Shown here: positions 1-32,000 of the stretch, one piece after another | Layout of the letters: every line of letters begins with the position of its first letter | How positions within the stretch are numbered: the first letter of the stretch is position 1 | DNA from: Methanocaldococcus jannaschii DSM 2661 | GTDB taxonomy: Archaea > AGJL01 > Methanococci > Methanococcales > Methanocaldococcaceae | Direction of reading: 5' to 3' | Assembly (NCBI RefSeq): GCF_000091665.1 | Contig: NC_000909.1 | Coordinates: forward strand, 940,712 to 972,711 | DNA length: 32,000 nucleotides | Notes under the pieces: model-generated | Seen by the model: the letters and a program-made list of their open reading frames with translations, nothing else | What the model was told of the DNA's origin: nothing | Databases searched by the model: none | Translations under genes and position numbers: made by a program

Positions 1-367
1 ATGTATTTTTTGGTGTTGGAATACCACATAAAGAAGGAGCATCCTTTATCAAACTCCTTATAATTTCAATAGGCTTTTTATCATCCTCATACTCTTCAAA
101 CAAGACTTCTATAATTAGACGAAAACCGAAGGTTTTCGTTGCTCGAAGCTTCGCTTCGAACTCATCATACTTAGAGATAAAAATCTCTCTCAAATCGATA
201 TAAAACACAACATATTTGTTTTTATCCAGTCTATTGTTGATAATTTCATTAATTAGGGCTGTTTTTCCAGAGTTTATGGGGCCATAAATAAAATAAATTA
301 AATTTGGTTCTTCTTCTAAAATTGATAAAATTTCTTTTATTTCTTCCACCCTATTAAAGAATTTCAT
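1..367 (-). CDS. Archaeal ATPase (Arch_ATPase-like paralog family), N-terminal part; ORF runs off the left edge of the window
   Basis: My own minus-strand translation from ATG 367-365: MKFFNRVEEIKEILSILEEEPNLIYFIYGPINSGKTALINEIINNRLDKNKYVVFYIDLR... with Walker A GPINSGKT. GAGGAG SD (complement of 377-382) and a TATA-like AAATATATAG (complement of 390-399) lie upstream. Absent from the ORF track because it has no stop in the window. Confidence 0.75.
   Translation of the reverse strand, partial: MKFFNRVEEIKEILSILEEEPNLIYFIYGPINSGKTALINEIINNRLDKNKYVVFYIDLREIFISKYDEFEAKLRATKTFGFRLIIEVLFEEYEDDKKPIEIIRSLIKDAPSLCGIPTPKNT
119..159. repeat. Two adjacent perfect GC-rich hairpins inside the ATPase ORF
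   Basis: ACGAAAACC(119-127)-GAA-GGTTTTCGT(131-139), 9 bp stem. TCGAAGC(143-149)-TTC-GCTTCGA(153-159), 7 bp stem. Reading frame is maintained (encodes ...EFEAKLRATKTFGFRL...). Confidence 0.6.
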
Positions 368-398
368 ATTTATCAACTCCTCAAATTTACTATATATT

Positions 399-515
399 TC
401 ATATCATTTTTTTGCCAGTAATTAAAAAGTATATCTCTTTTCTAAAGTCATTTGCAGAATTTTCGCATCTTTCTAAATATTTTCCTATATTGGTTAGCTC
501 ATTCACAATAGCAAC
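399..515 (-). pseudogene. phoU: PhoU C-terminal remnant (third fragment of a broken phoU)
   Basis: Own translation: VAIVNELTNIGKYLERCENSANDFRKEIYFLITGKKMI*. This resembles the conserved PhoU C-terminal RyLERigDhatNia...y..tG block. Same reading phase as the 756..1148 ORF, different from 517..759. Confidence 0.5.
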
Positions 516-516
516 A

Positions 517-626
517 TTATAGTTTTTGCAAAACATTTTGAAATATATAGGATATATATGAACGCCCCCAAGTGGGGGCGTTCAAATTTTTATTTTTAAT
601 TTTAATAACTTTTGCAAAAACTATAA
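517..626. repeat. Palindromic element copy E1 (about 110 bp): 17-bp outer arms plus an 11-bp-stem central hairpin
   Basis: Arms TTATAGTTTTTGCAAAA 517-533 and TTTTGCAAAAACTATAA 610-626 are perfect reverse complements. Central TGAACGCCCCC(559-569)-AAGT-GGGGGCGTTCA(574-584). Arms and hairpin share the same symmetry centre (571.5). Confidence 0.8.
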
Positions 627-759
627 ACACATCTTCAAAAATCTTTCTTGCTAAGTATCTTTGAAACTCTTCATAAAATATCTTTTCAATTTCTCTGTGT
701 AGTTTATATATCTCATCAATTTTATTTATATCTTCATTTATGTAAGAAGAAATACTCAA
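517..759 (-). CDS. PhoU-family fragment (start of second PhoU repeat); its 3' third is read through a palindromic element
   Basis: ORF track 80 aa. EDINKIDEIYKLHREI resembles the D..iD helix of a PhoU repeat. The ATGA overlap with the upstream ORF (stop 758-756, ATG 759-757) indicates a frame break. The tail ...NLNAPTWGRSYISYIF... is encoded by the hairpin element. Confidence 0.45.
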   Translation of the reverse strand: MSISSYINEDINKIDEIYKLHREIEKIFYEEFQRYLARKIFEDVFIVFAKVIKIKNKNLNAPTWGRSYISYIFQNVLQKL

Positions 760-1148
760 TAAATTATCTCCTCAGTTAAAGAAGCCATTCTTTTTATGTA
801 TTTGTCATTTCTATCAAAATTAAATTTTGAATTTAGCAGAACAAAACTTATCTTTACGGCACATTCTTCAATTTTTTCCAACATTGAACACAATTTTATA
901 ATTGTTAGCAATTTTCTTAAATCTTTTGAGACGGGTCTATATAGGCATAGAGCTTTTACTGAATACATCTCCAATGACTCTAAATTTTTGATTATGTTAT
1001 TGTTTTTATAAATTACCAAATTACAGATGTCTTTTTTGTTTGTGCAGTATCCTTCAACACTAAGATTTAGATTTTTTATTATTTCTTCCCCTAATAGCTC
1101 TATTTTTCTATCCATCTCATTTACTATGTCATCAAATTTTTTTGGCAT
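756..1148 (-). CDS. phoU: PhoU-family protein, N-terminal repeat (130 aa fragment)
   Basis: ORF track. RPVSKDLRKLLTIIKLCSMLEKIEECAVKIS matches the PhoU motif P.a.DLR....ki..dlERigD.a.nia. It lies directly downstream of pstB in the same orientation. Confidence 0.7.
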   Translation of the reverse strand: MPKKFDDIVNEMDRKIELLGEEIIKNLNLSVEGYCTNKKDICNLVIYKNNNIIKNLESLEMYSVKALCLYRPVSKDLRKLLTIIKLCSMLEKIEECAVKISFVLLNSKFNFDRNDKYIKRMASLTEEIIY

Positions 1149-1214
1149 AAATATCCCTCAATAAGTATAAAAGTTCATATTTTGTGATTAATTAAAAAAT
1201 TTTGATGATGATAC

Positions 1215-1973
1215 TTAACCAAACCTACCACTAATGTAGTCATCTGTCTCCTTCTTCTGTGGATTTAGGAATATCTGCTCTGTCTCTCCAAACTCAATTA
1301 ATTTCCCCATTAAGAAAAAGGCAGTGTAATCAGAAACCCTACTTGCCTGCTGCATGTTGTGGGTAACAACAACAATCGTATAATCTTTAGCTAACTCAAC
1401 CATTAACTCCTCTATCTTTAATGTGGAGATAGGGTCTAAGGCAGATGTTGGTTCATCCATCAATAAAACCTCTGGCTTAACTGCTATCGCTCTCGCTATA
1501 CATAACCTCTGCTGTTGTCCTCCAGAGAGAGATAAAGCGTTTTTATGCAGTTCATCTTTAACCTCATCCCACAAAGCCGCTTTCTTTAAAGCCCACTCAA
1601 CAATCTTATCCAATTCTTTTTTATCCTTAATTCCATGAATTCTTGGGCCAAATGCAACATTATCATAGATGCTCATAGCAAAAGGATTTGGCTTTTGAAA
1701 TACCATTCCTACTCTCTTTCTCAACTCATAAACATCAACATCCTTATCATAGATATTTTTTCCATCCAATAAAACCTCTCCCTCTATTCTAACATTTGGA
1801 ATTAAATCATTTAGCCTATTTAAGCATCTTAAAAATGTTGATTTACCACATCCACTTGGCCCTATTAAGGCAGTTATTTTATTCTCATAGATTGGGAGAT
1901 TTATATCAAATAACGCCTGCTTTTCCCCATACCACAAATTTAGGTTTTTTGTTTCCATCTTCACCTTTGTCAT
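1215..1973 (-). CDS. pstB: Phosphate ABC transporter ATP-binding protein PstB
   Basis: Walker [10 protein letters not shown], signature LSGGQQQRL, Walker [12 protein letters not shown]. The typical PstB N-terminus and C-terminal YISGRFG are present. Confidence 0.95.
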
Positions 1974-2003
1974 TTCTATCCCTTTTTTATATTTTATAAA
2001 ATT

Positions 2004-2849
2004 TTATAATTTTATATCATCCTTTAAAGCATATCTTATCGGAACAAATATTGCTAAAAATATTATAAGCATTACTAAAGCCGCTCCCCATGCCATCTGG
2101 TGGTCTTCTATAGAAGGACTTTGAACTAATGTATAGATGAGGAGAGGAATTGCTCCAACTGGCTCTAATGGATTTGTTGGATAGACCTCATACAACCCTC
2201 CTGCAGTAAATAGTAGAGGAGCTGTTTCTCCAGCAACCTTTGCCATACCAATTAAAATTCCTGTTAAAATTCCTTTTTTAGCCATCTTCGTAATAACTTT
2301 GAATATTACTTGTGCCCTTGTGCATCCTAACGCATAACCTCCTTCTTTATAAATCTTTGGGACTTCTGCCATCGCTTCTTCTGTATAAACTGCAACATAA
2401 GGAGTTAATATTAAAGCTAAAGCCAAAGCCCCAGCTAATGCTGAAAAAGTTCCCATAGGAACAACTAACATACCCATGACAAATGTACCAACCAGTATAG
2501 TTGGGAATTCTAACATTATCTGCAGTAACATCTTTGTAGCTCTTCCAATAAAGCTGTTTGGGAATTCATAGGCATAAGCTCCAGCTAAGAAAGCTAAAGG
2601 TAAGCCAATTAAAGTCGCTAAGAATGTGAGCATTAAAGTCCCAACTATTGCCGGACCTATTCCTCCCTCACTCAACGTTCCAGTTATGAAAGTTAAGCCC
2701 CTTTCCATTATTATTGGTAGTCCTTTTTCAACAATTGAAATTATTATATGGAATAAAGGGAGTATTGCCAATAAAGTTAATGCCCCAACAATAAATAGAA
2801 ATATCTTATCTTTAATCATTCTAATGGTTTTATGTTTAATGGGAGACAT
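2004..2849 (-). CDS. pstA: Phosphate ABC transporter permease PstA
   Basis: Polytopic membrane protein, second permease of the pstSCAB order. It overlaps pstC by 14 nt. GGTGGAG SD lies before the ATG. Confidence 0.9.
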   Translation of the reverse strand: MSPIKHKTIRMIKDKIFLFIVGALTLLAILPLFHIIISIVEKGLPIIMERGLTFITGTLSEGGIGPAIVGTLMLTFLATLIGLPLAFLAGAYAYEFPNSFIGRATKMLLQIMLEFPTILVGTFVMGMLVVPMGTFSALAGALALALILTPYVAVYTEEAMAEVPKIYKEGGYALGCTRAQVIFKVITKMAKKGILTGILIGMAKVAGETAPLLFTAGGLYEVYPTNPLEPVGAIPLLIYTLVQSPSIEDHQMAWGAALVMLIIFLAIFVPIRYALKDDIKL

Positions 2850-3774
2850 GCTCTCTCCACCTCTTCAAATAATAAATTCCAATGATATTAACAACCAATC
2901 CTATAACAAACAGCACTAAACCAGCAGAGTAGAGGACAGAAGTCATATACTCATACAACACTGCATTTCCAAATTGATTTGCTATCAATGATGATATTGT
3001 ATATCCTGGAGCAAAGAGCTTGTAAGTTAGGTTGAAGGAGTTTCCAATAACCAGTGAAACAGCAACTGTTTCTCCTAAAGCCCTACCAAAAGCCAATATA
3101 AGCCCTGAAATTATGGCTGGTCTTATGTATTTTATTAAAACCTTTGTGGTTTCATATCTTGTTGCTCCTAAAGCAACTAAACCCTCTTTATAAACAGATG
3201 GAATCATTGCATAAGCCTCTCTAATAATAGCTGCTGCAAATGGAGTAACCATTATTCCCAACAAAATTCCTGCTGATAGATAGCAATAACCTGATAATGG
3301 AGGGTAATCAAAGAGTGGAATAAATGAAAAATGTTCATACAAAAATTTCATAATATGGTCTCTTAACAGAGGGACTAATATGAATGCTCCCCATATACCA
3401 TAAATTATTGTTGGAAGTCCTGCCATAATATCTGAAATTACAATTAAAGGATATTTCAGTCTTTTAGGAGCATAATCATTGACAAATATTGCATAGCATA
3501 TAGATAGAGGCAAAGCTATTAAAACAGCAATTGTTGCTGTATATATACTACCCCAAATTGGCGCTGCTAATCCATAAACTTCTTTTGCAGGTTCTTCAGC
3601 CGCTTTCCAAACATTTGTTATAAATAAATCAATACCATATCTCTCAATAGCTGGGAGTGCATTGAAGAAATAAAAGCCTAATATTAAAACAAATAATATA
3701 AACACAACAAATATTGCTGGTAATGTTATTATTTTGAATTCATCTATCTTTCTTAGGAGTTTTTTAATCTCCAT
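2836..3774 (-). CDS. pstC: Phosphate ABC transporter permease PstC
   Basis: Polytopic membrane protein immediately after pstS. The ORF track begins at TTG 3783. I prefer ATG 3774-3772 (MEIKKLLRK...), preceded by an AGGTTGA SD-like sequence. Confidence 0.9.
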   Translation of the reverse strand: MEIKKLLRKIDEFKIITLPAIFVVFILFVLILGFYFFNALPAIERYGIDLFITNVWKAAEEPAKEVYGLAAPIWGSIYTATIAVLIALPLSICYAIFVNDYAPKRLKYPLIVISDIMAGLPTIIYGIWGAFILVPLLRDHIMKFLYEHFSFIPLFDYPPLSGYCYLSAGILLGIMVTPFAAAIIREAYAMIPSVYKEGLVALGATRYETTKVLIKYIRPAIISGLILAFGRALGETVAVSLVIGNSFNLTYKLFAPGYTISSLIANQFGNAVLYEYMTSVLYSAGLVLFVIGLVVNIIGIYYLKRWREHVSH

Positions 3775-3924
3775 GGTTTTCAACCTTTTTTAATCCTTAT
3801 CTTATGGCTTTTATAAGTTCTATTTTAATAAGACTTTCGCAGGATTAAATAATTGTAACATTGTATATTGCTTAATAAAAATATTATTCCCAAATATAAA
3901 ATTTCTTATCTTTAAATTTGGATT

Positions 3925-3941
3925 TAAAAAATATTAAAAAA
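3925..3941 (-). terminator. Oligo-T tracts right after the pstS stop (candidate intra-operon terminator/attenuator)
   Basis: The plus strand shows A6-7 runs at 3925-3931 and 3936-3941. These are T-runs on the coding (minus) strand 7-25 nt after the pstS stop at 3950-3948. Archaeal terminators are oligo-T. Confidence 0.4.
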
Positions 3942-3947
3942 TTAGAT

Positions 3948-5081
3948 TTATTCTTTTATCATATTTACAGCATTTAATCCAATCTTAGCAACATCTTCTG
4001 GTAATCCTACATAACCTGGAGCTAAATGCTCTGGTTTCTGCCCTTCTGTTAATACCCATGTTAAGAAATCTTTTATAGCTTTAGCTTTTTCTGGAGAGTA
4101 GTGCTTACCATTTTTGTTTTCCCAAACTAATAAGTGTGTGAATGCAACTATTGGATAGGCATTGTCTCCAGGGGCATCCAACATCTGCTTTAAATCCTCT
4201 TTGTATCCTTCTGTTGGGTTTGGAATACTTGCCTTAACTGCTGAAACTGCTGCTTTTATTGTTTCATCTGTTGGTTTAACAAATTTACCATTTTTGTTTT
4301 CTAATGCTGCAACTGGAAGTTTTTGTTCTATTGCATATGAAAGCTCAGTATATGCAACTGTATAAGGCGTTGATTTCACTATTGCTACAACACCTGGATT
4401 TCCTTTTCCAGCGACTCCCCTGCCTATATTATCAGTTGGCCAATTAACAGTTTTTCCAGCTCCAACTTTTTCAGCCCATTCCTTACTAATTAAGCTTAGA
4501 TATGTTGTAAATATGGCGGTTGTTCCACTTGCGTCACTTCTATGAACAACGATAATCTTCTCATGTGGGAGTTTATCAGCAATTTCTGGGTTTATTTTTT
4601 TAATTCTTTCATCGTCCCAGTATTCAATCTTACCTAAGAATATATCAGCTAAAACATCCCTACTCAATTTTAAAGTTTTATCTCCAATTTCTGGGATGTT
4701 GTAGGTTACAACCACAGCACCAACAATTTCTGGGAATTGTAATGGTTGGTCTCCTGTTGATAAGAATTTCTTCCACATGCTTTCTTTAACTGGAGGGTCA
4801 GTTCTTCCAATATCAGTTAAACCTTTTGCAAATGCCTCTTGCCCGTATCCTGAACCTCCTCCCTCATACTCAATCTTGACATTAGGATGGGTTTTTTGAT
4901 AATCTTCAATCCATTTCTGGATTTGGTATTTTGGGAATGTTGCCCCTGTAGTCCTAATTATTATGGTACTTGGTTTTTCATTATTTGACGGTTGAGAATT
5001 ACCTCCACCAACACATCCAGCTATTGAAATTACTGGGACTATTAAACACAGCCCCAATATTAATGCCAATATTTTTTTCAC
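3948..5081 (-). CDS. pstS: Phosphate-binding lipoprotein PstS
   Basis: Periplasmic-binding-protein sequence with a signal peptide and lipobox (KKILALILGLCLIVPVISIAGC). The ORF track starts at TTG 5117. GTG 5081-5079 is preceded by GGTGAT (5090-5085), so I place the start there. Confidence 0.9.
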   Translation of the reverse strand: MKKILALILGLCLIVPVISIAGCVGGGNSQPSNNEKPSTIIIRTTGATFPKYQIQKWIEDYQKTHPNVKIEYEGGGSGYGQEAFAKGLTDIGRTDPPVKESMWKKFLSTGDQPLQFPEIVGAVVVTYNIPEIGDKTLKLSRDVLADIFLGKIEYWDDERIKKINPEIADKLPHEKIIVVHRSDASGTTAIFTTYLSLISKEWAEKVGAGKTVNWPTDNIGRGVAGKGNPGVVAIVKSTPYTVAYTELSYAIEQKLPVAALENKNGKFVKPTDETIKAAVSAVKASIPNPTEGYKEDLKQMLDAPGDNAYPIVAFTHLLVWENKNGKHYSPEKAKAIKDFLTWVLTEGQKPEHLAPGYVGLPEDVAKIGLNAVNMIKE

Positions 5082-5102
5082 AGCATCACCTTTTGTAGGT
5101 TG

Positions 5103-5214
5103 TGTGGTGTCATTCAAAACTTTTTTAATGATTTAAGGTATAGATGAACGCCTTCTAAAAGAAGGCGTTCAAAATTTTCATTAGTAGATTTTGTTATTTT
5201 TGAATGACACCATA
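5103..5214. repeat. Palindromic element copy E2 (108-112 bp) in the pstS upstream region
   Basis: Arms TGGTGTCATTCAAAA 5105-5119 and TTTTGAATGACACCA 5198-5212 are a perfect 15-bp inverted repeat (17 bp with one mismatch). Central TGAACGCCTTC(5145-5155)-TAAAA-GAAGGCGTTCA(5161-5171). Shared symmetry centre about 5158. Confidence 0.8.
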
Positions 5215-5347
5215 ATTTACAATAGATTGTAAGATACATAAAGGTATATAAAGTTTTCTATTTTGAATTAAAGTTCATATTTTATGAACATTCAATTTTA
5301 ATAGTTAAAAACTCAATATAAAAAGTAAAACACTTCTTTGTGAAACC

Positions 5348-6232
5348 ATGGAATTCTCAGAATGGACAAAAAATAAAAGAAAGTTAAATAATTTAGAAGA
5401 ATTAAAAAGAGACATCATAGAACAATTTAAAGAAAAAAATGCCTTAGATGAAGGCATTGTAGTTATGGCGAGTGGTGGAAAAGATAGCTCAACAGCAATT
5501 GCCTTAGCTAAGGACTTAGGATTAAATATAGAGTATTTAATACACTTCTATCATAGATGGAGTTGGGATGTATCAAAAAAAATGGTTGAAAAGCTCTCTA
5601 AGAAGTTTGATATCCCAGTGATATTTTACAATATTACAGACGAACTTTTAAAGAGAACTAAGGGGGCTAAGGGTAGTAGTATCTGCAGAATATGTAAAAA
5701 TATTATGAAGGATAAAGCCGTTGATATATCCAAAGAAAAAGGAATTAGAATAATTATGACTGGAGATTCTGCTCTTGAAAAAGTCTCTGGAGCGGTTATG
5801 AACTATCTGAGAGATGTTTATGGAGAGGTTGTATATAACAAAATGGAACTCACTCCAGTCCCACAAAAATATAGCAAAGGAAAAGATAAAGAAGTTTTAT
5901 TCTTTAGACCTTTGATAAGATTAGCTTGTGAGGATGTTTTAAAGCTAATGGATTACTATAATATAGAGATAGAGAGGGCTCATGAGGTAGGTGATAAAAT
6001 TGGATTTTGGAGGGAAGGATGCTGTTTGCAGTATGCTGATGAAAACGCCCTATTAAATGAGAAACTCTTTAATGAACTCTACAAATATAACAAAATAGCC
6101 ACTGAAGTAGCAAAAAAACATGGGTTTAGGGCTTCTATAAAACTACCTTCAAAAAAGATTATGGTAGTGCCCAAAAAAGATGAATATATTACTTTAATCA
6201 AAAACGCTCTGAGGGATGTAGATGAAAGTTAA
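5348..6232 (+). CDS. PP-loop ATP pyrophosphatase superfamily protein (adenine nucleotide alpha-hydrolase fold), function unknown
   Basis: SGGKDS PP-loop at residues 42-47. Cys motifs CRIC and GCC. No further family assignment is possible by eye. Confidence 0.7.
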
Positions 6233-6833
6233 GGTTTATAGAGTTGGTGGAATTACAGGAATTTTTTTGATATTTCTAATTTTATTGCTATTGATAATTT
6301 TGGCAATAGTTGCTTTACCAATATTTTTAATTCTAATGGCAATATTTGGAGGATATATTTTATTAAAATATAAGATAAAATCATTTTTTAGGAAAGTTTG
6401 GTATAATATAAGAAAGAAGAAGATAAAGATTGAGGATACATCAACAAATGGTGAGGTAAAAATAAATTTTGCTAAAAGAATAGAAATTGAAGATGGCAAA
6501 ATAGAAACAAACAATATAAACACTTTATTGGATTATTTAGATGAAAATACAAAATCTTTTGCTTACTATTTAAAAAATATAGGAGCTGAGTTTAGAGATG
6601 ACGGCATTTACTTTAAAGGATACAAAATATATCCAATATTCAAAAAATCTTATCCAATAAATGAAATTATAAGCCTAAGATATCCAGAAAACATTGATGC
6701 TGTGGTTTTAGGATTAAAAGGAGAACCTTATGATCCAAAATTTTTATATTTGATTCCAAAAGAGTTTTTAAAGGATAGGATGAGCATCTCTGAACTAAAA
6801 AGGTTTGAAATTGGAGACATGGTACTCAAATAA
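6222..6833 (+). CDS. Hypothetical membrane-anchored protein (two N-terminal TM helices plus a soluble domain)
   Basis: ORF track 203 aa. Hydrophobic N-terminus [39 protein letters not shown]. Overlaps the upstream gene by 11 nt, suggesting translational coupling. Confidence 0.6.
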
Positions 6834-6839
6834 TAATGA

Positions 6840-8414
6840 TTATAAATTTATCACAGCAACATCTTTAATATTTGGAATCTCTTTTATTTTTTCAATAACT
6901 TCCTCAGGGACTGTATGGTCTAAGTTTAATAGCATTACACTTTCTCCTCCAGGCTCTTTTCTTCCTACTTGCATACTTGCAATATTTATTCCATAATCAC
7001 CCAATGTTATGCACACCCTACCAATTGTGCCAGGTCTATCAATATGTTTAATAATTGCTAAAACTCCCTCTGGAATGAAGCTAACTTCATATCCATCAAC
7101 TTCTAAGATAACTGGTTTATTGTTTATTATTGCCCCAACTATTGAGAATTTTTTCTTATCACTTTCAGCAGTTATTTTTATAGCATTTCCATATTTCTCT
7201 TCAGAGGTTGAGCTTTCAACCACATTGATATTTCTATTTTTTGCTATAATAGGGGCATTAACCAAATTGATTCCAGCCAATAATATTGGTGACAAAAGCC
7301 CTTTTAAGAAAGCTCTTTTTATTAAATCAGTTTTTTCTTTGGCTAATTCTCCTGAATATATAAGTTCAACCCTATTAACAGAACCATCTAATACCTGCAT
7401 AACAATGTTTCCAAGCATCTCTGCCAACAACATGTATGGTTTTAGTTTTCCTAACTTTTCTTGGGGAATATTGGGCATATTTACAACATTTTCAGCTAAC
7501 TCTCCTCTCAAAACCTTCTTTATCTGCTCTGCCACAATAGTTCCAGCTGCTTTCTGTGCCTCTTCAGTTGAAGCTCCTTGGTGTGGAGTTCCTATAACAT
7601 TATCTAACGTTAATAATGGATTGTCCTTAGGTGGCTCTTCCTCAAACACATCCAAGGCTGCTGCTCTAATTTTACCCTCTTTTAATGCTTCATATAAAGC
7701 CTTTTCATCAATAAGTCCTCCTCTTGCACAATTAACAATTATGGCATTCTTTTTCATTAGGGCTATTTGTTCTCTACCAATAATATGTCTTGTTTTTGGT
7801 GTTAATGGAACATGCAGAGTTATAAAATCAGCCCTCTTACATAGCTCATTTATATCATCAACCAACTCAACTCCCATACTTTCAGCAACTTCCTTTGGGA
7901 TGTAAGGGTCGTAACCAATTATGTTCATTCCAAATGCCTTAGCTCTCTTAACAACTTGCTGTCCTATCCTTCCCAAACCAATAACTCCAAGTGTTTTTCC
8001 ATACAATTCAATACCTTTAAATCTCTTTCTATCCCATTCTCCTCTTTTTAATGATGCTGTTGCTTGAGGAATGTTTCTTGCAGCAGCAAGCATTAATCCC
8101 ATAGTTAGCTCAGCTACAGAGATTGATGAAGCATCAGGGGCATTAACTACTATAATCCCTTTTTCTGTTGCTGCTTCAACGTCTATGTTATCCACTCCAA
8201 CTCCAGCTCTACCAATAACCTTTAATTTTTCAGCCTTCTCAATAACATCCCTTGTGACCTTTGTCCCACTTCTAACAACTAAAACATCTGCATCTTTAAT
8301 TTTTTCTAACAATTCTTCTTTTGTTAATCCAGTAGCTACTTCAACCTCTCCAACTTCCTCTAATATCTTTATTGCATCTTCATGCAATGGGTCTGTAACT
8401 AATATCTTAACCAT
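6840..8414 (-). CDS. serA: D-3-phosphoglycerate dehydrogenase (long form with C-terminal ACT domain)
   Basis: 524 aa. NAD-binding GLGRIGQQV, catalytic region ARGG...D...H. GGTGA SD lies upstream of ATG 8414. Confidence 0.93.
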
Positions 8415-8546
8415 GTCTATTCACCATTTCATCAATTATTAACAACCATAAATTATAAAATGCATAATGTCCTCTAAAAGCAGTAGATAGATGATTATCC
8501 CAATCATATATATATGTGATAGTTTATAGGTATTTTGGTGAAATAT

Positions 8547-9611
8547 ATGGAGGCAGTGTTAATCTTAGAGGACGGAACAATTTTAAAAGGAAAAGGTTTT
8601 GGAGCAGAGAAAGAGGTTTTTGGAGAATTAGTTTTTACAACAGTTATGACTGGTTATGTTGAAGTTTTAACAGACCCTTCATATAAAGGGCAAATAGTTA
8701 TGATGACTTATCCATTAGAAGGGAATTATGGAGTTAAAAAGGATTGGTTTGAGTCAGATGGGATAAAGGCAGAGGGTTTTGTTGTTAGAGAGGTAACAAG
8801 TAAAGCTTTAGATGACTTTTTAAAGGAGTATGATATCCCAGGAATTCAAGATATTGATACAAGATTCTTAACAAGAAAGATTAGGGATAAAGGAGTTGTT
8901 AAAAGCTGTTTAAAGGTTGCTGAAGAAATAAGTGATGATGAAATATCTGAATTATTGGAGAGAGTTAAAAGATACAGTGATATATCAGATATTGATTTAG
9001 TTCCTTTAGTTTCAACAAAAGAACCAAAAATTCATAAAACAGCTAACCCAAAGGCAAGATGTGTTTTAATTGATTGTGGAGTTAAATTGAATATTATAAG
9101 AAGTTTAGTTCAAAGAAACTGTGAAGTTATTCAAGTCCCATACAACACAAAGTATGATGAAATCTTAGAATACAAACCAGATTTTGTTTTAATCTCCAAT
9201 GGCCCAGGAGACCCAGCAAGATTAAAAGAAGTTATTAAAAATATTAAAAACTTAATTGGTGTTGTCCCAATAACAGGAATTTGTTTAGGTAATCAACTTT
9301 TATCCTTAGCATTTGGTGGAGAAACATACAAGATGAAGTTTGGGCATAGGGGAGGAAACCAGCCAGTTAAAGATTTAAAAACACAAAAAGTTTATATAAC
9401 CTCCCAAAACCATGGATTTGCTGTTAGAAAGGAGAGCTTACCAGATGATGTAGAAGTTAGCTTTATAAATCTAAACGATATGACTGTTGAAGGTATTAGG
9501 CATAAGGATTTACCAATATTCTCAGTTCAATTCCACCCAGAGGCAAGACCAGGACCTCATGACACAATGTTTTTATTCGATGAGATGATTAAGCTGAAGG
9601 ATAGGAAATAA
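8547..9611 (+). CDS. carA: Carbamoyl-phosphate synthase small (glutaminase) subunit
   Basis: N-terminal CPSase small-chain domain ([14 protein letters not shown]) and a class-I GATase with GICLGNQ nucleophile and FHPE. The ORF track starts at TTG 8535. ATG 8547 follows GGTGA (8536-8540). Confidence 0.93.
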
Positions 9612-9717
9612 ACTTCTAAAAAATATTTTTATTTTATTGCCTTGAAGGTTAATTTAATTTTAAATTTAAATTATTTTAATTAAATTAAAAACAAGTTTTA
9701 TCTAAATGGGGAGAGAT

Positions 9718-10485
9718 ATGGACTTCGAAGAGCTAAATTCTCTACAAGGGATTCCAAAAATGATTTATGATGAACTAATTAAAAATAAAAAGGTAAATAC
9801 TTTTTTAAAAATGTCAAATATCATGGCTGTTGGTAGATTAGGCTACAATGACCATGGAAAAACACACGCTAAGATAGTGGCAAACAATGCAATAAAGATG
9901 CTAAAAATTTTATATAAAAAAGGGATAGAGCCAAGTTTTGTAAAAGACTGCAAAGGCAGTTTTGAAGATTCTTTAGTTATAACTCTTTTGGGAGCTTATT
10001 TGCATGATATTGGAAATTCAGTGCATAGAGATATTCATCACTTACATTCAGCATATTTGGCTTTGGATATAGTTGAAAACATATTAAAAAAGTATTATAA
10101 AGAAGAGAAAGCTTATCAGATGACTACTGAGGTTTTACACGCTATTTATTCTCACAGTGAAGGAATTATGGGATTAACGATTGAAGCTGGAGTTATTGCC
10201 GTTGCAGATGGAACAGATATGACAAAGGGAAGGTCAAGAATTCCAATCTGTAAAAAATGCTATGATATACATTCAGTTTCAGCGGCTTCAATTGAAAGAG
10301 TTGAAATAAAGGAGGGCGATGAGAAGCCAATACAAATTGAGGTAATACTATCAAATGAAGCTGGGATATTCCAAATCCAAGAGGTTTTAGGAGAGAAAAT
10401 AAAATGGAGTGGAATAAAAAATTATGTCTCTGTATATGCAAGAGTTGAAAAAGAAAAACCTGTATTTGAAGAAATTACAATTTAA
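9718..10485 (+). CDS. HD-domain metal-dependent phosphohydrolase
   Basis: H...HD motif (GAYLHDIGN). Two in-frame ATGs at 9706 and 9718; GGGGAGAG precedes the second. The start is uncertain by 12 nt. Confidence 0.7.
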   Translation: MDFEELNSLQGIPKMIYDELIKNKKVNTFLKMSNIMAVGRLGYNDHGKTHAKIVANNAIKMLKILYKKGIEPSFVKDCKGSFEDSLVITLLGAYLHDIGNSVHRDIHHLHSAYLALDIVENILKKYYKEEKAYQMTTEVLHAIYSHSEGIMGLTIEAGVIAVADGTDMTKGRSRIPICKKCYDIHSVSAASIERVEIKEGDEKPIQIEVILSNEAGIFQIQEVLGEKIKWSGIKNYVSVYARVEKEKPVFEEITI

Positions 10486-10493
10486 AAATTTTA

Positions 10494-10531
10494 TAGTGTC
10501 TTTCAAAAATTCTTAAAATAATAAGACACTA
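10494..10531. terminator. Hairpin between convergent genes (possible bidirectional terminator)
   Basis: TAGTGTCTT 10494-10502 pairs with AAGACACTA 10523-10531 (9 bp). The right arm overlaps the stop codon of the 10529..11020 ORF. Flanks are AT-rich. Confidence 0.35.
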
Positions 10532-11020
10532 ATTATACGCTTCTTCTTTTTGATTTTTTTCTTCATACCTCAGATTTTCTAAATATTTTGAAAACTCTTC
10601 TAAATTCGAAGTACCTATTTTTGATAATGCTTCATTGATTATTATAACCCTTAATTCATTCTCAAGTGTTTTAAGTTTATCATTTAGCTCTTCTATTTCC
10701 TTATTGATGTTCCATCTCACAGATTCAAGATCTTCTGTATCAATTTTTTCAACTGCCTCTAACATTTTAACGATTTTCATGAAAACTGGGATGTTTGTAA
10801 ATTTACTTAATCTTGGCAGTATTGATTTTATAATATCAGCATCTCTTTTGAGATGTTTTAAATTTACATCCAAATTTTCAAAATCTTCAAGGATATTTTC
10901 TAAATAACTAATTTCATCTTTTGTTTTTATATATTCCCTTAATAGATCTCTTAGTCTTTCTTTCTCTTTAAAATTTTTATCTTTTAATAATATTAGCTCA
11001 GCTACTCTCTCAATCTCCAT
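10529..11020 (-). CDS. Hypothetical coiled-coil protein
   Basis: ORF track 163 aa, K/E/L-rich heptad-like sequence. GGTGA SD lies 7 nt upstream of ATG 11020. Confidence 0.6.
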   Translation of the reverse strand: MEIERVAELILLKDKNFKEKERLRDLLREYIKTKDEISYLENILEDFENLDVNLKHLKRDADIIKSILPRLSKFTNIPVFMKIVKMLEAVEKIDTEDLESVRWNINKEIEELNDKLKTLENELRVIIINEALSKIGTSNLEEFSKYLENLRYEEKNQKEEAYN

Positions 11021-11106
11021 TAACTATTCACCATTAATTGTTGTTAAGAAAACTCCAATGTTTTAGCTCGGAGGGGATTTAGGAAGGTGAATAAGCAAGC
11101 ATAATT

Positions 11107-11114
11107 TTTATATA
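11107..11114 (+). promoter_or_regulatory. TATA box (TTTATATA) for the downstream GC-rich RNA
   Basis: The TTTATATA centre is about 27-30 nt upstream of the first G-rich residues at 11141, the spacing expected for an archaeal promoter. Confidence 0.5.
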
Positions 11115-11140
11115 TTCGATTTAGTGTATAATTTTTATTT

Positions 11141-11260
11141 GAGGGCTGTCTGACCCAGCCCGATGAGCTGAACCTGCCCTGTGACCTACCGGCGACGGTA
11201 GGGAGAAGGGTGTTCCCCGTGGGAACCTCCGAGCTTTAGCTCGGAGAGGAGGTCAGCTTT
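11141..11260 (+). ncRNA. GC-rich structured small RNA of unknown family (high-GC island in an AT-rich hyperthermophile genome)
   Basis: 74 of 116 nt (11141-11256) are G/C by hand count. There are four hairpins inside a closing helix, a GCGA tetraloop, G-U pairs that only work on the plus strand, an upstream TATA box and a 3' T-run (11258-11261). Confidence 0.65.
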
Positions 11261-12962
11261 TAACATTTCTTATATTTACTAAAGCTCCATGCTTTGCCTT
11301 TTTCATTTCAAAACCACTCATCAAAGCTCTTCCAATCCCTAAAAATGTATCATCTTTAATTAAGACGACTTCATCATTATAGGAAATATTTTCATTGCAA
11401 TCAACAAATCCGGGAGGAAAGAGAGAACCTTTTTTAATTTCATAATTTACTTCAATATAGTTGATGTCTTTTCCCCCACTGTTCCACAACAACTCTCCCC
11501 CACTTAAGGTTAAGATAAGCAAACCATTTTTTGGATTTATTGATGCTATTTGTTGATTTTTATTGTTAATTTTTGTAAATATTTGCCCCTTATGATTTAT
11601 AAATATTTCGTTTGGTATAAAGTTTATGCCAAATTGAAACTCTGCAAGTTGCTGAATATTATGAATTCTTTGTCCCTTTTTATTTATATCTTTACTTTTT
11701 GTTAGTTCTTTATACTTTTTTAGTGTGTCAGTTAAATTTTTTAAAGCTTCTTCTGATGTTGGATTTCCTTTTGATGTAATAACAATATCATCCAACTCCA
11801 AAATCTCAAGGTAGTGTTCTGGAAGATGAGCTATAACAATATAATCATCAAATTTCTCCTTAACCTTCTTTAAGAAGTTTTTTAAACAGTTGTTTATAAG
11901 CTCTATCTCTTCAAAACTCCATTCTCCAGTTACTGGAATGTCATAATTGACTAACCTTTCCAAAGCTCTCGGCACTAATCCGTAGGGAGATGTTAATATA
12001 ACTTCCTCAACAACAACTTTTGCAGATTTTATCGCCTTTATAAATTTTTGGTGAGATTGGGAAATTGAGTAGGGCTTTTTTGATGAGCAAGGTAATAAAA
12101 CTATAATGTTTGAATACGGCTCATAGTTATCTAATCTTTCCAAATATTTTTTAACCTCTGGAATATTAATGTTGGTTGTTACAATAATCTTATTTTCTTT
12201 TGATAACGGGATGTTTCTTAAATCTGGCTCATATCTTCTATAATTTGCCCACAAATATGGATGAGATACAGCTGTTTCTTCAACAACATTTCTTAGAAAT
12301 CCATTTTTTATAGCTATCCTAACTTCTTCTAAGATTTCCTCATAAACTTTTTTATTGTTATTATATAATTCCTCAAAACTAAAGCTATCTACCTTTACAG
12401 CCCTATTTTTTGTAAATTTGTAGCCCATTGATGCATATAACTTAGCTAATGAGTCATCAAAGTAATCAACGCCTATATAAGCCAATAGTGGAATTTCCCA
12501 AGGAAATACAGCTGGGGAGTAAATAGCTGAGTTTGGAGATATTTTTTCTCTAATTTTTGGTATTATTTGAAGTTCTTTTCTTTCTATCAACCTTCTACCA
12601 TCTGCTATGATATATAAATCAGCATCTTCCAATTCAATTAAATCAACGTGCTTACCAAAGTTTAGTATTTGATATTTAAATACATTACCCTTATATTTAA
12701 CAGTTCCAATAAAAGATTTTTTAAATATTGAGGTTAGTTCTCTAAATGTATCAAAAGGCATCTTTATGCCATCAGCTTTAACATAGGACTTTCGCAGTTC
12801 ATATATGGATTTGGAATTTGGACACCTAAAAGGTGTCATTATACCATAAAAAATTTTTTCCTGCGAAAGTCCTATGACATCAATGTCAATTAGCTTAGGG
12901 GTTAGTTCTTTATCTTCCTCTTTGCACAGTCTTCCAATATCATAGGCAATTGGTTCGAGCAT
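11253..12962 (-). CDS. arcS: Archaeosine synthase ArcS (tRNA preQ0-15 modifying enzyme), with C-terminal PUA domain
   Basis: The ArcS signature PC-X3-KPY-X2-S-X2-H is present as PCSSKKPYSISQSH. The C-terminal PUA-like domain is ...VVLIKDDTFLGIGRALMSGFEMKKAKHGALVNIRNV. Confidence 0.85.
   Translation of the reverse strand: MLEPIAYDIGRLCKEEDKELTPKLIDIDVIGLSQEKIFYGIMTPFRCPNSKSIYELRKSYVKADGIKMPFDTFRELTSIFKKSFIGTVKYKGNVFKYQILNFGKHVDLIELEDADLYIIADGRRLIERKELQIIPKIREKISPNSAIYSPAVFPWEIPLLAYIGVDYFDDSLAKLYASMGYKFTKNRAVKVDSFSFEELYNNNKKVYEEILEEVRIAIKNGFLRNVVEETAVSHPYLWANYRRYEPDLRNIPLSKENKIIVTTNINIPEVKKYLERLDNYEPYSNIIVLLPCSSKKPYSISQSHQKFIKAIKSAKVVVEEVILTSPYGLVPRALERLVNYDIPVTGEWSFEEIELINNCLKNFLKKVKEKFDDYIVIAHLPEHYLEILELDDIVITSKGNPTSEEALKNLTDTLKKYKELTKSKDINKKGQRIHNIQQLAEFQFGINFIPNEIFINHKGQIFTKINNKNQQIASINPKNGLLILTLSGGELLWNSGGKDINYIEVNYEIKKGSLFPPGFVDCNENISYNDEVVLIKDDTFLGIGRALMSGFEMKKAKHGALVNIRNVKS
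12782..12876. repeat. Palindromic element copy E3 (95 bp) inside the arcS coding sequence
   Basis: CATAGGACTTTCGCAG 12782-12797 and CTGCGAAAGTCCTATG 12861-12876 are a perfect 16-bp inverted repeat. Central GACACC(12821-26)-TAAAA-GGTGTC(12832-37). Spacers are 23 nt each and the symmetry centre is 12829. Confidence 0.8.
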
Positions 12963-13042
12963 TTTATCACATCAACAACTTTAATTTTAAAACTCAAAAG
13001 AATATTAATAATCACCATTAATAAAATTAATGTTGGGAGATT

Positions 13043-13831
13043 ATGAAACCAAAAATTAAGGTAGAGAACTTAACAAAATACTTTGGAGATAAAAAGGTTT
13101 TGGATGAGATTTCTTTTGAAGTTTATGAAGGGGAGATTTTTGGATTATTGGGGCATAATGGAGCTGGAAAAACAACTACTTTAAGAATATTGGCAGGGAT
13201 TATTGAGGAATATACTGGCTATGTAGAAGTTAATGGAAAAATTGGTTATTTGCCAGAGGAGAGGGGACTTTATAGGGATGAGAAAGTTGTAGATGTATTA
13301 AAGTTTTTTGGTGAATTGGCTGGGATGAAAAAAGAAGAGATTGCCAAAAGTATTGATTACTGGTTAAATAAACTAAAAATTAGTAATTACAAATACTCAA
13401 AAATTAAAGAACTATCTAAAGGAAATCAGCAAAAAGTTCAATTTATTGTTTCAGTTATTCATAATCCAGATATTGTTATTTTAGATGAGCCGTTTTCTGG
13501 GTTGGATGTTGTTAATGTTAGACTACTGAGAGATATAATATTTGAGCTAAAGGAAGAAGGAAAAACAATAATACTATCAACTCATCAATTAGAAAAGATA
13601 GAGAGGTTGTGTGATAGAGTTTTAATCTTAAAGAAAGGGAAAGCAGTTCATTATGGAAAGATTGAAGATATCTGTAGAAAAATGGCATACATTGAGTATT
13701 TAGATAACGGAAAGTTAATAAAGAAAGAGATTCCTTATGAAGAGGCTGTTTTAATTTTAAAAGAAAAGGCAGAAGATGTAATTAAATTTGAGGTTAGATA
13801 TTCATTGGAAGATCTATTTTTAGATGAATAG
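13043..13831 (+). CDS. ABC transporter ATP-binding protein (ABC-2/NatA-like subfamily)
   Basis: Walker A GHNGAGKTT, signature LSKGNQQKV, Walker B ILDEPFSGLD. Confidence 0.9.
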   Translation: MKPKIKVENLTKYFGDKKVLDEISFEVYEGEIFGLLGHNGAGKTTTLRILAGIIEEYTGYVEVNGKIGYLPEERGLYRDEKVVDVLKFFGELAGMKKEEIAKSIDYWLNKLKISNYKYSKIKELSKGNQQKVQFIVSVIHNPDIVILDEPFSGLDVVNVRLLRDIIFELKEEGKTIILSTHQLEKIERLCDRVLILKKGKAVHYGKIEDICRKMAYIEYLDNGKLIKKEIPYEEAVLILKEKAEDVIKFEVRYSLEDLFLDE

Positions 13832-13841
13832 TGGTGATATA

Positions 13842-15035
13842 ATGAAACTCAATATCAAAAAAATTTTAACTATTGGAAAAAGAGAAGTTCTCAGCAATAT
13901 AAAAAGGAAACAGTTTTTAATAGCTACTATTATAGGGCCTTTAATTATAATTGCCTTAGCGATAATTGGAAGTTTTATGATGTTTGACATTAAGGAGATA
14001 AAAGTTGGCTATGTTGATGAATTTGGCTTAGGTATTCCAAATAAAGTTGTAGAAAATAACTTTGGAAAAAATACAACCATATATTTTATAAAATATGAAA
14101 ACATTGAAAAAGGCAAAGAGGATGTTTTAAATAAAAGCATAGATGCTTTAATAGTTATTCCAAAAGATTACTTAGATTCTGGAAAAATAATACTTTACTC
14201 AACAACAAAATCACCAAATCCTATAATTACAGATACTCTAAATAAATTCCTATTAAAAAAGCTTTTAAAAGGTAAGGTTGATAATAAAACATACAATAGA
14301 GTTATAAATCCTATGAATCTTGAAATTTATTCTGTATCTAAAAAAGGATTTGAAAAAGAGACGTTTTTATCTCAATTATTGCCAATTGGATTTGTTTTCT
14401 TGTTGTATATGGCTATCTCTTCACTATCAGGAATTATTGTCTCATCAATTATTGAAGAGAAGCAAAATAGAATTATGGAGCTTTTGCTTTGCTATTCATC
14501 AGCTGAAAATCTAATGTTTGGTAAAATACTGGGAATTTCGGCTGTTGGTTTATTGCAAATAGGAATTTGGGTGTTGTTTGCTTTACCTATAATAATAACT
14601 TATGCAGTTAAAGTCTCTCTGTATTTAGCAATCTTTGCTTTGATTTATTTTGTATTAGGATACTTGTTTTATTCATCTCTACTATGCGGGTTGTCTTCCT
14701 TGTTTTCTCATCCAAAAGATGCATCTCAATTAATATCTCCAATAATAATCATCCAAATTATTCCAATAATGTTTATGAACACGATAATGGTTAATCCAAA
14801 TCACTATATGGCTAAAATTCTTTCTTATGTTCCATTTACTGCTCCTTATGCAGTTGTTTTGAGAGCGAGTGTAACTCAGCTACCTTTAATAGAAATTGTA
14901 TTATCAACAGCAATTATGATTGTTAGTATAGTAATATCCTTTATCTTATCAATTAAGCTGTTTAAAATTGGTGTTTTGCTGTATGAAGAAAATCTAACAT
15001 TAAAAAGAGTTATAAAAATTATCTTTAAAAAATAA
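13842..15035 (+). CDS. ABC-2 type transporter permease (NatB-like)
   Basis: One N-terminal TM helix, a large extracytoplasmic loop and a C-terminal TM bundle, adjacent to the ATPase. ATG 13842 follows GGTGAT (13833-13838). The ORF track starts at ATG 13824. Confidence 0.8.
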   Translation: MKLNIKKILTIGKREVLSNIKRKQFLIATIIGPLIIIALAIIGSFMMFDIKEIKVGYVDEFGLGIPNKVVENNFGKNTTIYFIKYENIEKGKEDVLNKSIDALIVIPKDYLDSGKIILYSTTKSPNPIITDTLNKFLLKKLLKGKVDNKTYNRVINPMNLEIYSVSKKGFEKETFLSQLLPIGFVFLLYMAISSLSGIIVSSIIEEKQNRIMELLLCYSSAENLMFGKILGISAVGLLQIGIWVLFALPIIITYAVKVSLYLAIFALIYFVLGYLFYSSLLCGLSSLFSHPKDASQLISPIIIIQIIPIMFMNTIMVNPNHYMAKILSYVPFTAPYAVVLRASVTQLPLIEIVLSTAIMIVSIVISFILSIKLFKIGVLLYEENLTLKRVIKIIFKK

Positions 15036-16190
15036 TTATTTCTTGTTTTTCAAAATCTCTATTATCTCATCATCTACTGGTTTCATTGCTTTCCCAATTT
15101 TTCCAATATTCTCTATGCATTCTTTAAAGTCCTTTCCGACAATTCCATTTGTATATGGCACTTTGGAGAATAAAGATAAATATATAGCAAAGACACCAGA
15201 AGCTATCTTTAAAGCACAGCCAATTTTTCCTCCGTCACAAACGATTCCTGGAAGGTTTGCTGTAAAGCTTTTAATACTTTCTTCAATTCTATCAAATCCA
15301 AATATATAATAGGATAAACCAGAAACAGCTCCAATTCCTCCTCTATTTACACATCCACACATTGCTGAGATGTAGGATGAATGATATGCTGAATATATAG
15401 TTGTTAAAGCTGATAGAGTTATAGATTTTGTCAATTTCTCTTCATCATGCCCTTTTATTTCATCATAGGCGATTATTGGTAAAGTAGCTGTTAATCCCAT
15501 ATTTCCACTACCAGCAATAGCCATGGCTGGTTTATTGATACCTATCATTCTATTATAAACTGCTGAAACTGTTTTTTTAAGCATATGATTTAGAATTTCA
15601 TCCTTTAAATCTAAGCTAATAAAATCTTCTGGAACTTCTGGCGTTGAGAGGTTTTTGTTAGTTTCTATTGTTTCTTTAATAATTTTAATAACTTCTTCAG
15701 GAATATCTTCAATATAATCAATGAAATCTTTAAGAGTTAGGCTTTTGTATGCATTTTTTAAATCATCAGATAGAGATTTTCCAGAATGACTCCCTTTTGT
15801 TTCTGCCTCATATACTTTATTAGCTTTTATAATTACTTTACAATAAACGTCTGAATCAATTACTTCTATTTTTAACTTATTTTCAATGAATTCTTCTAAT
15901 TTCTCATCATATTTTATGTCTTTGAATACTTCAAGCTTATTCTCTTCCCTTCCTAACAAACCACCAACAACTGCTGGCAATATTCCAAATTTATTAGTGT
16001 TAGGAACACCAACTGAAAAGGCATTTTTAAAAGTTCCCTTATCTAAGATTAATTTAATCTCTTTTATTGAATACAAATCCTCTGGTTTTGCCTTAGCGAC
16101 AGTATAACCAATTAATCCAACTTCTGTGCAACCTAACGCCTTAACTACCTCATTTTTTAAAATTTCAGTTATTAATTCATTTTTGTTCAT
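15036..16190 (-). CDS. UPF0597/serine-dehydratase-alpha-like protein; L-cysteine desulfidase family
   Basis: Conserved Cys-rich blocks are present (GCTEVG, CGCVNRGG, CDGGKIGCALK). By recollection, the M. jannaschii protein at this locus was characterised as an Fe-S L-cysteine desulfidase. ATG 16190 follows GGTG; the ORF track starts at GTG 16202. Confidence 0.75.
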   Translation of the reverse strand: MNKNELITEILKNEVVKALGCTEVGLIGYTVAKAKPEDLYSIKEIKLILDKGTFKNAFSVGVPNTNKFGILPAVVGGLLGREENKLEVFKDIKYDEKLEEFIENKLKIEVIDSDVYCKVIIKANKVYEAETKGSHSGKSLSDDLKNAYKSLTLKDFIDYIEDIPEEVIKIIKETIETNKNLSTPEVPEDFISLDLKDEILNHMLKKTVSAVYNRMIGINKPAMAIAGSGNMGLTATLPIIAYDEIKGHDEEKLTKSITLSALTTIYSAYHSSYISAMCGCVNRGGIGAVSGLSYYIFGFDRIEESIKSFTANLPGIVCDGGKIGCALKIASGVFAIYLSLFSKVPYTNGIVGKDFKECIENIGKIGKAMKPVDDEIIEILKNKK

Positions 16191-16205
16191 AATAGACACC
16201 ACATT

Positions 16206-17486
16206 TTATCTCTTTCCTAACTCTTCAACCATTAACAAAGCGCAGTAATCCCCACAAATTGAACATGCCTTTTCTTCTTTTGATGGAATTTCTTCTCTCA
16301 TCTTTCTTGCCTTCTCCTTATCTATTGCTAATTCAAACTGCTTTTCCCAATCATGGTTTTTCCTTGCATAAGCCATCTCTGTCTCTTTTTCCCATGCTAA
16401 TTTATTCCCTTTAGCAACATCAGCAGCTTGAGCAGCTATTTTAGTAGCTATAACTCCTTCTTTAACATCTTCTATTGTAGGCAATCTTAAATGCTCACTT
16501 GGAGTTACATAGCAGAGGAAATCAGCTCCATAATAGCCTGCTAAAGCTCCACCAATTGCAGCAGTTATATGGTCATAGCCAGGGGCTATATCTGTAACTA
16601 TCGGCCCCAAAACGTAGAATGGAGCATTTTTACATAAACTTTTTTGCAATCTGATGTTTGTTTCTATGTAGTTTATAGGAATATGTCCTGGCCCTTCAAC
16701 CATACATTGAACTCCTTTCTCCCTACATCTTTCAACCAACTCTCCTAAAGTAATGAGCTCTTCAATTTGAGCCCTATCTGTGTTATCTGCTAAGCAACCA
16801 GGTCTCATTCCATCTCCTAAGCTTATAGTTACATCATGCTCTTTAAGGATATCTAATAAATAATCAAAGTTTTTGTATAATGGGTTTTCTTCGTTGTGAT
16901 ATAAGATATAGGCGGTTAAAAATGCTCCTCCTCTACTTACAACTCCCATTATTCTTCCACTTCTCTTTAATCTCTCAACTGACTGTTTAGTTATACCACA
17001 ATGTAAAGTCATAAAATCTACTCCTTCTTTAGCTTGCTTTTCAATAACCTTAAACATCAAATCTTCATTCATATCAATGACTCTTCCATACTTTTCTCTT
17101 GCCAATTTTCCAACTTCATATATTGGAACTGTCCCAATAGGGATTTTAACAGCATCCATTATCGCTTTTCTTATCTCTTCCAAATTACCTCCAGTGCTTA
17201 AATCCATTACTGCATCTGCCCCATATTTTTCAGCAATTTTTGCCTTTTTTATCTCCAATTCTATATCAACACAATCTGGAGACGTCCCAATGTTTGCATT
17301 TACTTTAGTTCTTAAACTCTGCCCAATTCCTACTGGATTTGTATCCCTATTAACATTCTTTAAAATAACTACATATCCTTTTGCTATAAGTTTTCTAAGC
17401 TTTTCAATATCAATTTTTTCTTTTTCAGCAACGATTTTCATCTCTTCAGTGATAATCCCATTTTTTGCATCATCCATTTGAGTCAT
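16206..17486 (-). CDS. thiC: Phosphomethylpyrimidine synthase ThiC
   Basis: Strongly conserved ThiC sequence, including the C-terminal CSMCG-type motif (here CSICGDYC). ATG 17486 (MTQMDDAKNG...) is preceded by GGTGAT. The ORF-track N-terminal extension is unlikely. Confidence 0.93.
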   Translation of the reverse strand: MTQMDDAKNGIITEEMKIVAEKEKIDIEKLRKLIAKGYVVILKNVNRDTNPVGIGQSLRTKVNANIGTSPDCVDIELEIKKAKIAEKYGADAVMDLSTGGNLEEIRKAIMDAVKIPIGTVPIYEVGKLAREKYGRVIDMNEDLMFKVIEKQAKEGVDFMTLHCGITKQSVERLKRSGRIMGVVSRGGAFLTAYILYHNEENPLYKNFDYLLDILKEHDVTISLGDGMRPGCLADNTDRAQIEELITLGELVERCREKGVQCMVEGPGHIPINYIETNIRLQKSLCKNAPFYVLGPIVTDIAPGYDHITAAIGGALAGYYGADFLCYVTPSEHLRLPTIEDVKEGVIATKIAAQAADVAKGNKLAWEKETEMAYARKNHDWEKQFELAIDKEKARKMREEIPSKEEKACSICGDYCALLMVEELGKR

Positions 17487-17656
17487 AACAATCACCAGAT
17501 TTGTAATAAAATAATAATGCATCTCGATAACTTTATTAAAACAAAACTATATAAAAGGTTAAGCTAATTATCATTATTAATTATGATAAATTATCTATTC
17601 ATTACCTTAGTGAGTCATATACCTATTATCATGTTTATAATTGTTGGGTGTTGTTC

Positions 17657-18781
17657 ATGAAGTATGAGGGAGAGATAGCTATAGGTCCAGTTCATCCTAC
17701 AATGCTTGAACCACATAGGTTAAGATTGTTTATTGAAGATGAAATTATAAAAGAGGCTGAATTAGTAATTGGTGTTAATTATAGGGGAATTGAGCTTATC
17801 ATGGAAGGATTGCCACCAGAAAAAATTAGTATATTATCTGAAAAGATTTGTGGTATTTGCTCACATATTCATGTATGGTGTAACGTTACAGTTACTGAGA
17901 GAGGATGTGATATAGAGGTTCCAGAGAGAGCTGAGTATATAAGGGCTATAGTTGAAGAGTTGGAGAGATTACATTCCCACATGTTGCTGTTTGGACATGC
18001 CTTTGAGGTTTTAGGCTTTGAAACAATGGCTTTCAGAGCTTTTATGATTAGAGAACCAATAATGCAAATATTGGGAGAGATTACTGGAGGGAGGGCTCAA
18101 TACTCTTGCCCTATAATAGGAGGAATTAGGCCGAGATGTAATATAAAAGAGAGCAAGATTCCAGCTTTATTAGAGAGGTTGGAAAAGTTTGAAGAAAATT
18201 TAAAGAAATTATTGGAAAGAACCGTTAATGACCCAATGATTATGTCAAGGATTAAGGATGTTGGTGTTTTAGATAAAAAAACTGCTAAAAAACTCCATGC
18301 TCTTGGCCCAACAGCGAGAGGTTCTGGAATACATAGTGACATGAGAAAGATGGGACAAGTCCCTGTTTATGATAACTTTGAGTTTGAAGAGATTGTGTTT
18401 GATGATGGAGATGTATTTAGCAGATTGGCAGTTAGATTTTATGAGTGTTTTGAGAGCGTTAAAATCATTAGACAGGGTTTAAAGGACTTGCCAAATTTGG
18501 ATAAAAGAATATATAACCCAAACTATGAATTAAAGGAGTTTAAACCAATAGATGTTTATAATGAAGCTCAAAGAGGGCAGGTTTATTATTCTTATGGTTT
18601 AGATGAAAATGGTAGAGTTAGACAGGTAAAAATTAGGACACCAACAGCAACCAACTTAGCTTGTATGGAAGCAATTCTGCCAGGACATCATGTTTCAGAT
18701 GCTGAATTAATTATAGCAAGCTGTGACCCATGCTTTACTTGCACAGATAGGATGATTGTTGTTAAAGAAAATAAGATTTAA
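17657..18781 (+). CDS. ehbN: Group-4 (energy-converting) [NiFe] hydrogenase large subunit, NuoD/EchE-like; stand-alone
   Basis: N-terminal Ni-binding motif CGICSHIH and C-terminal [12 protein letters not shown] 17657 follows GGGTG. The symbol rests on my recollection that Methanococcales Ehb genes are dispersed and this locus is the Ehb large subunit. Confidence 0.75.
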
Positions 18782-18931
18782 AGTTTAAAAATAGTTTAGT
18801 TAATTTCTATTTTGTTACATTATTTATTTTACTGATATTTATTGATAAATATAAATATGACAATTTTAAATTTTATATATCATTTTCAACATAAAAGCTT
18901 AATTTGCAAAATAAGTTTAATGGTGGGATTC

Positions 18932-20902
18932 ATGGGAGATGAATTATTTAAAGAATTTAAAGAACATTCAGTTGCTGAATTTTTTAGGAAAAATAAACAC
19001 ATGCTTGGATACAGTGGAAAAATTAGAAGTTTAACAACTATAATCCATGAATTGGTTACAAACAGCTTAGATGCATGTGAAGAAGCCGGCATTTTGCCAG
19101 ATATAAAAGTTGAGATTGAGAAGTTAGGAGCTGACCACTATAAAGTGGCAGTTGAAGACAACGGTCCTGGAATTCCTTTAGAATTCATCCCAAAGGTATT
19201 TGGAAAGATGTTAGCTGGTTCTAAGATGCATAGGTTTATTCAATCAAGAGGACAGCAGGGAATTGGGGCTGCTGGAGTTCTGCTATTTTCACAAATAACC
19301 ACTGGAAAGCCGTTAAAAATTATAACATCAACTGGAGATGGCAATATCTATGAAGTTGAAGTAAAGATGAATGTTGAGAAAAACGAAGGAGAAATTGTAT
19401 CAAAAAAAGTAAGAAAAGGAAAATGGAGAGGAACAAGAGTAGAGGGAGAGTTTAAAGAAGTTAGCTACAACAGAGGAGAGTTTGGACCTTTTGAATATTT
19501 GAGGAGAATAAGTTTAGCAACACCACACGCAAAAATTGTATTAAAAGACCCTTATGGAGAGGTTGTATTTGATAGGGTTGTTAATGAACTGCCTAAAAAA
19601 CCAGAGGAGATGAAACCTCATCCTTATGGTTTAACTACCGATGAACTATTATATATTGCAAGAAAGACAAAATCAAAGAAAGTTTCTTCAATGCTCGTCT
19701 CTGAACTTTCAAGAGTTACAACAAAAAGAATTAAAGAGCTTATAAATTACATGCTTAGAGATTTAATATTAAAGAAATTTAAAGATAGTGTATTTTGGAA
19801 CATGGTTGTTTCTTGCTATTTAAATATAGATATTGAGAGCTATCTAAATAAATTTAAAGATTATATTACCGATGATGAGATAGAAACCGTTAGAATGTTA
19901 ATTAAAAACCTTCCAGAGAGCTTAGATGAATTAAAGAGATACGCTTTAAAGTATATAACAATGGAATATTTATTTAATAAGCTAAGTGAAGAGGAGATAA
20001 ACAAGTTAAAGAACCACTTTAAGAAGATACCTGAAAACTTTATGGAATGGGCTGAAAAGAACTATTTATCAGCTACAGTTGTTGATGAATTAAACAAAAA
20101 AGTTAAAAATATAGTTAAAAATCCAGAAGAATTTATCGCTGAAATAAAAAATAAAGGACTAATATCTGATGAAGAACTAAAAAAATTTGAGGATGAAGTC
20201 AAAAGCATATTAAATAAAAATCCTAAGGAATTAACTTGGGATGAGGCGGAAATGATTGTTAATTGTCTTCAAAGTATGGAATTTATGGCTCCTCCAACAA
20301 CAGGATTAAGACCTATTGGAGCAGAGAATATAGAAAAATCATTAAAAGAGCTTTTACAGCCAGATTTTGTTAAGGCAATTACGAGAAATCCAAAAACTTA
20401 TAAAGGAGGAATTCCATTCGCTGTTGAAGTTGCTATTGCCTATGGAGGAAACGCTGGGAGGCAGGGAGACGAAGGAAGAAGAATGGAGATTATGAGATTT
20501 GCTAACCACGTTCCTTTGCTGTATGATGCCTCAGCCTGTGGTTTAACTAAGGCAGTTAAGAGTATAAATTGGAAGAGGTATGGGTTGAGAGGAGAAGATG
20601 CACCAATAACAGTGTTTGTTAATCTAATATCTACGTTTATCCCTTACACTTCAGCAGGAAAGCAGGCAGTTGCTTGTAGTGAAAATGAAAATGAAGAAAT
20701 TTATAATGAAATTAGACATGCGTTGATGATTTGTGGTAGAGAATTAGAGAAATATTTATCAAGAATTAGAAGAGAGGCTGAAGAAGAGAAAAAGAGAAAG
20801 TATGTTATGAAGTATGCAAGAATATTTGCTGAGGCATTGGCTAATATATTAAATAAACCAGTTGATGAGATTGAAGAGAAAGTTGTTAAGTTGTTAGAAT
20901 AA
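18932..20902 (+). CDS. top6B: DNA topoisomerase VI subunit B, with a large insertion in the H2TH region
   Basis: GHKL motifs [15 protein letters not shown] and GQQGIGAAG, followed by a transducer domain. ATG 18932 follows GGTGGGA. The ORF-track start at 18842 adds an implausible leader. Confidence 0.9.
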
Positions 20903-20934
20903 ATTTTTATTTTCTTTTCTCTTTTTTAGAATAA

Positions 20935-22223
<1,289 letters not shown>

Positions 22224-22228
22224 TACCC

Positions 22229-23146
22229 ATGGATGTTGTTTTAATTGTCTTAATTTTAGTTTTAGTTGGGTATTTTTCAAAAATCTTTGGGATTTTAAAA
22301 GAAGAACATGCAAAGATTTTAAACAATATCGTTATTTACATTGCTATGCCTTCAACGATATTTTTAACTATATCAAAAAATGTCTCCTCATCTCAGATAT
22401 TAGAATTTTTAAAGCTTCCAGTGGTCATTTTTTTATGCTGTTTATTTGTTGGGATATTGGCTTATTTACTTGGAAAGCACATCTTTAAATTAAAGGATGA
22501 AAAGCTTGGAGGATTAATTTTGGTATCAATGCTTGGAAATACTGGATTTTTAGGTTATCCAGTAGCTTTGGGAATGTTTGGTGAAGAGGGATTGGCAAGA
22601 GCTATATTCTGCGACTTAGGAGGAGTTTTTGCTACAATGCTATTAGGAACTTATGTTGGGATAAGATTTGGAAAAGGTAGAGATAAAAGCATCCTAAAAG
22701 ATATGGCTAAATTCCCTCCCTTAATAACTGGAATTCTATCAATAATCTTAGTATTTTTTGGTTTTAAATTAAATTATATTCCAAGCTTTATCTTAAAATC
22801 TTTAAATTATCTATCTTCAGCAACTGTCCCTTTAATCATGATGTCTTTGGGTTTATCTCTCTCACCAAAGGCTTTAAAGTTTGGAGTCTTTTGGGGAATT
22901 ATAGCGTCAATATTTAGATTCATTGTATCTCCAGCTACTGCCTTTACGTTATCTGAACTAATCAATATAAAAGGTTTAGAGAAGAATGTTTTATTGGTTG
23001 AGAGTTCTATGCCTTCAGCAATGATGACGCTCGTTTTAGGGACATTATATGAGTTAGATATTAAATTGATAGCTTCATCTATATTTATTACAACAACTTT
23101 CTCTCTATTAGTCATTGCCCTTTGGGGATGGATTTTATTAAATTAA
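22229..23146 (+). CDS. AEC (auxin efflux carrier) family membrane transporter
   Basis: About 10 TM helices with AEC-like N-terminus. ATG 22229 follows GTGAT. The ORF-track start GTG 22220 overlaps the coaD stop. Confidence 0.75.
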   Translation: MDVVLIVLILVLVGYFSKIFGILKEEHAKILNNIVIYIAMPSTIFLTISKNVSSSQILEFLKLPVVIFLCCLFVGILAYLLGKHIFKLKDEKLGGLILVSMLGNTGFLGYPVALGMFGEEGLARAIFCDLGGVFATMLLGTYVGIRFGKGRDKSILKDMAKFPPLITGILSIILVFFGFKLNYIPSFILKSLNYLSSATVPLIMMSLGLSLSPKALKFGVFWGIIASIFRFIVSPATAFTLSELINIKGLEKNVLLVESSMPSAMMTLVLGTLYELDIKLIASSIFITTTFSLLVIALWGWILLN

Positions 23147-23272
23147 ATAATTTTTAATTAATTAAAAGGTATATATAACATTAAATAGTGTAACTATAAT
23201 TATCTGTTATTTTTAAGAATGTTGGCATTGTTTATCTTGTTTATCATTATTTGCCTATGAGAGGGAGTAAGG

Positions 23273-24373
23273 ATGGAAAAGGAAGGAGTAAAAAATTATC
23301 TTGTTCTTGTTGTTGATATTGATGACGATATTGGAAGAAAAGCTGGTCTAAACACACCAATTTTAGGTAGGGAGGAAAACATAAAGGCATTGATAAAATT
23401 AGGTTTGGCAGACCCTGGAGATAGCGATGTTAATGCAATTCTTGGAGGGGTTAAGATTTACGATGAGTTAAAAGCAAGTGGAAAAGATGTTGAAATAGCT
23501 ACAATTTCTGGAGATGTTGATGTTGAATCAGAGAAATGTGCATTGAGAATAAAGGAGCAGATAGACTTTTTGTTATATCTGTATAATCCAGATTTTATTT
23601 ATTTGGTATCTGATGGAAAAGAGGATGAGATGATTTTAAAATACTTGGAGTCAAAAAATATTTTTGTGTGGAAGAAGAGAGTTATAGTTAAGCAGAGTGA
23701 AACCTTAGAATCCACTTATTATTTAATCCAAGAGTTTATTAAAAAGACCATGGAAGAATATATCCCATTAATTTTAACATTTATTGGATTTTCTTTAATA
23801 TTGTATGCGATATTTGCAGATATAGGTTGGAGAATTGTTGTTGGAATTATTGGGTTATATATATTATCGGAAGGAGTGGGTGTTAGAAAGTTATTAATGG
23901 AGAAAATTAAAAAGAAAGAAGAGTTTGATGTAGGGAGGGTTTTTCCTATCTCTGCATCTATATCTATATTTATTTTAATTATTGGACTAATATACTCATT
24001 AAGTTCTATTAATAAAACTTCATCAACACTTACAGAATTTATAGGAGAATTTTTATTGCACTTTGTGGATTCTTTAACACTTTCATTGTTGATTTTAATG
24101 GTTGGGAAATTTGTAGATACCATTATCAACTCAGAAAAAGACCTTTTAGAAATACTTAAAAAGTATTTTTTCTGTTTGATATGTATATTCATATCGAGAG
24201 AACTGATTATTTCTGGTGGGGAATACCTACTAAAAAAGATAAGCTTTATAATGTTTGTTATGTGTGTTATAATTTACATATCTATTGTTATTATTCTTTC
24301 AGTTATCCTATTTACAAAAAGTTCAAAAGAAGATAAATTCAAAAAATTAAAAAATAGCATCACAAAGGGCTAA
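23273..24373 (+). CDS. Conserved archaeal membrane protein (DUF373-like): soluble N-domain plus multi-TM C-domain
   Basis: N-terminal VLVVDIDDDIGRKAGLNTPILGRE... followed by several hydrophobic helices. GAGGGAG SD. The family name is from memory only. Confidence 0.6.
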   Translation: MEKEGVKNYLVLVVDIDDDIGRKAGLNTPILGREENIKALIKLGLADPGDSDVNAILGGVKIYDELKASGKDVEIATISGDVDVESEKCALRIKEQIDFLLYLYNPDFIYLVSDGKEDEMILKYLESKNIFVWKKRVIVKQSETLESTYYLIQEFIKKTMEEYIPLILTFIGFSLILYAIFADIGWRIVVGIIGLYILSEGVGVRKLLMEKIKKKEEFDVGRVFPISASISIFILIIGLIYSLSSINKTSSTLTEFIGEFLLHFVDSLTLSLLILMVGKFVDTIINSEKDLLEILKKYFFCLICIFISRELIISGGEYLLKKISFIMFVMCVIIYISIVIILSVILFTKSSKEDKFKKLKNSITKG

Positions 24374-24374
24374 T

Positions 24375-25328
24375 ATGATTACGGTAATTGCTATAGCTAA
24401 AGATGGCAGTATTGTCGAGCCAAAACTTGATGAAATTAGCTTTGAAGATTATAGACTTATTTGGATTGATTGTTATGACCCAAAAGATGAAGAGCTATAT
24501 AAACTCTCTAAAAAAATTGGTATTTCTGTCTCTGATTTACAAATTGGTTTAGATGAGCAGGAAATTCCAAGGGTAGAGGAAGATGAGGACTTTTACTTAA
24601 TTATTTACAAAGCTCCATTATTTGAAGAGGATATTACAACAACATCCTTAGGTATCTATATTAAGAATAACCTCCTACTAACAATCCACTCGGATAAAAT
24701 AAAGGCTATTGGAAGATTGCATAAATTAATATCAACAAAAAAACCAAGAATTGTATTTGAAAGAGGAATTGGCTTTTTATTATACCATATATTAAATGAG
24801 ATTACAAGGAGTTATTCAAGAATTTTAATGAATTTAGAAGATGAGTTGGAGGAGTTGGAGGATAAATTATTAGCTGGCTATGACAGAGAGGTTATGGAAA
24901 AAATTTTAGGATTAAGAAAAACTTTGGTTTATTTTCATAAATCTTTAATAGCTAATAGGGATGTCTTAGTTTTATTAAAGAGAAAGTATCTTCCAATAAC
25001 CACAAAAGAAGACAGAGAGAACTTTGAAGACCTTTACTACGACACTTTACAGTTAATTGATATGTCAGCAACCTATAGAGAGGTTTTAACCTCAATGATG
25101 GATATAACCCTCTCATTAGAAAATATAAAGATGAACCAAATTATGAAAATCCTAACTATGGTTACGACAATTTTCGCTGTTCCCATGTGGATTACTGGAA
25201 TATACGGGATGAACTTCTCTTATTTACCTTTAGCAAACAACCCTCAAGGTTTTTGGCTTGTAATGGCTTTGATGGTTGTAATAATTATGATATTTGTCTA
25301 TATATTTAGAAGGTCAGGATGGATTTAG
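24375..25328 (+). CDS. corA: CorA-family Mg2+/Co2+ transporter
   Basis: YGMNF signature (GIYGMNFSYLP) before the last TM helix. Starts 2 nt after the previous stop. Confidence 0.92.
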   Translation: MITVIAIAKDGSIVEPKLDEISFEDYRLIWIDCYDPKDEELYKLSKKIGISVSDLQIGLDEQEIPRVEEDEDFYLIIYKAPLFEEDITTTSLGIYIKNNLLLTIHSDKIKAIGRLHKLISTKKPRIVFERGIGFLLYHILNEITRSYSRILMNLEDELEELEDKLLAGYDREVMEKILGLRKTLVYFHKSLIANRDVLVLLKRKYLPITTKEDRENFEDLYYDTLQLIDMSATYREVLTSMMDITLSLENIKMNQIMKILTMVTTIFAVPMWITGIYGMNFSYLPLANNPQGFWLVMALMVVIIMIFVYIFRRSGWI

Positions 25329-25337
25329 AGGGAGAAA

Positions 25338-25601
25338 ATGATTATATGGCCATCTTATATAGATAAAAAGAAAAGTAGGAGAGAAGGAAGAAAAGTTCCA
25401 GAAGAGTTAGCTATAGAAAAGCCATCTTTAAAGGATATTGAAAAGGCATTAAAAAAACTTGGCTTAGAACCAAAGATTTATAGGGATAAAAGATACCCAA
25501 GACAACATTGGGAGATATGTGGATGTGTAGAGGTTGATTATAAAGGAAATAAACTGCAGTTACTAAAAGAGATTTGCAAAATAATAAAAGGAAAAAATTA
25601 A
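25338..25601 (+). CDS. srp19: Signal recognition particle protein SRP19
   Basis: 87 aa, MIIWPSYIDKKKSRREGRKV... This matches my memory of the M. jannaschii SRP19 sequence. Confidence 0.93.
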   Translation: MIIWPSYIDKKKSRREGRKVPEELAIEKPSLKDIEKALKKLGLEPKIYRDKRYPRQHWEICGCVEVDYKGNKLQLLKEICKIIKGKN

Positions 25602-25623
25602 AATAGAATTAAAAAGGATTAAT

Positions 25624-26457
25624 TTATTCTGGTTTCTCCATTAATGCTTTTTTGCTCAATCTCTTTCCTTCTGGGTGATGTGGTTTTCTACTAACAGCAT
25701 CCATTGCTTTTTCTAACTCTCTTGCTTCATCTACCAACTTAGCGGCATATCTAATCATTTCATGAGCAGAGGCAACGATTGGGATATATTTCTCTGCCTC
25801 TTTTGTCATGAAACAACCTTTAACATCAACATCTCCAACCTTCTCAGCAATTGTAAATGCAGCCATGGCCTTTGCCTTTGCGTAAGGGTTTGTGAATTCC
25901 ATAGCTTCAACTGCCTTCTGTTCTGTAATAACAATCTTTGGTAATTCTATTTCTTTGCCCTCTTTAACTGCGTCAATCATCTTATCAATTGCCTCTTGAA
26001 CGATTCTTAAAGCTCCAGTTCCAGCTAAAACCCTTATAACATCTGCATTGAATAATGCCATTTCAACAGGGTCTAAAAACTCCCTTCTTGCACCAATCAT
26101 TGGGTCACATTTTATAATTATGTATCCTAAACCTTGCTGTTCCATCTCATCCTTAACTCTTAATCCTGGAGCGTCTCCAATAATCACTGCAGGAATTCCA
26201 CTTTGACTTAAAATTTCTCTTGCCTTCTTAGGCCCTGGAGCGGCTGGATTTGGACCTATGTAGATGATGAAGTCTGGCTTAACTTCCTCAACCATCTTCT
26301 TTGTTACCTCTTCAACTGATTCTGGGTCCATCTTTGCCCCACTACCTAAGACTCTAACTGCTATATCCTTTCTATCTGCTCTCTCATCTAATGCTAAATC
26401 AACAACTGGGGACATTCCTATGTTACCACACTTTATTATTCCTATTTTTACGACCAA
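25624..26457 (-). CDS. mtd: F420-dependent methylenetetrahydromethanopterin dehydrogenase
   Basis: MVVKIGIIKCGNIG... is a typical Mtd N-terminus. TTG start 26457-26455 lies 3 nt after GGTGAT. Confidence 0.93.
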   Translation of the reverse strand: MVVKIGIIKCGNIGMSPVVDLALDERADRKDIAVRVLGSGAKMDPESVEEVTKKMVEEVKPDFIIYIGPNPAAPGPKKAREILSQSGIPAVIIGDAPGLRVKDEMEQQGLGYIIIKCDPMIGARREFLDPVEMALFNADVIRVLAGTGALRIVQEAIDKMIDAVKEGKEIELPKIVITEQKAVEAMEFTNPYAKAKAMAAFTIAEKVGDVDVKGCFMTKEAEKYIPIVASAHEMIRYAAKLVDEARELEKAMDAVSRKPHHPEGKRLSKKALMEKPE

Positions 26458-26874
26458 GTTATCACCTTTTTTATTACTTAATAGGGATATTAGTATTATC
26501 CAAGCTTATCCAATAAATATCTTACTACTTATTTGGAATATTCACCTGATATATAATATCTTTAGATTTTGTTATTAAAAAATAATAACTATTATTTTTA
26601 TTTAAGTTATATATTAGAAAATCTAATAACTATAAATGACTATAAATATGAGAATAGTCAGAAATTAACATTAATAACCAAAGTTTTAGCTTTTGTATAA
26701 TTGCTTCATGGGCATAAATGAGTTAGGGCTATATTCTACAAATATTAATTAATTATACAATTTGAATTTTTAAATTAACAAAAATAAAATAATGTGAATG
26801 ATATTAACGTTTAAATCCGGTTTTTGTTGGAATATTATTAATATAAGATAAAATATAAAATTTAGGTGTCAAAC

Positions 26875-27567
26875 ATGGTTGAGGTTCCAATATTTATTGC
26901 AATTCTAAGCTTTATTGTCATGTGTATTGGCGAGCTTTTAGCTTACTACTCAGTATCTTTAAAATATAAATATGAATTTGAGGCAATTTCCTTTGGATTT
27001 ATATTTGGAGTGGCAACTCTAATATTAATTCCAAAATCATACTCCAACATGTTTGTGTTATATGTAATTTTGGGGATGATTACAGTCTATCTTATTGAAA
27101 AATATTTAGCATACTGCCCATTATCAAAAAAATATTGTGTAGAGTGTGACAACTTAGAAGAAAATAGGATTAAGTTTATTTATCCAATATCCTTCTTTAT
27201 CCACACATTTATAGATGGGTTGATAATTGCTGTATCATATATAAGTGAGATAGGGCTTCCTTTGTATCTTGCTATATTGATGCATAAACTCCCAGCTGGA
27301 TTTGTTTTGATATCTCCACTAAAAGGTGTCTATAAGAATCCTCTCTATCCAGGGGTTTTTGTGTCATTTGGAACAGTCCTTGGCACTATAGTTGGATTGG
27401 TGACTTTAAAGGATGTATCTACAAAGATACTGTTGGCATTCTCTGGAGGGGTGTTTTTAGGAGCGTTTCTTATGCTTGCTCCTCATATCTATGAGCATAA
27501 AGAGGAAAAAACGTTCTTATATATTCTATTGGGCTATATATTGGTTGGAATCATTGCATTGCATTAA
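26875..27567 (+). CDS. ZIP-family divalent metal (zinc) transporter
   Basis: Multi-TM protein with the HKLPAGF motif typical of ZIP/ZupT. ATG 26875 lies 6 nt after AGGTG; the ORF track starts at GTG 26866. Confidence 0.7.
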   Translation: MVEVPIFIAILSFIVMCIGELLAYYSVSLKYKYEFEAISFGFIFGVATLILIPKSYSNMFVLYVILGMITVYLIEKYLAYCPLSKKYCVECDNLEENRIKFIYPISFFIHTFIDGLIIAVSYISEIGLPLYLAILMHKLPAGFVLISPLKGVYKNPLYPGVFVSFGTVLGTIVGLVTLKDVSTKILLAFSGGVFLGAFLMLAPHIYEHKEEKTFLYILLGYILVGIIALH

Positions 27568-27629
27568 GTTCAAAACGTATAAGTATTACTACCAAATACT
27601 ATTTCAGAAGCTAAAATTATCTTTTTGGG

Positions 27630-28844
27630 GTGTCCATCTTGAAGAAATACAAAGACATGTATCCAGATGAAAATGGAAAGTTTGGCATTTACGGAGGTAA
27701 ATTTGTTCCAGAAACATTGATGCCAGCCATAGCTGAATTGGAAGAAGCATTTAAGAGATTTTGGATAAACAATGAAGGAAACTTTAGAGAAGAGTTCTAT
27801 GCTTTATTGAGGGATTACGTTGGAAGACCAACACCATTATATTATGCTGAGAGATTGAGTGAAGAACTTGGTTGTAAAGTTTATTTAAAGAGAGAAGATT
27901 TAGCACACTTAGGAGCTCATAAAATAAACAACGCCTTAGGACAAGCTTTGTTAGCTAAAAAGATGGGTAAAAAGAGAGTTATAGCTGAAACTGGAGCTGG
28001 ACAGCATGGAGTTGCTACTGCAGCAGCATGTGCAAAGCTTGGATTAGAATGCATAATATACATGGGAGCTAAAGACGTTGAAAGGCAAAAATTAAATGTT
28101 TTTAGGATGGAGTTGATGGGAGCTAAGGTTATTCCAGTATTTGGAGGCTCACAGACATTAAAAGATGCTGTAAATGAAGCTTTGAGAGATTGGACAACCA
28201 ACGTTAGAACTACCTACTATTTGCTTGGTTCTGCCTTAGGACCTCATCCATACCCAATGATGGTTAGAGAATTCCAAAGAGTTATTGGTAAAGAACTTAA
28301 AGAGCAGATATTAGAAAAAGAGGGAAGATTGCCAGATGTTATCGTTGCATGTGTTGGAGGAGGAAGTAATGCAATAGGGGCATTTTATGAGTTTTTGGAT
28401 GATGACGTAGAGCTTTACGCTGTTGAGGCTGGAGGTAAAGGGATAGAAACTGGAATGCATGGAGCTTCATTATGTGCTGGAGAGGTTGGAGTTTTGCATG
28501 GAGCTAAGATTTATGTTAAAGAGGATGAGTTTGGGCAGATAGAAGAAAGTTACAGTATTTCAGCAGGTTTAGATTATCCTGGAGTAGGACCTGAGCTTTC
28601 ATTTTTAAAGGATGAGGGAAGGATTAAAGCAGTTTGTGTAACTGATGACGAAGCTTTAGAGGCATTTCAATTGCTATGTAGGTTAGAAGGTATTTTACCA
28701 GCATTGGAAAGTTCTCATGCCTTAGCTTATGCTGTTAAATTGGCTGATAAATTAGATAAAGATGATATAATGGTTATTAATTTGTCTGGAAGAGGGGATA
28801 AGGACGTTCAGACTGTTGCTAAGGCATTGGGAAGGGAGATTTAA
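27630..28844 (+). CDS. trpB: Tryptophan synthase beta chain
   Basis: [13 protein letters not shown], the PLP lysine motif HLGAHKINN, and GGGSNAIG. The start could instead be TTG 27639 (6 nt after GGGGTG). Confidence 0.95.
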
Positions 28845-28878
28845 AGACATATTCGATTACTTGAGACAATCTTAAGAG

Positions 28879-28908
28879 ACATTAAAGGGACTAAAAGCCC
28901 TTTAATGT
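28879..28908 (+). other. Perfect 11-bp-stem hairpin in the trpB-trpA spacer
   Basis: ACATTAAAGGG 28879-28889 / loop ACTAAAAG / CCCTTTAATGT 28898-28908. Confidence 0.6.
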
Positions 28909-28976
28909 ATCCGTTCTGGTCAAGACACCATAGGACTTCGCCCTATTGGGATACCCATTTAAATTAAGATTTTGAT

Positions 28977-28997
28977 CAACCTTTTCTAAAAAGGTTG
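28977..28997 (+). other. Perfect 9-bp-stem hairpin in the trpB-trpA spacer
   Basis: CAACCTTTT 28977-28985 / CTA / AAAAGGTTG 28989-28997. Confidence 0.55.
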
Positions 28998-29035
28998 TTC
29001 GGGCAGCTTTTACTAAAAAGTTGGAGTGGATGATT

Positions 29036-29875
29036 ATGAAATTAGCAGAAAAATTTGAAGAGTTAAAAAACAAAGGAGAAAAGGCATTTGTTGCATTTTA
29101 TGTGGGAGGAGACCCAAACTTGGAAATTTCAGAAAAGGCATTAGAAGTTATTTGTAAGCATGCTGATATTGTTGAGATAGGTATTCCATTTTCTGACCCT
29201 GTTGCAGATGGAATTACAATACAAAAAGCAGATGTTAGAGCTTTAAACAGTGGCATGAATCCATTGAAGGCATTTGAGTTGGCTAAAAAATTGAATGAAA
29301 AAGCTCCAAATGTTCCAAAGGTGTTCTTAACCTACTATAACATAATATTTAAGATGGGAGAGGAGGAGTTCGTTAAAAAATGTAAAGAGGCTGGAGTTTC
29401 TGGGATTATAGTTCCAGATTTGCCAATTGAAGAGGCTGATAGCTTATACAATTACTGTAAAAAGTATGGAGTTGATTTAATATTTTTAGTTGCCCCAACA
29501 ACACCTGATGAAAGGTTAAAGAAAATTTTAGAAAAGTGTAGTGGGTTTGTTTATGTTGTTTCTGTAACTGGGATTACTGGAGCGAGAGAGAAAGTAGCTG
29601 AAGAGACGAAAGAGTTAATTAAGAGAGTTAAAAAGTTTTCAAAAATCCCTGCCTGTGTAGGGTTTGGAATCTCAAAGAGGGAGCATGTTGAGGAAATAAC
29701 TGAAATAGCTGATGGAGCTATTGTAGGAAGTGCGATTGTTAAGATTGTTGAAAAACATTTAGATGAGAATGGACAAATAAAGGATGAGGAAAAATTCCTA
29801 AAGGAGTTGGAGGAGTTTGTTAAAAATCTAAAGGAAGGGACTAAAAAGAAGGCTAAAGTAGCTATAAAAAATTAA
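29036..29875 (+). CDS. trpA: Tryptophan synthase alpha chain
   Basis: The motifs FVAFYVGGDP, EIGIPFSDPVADG and GFGIS are present. ATG 29036 (or 29030) lies after GGAGTGGA; the ORF-track TTG 29021 is unlikely. Confidence 0.93.
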   Translation: MKLAEKFEELKNKGEKAFVAFYVGGDPNLEISEKALEVICKHADIVEIGIPFSDPVADGITIQKADVRALNSGMNPLKAFELAKKLNEKAPNVPKVFLTYYNIIFKMGEEEFVKKCKEAGVSGIIVPDLPIEEADSLYNYCKKYGVDLIFLVAPTTPDERLKKILEKCSGFVYVVSVTGITGAREKVAEETKELIKRVKKFSKIPACVGFGISKREHVEEITEIADGAIVGSAIVKIVEKHLDENGQIKDEEKFLKELEEFVKNLKEGTKKKAKVAIKN

Positions 29876-30049
29876 CAGAATATTCAAATAAAGAAATATT
29901 TTTATAGGACAATAAAAGTAAAAAATAAATATGAGAAAAAAATATTTGTAAGGATGCATCACATTTATTACATCATTACCTTGAGTCTCTCTTTTAACCT
30001 AATTTTTGTCATTAATTATATTTAAACAAAATGGTAGGGAGGAGTAACC

Positions 30050-30286
30050 TTGAAGGTCACAGACCACATACTGGTTCCAAAGCATGAAATAGTTCCAAAA
30101 GAAGAAGTTGAGGAGATTTTGAAGAGATACAATATAAAGATTCAGCAACTACCAAAAATTTATGAAGACGACCCTGTTATTCAGGAAATTGGAGCTAAAG
30201 AAGGAGATGTTGTTAGAGTAATTAGAAAAAGTCCAACGGCTGGAGTTAGTATAGCTTATAGATTAGTTATTAAAAGGATTATTTAA
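30050..30286 (+). CDS. rpoH: DNA-directed RNA polymerase subunit H (Rpo5)
   Basis: 78 aa, HILVPKHEIV...GDVVRVIRKSPTAG. TTG start after GGGAGGAG. A TATA-like ATTATATTTAAA lies about 25-30 nt upstream. Confidence 0.93.
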   Translation: MKVTDHILVPKHEIVPKEEVEEILKRYNIKIQQLPKIYEDDPVIQEIGAKEGDVVRVIRKSPTAGVSIAYRLVIKRII

Positions 30287-30302
30287 AAAATAGGTGGCAA
30301 TT

Positions 30303-31790
30303 ATGAGAGAATTAGTAGATGCTTATTTTAAAGAACATGGTTTAATAGACCACCAGATAGAGTCATACAACGATTTTGTAGAAAATAGATTACAAAAAAT
30401 TATTGATGAAGTTGGATATATTGAAACAGAGATTACTGGAGGGTATAAAGTTAAATTAGGGAAAATTAAAGTAGGAAAACCAGTTATTAAAGAAGCTGAT
30501 GGTTCAATAAGACCAATAACTCCAATGGAAGCAAGAATCAGAGATTTAACATATTCAGTTCCATTATATTTAGAAATGACCCCTATTATTGGTGAAGGAG
30601 AAGATGCAAGGGAAGGGGAAACTGTTGAAGTTTATATCGGAGAACTTCCAGTAATGCTTGGTTCAAAAATCTGCCACTTGTATGGAAAATCAAGAGAAGA
30701 GCTTATAGACCTGGGAGAAGACCCTGAAGACCCATTTGGCTATTTTATAATTAATGGAACTGAAAAAGTATTAATTACTCAGGAAGATTTAATTCCAAAT
30801 AGAATTTTATGTGAGAAGGCAGAGAGAAGTGGAAAGATAGTAGATGTTGCAAAAGTGTTTTCAACAAGACACGGATTTAGGGCTTTATGTACTGTTGAAA
30901 GACATCCAGATGGTTTGTTGTATGCTACATTCCCTGGAATGCCTGGGCAGATACCATTGGTTATATTAATGAAAGCACTTGGGGCTGAGACAGATAAAGA
31001 TATCATTGAGTCAATTGATGATGAAAGATTCTTTATGGAGATTGTTTTAAACATTCAAGAGATTAGGGAAGAGCATAACATAAACTCCCCTGAAGATGCT
31101 TTGGAGTTTATTGGAAAGAGAGTAGCTCCAGGGCAGGCAAAGGATTATAGATTAAAGAGAGCAGAAACAGTTTTATGTAACTATTTACTGCCCCATTTAG
31201 GAGTTACAAAAGAAGATTTCCCAAAGAAAATTAGGTTCTTAGGAATAATGGCAAGAAACGCTTTAGAACTTTACTTTGGATATAGAGGAGAAGATGATAA
31301 AGACCACTACGCATATAAAAGAGCTAAATTAGCTGGGGACTTAATGGAAGATTTGTTTAGATATGCGTTTAGCCAACTTGTTAAGGATATAAAATATCAA
31401 TTAGAGAGACAAACATTAAGGAACAAAACTCCTTCAATTCAAGCTGCTGTAAGGAGCGATATATTAACCGAGAGAATTAAACACGCTATGGCAACAGGAA
31501 CATGGGTTGGAGGAAAAACTGGGGTTAGCCAGCTCTTAGATAGAACAAGTTACTTAGCAACAAACTCTCAATTGAGGAGAATAGTTTCACCATTATCAAG
31601 GTCACAGCCACACTTTGAAGCGAGAGAACTGCATGGAACTCATTGGGGTAAAATCTGCCCTTCAGAAACTCCAGAAGGTCCAAACTGTGGTCTTGTTAAA
31701 AACTTTGCTATAATGTGTAAAGTTACAAGAGAAGAAGATGATAGCAAAGTTATTGAGCTATTAAAATCCTTTGGAATAAATGTTTCTTAA
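30303..31790 (+). CDS. rpoB2: DNA-directed RNA polymerase subunit B'' (N-terminal half of split Rpo2)
   Basis: Conserved RpoB N-terminal sequence (LIDHQIESYNDFV...). ATG 30303 lies 6 nt after AGGTG. The gene ends at the position where methanogen RpoB is split. Confidence 0.93.
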   Translation: MRELVDAYFKEHGLIDHQIESYNDFVENRLQKIIDEVGYIETEITGGYKVKLGKIKVGKPVIKEADGSIRPITPMEARIRDLTYSVPLYLEMTPIIGEGEDAREGETVEVYIGELPVMLGSKICHLYGKSREELIDLGEDPEDPFGYFIINGTEKVLITQEDLIPNRILCEKAERSGKIVDVAKVFSTRHGFRALCTVERHPDGLLYATFPGMPGQIPLVILMKALGAETDKDIIESIDDERFFMEIVLNIQEIREEHNINSPEDALEFIGKRVAPGQAKDYRLKRAETVLCNYLLPHLGVTKEDFPKKIRFLGIMARNALELYFGYRGEDDKDHYAYKRAKLAGDLMEDLFRYAFSQLVKDIKYQLERQTLRNKTPSIQAAVRSDILTERIKHAMATGTWVGGKTGVSQLLDRTSYLATNSQLRRIVSPLSRSQPHFEARELHGTHWGKICPSETPEGPNCGLVKNFAIMCKVTREEDDSKVIELLKSFGINVS

Positions 31791-31884
31791 AAGAAACTTT
31801 ATTTATTATGTTTTTTCTGAGTTTTTGTTGATGTTTAATTTTAATCTTTTCAAAATCAATAAAAATCTCTCTTAGGTGAAAAAC

Positions 31885-32000
31885 TTGGCATCAAGGGAAG
31901 TAAATATTTATGTTAATGGAAAGTTAGTTGGAACTACAGACAAACCAGAAGAACTTGTTAATTTTATTAGGGAAAAAAGAAGAAAAGGAGAGCTCCCTCA
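31885..32000 (+). CDS. rpoB1: DNA-directed RNA polymerase subunit B' (C-terminal half of split Rpo2), 5' end only
   Basis: Own translation from TTG 31885: MASREVNIYVNGKLVGTTDKPEELVNFIREKRRKGELP, the RpoB region that follows the split point. AGGTGA SD at 31874-31879. The ORF runs off the right edge. Confidence 0.85.
   Translation, partial: MASREVNIYVNGKLVGTTDKPEELVNFIREKRRKGELP

Follow-up and report, generated by a model that had tools for sequence, protein, structure and literature searches.

Our data indicate that the phoU-like gene next to pstB in Methanocaldococcus jannaschii, which is split over three reading frames, is probably a recently inactivated pseudogene of an accessory, tandem phoU paralogue (referred to here as phoU-1), a reading to which we assign a probability of roughly three in four. 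A 104-bp non-autonomous palindromic element has entered phoU-1 at a TA, creating a TAA stop and a +1 shift, and a T has been lost from a TTTT run, closing the first frame at 130 aa; we propose that the element arrived first and that the T was lost recently. Full-length PhoU-1 is probably no longer made, and its loss may be tolerated because a canonical PhoU, encoded 1.2 kb downstream, presumably does the regulatory work of the Pst system. The window referred to throughout is the whole stretch of DNA analysed, 32,000 nucleotides of the M. jannaschii genome (G000:C1:940712-972711); this genome comprises 1,739,927 bp in contigs of 1,664,970, 58,407 and 16,550 bp. Our literature search yielded nothing relevant on MJ1009, MJ1010, MJ1011 or phoU pseudogenes of M. 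jannaschii.

The pst genes, the pieces of phoU-1 and an adjoining ATPase cassette are arranged within the window as follows:

5117-3948, minus strand: pstS, open frame in the window
3783-2836, minus strand: pstC, open frame in the window
2849-2004, minus strand: pstA, open frame in the window
1973-1215, minus strand: pstB, open frame in the window
756-1148, minus strand: phoU-1 piece 1, a 130-aa ORF with the first PhoU repeat, ended by a TGA that results from a 1-bp deletion; 96% DNA identity to the intact orthologue of G004
517-759, minus strand: phoU-1 piece 2 ORF, 80 aa
626-759, minus strand: native part of piece 2, the start of the second PhoU repeat in a shifted frame; TTG 759-757 overlaps the TGA of piece 1
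399-536, minus strand: phoU-1 piece 3 ORF, 45 aa, with a formal start ATG 536-534 inside an arm of the element
399-518, minus strand: native part of piece 3, the last helix of the second PhoU repeat, with native codons from AAT 518-516
1-401, minus strand: start of the ATPase cassette, which is ~1.2 kb, carries an archaeal ATPase gene (PF01637) and extends beyond the window start

Piece 1 follows pstB after a 66-nt spacer, which places it directly downstream of pstB in the pstSCAB operon, and phoU-1 as a whole sits between pstB and the canonical phoU-2. A first-pass annotation of this DNA had described PhoU-like sequence over three frames, and we found all three (1148-756, 759-517 and 536/518-399). 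The three pieces are colinear with the single intact genes of the relatives G004 and G014 at 92-96% DNA identity, far above chance. The two PhoU repeats, which would make up one polypeptide of ~210-240 aa, are spread in the window over three frames, each closed by a stop. The suggested comparison with PF01895 bore out the first piece, which passes the cut-off alone (31.1 bits, cut-off 23.5), and gave a weak match for piece 2 (E = 0.067); for piece 3 alone, no PF01895 match was found.

Intact, one-frame orthologues of 214-228 aa are present in G004/L043, G014, L044, L046 and G009. The orthologue of G004 (a Methanococci MAG, JAADDS01) is a single open frame of 228 aa, and that of G014 is a single open frame of 224 aa whose product, from the second ATG, is identical to the PhoU record P0005 of M. 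vulcanius M7. The first-pass annotation had also considered that orthologues might be split in the same way as conserved independent genes. We found instead that they are either intact or broken differently.

We found that the intact orthologues resemble PhoU, the Pst accessory protein (TIGR02135/PF01895; structures 1XWM, 1T72 and 2I0M), from end to end, with two repeats and a position directly after pstB. An intact phoU-1 orthologue scores 53 bits against Pfam PhoU, above the cut-off, and aligns with solved PhoU structures (residues 5-212 of 1XWM). Against TIGR02135 it aligns over positions 1-212 of 212 with 75.3 bits, where the cut-off is 130.25. It differs from PhoU in that phoU-1 is divergent, occurs in only some Methanocaldococcus genomes and, in the window, is not one polypeptide. 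Since a second phoU elsewhere in the genome had been suggested as a check, we note that phoU-2 is intact at C1:939902-939198, 1.2 kb past piece 3 and just outside the window. Its product, 235 residues as translated, scores 227.6 bits against the TIGR02135 cut-off of 130, and the identity between phoU-1 and phoU-2 is only about 28-34%. A third PhoU-domain gene, with an N-terminal extension resembling a DNA-binding domain, lies at C1:1.62 Mb. Judged by these sequence comparisons, the broken gene is a divergent accessory tandem paralogue, and the genome does encode the canonical regulator. The first-pass annotation had found it notable that an intact pstSCAB stands beside a broken phoU; this puzzle vanishes, because the broken gene is accessory and canonical phoU is intact next door, just beyond the window start.

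The distribution of phoU-1 within Methanocaldococcus is patchy. Close copies occur in G004, G014, G007 and G008 and distant copies (39-51% identity) in G003 and G009; the other genomes of the genus gave canonical-type matches only (~25-33% identity), and G005, which is 81% complete, gave none. G001 and G015 have the order pstB-phoU-ilvE and no second phoU copy, and since these two genomes do without it, the paralogue is dispensable. Damage to phoU-1 was also found in other lineages. The G008/L045 copy carries a 2-bp deletion, near-identical alleles (L044 and L046) being intact, and the G003 copy carries +1 and -1 indels in two A-runs ~100 nt apart; both G008 and G003 are metagenome bins, in which such indels could be assembly errors. 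If the damage in these two genomes is real, it represents repeated decay of a dispensable gene.

Two lesions account for the split, and they comprise the following features:

761-763, minus strand: 1-bp deletion in a T-run, TTT here versus TTTT in all five relatives, which shifts the frame
624-625, minus strand: left copy of the TA target-site duplication, from the junction sequence compared with the empty site
520-623, minus strand: palindromic MITE-like element of 104 bp, with perfect 14-bp terminal inverted repeats and an 11-bp GC-rich apical stem
518-519, minus strand: right copy of the TA target-site duplication, which with A517 forms the TAA stop of piece 2

At the first lesion, relatives read GAGATAATTTTATTGAG and the window is one T short (TTT 763-761). 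The T is lost after codon 129, and the frame meets a TGA at 758-756 after codon 130. The junction between pieces 1 and 2, earlier described as an ATGA overlap, is in fact TTGA, a TTG start over a TGA stop. At the second lesion, the window contains exactly 106 extra bases rather than the 108-110 bp first estimated, namely the element at 520-623 and the duplicated TA, with ...FED(V/I)F encoded before them and NVAIV... after them. The insertion point is a TA inside codons 175-176, where the last helix begins. DNA alignment revealed the empty site, TTTAATG, in G004, G014, G008 and L043-L046, and the element at the same site in G007. As the first-pass annotation had stated, the piece 2 ORF reads through the element: the native frame crosses it for 35 codons and stops at TAA 519-517, a codon that the duplicated TA forms with the native A following it. 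As 106 equals 35 x 3 + 1, the rest of phoU-1 after the element is out of frame (+1).

As had been recognised earlier, piece 3 returns to the phase of piece 1 and piece 2 is shifted, because the two lesions sum to 35 codons (-1 + 106 = 105). This shared phase is a 1-in-3 coincidence, and it rescues nothing since stops still close every frame. Together with the RNA fold of the element, a long and very stable hairpin (-39.7 kcal/mol, z = -9.5) whose 16-bp terminal stem includes the TA copies and pairs the two ends, the shared phase is what speaks for recoding, either with a programmed ribosomal frameshift at each of the two junctions or with the element spliced out of the mRNA as an archaeal bulge-helix-bulge intron. 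We consider recoding very improbable on the grounds of the junctions themselves. A -1 shift would be needed at A-ATT-TAT-TGA, which is not an X-XXY-YYZ slippery site, and a +1 shift at CTA-TAA(-T), which gives the P-site tRNA no way to re-pair; neither phoU-1 junction showed a recoding signal. Removal of 106 nt would leave the -1 deletion out of frame, and the predicted fold has no 3-nt bulge/4-bp helix/3-nt bulge, its 16-bp terminal stem being continuous with no bulges at the ends. An Rfam scan of 300-1300 returned sub-threshold chance matches only, with no family above threshold. Programmed frameshifting and intron-like removal were both rejected on the junction sequences and the fold. Among the interpretations that the first-pass annotation had offered, the pseudogene made by an element and an indel therefore held up, on the empty site and the TTTT of intact orthologues; compensating frameshifts fell with the lack of slippery sites and the presence of stops, and three separately expressed peptides gained no positive support.

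The deletion lies in a homopolymer run, a classical spot for sequencing errors, and the metagenome bin G003 has two A-run indels that may have this origin. That the frameshift or the element is a mistake in the 1996 reference assembly is nonetheless extremely improbable, since independent assemblies give the identical sequence. The exact 130-aa product, ending at the frameshift stop, is indexed in 34 blocks of an assembly collection, and across the frameshift site the window is matched at 99.97-100% identity by ten contigs (Logan, JGI and ENA assemblies). Among these, L029 is 100% identical over window positions 9-3648, element included, and a sub-lineage with a synonymous SNP at 1128 carries the deletion too. 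The matching assemblies probably all derive from cultures or mock communities of the same strain, and they confirm the strain sequence rather than a natural frequency. Many contigs break off inside the element, as expected for a repeat. In one contig (L028) an aminotransferase seemingly follows piece 2; we rejected this arrangement because the assembly of this contig jumps to another copy of the repeat by way of an identical 31-bp arm (C1:1339865-1339895), which makes it a chimera.

The end of phoU-1 has been altered by the ATPase cassette, whose ATPase gene is a 386-codon open frame. The stop of piece 3, TGA 401-399, is formed by the first three bases of the cassette. In relatives, phoU-1 overlaps the start of the second phoU, and the window departs from them after ...GGCAAAAAAATGATA; the cassette stands where phoU-1 and phoU-2 formerly overlapped and has taken the place of the final 10-14 codons of phoU-1. 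It is bordered on its far side, immediately ahead of phoU-2, by ~16 bp that repeat the phoU-1 end in degenerate form. The cassette is absent from G004, G014, G007 and G008, and is present at the same place beside an intact, 214-aa phoU-1 in the metagenome alleles L044 and L046. Since these intact alleles carry it too, the cassette does not inactivate phoU-1.

The chromosome contains about 48 copies of the family to which the element in phoU-1 belongs; they are 90-110 bp long and 71-82% identical to the phoU-1 copy (iterated nhmmer, run to convergence). Copies are typically bounded as TA|TAG...CTA|TA, most have TA on both sides, and the arms, which in the phoU-1 copy are a perfect 14 bp at 623-610 and 533-520, are conserved across copies. 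No other family copy was found inside an open frame of more than 90 codons, and all others appear intergenic; the phoU-1 copy is the only clearly intragenic family member in this genome. An RNAalifold consensus of 37 copies recovered the apical hairpin alone, which is mostly invariant and does little to tell a role as RNA from one as DNA. Only G000, G015 and G001 have the family in abundance; it is sparse in G007 and G008, and was not found in G014, G009, G013, G003, G002 and G012. The window contains one further copy:

5106-5212, minus strand: second family copy, located upstream of pstS and likewise inserted when compared with G004 and G014

The element shows the features of a MITE, with terminal inverted repeats, a TA duplication relative to the empty site, and many small, dispersed, non-coding copies, and its properties fit the MITE definition reviewed in PMC2229807. 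It shares with bacterial and archaeal MITEs that duplicate TA (Correia/NEMIS, RUP and Sulfolobus MITEs; PMC2229807) a length below 200 bp, AT-richness, terminal inverted repeats, TA ends, the absence of coding sequence and a mostly intergenic position, with the odd copy inside a gene. It differs from them in having no full-length partner with the same ends in this genome: in our search for an autonomous partner, arm-like 16-mers (at most 2 mismatches) paired only at ~100 bp, and no pair 130-5000 bp apart was found in the genome. Like the palindromic elements of Rickettsia it occurs inside a gene, and unlike them the phoU-1 insertion is out of frame. A set of palindromic repeats from M. jannaschii itself, MJRE1-3, has been published (Suyama, Lathe and Bork, FEBS Lett 2005, PMID 16182294, as cited in PMC2229807). 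As far as the citing text describes them, they occur in the same organism, are ~100 bp long and palindromic, have many diverged copies and sometimes lie within coding regions. Compared by description rather than by consensus sequence, our family is very probably one of these published MJRE repeats. The phoU-1 copy differs in that it does disrupt its gene, and its empty site and TA duplication are direct evidence of insertion. The survey by Suyama, Lathe and Bork in 2005 reportedly counted 141 elements, divided them among three groups and found three copies located within genes without disrupting them.

The order of the two lesions can be read from G007 (MAG JBDOKN01), where a 93% identical copy of the element occupies the same site but TTTT has been kept; the reading frame there runs unbroken from the N-terminus as far as the TAA at the element end. 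These data suggest that the element came first and that the deletion came later and is specific to the M. jannaschii line, since G007 has the element without the deletion, with the reservation that the G007 contig is short and may be a chimeric metagenome assembly. With 7 of 104 positions different between the M. jannaschii and G007 copies of the element, the insertion does not seem to be very young. Similarity of the M. jannaschii (Mj) gene to the two relatives changes along its length:

5' 310 bp of phoU-1: identity Mj-G004 96%, Mj-G007 82%
~215 bp before the element: identity Mj-G004 92.5%, Mj-G007 94%
118 bp after the element: identity Mj-G004 96%, Mj-G007 85%

Across the wider locus, pstB-phoU-1-phoU-2 is 90-96% identical to G004 and G014, whereas pstS, pstC and pstA are 82-84% identical. 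Downstream of phoU-2 lies ilvE, as in G001/G015; a different gene stands there in G004/G014. This mosaic of similarity and the difference in the downstream gene indicate that the locus has exchanged DNA between lineages by recombination.

We next consider selection. The dN/dS of the window pieces versus G004 is 0.039, which is not above that of pairs of intact alleles (about 0.09-0.10). When outgroups are used to assign changes to the M. jannaschii branch, 6 synonymous and no non-synonymous ones fall on it, codon 174 being counted as GTA>GTG (synonymous) through the outgroup state at its first position. If the branch had been neutral along its whole length, the probability of 0 of 6 would be 1e-4 to 6e-4 (neutral non-synonymous fraction 0.71-0.81). 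If the pieces are now neutral, we estimate that inactivation falls within roughly the last sixth (~17%) of the M. jannaschii branch. The synonymous-only pattern reflects either a very recent inactivation, or segments imported by recombination, or constraint that continues; import from intact alleles is made plausible by the mosaic. The absence of any sign of relaxed selection, and an insertion that is apparently not very young, speak against a pseudogene.

Continuing constraint would fit residual function, in which the 130-aa complete first PhoU repeat, possibly along with the 80-aa and 45-aa pieces if ribosomes reinitiate at TTG 759 and at ATG 536, would still be made and used and might pair with itself or with other pieces. 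The synonymous-only changes are the one observation that keeps this reading alive. They and the dN/dS of 0.039 argue for residual function, as does a dN/dS of ~0.14 between M. jannaschii and G007 in the segment upstream of the shared element (segment B), which suggests constraint after the insertion; these numbers are small, and recombination with intact-allele lineages, visible in the mosaic, would mimic constraint. Piece 1 passes the Pfam cut-off by itself. An AGGAG-like stretch stands 8 nt before TTG 759, but it consists of conserved T-E-E codons found in all orthologues. The element arm provides an in-frame ATG 17 nt before the upstream stop, but no Shine-Dalgarno-like sequence precedes ATG 536. 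Piece 2 would also hold 35 element-encoded residues, and in this tail 7 base changes between M. jannaschii and G007 alter 4 residues, a proportion that looks neutral. Other lineages, moreover, break phoU-1 elsewhere. On this evidence, residual function seems unlikely to us. A bolder version, in which the palindromic repeat turned phoU-1 into a split gene whose separately translated fragments reassemble as a six-helix bundle, or whose single-repeat 130-aa fragment acts alone, is doubtful enough that we regard it as improbable; if true, the split gene or the lone fragment would explain why this lineage has synonymous changes only.

Read as a probable pseudogene of an accessory paralogue, the split phoU-1 is an ordinary case, a redundant gene hit by a known kind of mobile repeat and by a homopolymer indel, and it raises no new question on phosphate regulation. 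In annotation, the 130-aa and 80-aa ORFs are to be treated as parts of a single accessory phoU that has been disrupted. With the canonical gene intact nearby, it would be wrong to record M. jannaschii as a species without PhoU control of Pst. The locus also documents that the pstB-phoU region passes between lineages by recombination. Finally, it offers a clean comparison of a filled with an empty site for the Methanocaldococcus palindromic repeat family, and the filled and empty sites, the TA duplication and the 104-bp unit together show that these repeats move like MITEs.

The block from pstB through phoU-1 (the accessory phoU split in three pieces) to phoU-2 (the canonical intact copy) differs in its affinities from the genes that flank it on the M. 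jannaschii chromosome (C1), and the features considered here are as follows.

Window 402-2009 plus C1:939228-939940: pstB-phoU-1-phoU-2 block, 90-96% identical to the M. vulcanius-like genomes G004 and G014
Window 1-401, extending outside the window to C1:939930: ATPase cassette of ~1.2 kb with an archaeal ATPase gene (PF01637)
L013:1830-1960: indels in the phoU-1 orthologue of metagenome bin G003, +1 in an A8 run and -1 in an A7 run, ~100 nt apart
C1:1339865-1339895: 31-bp stretch that matches the left arm of the palindromic element in phoU-1 at 100% identity
Window 5106-5212: second copy of this element family, with the divergent control region on one side and pstS on the other
L003:1153-2016 (C1, about 1.62 Mb): third PhoU-domain gene, 287 aa

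Identity to both G004 and G014 is 82-84% in the flanking pstS, pstC and pstA, and phoU-2 is followed downstream by ilvE, the same as in the relatives G001 and G015. The pstB-phoU-1-phoU-2 block is a recombination patch, through which the tandem phoU pair probably entered the M. jannaschii lineage. The ATPase cassette sits exactly where phoU-1 and phoU-2 formerly overlapped and is flanked by a ~16-bp degenerate copy of the end of phoU-1. M. jannaschii and the metagenome alleles L044 and L046 carry the cassette, and G004, G014, G007 and G008 lack it; it is therefore polymorphic, independently of sequence lineage.

Apparent damage to phoU-1 was also found in other genomes. The indel pair in G003 shifts the frame of 30-odd codons, and the orthologue in metagenome bin G008 (L011) carries a 2-bp deletion that is lacking in the near-identical alleles L044 and L046. 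Either the gene decayed independently in these genomes, or the lesions are homopolymer errors of the metagenome bins.

Some Logan contigs of the phoU-1 locus show A6 where the start codon is otherwise followed by A7, giving an N-terminus MRDIYAKKF... from an upstream TTG, and in one the TGA stop is replaced by TGG (protein records P0003, P0006 and P0007). Sequencing noise or culture variants could account for these differences, as could transcript slippage if the sequencing runs were of RNA. Separately, the identical 31-bp arm adjoins an otherwise diverged copy of the element family, and it suffices for k=31 assemblers to fuse this locus with phoU (contig L028).

The site of the element copy upstream of pstS is empty in G004 and G014 (6 bp versus ~122 bp), and this copy could influence pst promoter spacing. 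The N-terminal extension of the third PhoU-domain protein resembles a DNA-binding (helix-turn-helix) domain, and this gene product may be a phosphate-responsive transcription regulator.

Follow-up and report, generated by a model that had tools for sequence, protein, structure and literature searches.

The 32,000-nucleotide stretch of Methanocaldococcus jannaschii DSM 2661 analysed here (the window) carries a pst operon on the minus strand, with a palindromic element of about 100 bp in its phoU gene (E1) and another in the pstS leader, past the conserved TATA box and ahead of the ribosome-binding site (E2; Table 1). E1 lies within the longest inverted repeat of the window, a 54-nt repeat whose arms (517-570 and 573-626) are 78% complementary. 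Pairing is perfect in the outer 17 nt of E1 (517-533/610-626) and in the outer 15 nt of E2 (5105-5119/5198-5212), and the arms are centred on a central hairpin in both: at 571.5 in E1, where the stem is TGAACGCCCCC/GGGGGCGTTCA, and at 5158.5 for the arms and 5158.0 for the hairpin of E2. The common architecture that the original prediction had read from the two copies is therefore borne out, as are its details: the inner stem reads CCC/GGG in E1 but TTC/GAA in E2, 16 of 25 positions of the left spacers agree (64%), and the spacers lack self-complementarity. The pattern TGAACGCC N GGCGTTCA occurs exactly twice in the 32 kb, against 0.00 occurrences expected from 100 shuffles.

Table 1. Coordinates of the elements, their flanks and the neighbouring genes in the window.
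Feature	Position	Strand	Details
phoU pseudogene	399-1148	-	disrupted by E1 and a 1-bp deletion near 756-760
phoU fragment	399-517	-	
E1 left TA target-site duplication	518-519	.	partner 624-625; ortholog L121 compared
E1, 104-bp MITE-like element	520-623	+	subfamily A termini TAGTTTTTGCAAAA; covariance model 101 bits
E1 central GC-rich hairpin	559-584	.	TGAACGCCCCCA AG TGGGGGCGTTCA; retained when RNA folding is predicted at 85 °C
E1 right TA target-site duplication	624-625	.	partner 518-519
phoU fragment	626-759	-	part of an 80-aa 'hypothetical protein'
phoU fragment MJ1011	756-1148	-	130 aa
pstS coding sequence	3948-5081	-	true start GTG 5081; SD GGTGAT 5085-5090; lipoprotein signal ends IAGC
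E2 left flank TG	5103-5104	.	degenerate; presumed mutated TA duplication
E2, 108-bp element	5105-5212	+	termini TGGTGTCATTCAAAA; subfamily B derivative; covariance model 105 bits
E2 central hairpin	5145-5171	.	TGAACGCCTTCT AAA AGAAGGCGTTCA; stem TGAACGCCTTCT/AGAAGGCGTTCA
E2 right flank TA	5213-5214	.	
Conserved pstS TATA box	5245-5252	-	TTTATATA
Same-family derivative, 38 bp	10494-10531	+	internally deleted, TAGTGTCTT...AAGACACTA; between convergent genes

E1, which by our convention is read on the + strand as ATGAACGCC...GGCGTTCAAA, had been placed in the phoU tail at the far end of the operon; it lies not beyond the operon but within the phoU reading frame, which it splits at about codon 174 (174/175) of 214. 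The intact ortholog (P0001 at L121; 214 aa, 82% identical) reads EDVFNVAIVNEL here, and the window reads the same after removal of 106 bp, the net insert of 104 bp plus one TA. Only taking out exactly this length at E1 regains both the phoU frame and the ortholog's EDVFNVA. The empty site is ATTAAA, that is T-TA-A, and the ortholog has GAAGATGTATTCAATGTTGCT at the same point. The insertion shifts the frame and creates a stop, and the inserted DNA encodes the final 36 residues of the 80-aa 'hypothetical protein'. As phoU also carries a 1-bp deletion, which recurs in independent assemblies, it is a pseudogene: MJ1011 and the neighbouring 80-aa annotation are pieces of one dead gene. Short-read assemblies of M. 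jannaschii end at E1, and a leftward extension from MJ1011 found only such contigs.

E2 does lie just before the start of pstS, as predicted, but the distance from its proximal end to the SD is 14 nt rather than 25 nt, and the real GTG start is 23 nt away. The annotated start (TTG at 5117) falls within E2 itself, and the pstS annotation needs correction accordingly. A published rule of 23 ± 2 nt between TATA box and start (PMC2699501) predicts that pstS transcription begins near 5221 and hence that E2 starts at about +9 of the transcript; a literature search found no pstS start-site data. The mRNA would begin about 9 nt before E2, whose hairpin would form part of a leader some 140 nt long and is predicted to be folded at 85 °C, with the SD unpaired and the ribosome-binding site free. 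The pstS leaders of strain FS406-22 and M. fervens are without E2 but share the sequences on either side of it, among them AAAACTTTATATACC and AGGTGATGCyGTG; compared with the filled site, the empty site of FS406-22 has two further base differences. The M. jannaschii type strain lacks this PhoU and has an altered pstS leader, both of relevance to studies of phosphate regulation in this model archaeon.

Furthermore, E1 and E2 belong to a dispersed family of palindromic repeats, as had been suspected. Full copies besides these two were found at L183, L204, L223, L228, L486, L487, L508 (three copies) and L507. Overall, M. jannaschii, vent metagenomes and the strains FS406-22, 10A and 28A have further members, which in M. 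jannaschii and these strains occupy differing loci, whereas the samples from M. fervens and Methanotorris yielded none. The M. jannaschii genome holds at least four copies or derivatives, including a decayed copy adjoining an aminotransferase gene that was revealed by a chimeric contig, and an FS406-22 copy fills a site at which M. jannaschii has no element. The elements measure 104-114 bp and have stops in most frames. Insertion is at a TA, mostly inside TTAA, with the TA duplicated, and E1 and E2 both lie at T-TA-A sites, although the left flank of E2 is now TG. TA stands on both flanks in 7 of the 11 aligned copies, the target is T-TA-A in six of nine, and one TA is missing at one FS406-22 copy. 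A natural hybrid of two subfamilies at L228 was discounted as a possible assembly chimera, because L502 shows assemblers joining across these repeats.

Searches with short motifs were dominated by chance. The core motif alone gave at least 120 matches each in the genome and viral contigs, those listed being chance GC hairpins, and with two more bases per side it again gave at least 120 in the metagenome contigs, chance hairpins among which five real copies were separated by blastn and nhmmer. A scan of viral contigs with the arm motif returned only chance matches, and the plasmid collection held no family match. A chimeric six-frame peptide query, designed to detect ORFs called over elements, had one match (P0006), which led to a copy.

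The alignment of 11 copies, drawn from four genomes and metagenomes, upholds the proposed covariation of the stems. Both sides have changed in 12 of 33 pairs, a count reached by none of 500 shuffles, and pairing holds in 96.9% of cells, compared with 88.5% after shuffling; controls with slid pairing gave at most six such pairs and at most 55% pairing. The joint changes fall in the 15-nt arms at the ends and in the GC core hairpin; in the core stem, two positions have gone from C-G to T-A, and L508a shows a T.G intermediate. Arms differ by 0.55 mismatches on average within a copy and by 3.56 between copies. They are perfect in E1, E2, L183, L204, L486, L487 and L508b, despite differences between subfamilies at 3-5 of the 15 positions, and mismatched at one position in each of L223, L508a and L507b and at two in L508c. 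Given that the arms form subfamilies and have decayed in some copies, we infer that pairing was required in the propagating lineage and was not kept after insertion.

On the basis of these observations, we favour a reading, with a probability of roughly 85%, in which E1 and E2 inserted independently of each other and only in this lineage, as copies of a miniature transposable element of 104-108 bp that is non-autonomous, forms a hairpin and is dispersed in Methanocaldococcus, and their bracketing of the operon is coincidental. The attributes of a MITE are found: terminal inverted repeats (14-15 nt perfect in E1 and E2, with 0-2 mismatches across the 11 copies), target-site duplication seen from filled and empty sites (106 bp at E1; E2 absent from FS406-22 and M. 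fervens), and a small, non-coding, multi-copy element with insertion polymorphism between related genomes. The special significance that had been attached to the bracketing does not survive, because both copies are absent from the operon of sister species, E1 destroys phoU, and a local density of about one element per 12 kb would often bring two of them within 4.6 kb of each other (P about 0.3-0.5). E1 and E2 are mobile repeats of an ordinary kind and do not form a device serving the operon. A DDE transposase related to IS630/Tc1-mariner enzymes may mobilise the element in trans, as suggested by the TA duplication and by the element ends (TA-TAGTG), which resemble those of Tc1 (TA-CAGTG). Copies able to transpose would be only those with pairable ends and core, or with two identical ends, so that new subfamilies would arise with matched arms; the arms of E1 and E2 may be perfect because these insertions are young. 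Against this account, a dimeric, sequence-specific transposase alone leaves the covariation of the variable arm positions unexplained.

The covariation could instead reflect selection on structured RNAs, leader or trailer hairpins that stabilise or regulate mRNA, two of which the pst operon would have recruited. Indeed, the predicted folding energies at 85 °C are -8.1 kcal/mol for E1 and -6.4 kcal/mol for E2, with shuffles near 0, and stably structured leaders are rare in this genome (1/134; PMC2699501). Several copies sit in leaders, 13-37 nt before start codons, and the gene-sense strand of E2 is free of runs of five or more T, whereas the opposite strand has T6 and T5. One-sided changes are mainly G.T (10, against two A.C) on one strand, which hints at a strand-specific constraint, on RNA or single-stranded DNA, not required by the MITE model, although this excess is weak (p of about 0.04, or 0.11 without the flank columns). 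We nevertheless regard such RNAs as unlikely: the operon of close relatives does without both elements, E1 destroyed the gene it entered, pairing was lost after insertion in some copies, and the end facing the neighbouring gene is mixed (left in at least five cases, right in at least three).

The matched arms and compensated core would also follow if one arm were regenerated from the other, by foldback synthesis, as had been suggested, or by mismatch correction in an extruded cruciform or a single-strand hairpin; seven arm-perfect copies despite the subfamily differences, and the intermediate in L508a, are what such copying would leave. The 25-nt spacers should then have become symmetric as well, but overall symmetry is only 84/110 in E1 and 60/112 in E2, and four copies keep uncorrected arm mismatches. 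Copying seems distinctly improbable, though correction confined to paired segments during transposition is conceivable, and of the two options originally offered, selection on pairing in the propagating form is the better. We give almost no credence to the idea that the elements are DNA sites at the operon ends that a phosphate-responsive factor would bind or use as insulators or terminators, sharing GTTCA/TGAAC half-sites with a conserved palindrome upstream of pstS. The core does contain TGAAC...GTTCA, and the palindrome, GTTCATAAAATATGAAC, is found 60 nt upstream of E2, with a related site upstream of phoU. However, that palindrome is also present in relatives without E1 and E2, whose empty sites largely refute this proposal; E1 sits inside a disrupted coding sequence, and the genes adjoining family copies are unrelated (sppA, carA, trpD-like, aminotransferase and peptidase M50).

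There is, finally, a slim chance that two linked readings hold: that the family propagates through a folded single strand, with machinery reading the pairing of ends and core, and that the hits of E1 and E2 were not independent. If true, the former would be a hairpin-dependent yet TA-duplicating mode of transposition, not known to have been described in archaea. Bacteria that lose PhoU are harmed by uncontrolled Pst uptake, so that changes in pst are selected; were the two hits linked, PhoU loss could have favoured E2, a heat-stable hairpin in the pstS leader.

Returning to the preferred reading of independent insertions, several known repeat families offer close parallels. The Correia (NEMIS) elements of Neisseria are non-autonomous, about 100-155 bp long, with terminal inverted repeats, a TA duplication and TATAG ends, and often lie just upstream of genes, where they are co-transcribed as hairpins; we know of no transposase for them. 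The present family resembles them in size, terminal repeats, TA duplication, TATAG ends, upstream insertion and predicted hairpin transcripts, whereas Correia elements have a bacterial host, an unrelated sequence, 26-bp repeats and an IHF site, and are without a GC-rich central hairpin. Some Correia copies have been shown to carry promoters; here, a perfect TATA box is found only in the FS406-22 copy, near its end. We considered and rejected a mobile promoter, as the family is without a conserved TATA box and E2 has none with at least 7/8 matches in either direction.

MITEs that depend on IS630/Tc1-mariner transposases, such as RUP of pneumococcus and Stowaway-like elements, likewise combine a TA duplication with short terminal inverted repeats, and both are shared here. 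The target context is a palindromic 4 bp in both cases, TTAA here and CTAG for IS630. The possible link draws on the TA duplication and the similarity of the ends; neither an autonomous partner, a transposase nor a longer element with matching ends was seen in about 185 kb of sampled Methanocaldococcus DNA or in the plasmid collection. REP/REPIN repeats, mobilised by RAYT (Y1) proteins through a proposed single-strand intermediate, are hairpins in which pairing rather than sequence is conserved, with compensatory changes between members, traits that the present family shares. In contrast, REPs are 20-40 nt long, carry a GTAG/CGTC tag and are arranged in inverted doublets without duplicating their target, whereas these elements duplicate TA, have a three-part architecture of about 108 bp and are without the tag. 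Their matched-arm subfamilies and compensated core stem form a small, clean data set on which features the machinery of a TA-duplicating archaeal MITE recognises.

The MJRE1-3 palindromic repeats of M. jannaschii are cited in passages of PMC2229807 and PMC2996958. E1 and E2 can be set beside them by description, being from the same genome, about 100 bp long, palindromic, dispersed and in most cases outside genes, although coding regions hold some copies; the papers searched gave no MJRE consensus sequences. The family is very probably one of the MJRE families, which makes E1 and E2 essentially known biology, a known kind of repeat. Suyama, Lathe and Bork (FEBS Lett 2005) reportedly described 141 MJRE elements in three groups totalling 14.3 kb; some are said to keep coding potential. 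A second family in the window (12782-12876) forms a 96-bp in-frame insert in archaeosine synthase, matching that report of elements that keep coding potential.

The palindromic architecture predicted for E1 and E2, two elements near the pst operon with arms in outer inverted repeat, a central stem and coinciding centres, is borne out by direct reading of the sequence. The arms of E1 (54 nt, 78% complementary) form the longest inverted repeat of the window; their outer 17 nt are perfectly paired, and the 11-bp GC-rich central stem is centred at 571.5. In E2 the 15-nt outer arms are perfect, and the centre of the hairpin is offset from that of the arms by 0.5 nt. The core TGAACGCC...GGCGTTCA, which the two were said to share, occurs exactly twice in 32 kb (0.00 expected from shuffles), and the inner stem differs while staying complementary, being CCC/GGG in E1 and TTC/GAA in E2. 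Identity between the left spacers is 64%, agreeing with the earlier estimate of about 64%, and the 25-nt spacers are asymmetric. No Rfam family matches E1 or E2.

Coordinates of the palindromic elements and neighbouring features (window positions, except where an L-numbered locus is named)
Feature	Position	Strand	Remarks
E1 arms	517-570 / 573-626		
E2 outer arms	5105-5119 / 5198-5212		
E2 central stem	5145-5171		
pstS	3948-5081	minus	pst operon
pstC	2836-3783	minus	pst operon
pstA	2004-2849	minus	pst operon
pstB	1215-1973	minus	pst operon
phoU	399-1148	minus	pst operon
Internally deleted E1/E2-family derivative, 38 bp	10494-10531		TAGTGTCTT...AAGACACTA; TA on left; between convergent genes
HgcC family RNA	11141-11269	plus	Rfam RF00062, 150.9 bits
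Second-family copy	12782-12876		within minus-strand gene 11253-12962
Second-family copy, FS406-22 (L487)	6440-6645		
Second-family copy, L223	3930-4018		
Second-family copies, strain 28A (L507)	8090-8169; 20657-20744		

Set against the intact metagenomic ortholog P0001 (214 aa, 82% identity over the full length), E1 is an insertion that disrupted phoU. PhoU coding is spread over three different frames (756-1148, 626-759 and 399-517, the last one beyond E1), of which 756-1148 is PhoU by Pfam; the database entries for the pieces are MJ1011, a 130-aa ORF, and an 80-aa hypothetical protein. The ortholog reads ...RKIFEDVFNVAIVNELTNVGKYLE..., and among all deletions tried, EDVFNVAIVNEL was regained in the window by those of exactly 106 bp (518-623 or TA-slid equivalents). 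In the DNA alignment an ancestral TTTAAT is split by the E1 insert into TT and AT, and the event was thus the arrival of a 104-bp element with a TA duplication at T|TA|A. As 106 is not divisible by three, E1 shifts the phoU frame, and the stop at 519-517 is formed from the TA duplication and the flank. The gene carries a further lesion between its two PhoU domains, where near 756-760 it lacks 1 bp that the intact ortholog has; this deletion recurs in many independent short-read assemblies, so it is real and no error in the sequencing of the 1996 genome.

The genus has two PhoU paralogs, of 214 aa and of 223-224 aa. The longer type alone follows pstB in FS406-22 (L487 13952-14623) and M. fervens (L488 13832-14506), the shorter is found in M. 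jannaschii and in L121, the locus of P0001, and both stand in tandem in locus L125 (8772-10104). In strain 10A (L508 11167-12240), pstS has no pstCAB after it; downstream are an E1/E2-family copy and a fragment bearing a DUF772 domain of transposase type, a layout that suggests a rearrangement at this locus.

Judged by the empty sites in relatives, E2 is an insertion into the pstS leader. In FS406-22, whose pstS is 92% identical to that of M. jannaschii, and in M. fervens the intergenic region is the same except that E2 is missing, reading ...GTAAATTA|GCTACAACCTACAAAAGGTGATG against ...GTAAATTA[108 bp]CACAACCTACAAAAGGTGATG in M. jannaschii, and the intergenic length differs by 108 bp. Sequence comparisons further indicate that the true pstS start is the GTG at 5081 and not the annotated TTG at 5117, which lies inside E2: the GTG is preceded by GGTGAT, an arrangement also present in FS406-22 and M. 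fervens. The conserved Shine–Dalgarno sequence (SD), this GTG and the lipoprotein signal MKKILALILGLCLIVPVISIAGC together argue for a 377-aa product, against the 389 aa of the database protein, which begins at the TTG.

Upstream of the E2 insertion point is a conserved TATA box, AAAACTTTATATACC. TATA boxes of M. jannaschii stand 23 +/- 2 nt from the transcription start (PMC2699501), and application of this rule places the predicted pstS start at about 5221, with E2 from about +9 and a predicted leader of about 140 nt, against about 32 nt before. A search of E2 in both directions found no TATA-like octamer with at least 7/8 matches, so that it probably lacks a promoter of its own. The predicted RNA folds at 85 °C have energies of -8.1 (E1) and -6.4 kcal/mol (E2), as compared with about 0 for shuffled sequences, and the SD is unpaired in the predicted leader fold. 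Upstream of the pstS TATA box stands a perfect palindrome, GTTCATAAAATATGAAC (5273-5289), which both FS406-22 and M. fervens conserve; phoU, too, has a related site upstream of it, AATCACAAAATATGAAC (1173-1189). When up to 3 mismatches are allowed, the palindrome has four matches where 0.38 would be expected, and it is a candidate operator for a phosphate regulator.

Copies of the E1/E2 family, the dispersed repeats to which both elements belong, were gathered from a scan of metagenome contigs and from loci fetched around orthologs. Further full copies are present in FS406-22 (one), strain 10A (three) and strain 28A (one, besides a partial copy), and at least four occur among the matches listed from vent metagenomes, including one immediately upstream of an sppA-like gene (L486). 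The samples from M. fervens (21 kb), Methanotorris formicicus (21 kb) and another Methanocaldococcus (12.5 kb) showed none. The FS406-22 copy (L487 6348-6676) lies 13 nt before the start of a carbamoyl-phosphate synthase small-subunit gene, and M. jannaschii has the empty site; because the copy contains a perfect TTTATATA at a distance of 21 nt from its outer end, it may supply the promoter. Of the 11 copies aligned, 7 have TA on both flanks, and T|TA|A is the target in six of nine. Short-read M. jannaschii assemblies end inside E1 (contig ends L489, L490 and L492), and one chimeric contig (L502 3290-3440) fuses E1 to a different, decayed M. jannaschii copy, thereby revealed, 22 nt upstream of an aminotransferase gene. 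Since repeats cause such breaks and chimeras, L228, a metagenome copy with hybrid arms, may be an artefact. Taken together, the dispersed copies, TA flanks, empty sites and assembly breaks are the signature of a mobile, non-autonomous element.

The kind of mobile repeat to which E1 and E2 belong is already known, and was first described from this genome. Compared by description, the closest match is to MJRE1-3, palindromic repeat families of about 100 bp reported from the same genome. Correia/NEMIS and other TA-duplicating MITEs are alike in working principle, and REP/REPIN elements have similarly compensated hairpins, although the defining REP features are missing from E1 and E2. New here are the exact empty sites, the TA duplication at TTAA, the phoU pseudogene, the misannotated pstS start and the arm subfamilies, details that are of use for annotation and give a lead on mechanism, but are unsurprising.

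The placement of the two elements at either end of the pst operon, which had been marked out for a closer look, is coincidental, since the operon of relatives has neither element and E1 destroys phoU; it was perhaps aided by phoU having been or become dispensable. Carrier genomes hold about 8 family copies in about 95 kb, roughly 1 per 12 kb, a density at which another copy would lie within 4.6 kb with probability 0.32 if one side is counted and 0.54 if both are. Suyama et al. are said to have counted 141 MJRE elements in 1.66 Mb which, if right, is the same density. Bacteria that lose PhoU come under selection for changes in pst; a link between phoU loss and E2 through selection on pst would be speculative here and has a low probability.

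The stem covariation noticed between E1 and E2 proves real across the family. With 11 full copies aligned to a three-helix structure, 96.9% of cells are paired (88.5% in shuffles) and 12 of the 33 pairs change on both sides, a count reached by none of 500 shuffles; when the partner is slid by 1-3 columns, at most six pairs do so and pairing is at most 55%. In the core stem, C-G becomes T-A at two positions, with a T.G intermediate. The arms form subfamilies A (TAGTTTTT(T)GCAAAA), B (TAGTGTCTTTCAAAA), B' (TAGTGTTTTTCAAAA), C (TAGTTGTGTGCAAAA) and E2 (TGGTGTCATTCAAAA), with a mean arm mismatch of 3.56 between copies against 0.55 within a copy. Single copies carry arm mismatches (two in L508c and one in L508a, both from strain 10A, and one each in L223 and L507b), and pairing is not maintained in place after insertion. 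The non-Watson-Crick cells comprise 2 A.C and 10 G.T (p ~0.04, or ~0.11 with flank columns excluded), a weak hint that one strand counts more than the other.

The lineage still transposing probably requires pairing or identity of its ends and core, so that new subfamilies arise with matched arms; the perfection of E1 and E2 would then reflect recent insertion, which fits their absence from close relatives. Foldback regeneration of one arm from the other, also put forward in the original prediction, is less likely, because it would have made the spacers symmetric too, and they are asymmetric. Both the TA duplication and the TA|TAGTG ends point to a probable transposase of the IS630/Tc1-mariner type; no gene of this type was found in the 185 kb sampled.

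A second palindromic family, CATAGGACTTTCGCAG ... GACACCTAAAAGGTGTC ... CTGCGAAAGTCCTATG, is represented in the window by 96 bp inserted in frame, which lengthen archaeosine synthase (Q58428, 569 aa) by 32 aa (VIGLSQEKIFYGIMTPFRCPNSKSIYELRKSY); its orthologs have 537 aa in FS406-22, strain 10A and M. bathoardescens. Copies of this family tend to sit within or beside E1/E2-family copies: the copy in FS406-22 has one nested in it, within an insert of about 205 bp with a 9-bp duplication, TAGAATAAC, on its flanks, another lies 37 nt from the copy in L223, and a third, in strain 28A, adjoins a truncated copy.

Follow-up and report, generated by a model that had tools for sequence, protein, structure and literature searches.

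HgcC of Methanocaldococcus jannaschii: a probable TnpB guide-RNA gene within a 225-bp tnpB-less element at the arcS stop codon

The GC-rich island at 11141-11256 of the 32,000-nucleotide stretch of M. jannaschii DNA analyzed here (the window) is the HgcC RNA gene, which is already catalogued; the RNA itself is not new. It forms part of a 225-bp element (11032-11256) that was inserted 3' of TCAC on the former arcS stop codon without target duplication. With a probability of about three in four, the island is the guide-RNA gene of a non-autonomous IS200/IS605/TnpB element and is transcribed from the promoter of that element. The reading that best fits the observations is that HgcC represents the omega-RNA, or right-end RNA, scaffold of an archaeal TnpB-carrying lineage of the IS200/IS605 type, of which the window copy would be a tnpB-less derivative. 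A role as TnpB guide RNA is thereby proposed for a family whose function was described as unknown in papers up to 2017, and the locus is resolved to the base, with its TCAC target and empty sites, so that the odd overlap with arcS is explained. The features of the locus are as follows.

10529-11020, minus strand: 163-aa open reading frame (ORF163) without a Pfam family, parted from arcS by the element.
11028-11031, plus strand: TCAC, the TAM-like target motif, which abuts the left end; on the minus strand it reads GTGA, which contained the original arcS stop.
11032-11256, plus strand: 225-bp tnpB-less element of the IS200/IS605 type (PATE/MITE-like), consisting of left end, promoter, HgcC scaffold, and right end; delimited by empty sites in relatives and by copy-to-copy alignments.
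11032-11076, plus strand: left end, CATTAATTGTTGTTAAGAAAA and then a degenerate hairpin (CTCC 11053-56 ... GGAG 11070-73).
11062-11073, plus strand: TTTAGCTCGGAG, which directly repeats the 3' half of hairpin 4 (11235-46), within the left-end hairpin.
11107-11114, plus strand: TATA box TTTATATA, the presumed promoter, starting 34 nt before the 5' G of the RNA.
11141-11256, plus strand: HgcC scaffold, 116 nt, read as a guide scaffold of the omega-RNA type from the Rfam match, fold, and covariation.
11143-11161, plus strand: hairpin A, GGGCUG 11143-48 / CAGCCC 11156-61, with loop U-CUGACC 11149-55.
11150-11155, plus strand: CUGACC, proposed 5' strand of a pseudoknot, scaffold positions -107 to -102.
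11162-11174, plus strand: single-stranded linker with GAUGA 11162-66 and AACC 11171-74, columns invariant or nearly so.
11176-11211, plus strand: hairpin 2, an optional module, GCCCU/AGGGU, symmetric GUGA/GAGA loop, CCUACCG/CGGUAGG, and GCGA tetraloop.
11212-11226, plus strand: hairpin 3, GUUCCC/GGGAAC, invariant in sequence.
11227-11246, plus strand: hairpin 4, the right-end hairpin, CUCCGAGC-UUUA-GCUCGGAG.
11247-11256, plus strand: right-end tail AGGAGGUCAG, 10 nt, the last six being the proposed 3' strand of the pseudoknot, with G11256 the final base of the element.
11257-11272, plus strand: guide-equivalent flank CUUUUAACAUUUCUUA..., antisense to the last arcS codons and analogous in position to the guide of about 16 nt in TnpB omega-RNAs.
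11253-12962, minus strand: arcS, a 569-aa open reading frame with DUF5591 and PUA domains, whose homologues are annotated as archaeosine synthase subunit alpha.

The G+C content of the island is 74/116 (63.8%), the highest of any 116-nt stretch in the 32-kb window, for which the mean is 31.9% and the second-ranked stretch reaches 49.1% (z = 5.2 for the island). An earlier note, made from the letters alone, had recognized it as the sole strong GC island and as a structured RNA gene on the plus strand, and both proposals hold. The plus strand folds at −67.6 kcal/mol as compared with −43.7 ± 3.5 kcal/mol for 200 dinucleotide shuffles (z = −6.8, none of the shuffles equaling it), the helices covary, and a scan of the whole window with Rfam 15 produced a single match, HgcC (RF00062), at 11141-11269 on the plus strand (150.9 bits, with a gathering score of 50; E 5.7e-36; model positions 1-130 of 130). 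The RNA is consequently not "unassigned," as that note had described it, since it is in Rfam, and the guess that it could be one of the Hgc RNAs was right; all of the motif coordinates and sequences quoted there are exact, including TTTATATA at 11107-14 and the GCGA and UUUA loops. The window copy has a higher HgcC bit score than every other copy examined. At E ≤ 1 the Rfam scan of the window gave no family besides HgcC, hence no C/D, H/ACA, or sot match, and a tRNA search of the window gave none; in plasmid and phage collections the scaffold had no blastn match, and a scan of viral contigs yielded one chance match. The HgcC family originated in a GC-content screen of AT-rich hyperthermophiles, and Jaeger 2014 states that its expression was verified by northern blot. 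In Thermococcus kodakarensis, HgcC1-3 have their starts within transposase genes, in the sense direction (Jaeger 2014), and a tetraloop motif resembling the right end is common to HgcC and transcripts associated with IS1341 tnpB (Gomes-Filho 2015), the only paper within the literature searched that names HgcC and TnpB together. Karvelis 2021 cites both the T. kodakarensis HgcC paper and Gomes-Filho 2015 as earlier sightings of tnpB-associated RNAs.

The secondary structure was evaluated on 31 distinct scaffolds of the window type in a structure-blind MAFFT alignment. For hairpins 2 to 4 and CUGACC/GGUCAG together, 92.8% of the cells are paired, compared with 41-49% when the partner strand is slid, and 111 cells carry double-sided changes, compared with 11-23 when slid; none of 500 shuffles was as good. 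Changes on both sides are found in 7/7 pairs of the upper stem of hairpin 2, in 3/5 of its lower stem, and in 5/8 pairs of hairpin 4, while 5/6 pairs of hairpin 3 are invariant in the 31 sequences; these three hairpins are those that the earlier note had folded by eye. Its hairpin 1 (CAGC 11156-59 / GCUG 11167-70) did not survive, being paired in 24% of the cells, and is replaced by hairpin A, which is paired in 180/186 cells of the 31 sequences and whose fifth pair occurs as five standard pair types; these counts were made with an anchored script, as MAFFT and the covariance model derived from it left the 5' arm one column off register. The closing helix drawn between CUGACC and GGUCAG stands as a proposed pairing, with 100% of the cells paired, but not as a nested helix: CUGACC lies in the loop of hairpin A, and its pairing with GGUCAG would therefore form a pseudoknot. 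The sole variants are A to G (three times) and C to U (twice), both of which keep a wobble pair, and there is no double-sided change because GGUCAG is invariant, an invariance that could equally reflect a role as the DNA cleavage site of the transposase. The comparative data are thus consistent with, although they do not prove, a CUGACC/GGUCAG pseudoknot in the register of that of ISDra2 (below). The Rfam consensus for HgcC contains three of the four nested helices of the earlier drawing, has no pseudoknot, and includes about 13 nt of flank that is not part of the element. A closing helix present in the minimum free energy structure, GAGCUGA.CC / GG..UCAGCUU, was rejected on the grounds that GCUGA becomes ACACCA or CCCA in other copies.

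The linker motifs GAUGA and AACC are conserved in two alignments. It should be recognized that the pattern used in the metagenome scan described below fixed CGATGA, GGAACC, and GAGGAGGTCAG, which makes the conservation of those bases among its matches partly circular; GGAACC of hairpin 3 is likewise kept in the class of loci in which tnpB overlaps the RNA, but it was fixed there by the search pattern. GAGGAGGTCAG, however, is also invariant in loci found through their protein, independently of the DNA pattern, and the flanks diverge abruptly after it.

The origin of the locus can be read from its relatives. The order ABC transporter, arcS, small open reading frame, HD protein is common to Methanocaldococcus fervens and two Methanocaldococcus sp. 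assemblies, in which arcS and the small open reading frame are 5-7 nt apart or overlap by 4 nt, as compared with a spacing of 232 nt in the window. In the arcS sense, the empty sites of these three relatives read GTTAAAAG/GTGA and ArcS ends in NVKR, whereas the occupied site reads GTTAAAAG/CTGACCTCC...CAATTAATG/GTGAATAG, where the 225-bp insert between the slashes starts with CTGACC, and ArcS ends in NVKS. On the plus strand, the corresponding junctions are TTCAC/element/CTTTTAAC in the window and TTCAC/CTTTTAAC in the relatives. The arcS stop (TGA, 11255-11253) now lies inside GGUCAG; the element provides it at the frame position that the original stop had occupied, with the last ArcS residue changed from Arg to Ser. 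The head-on overlap of HgcC with arcS thus arises because the transposon end replaced the original stop codon. The earlier note had the overlap and the stop position right, but what it took for an antisense arrangement of the two transcripts is rather an insertion scar. A search with our own covariance model detected no HgcC in the three empty loci. As a separate observation, the sequence of the arcS junction had been predicted beforehand and was then met in the loci of the relatives. In the collections searched, exact matches to the ArcS sequence occur only in Logan run assemblies.

The ends of the element were defined by comparison with other copies. A strict 22-base pattern, scanned against a genome collection that does not include the M. 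jannaschii genome, gave four true matches and 16 chance matches in GC-rich bacteria; all four true matches are HgcC copies at unrelated sites in one Methanocaldococcaceae metagenome-assembled genome (MAG), and the identity between them begins sharply at TTAC/CATAAATTG... and ends right after GGTCAG. The family thus has multiple dispersed copies, and the empty site in three relatives represents a presence/absence polymorphism. Left ends homologous to that of the window are found in loci L011, L002, L014, L021, L022, and L104, and our covariance model gives weak matches on the same strand at left ends. In L021 the left-end hairpin is perfect (CTCCGAGCTTTAGCTCGGAG), as it is in elements of the Archaeoglobus profundus type, whereas that of the window copy is degenerate and has 4 bp. 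The motif T[C/T]AC abuts the left end in 16/17 independent insertions, and the sequence beyond it is unrelated; on the other side, the flanks that follow GGTCAG share nothing among copies, and in some 120 related loci GGUCAG is the exact end of the RNA, beyond which the sequence is unrelated. The left cleavage point is 19-21 nt before a hairpin that resembles hairpin 4 of the same element, and the right end lies exactly 10 nt past hairpin 4. Each end thus has a subterminal hairpin, both of them on one strand, and neither a target-site duplication nor terminal inverted repeats are present.

Elements of the IS608 type insert 3' of a TTAC-like tetranucleotide without duplication, with distances from hairpin to cleavage site like those in the HgcC elements, and their right-end tetranucleotide is similar, though not identical, to the target. 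The HgcC elements are similar in being inserted 3' of a tetranucleotide, in being cleaved about 19-21 nt before the left hairpin and 10 nt after the right one, and in having a right end, TCAG, that is one base off the TAM-like motif; they differ from IS608 in that no tnpA was seen in any element examined (IS1341-like, tnpB only) and in that tnpB is inverted in the window-type clade. The conserved T[C/T]AC on the left, the unrelated flanks on the right, and the IS608-like hairpin distances indicate that the HgcC strand is the top strand of the transposon. The guide RNA of a TnpB must read across the right end into the flank. From these comparisons, T[C/T]AC would be the target and TAM-like motif, and the HgcC RNA would read across the right end into the flanking DNA. 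A model with the opposite polarity was rejected, in which the tnpB strand is the top strand, CTGAC the TAM, and the guide RNA at the 3' end of tnpB: it is the flanks at the HgcC end that are unrelated and T[C/T]AC at the other end that is conserved, the hairpin-to-end distances fit IS608 in the HgcC orientation only, and the same right-end module forms the 3' end of canonical sense-strand tnpB genes.

The association of HgcC with TnpB comes from the full-length relatives. One of the four MAG copies, L014, is 1.37 kb long and shares the left end, which in this element closely follows the 3' end of an opposite-strand gene for a 371-aa TnpB; HgcC is 76 nt from the TnpB start. Four homologues of this protein (45-79% identity), from M. 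bathoardescens, a Methanococci MAG, A. profundus, and P. kukulkanii, all have an HgcC of 83-123 bits 55-125 nt upstream on the opposite strand, and HgcC therefore adjoins tnpB in 5/5 loci anchored on the protein. A metagenome scan with a looser pattern for the HgcC core gave 120 loci, of which about 10 were chance matches and were discarded, and these loci, with those obtained before, were classified with a TnpB hidden Markov model (HMM) built from 120 homologues, tblastn having missed most of the distant TnpBs. In 65 loci, a TnpB open reading frame on the same strand overlaps the RNA and has its stop codon, UAG, in the loop of hairpin 4, 17 nt ahead of GGTCAG; overlap with the 3' end of tnpB on the same strand is the canonical position of an omega-RNA. 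In 13 loci, HgcC is divergent from an adjoining compact tnpB with intact RuvC motifs, and in 22 loci, among them that of the window and its Logan copies, no tnpB is present over an upstream distance of at least 1.3 kb; the tnpB-less versions are 192-259 bp in length and belong to two subfamilies. Window-type elements of full length accordingly have tnpB on the strand opposite the RNA, and the canonical sense overlap is seen only in the more distant class. With the HgcC model, the RNAs of that canonical class reach 30-47 bits, and with sot0042 (RF02656) several of them reach 31-46 bits, below the threshold for both families; in sequence they appear to bridge HgcC and the haloarchaeal sot0042, now called an omega-RNA.

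The TnpB proteins of the clade keep the RuvC motifs GVDLG, VLE[NK]L, and DRDLNA[AS] and the zinc ribbon, with all of the strict motifs in 24/37 members and the third motif in 36/37. TldR proteins are nuclease-dead derivatives of TnpB that have lost the RuvC catalytic residues; from its motifs, the associated TnpB looks like a nuclease and not a dead repressor of this type. A TATA-like box that begins 27-34 nt ahead of the RNA 5' end (GAGGG) is seen in most window-type copies, whether or not they carry tnpB, and the HgcC RNA therefore appears to be an independent transcription unit as opposed to a product of tnpB mRNA processing.

The best characterized counterpart is the omega-RNA of the ISDra2 TnpB, in which a 116-nt scaffold precedes the guide and positions -6 to -2 pair with -102 to -106 (Karvelis 2021; Nakagawa 2023). 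The window scaffold is also 116 nt long and has GGUCAG at -6 to -1 and CUGACC at -107 to -102, which would place the proposed pseudoknot in the same register; it also ends at the right end of the transposon, with a right-end hairpin and a short tail followed by what would be the flank-derived guide. The two differ in having no detectable sequence similarity, in the TAM-like motif (T[C/T]AC in the window type, TTGAT in ISDra2), in the TATA promoter of the window-type RNA, which does not overlap tnpB, and in the position of tnpB in the full-length relatives, where it occupies the other strand and is read outward across the left end. Among archaeal RNAs, HgcC resembles the haloarchaeal sotRNAs, or omega-RNAs (RF02656, RF02657), which are right-end RNAs of archaeal IS1341-type tnpB, although the window RNA is below the threshold for sot0042 and the 5' half of its scaffold differs; it also resembles VNG_R0052 of Halobacterium salinarum, a PATE-derived RNA transcribed from a tnpB-less element in which left end and right end are fused.

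A role in homing and retention of the transposon is established for TnpB in bacteria, and HgcC may act in a similar way. Transcription from the promoter of the element would give a scaffold containing hairpin A, hairpins 2 to 4, and the CUGACC/GGUCAG pseudoknot, with the adjoining flank serving as guide. This RNA would be loaded by a TnpB from the associated clade, provided in trans, which would then cut copies of the site that are free of the element (TCAC followed by CTTTTAACATTT...), and repair from an occupied copy would restore the element; the occupied site would be protected because its right end has TCAG instead of TCAC. The guide-equivalent flank is found after TCAC in empty sites as a perfect match in one of the Methanocaldococcus sp. 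assemblies (L152) and with one mismatch in M. fervens. A more specific reading, toward which the evidence leans slightly, is that HgcC is the guide RNA of a TnpB clade of hyperthermophiles in which guide and nuclease are separate, divergent genes and in which guide-only mini-elements of 190-260 bp are serviced in trans. In that layout, the RNA expressed from its TATA promoter would face the right end, and the inverted tnpB would exit by the left end, its stop codon lying at the very tip. No description of a divergent tnpB/guide layout with guide-only mini-elements was found in the literature searched. If this reading is true, it represents a natural split of guide and nuclease genes within one transposon and would readily supply thermostable pairs of TnpB and guide for which the motif, T[C/T]AC, is defined; if confirmed, it also bears on how guide RNAs become independent genes and on the route from TnpB to CRISPR-Cas12.

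Among the features that count against the guide reading, the inverted tnpB of the window-type clade departs from the characterized arrangement, and a run of four T residues at 11258-61, starting 2 nt after the scaffold, could end transcripts with a guide that is too short. The T run also favors the strongest alternative, that HgcC is an expressed relic: a dead insertion of the same origin, with no matching TnpB or Y1 transposase, whose RNA is transcribed and functionless. No open reading frame of the 32-kb window matched the TnpB HMM at E ≤ 10, the neighbors being ArcS and the 163-aa open reading frame, and no cognate TnpB was traced to M. jannaschii in the collections searched, which appear to lack its reference genome, two homologues seen only in Logan having come from other sequencing runs; present-day activity is therefore unproven, and if M. 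jannaschii has no matching TnpB, HgcC would be such a relic. The degenerate left-end hairpin, reduced to CTCC/GGAG where that of L021 is perfect, points in the same direction. However, the window copy has kept every scaffold helix, the TATA box, and the invariant motifs intact and has the top Rfam score of the copies examined, and HgcC expression was reportedly verified by northern blot (Jaeger 2014). On this evidence, we regard a functionless relic as unlikely, and the guide-RNA reading is preferred.

It is considerably less likely that the element has been domesticated as a regulatory RNA that acts independently of TnpB, either as an antisense regulator of the arcS 3' end or of the arcS-ORF163 pair or as a trans-acting sRNA. 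The 3' extension of the RNA is antisense to the final arcS codons, the insertion has separated two genes that were once closely spaced, and overexpression of a PATE-derived RNA changed the growth of Halobacterium (Gomes-Filho 2015). The overlap with a convergent gene, however, recurs in another genome at genes that are unrelated to arcS and to each other (Cbf5, a KH protein, ArgRS, and a hydantoinase). In three of the five Methanocaldococcus-type copies (the window, L002, and L017), the convergent gene stops at the TGA within the terminal CTGACC; in L011 it has its own TAA 2 nt beyond the element boundary, and in L014 the convergent open reading frame extends for 38 nt within the element. Read on the other strand, the target (GTAA or GTGA) contains a stop codon and the element end restores one, from which we infer that such insertions are tolerated in compact genomes; this choice of target and survivorship account for the overlap. 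Also, the site is empty in three close relatives, which argues against a conserved role linked to arcS.

The possibility raised by the earlier note, that the GUGA/GAGA loop of hairpin 2 binds L7Ae and that HgcC is a new class of K-turn RNP RNA with a nested multi-hairpin fold, is very improbable. The loop has the potential for tandem G-A pairs, and UGA on its 5' strand is at least 90% conserved. A K-turn, however, is defined by a 3-nt bulge, which makes its loop asymmetric, and by the tandem G-A pairs that follow, and the HgcC loop is symmetric (4 × 4) and lacks the bulge. Hairpin 2 has lost its upper part in the A. profundus copy (L024) and is missing altogether from the class in which tnpB overlaps the RNA; nor does the fold itself agree, given the poor conservation of hairpin 1 and the lack of a C/D or H/ACA match. 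Finally, the idea that the island is not an RNA gene but a structured arcS 3' UTR or terminator on the minus strand can practically be dismissed, since, even though the minus strand also folds well (−62.5 kcal/mol, z = −5.6), the Rfam match is confined to the plus strand, the TATA box is oriented for it, the whole segment is absent downstream of arcS in relatives, and the G-U pairs on which the earlier note correctly based its choice of sense strand, which are frequent in the conserved helices (for example UG 16 and CG 12 in columns 93/109), would be C-A mismatches on the minus strand.

In Methanocaldococcus relatives, the arcS-ORF16x pair is tight, with a 5-7-nt gap or an overlap; in the window, at 10529-11256, the pair is separated by the HgcC-bearing element, and the start of the 163-aa ORF now lies 11 nt from the left end of that element. 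On the minus strand, the TATA region of the element reads TATATAAA (the complement of 11107-11114) and is about 87 nt upstream of the ATG of the 163-aa ORF. The divergent tnpB of the full-length relatives must be driven from this same spacer. The 163-aa ORF may now be under the control of the tnpB promoter left over in the element. In Methanocaldococcus fervens (CP001696; L151 3630-4535), an IS1595-family transposase pair is located just past the small ORF, and the arcS neighborhood has been struck by differing mobile elements in differing species.

The window comes from a Methanocaldococcus, and its HgcC is a near-perfect match to the Rfam consensus, which points to M. jannaschii. When species-representative genomes were scanned with the HgcC pattern, the window's own sequence was not among the matches. 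The exact ArcS protein of the window was found only in Logan run assemblies (ERR9765749, SRR4245584, and others), and the closest counterpart among the database proteins shares 85% identity with it. Within the element, the two ends share an exact 12-nt direct repeat, TTTAGCTCGGAG, at the following positions.

11062-11073, left-end copy of the direct repeat
11235-11246, right-end copy, the 3' half of the right-end hairpin

The first copy is the left-end version of this half-hairpin, and the two versions co-vary across lineages, being GCTCGG in the window and GGGCGG in the Methanocaldococcaceae metagenome-assembled genome (MAG) that carries four HgcC copies.

The HgcC of Archaeoglobus profundus (CP001857; L024 2842-2947) has a deletion of about 20 nt in the upper part of hairpin 2, with all else kept, and adjoins an intact tnpB; the purine-loop module of hairpin 2 is therefore dispensable. 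In elements of the Archaeoglobus/Thermococcales type, as seen at the left ends of L024, L025, L038, and L149, the inverted tnpB ORF extends to the extreme tip of the element, where it stops at a TGA complementary to the TCA within the TCAC boundary motif, so the target site itself may be the source of the stop codon.

The TnpBs of canonical layout, in which a same-strand tnpB overlaps a short (∼92-nt) HgcC-like core, are unusually long at about 450-530 aa (e.g. L053 36-1628 and L127 53-1720). Hot-spring metagenomes are the main source of these loci, many of which have identical flanks, representing one insertion sampled repeatedly. A third arrangement is found at two loci (L044 948-1550 and L047 219-1139), where a distant, convergent TnpB ORF downstream of HgcC is probably part of an adjacent, unrelated element. 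Tandem or nested insertions may account for L036, which has a partial second right-end-like match (1605-1667) 12 nt past HgcC, and for L092, which has two HgcC copies on opposite strands (1702-1824 and 4186-4304). In a Methanococci MAG (Ga0072504_104375; L022 4263-6200), the HgcC-TnpB element is directly followed downstream of it by a second, different transposon, which comprises an MJ0013-family TnpB-like gene and a MerR/resolvase serine recombinase (IS607-type).

Follow-up and report, generated by a model that had tools for sequence, protein, structure and literature searches.

A palindromic repeat element, probably a tolerated in-frame insertion, in the archaeosine synthase gene arcS of Methanocaldococcus jannaschii

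The archaeosine synthase gene of Methanocaldococcus jannaschii (arcS, MJ1022) contains a 95-nt palindrome that we read, with a probability of about 0.9, as a non-autonomous, MITE-like palindromic repeat of the MJRE type, inserted in frame and free of stops into a loop of the enzyme that is permissive enough to tolerate it. The preliminary description of this DNA had proposed that an element insertion was tolerated in arcS, and the proposal is borne out by a gap in every aligned homologue (23/23), by four 96-nt empty sites in related genomes, and by a family of dispersed repeats; that the arcS element is one member of such a family itself argues for a tolerated insertion. By the window we mean the whole 32,000-nt stretch of the M. 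jannaschii DSM 2661 chromosome that was analysed, and all positions are those of the window (Table 1).

The element and its host gene

The arcS ORF scores 466 bits against the ArcS equivalog of NCBIfam, NF040592, above the cut-off of 440, and its 569-aa product has DUF5591 and PUA domains and is identical to M. jannaschii Q58428 / AAB99026.1. The neighbours MJ1023 and SerA are likewise identical to proteins in DSM 2661 accessions, which makes the gene MJ1022 of the M. jannaschii DSM 2661 type-strain chromosome; the translation of the neighbouring carA ORF falls in one cluster (90% or more) with annotated CarA, MJ1019. In some public assemblies the A6T6 tract within the element is read as A5T6 or A5T5, which splits arcS. 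Archaeosine occurs in M. jannaschii tRNA and the M. jannaschii ArcS is reported to be active (PMC11298593), which indicates that the insert is tolerated. The gene had been called an essential tRNA-modification gene, which goes further than is proven; importance at high temperature is the more apt description of arcS.

The layout of the element is CATAGGACTTTCGCAG-(23 nt)-GACACC-TAAAA-GGTGTC-(23 nt)-CTGCGAAAGTCCTATG. The two terminal repeats are perfect reverse complements, and the inner hairpin (GACACC at 12821-12826, TAAAA at 12827-12831, GGTGTC at 12832-12837) has the same centre, 12829, so that a perfect 16-bp inverted repeat with a concentric hairpin lies inside arcS just as had been claimed. 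In all, 64 of the 95 positions are self-complementary. An extra pairing of TATGG (12804-12808) with CCATA (12844-12848) had also been proposed; both motifs are present, but their centre is 12826, offset by 3 nt and so not concentric with the rest, which means that the pairing implies a bulge.

Table 1. Coordinates of the arcS element, its parts, its host gene and other palindromic elements in the window
Feature	Position	Strand	Remarks
E1, a separate palindromic element, terminal repeat TTATAGTTTTTGCAAAA	517..626	.	architecture like the arcS element, sequence not
Probable shortened copy of the arcS-element family, AAGACTTTCGCAGGATTAAATAATTG	3830..3855	.	nhmmer E = 0.018; intergenic spacer
E2, another palindromic element, terminal repeat TGGTGTCATTCAAAA	5105..5212	.	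like the arcS element in architecture alone
arcS, MJ1022, archaeosine synthase alpha subunit	11253..12962	-	569 aa; element encodes residues 30-61
Palindromic repeat element	12782..12876	.	95 nt; from the 96-column empty-site gap, the family alignment and model R1
Left terminal inverted repeat CATAGGACTTTCGCAG	12782..12797	.	16 bp, within the arcS element
Central hairpin GACACC-TAAAA-GGTGTC	12821..12837	.	centre 12829
A6T6 tract inside the arcS element	12848..12859	.	family consensus there is GAATAAAT
Right terminal inverted repeat CTGCGAAAGTCCTATG	12861..12876	.	16 bp, within the arcS element

Empty sites in related genomes

When ArcS is aligned with its homologues (24 sequences in total), 23 of the 23 homologues are gapped exactly over IGLSQEKIFYGIMTPFRCPNSKSIYELRKSYV, a segment of 32 residues. 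The homologues come from Methanocaldococcus, Methanotorris, Methanothermococcus and Methanococcus, together with the more distant P0073 and P0079. The closest of them, at 83-85% identity and 535-537 aa, belong to M. fervens, M. bathoardescens, strains 10A, 16A and 28A, and MAGs, and all of the closest relatives have 535-547 aa as against 569 aa in M. jannaschii. An alignment of orthologues had been suggested as the check on whether the segment is a lineage-specific insertion, with conservation of the 32 residues elsewhere as the outcome that would speak against one; among the 23 homologues none conserves them, and the insert is confined to M. jannaschii. Residues 1-28, immediately before it, are near-identical to those of the orthologues.

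The same gap is found in the DNA. Four Methanocaldococcus loci (75-85% protein identity) show one clean gap of 96 columns, with the sequence ...ATTGATGTTAAAGC... at the empty site and ...ATTGATGT/CATAGG...CCTATG/TTAAAGC... (slashes at the junctions) at the filled one. The simplest reading is that the inserted 96 nt consist of the 95-nt palindrome and one duplicated A. With ACAT present on the plus strand at 12781-12784 and again at 12877-12880, the register of the junction is uncertain by 4 nt. The conserved TPKLIDI strand directly precedes the insertion site, which falls in a stretch of variable length across Methanococcales, and the ArcS alignment is rich in indels over the region of the insert throughout that order. 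No comparable element is present in the 21.6 kb surrounding arcS in either M. fervens or M. bathoardescens.

A dispersed family of palindromic repeats

A scan of metagenome contigs for the two-arm pattern GGACTTTCGCAG-N(50-75)-CTGCGAAAGTCC gave five further loci, and the arcS copy and these five align at a mean column identity of 80%. The terminal repeats of the family have the form (N)GGACTTTCGCAG, with a core that is identical in the six copies, five of which were selected by that very pattern. The outer 4 nt of the terminal repeats differ among the copies yet are complementary to the opposite arm. The interior of the family has a definite orientation, with TTYATATATG...TTGGAAYTTT on one side and ...ATTTATTC on the other, and the central stem covaries (GACATC/GATGTC, GATGCC/GGCATC, ATGC/GCAT).

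We built a covariance model, R1, from the six copies, which themselves score 76-106 bits (102.7 bits for the arcS element). The model led to a further, diverged copy at L012:80-167 (L012b) with 50 bits, in which the changes in the arms, AATAGGGCTTACGCA / TGCGTAAGCCCTATT, are compensated. Over the seven copies, compensatory changes are present in 12 of 23 stem pairs, a number reached by 0 of 500 shuffles and reduced to 2 or fewer when the partners are slid, bearing in mind that five copies were chosen for perfect 12-bp cores and that the outer four pairs, the central hairpin and L012b are free of this constraint.

Two of the copies flank the 16S rRNA gene of a single contig, one of them upstream and the other in the 16S-tRNA-23S spacer, one copy has on one side the SECIS-like GC-rich stem that follows a fruA-type hydrogenase gene ending at a TGA, and on the other side the fruD protease gene, and two further copies are intergenic. 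FruD at the fruA-fruD locus falls in one cluster with M. jannaschii FrcD (90% or more), so M. jannaschii and its near relatives are where the family lives; the fruA-fruD copy is also found on contigs whose FrcD is identical to the M. jannaschii protein. Among the roughly nine family copies that we examined, the arcS copy is the only one in a real gene. Peptides of the element in both orientations, searched against 5.8 billion proteins, gave one match, to a spurious ORF over the rRNA-spacer copy. The element gave nothing but chance Staphylococcus matches by blastn against 72,556 plasmids, and no Rfam family covers it, the sole Rfam match in the window being HgcC.

The arcS element had been said to match E1 and E2, two other long hairpins of the window with a central GC-rich stem. 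This holds for the architecture but not for the sequence, since nhmmer with the arcS-family profile finds neither E1 nor E2. The TAAAA loop is the same as that of E2, as had been noted, but the loop varies within the arcS element's own family (TTTG, CAAAG, TTAT and others). With the structure-aware model R1, E1 scores 28.5 bits and E2 20.4 bits, against 76-106 bits for the model copies and 50 bits for L012b; we rejected homology of E1 and E2 to the arcS family at the sequence level, and take these marginal scores to reflect a common long-hairpin shape. A relative of E1 is present in strain 28A (L003:7021-7132), again with compensated differences in the arms. Because E1 and E2 have no sequence similarity to the arcS family, the window holds at least 2-3 distinct palindromic families, and several such families side by side fit the division into MJRE1-3 in the literature.

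Inversion of the fruA-fruD copy

The fruA-fruD copy occurs in two lineages in which the terminal repeats and the flanks are identical and in the same orientation, and in which the 63-nt interior is identical (63/63) solely as the reverse complement. Every contig with an M. jannaschii-type FrcD (7/7) has one orientation and every contig with a sister-type FrcD (6/6) has the other, and a further lineage, L011, has the orientation of the sister-type contigs. As the orientations are repeated in 6-7 independent JGI and Logan assemblies from different projects, they are not an assembly artefact, and identity of the interior solely as the reverse complement means either inversion in place or excision and re-entry at the same site. 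The fruA-fruD site has a degenerate remnant of ~35 nt in M. fervens and is empty in Methanocaldococcus sp. 16A.

Judging from the aligned copies, the complementarity of the arms appears to be kept by an interaction of arm with arm, which may be recombination, template switching or hairpin repair. Such an interaction would also explain the perfect complementarity of arms that differ between copies, and the exact inversion in place of the fruA-fruD copy likewise points to it. For arcS, a flipped allele is absent from a collection of 15 billion proteins and from 13 public contigs with a readable element, all of which have the reference orientation; these 13 are 10 intact alleles and three of the four contigs with a frameshift allele, the fourth (L021) being without that end.

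The insert in the ArcS protein

An AlphaFold2 model based on the alignment of 24 sequences has a mean pLDDT of 85.5 and a pTM of 0.83 and resembles ArcTGT overall (TM 0.55); among solved structures, none has sequence coverage of the ArcS N-domain. Mapping onto a structural model had been proposed as a further check, and the insert coincides with the sole low-confidence segment of an otherwise confident model, residues 29-59 being the single segment below a pLDDT of 50, a value that would be expected there anyway because the alignment holds no homologue of the insert. The model is consistent with the 32-residue insert being, probably, a disordered surface loop.

A strong mRNA hairpin had been expected from the palindrome. 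At 37 C this expectation holds, at about -39 kcal/mol, but at 85 C the RNA structure is worth -5.4 kcal/mol, and since 85 C is near the growth temperature, the hairpin is strong at 37 C and not in vivo.

The alternative that survives best, though we consider it unlikely, is that the insert has been exapted, so that its residues, or the hairpin in mRNA or DNA, would be functional in ArcS activity or partner dependence, in translation pausing or as an invertible coding cassette. The sole ArcS that bears the insert, that of M. jannaschii, is the one reported to use NH4+, Asn or Gln directly for archaeosine, and the ArcS enzymes of T. kodakarensis, T. acidophilum and M. acetivorans are reported to transfer lysine and to need RaSEA (PMC11298593). 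However, RaSEA is also present in M. jannaschii (PMC11298593) and the difference in activity may stem from other causes, and the insert is both modelled as disordered and far in sequence from the PCSSKKPYSxSxSH motif at residues 291-304. The arcS copy is without stops in the arcS frame in both orientations and its sister copy at fruA-fruD has been inverted in place, which would suit a cassette, but openness in both directions is unsurprising because the family consensus is usually open in the opposite orientation, and neither the protein collection nor the 13 readable contigs hold a flipped arcS allele. A role for the hairpin has to reckon with its mere ~-5 kcal/mol at 85 C. Two specific forms of exaptation, that the arcS copy is a reversible coding cassette or that the insert underlies direct, RaSEA-independent amidation by M. 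jannaschii ArcS, strike us as highly improbable. If the cassette were real, inversion would swap 24 of the 32 insert residues (35-58) and leave the gene unbroken. A causal link from the insert to the nitrogen-donor chemistry of M. jannaschii ArcS seems unlikely.

Probable read-through of the element

In the orientation and frame of arcS, the five other full copies read ...GLSQE* (with TAA or TGA) and have additional stops. In the arcS copy this stretch is ...GLSQEKIFYGIMTPF..., AAA and ATG taking the places of the TAA and TAG of the others, and a T-to-A difference from the consensus GAATAAAT in the A6T6 tract has removed the in-frame TAA. The inserted 96 nt are divisible by three, so the 29 upstream arcS codons stay in frame, and with this length and no stop in the arcS frame the element would be translated as 32 extra residues. 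About 32 extra residues at about 29-61 had been predicted; the number is right, at 32 codons, and since either V29 or V61 can be counted as part of the insert, the exact span is 30-61 or equally 29-60. The loss of the stops, the length in multiples of three and the preserved upstream frame argue, at the level of sequence, that ribosomes read through the element and that it is not removed from the RNA.

If the 96 nt were instead removed, as a bulge-helix-bulge intron or a mini-intein, mature ArcS would be without the insert. The long terminal helix would indeed bring both junctions together, but these lie in an unbroken helix of 16 bp, and the two 3-nt bulges with a 4-bp helix between them that define a bulge-helix-bulge intron are absent at the junctions of the arcS element. 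A spliced element needs neither a length divisible by three nor the loss of its stops, and here both hold; 32 residues with no intein motifs are far too small for an intein. We give removal very little credence, and read-through of a tolerated insertion is the reading that we keep.

Ancestry and chance

It is barely conceivable that the segment is ancestral and has been deleted in all other lineages. Apart from the indel-prone nature of the region, this is a formal possibility alone, and it needs many independent, identical 96-nt deletions across Methanococcales; moreover, the bounds of the segment are the terminal repeats of a dispersed family that is present at unrelated loci. The distribution of the segment thus practically rules this reading out.

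In first-order Markov simulations of the 32-kb window, 0 of 200 contained a perfect 16-bp inverted repeat with arms 20-150 nt apart, and the real window has three such 16-mers, from E1 and the arcS element. The RNA fold of the arcS element, at -39.2 kcal/mol, compares with -13.7 +/- 2.9 kcal/mol for shuffles (z = -8.9; 0/200 shuffles as good), and the DNA fold gives z = -8.2. The earlier view that the palindrome goes beyond what coding constraint would produce agrees with both the simulations and the fold. That the palindrome is an accidental by-product of the coding sequence can be dismissed, as no simulated window had such a repeat, the fold lies at z = -8.9 and the same sequence recurs at non-coding loci.

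Proposed origin and significance

The insertion itself and its place in the repeat family are demonstrated. The element most likely entered arcS once the M. jannaschii line had parted from the relatives with known sequences, presumably mobilised by a transposase acting in trans, and landed in the length-variable loop after TPKLIDI, where it added 32 residues to an enzyme that still works. We infer that ordinary or out-of-frame insertions would truncate ArcS and be lost, so that the copy that we see would have passed a survivorship filter, and that neither the extra peptide nor the hairpin has any function.

Here mobile DNA has lengthened a conserved enzyme in a clean and datable way, with the empty sites of sister species defining the added piece and its place. 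The selective filter is itself visible, in that the sole copy in a gene is the one whose length plus flanking base is divisible by three and in which the stops of the consensus are gone. There is also a practical side: the M. jannaschii ArcS used in biochemical and structural studies has a lineage-specific, probably floppy insert of 32 residues that could be trimmed.

Comparison with known systems

Prokaryotic MITEs, such as Correia/NEMIS, ERIC and RUP, and SM1-4 of Sulfolobus, are small, non-coding and dispersed elements with terminal inverted repeats, which are present in some strains and absent from others and are frequently co-transcribed with adjacent genes (PMC2229807). The arcS family shares with them conserved terminal repeats, dispersal and precise empty sites (four loci for arcS and strain 16A for fruA-fruD). 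It differs from them in that its terminal repeats vary yet remain mutually complementary, which would be unusual if recognition by a transposase alone maintained their sameness. Across the six copies there is no consistent pattern of target-site duplication; the arcS element is flanked by a 1-nt repeat (A...A) or by the ambiguous 4-nt ACAT, where the usual 2-10 bp is not demonstrable, and the flanking bases in four copies (A/A, T/T, T/T and A/A) match no better than by chance in AT-rich DNA. No autonomous element with ends like those of the arcS element turned up in the sequence covered; the one IS encountered, an IS1595-type element that adjoins arcS in M. fervens, has unrelated ends.

The 2005 survey of M. 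jannaschii by Suyama, Lathe and Bork reportedly counted 141 MJRE copies in three groups, with three of the MJRE2 copies in ORFs. As cited in two reviews, it described palindromic MJRE elements 'with coding potential' in M. jannaschii, and the reviews name these as in-frame insertions in housekeeping genes (PMC2229807, PMC2996958). The preliminary description had mentioned MJRE2 copies that lie within ORFs without disrupting them, which agrees with the survey as the reviews cite it. On these accounts, MJRE elements occur in the same genome as the arcS element and are palindromic, ~100 bp long and mostly extragenic, with a few copies in frame within genes. The arcS element, a palindrome of about 100 bp (95 nt) in the M. 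jannaschii genome that recurs at several loci, matches the MJRE type. A genome-wide survey of MJRE would hardly overlook a copy with a perfect 16-bp terminal repeat, and the kind of element was already known for this genome in 2005 (FEBS Lett 579:5281; PMID 16182294). What may go beyond that paper are the later empty sites, the copies in vent metagenomes and rRNA spacers, the loss of the stops and the inversion at fruA-fruD.

In function, the arcS element comes closest to the Rickettsia palindromic elements (RPE; Ogata et al., Science 2000), to which similar elements in Wolbachia can be added. As summarised in a review, RPE lie in frame in housekeeping genes, usually as unstructured surface segments, and function is kept (PMC2996958). 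They differ from the arcS element in having bacterial hosts, in belonging to other sequence families, and in their many copies within ORFs, as against one of about nine here. The phenomenon is not new, since MJRE in M. jannaschii and RPE in Rickettsia were published before; the stop loss, the metagenome and rRNA-spacer copies and the inversion in place are useful additions to a picture that they leave unchanged.

Opposite orientations of an arcS-family element at one site

In the spacer between the fruA-type hydrogenase gene and the fruD protease gene, we noted that two close Methanocaldococcus lineages carry an element of the arcS family at the same site but exactly inverted, and that the interior of the element is identical between them (63/63) solely when one copy is read as the reverse complement (L008 vs L015). 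Both orientations recur, in 6-7 independent assemblies apiece (also L032-L042). At this site M. fervens (L016) retains a remnant of about 35 nt, and strain 16A (L017) has no element.

Two further family copies are found in a single metagenome rRNA operon, whose primary transcript would include the pair. In the window, a solo end of the arcS type is probably a decayed copy.

Coordinates of palindromic elements and of features near arcS (L-numbers are comparison contigs)
Feature	Location	Strand	Remarks
fruA-fruD copy	L008:1401-1495
fruA-fruD copy, inverted relative to L008	L015:8620-8714
rRNA operon copy	L012:80-167		5' of 16S gene
rRNA operon copy	L012:1956-2050		between spacer tRNA and 23S gene
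Solo end, AAGACTTTCGCAGGATTAAATAATTG	window 3830-3855		spacer between ORFs 2836..3783 and 3948..5117
E1	window 517-626
E1 relative, strain 28A	L003:7021-7132
E2	window 5105-5212
HgcC non-coding RNA (Rfam RF00062)	window 11141-11269	+	150.9 bits, full length
A6T6 tract of arcS element	window 12848-12859
IS1595-family element, M. fervens	L013:12100-13100		two genes downstream of arcS

E1 and E2

The window also holds the palindromic elements E1 and E2. E1 and its strain 28A relative lie at non-orthologous sites, and their 17-bp terminal repeats differ at two positions, both matched by a compensating change in the opposite arm; the differences in the central stems (GAACGCC.../GAATGCC...) are likewise compensated. 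E2 marks the end of the gene order common to the window, M. bathoardescens and M. fervens, beyond which the latter two have MCP/CheD chemotaxis genes and the window has a 389-aa ORF, the 5' end of which overlaps E2 by 13 nt.

The arcS gene and its surroundings

The HgcC RNA, on the strand opposite to arcS, covers the final 17 nt of the gene including the stop codon. The IS1595-family element of M. fervens, with a transposase split into two ORFs and the ends AACGCTCATC / GATGAGCGTT, is missing from both the window and M. bathoardescens.

In the ERR97657xx series, four Logan assemblies have an arcS allele split into ORFs of 40 aa and 528 aa, the downstream ORF starting at the ATG within the element. 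The A6T6 tract appears as A5T6 or A5T5 in three of the four (L018-L020), and the sequence of the fourth (L021) stops before the tract. Other runs of the series have an intact arcS, and the split allele is probably a homopolymer sequencing error.

Among ArcS proteins, the 32-residue insert is found only in that of M. jannaschii. This enzyme reportedly uses NH4+, Asn or Gln directly to make archaeosine, whereas ArcS from each of three other archaea transfers lysine and depends on RaSEA (PMC11298593).
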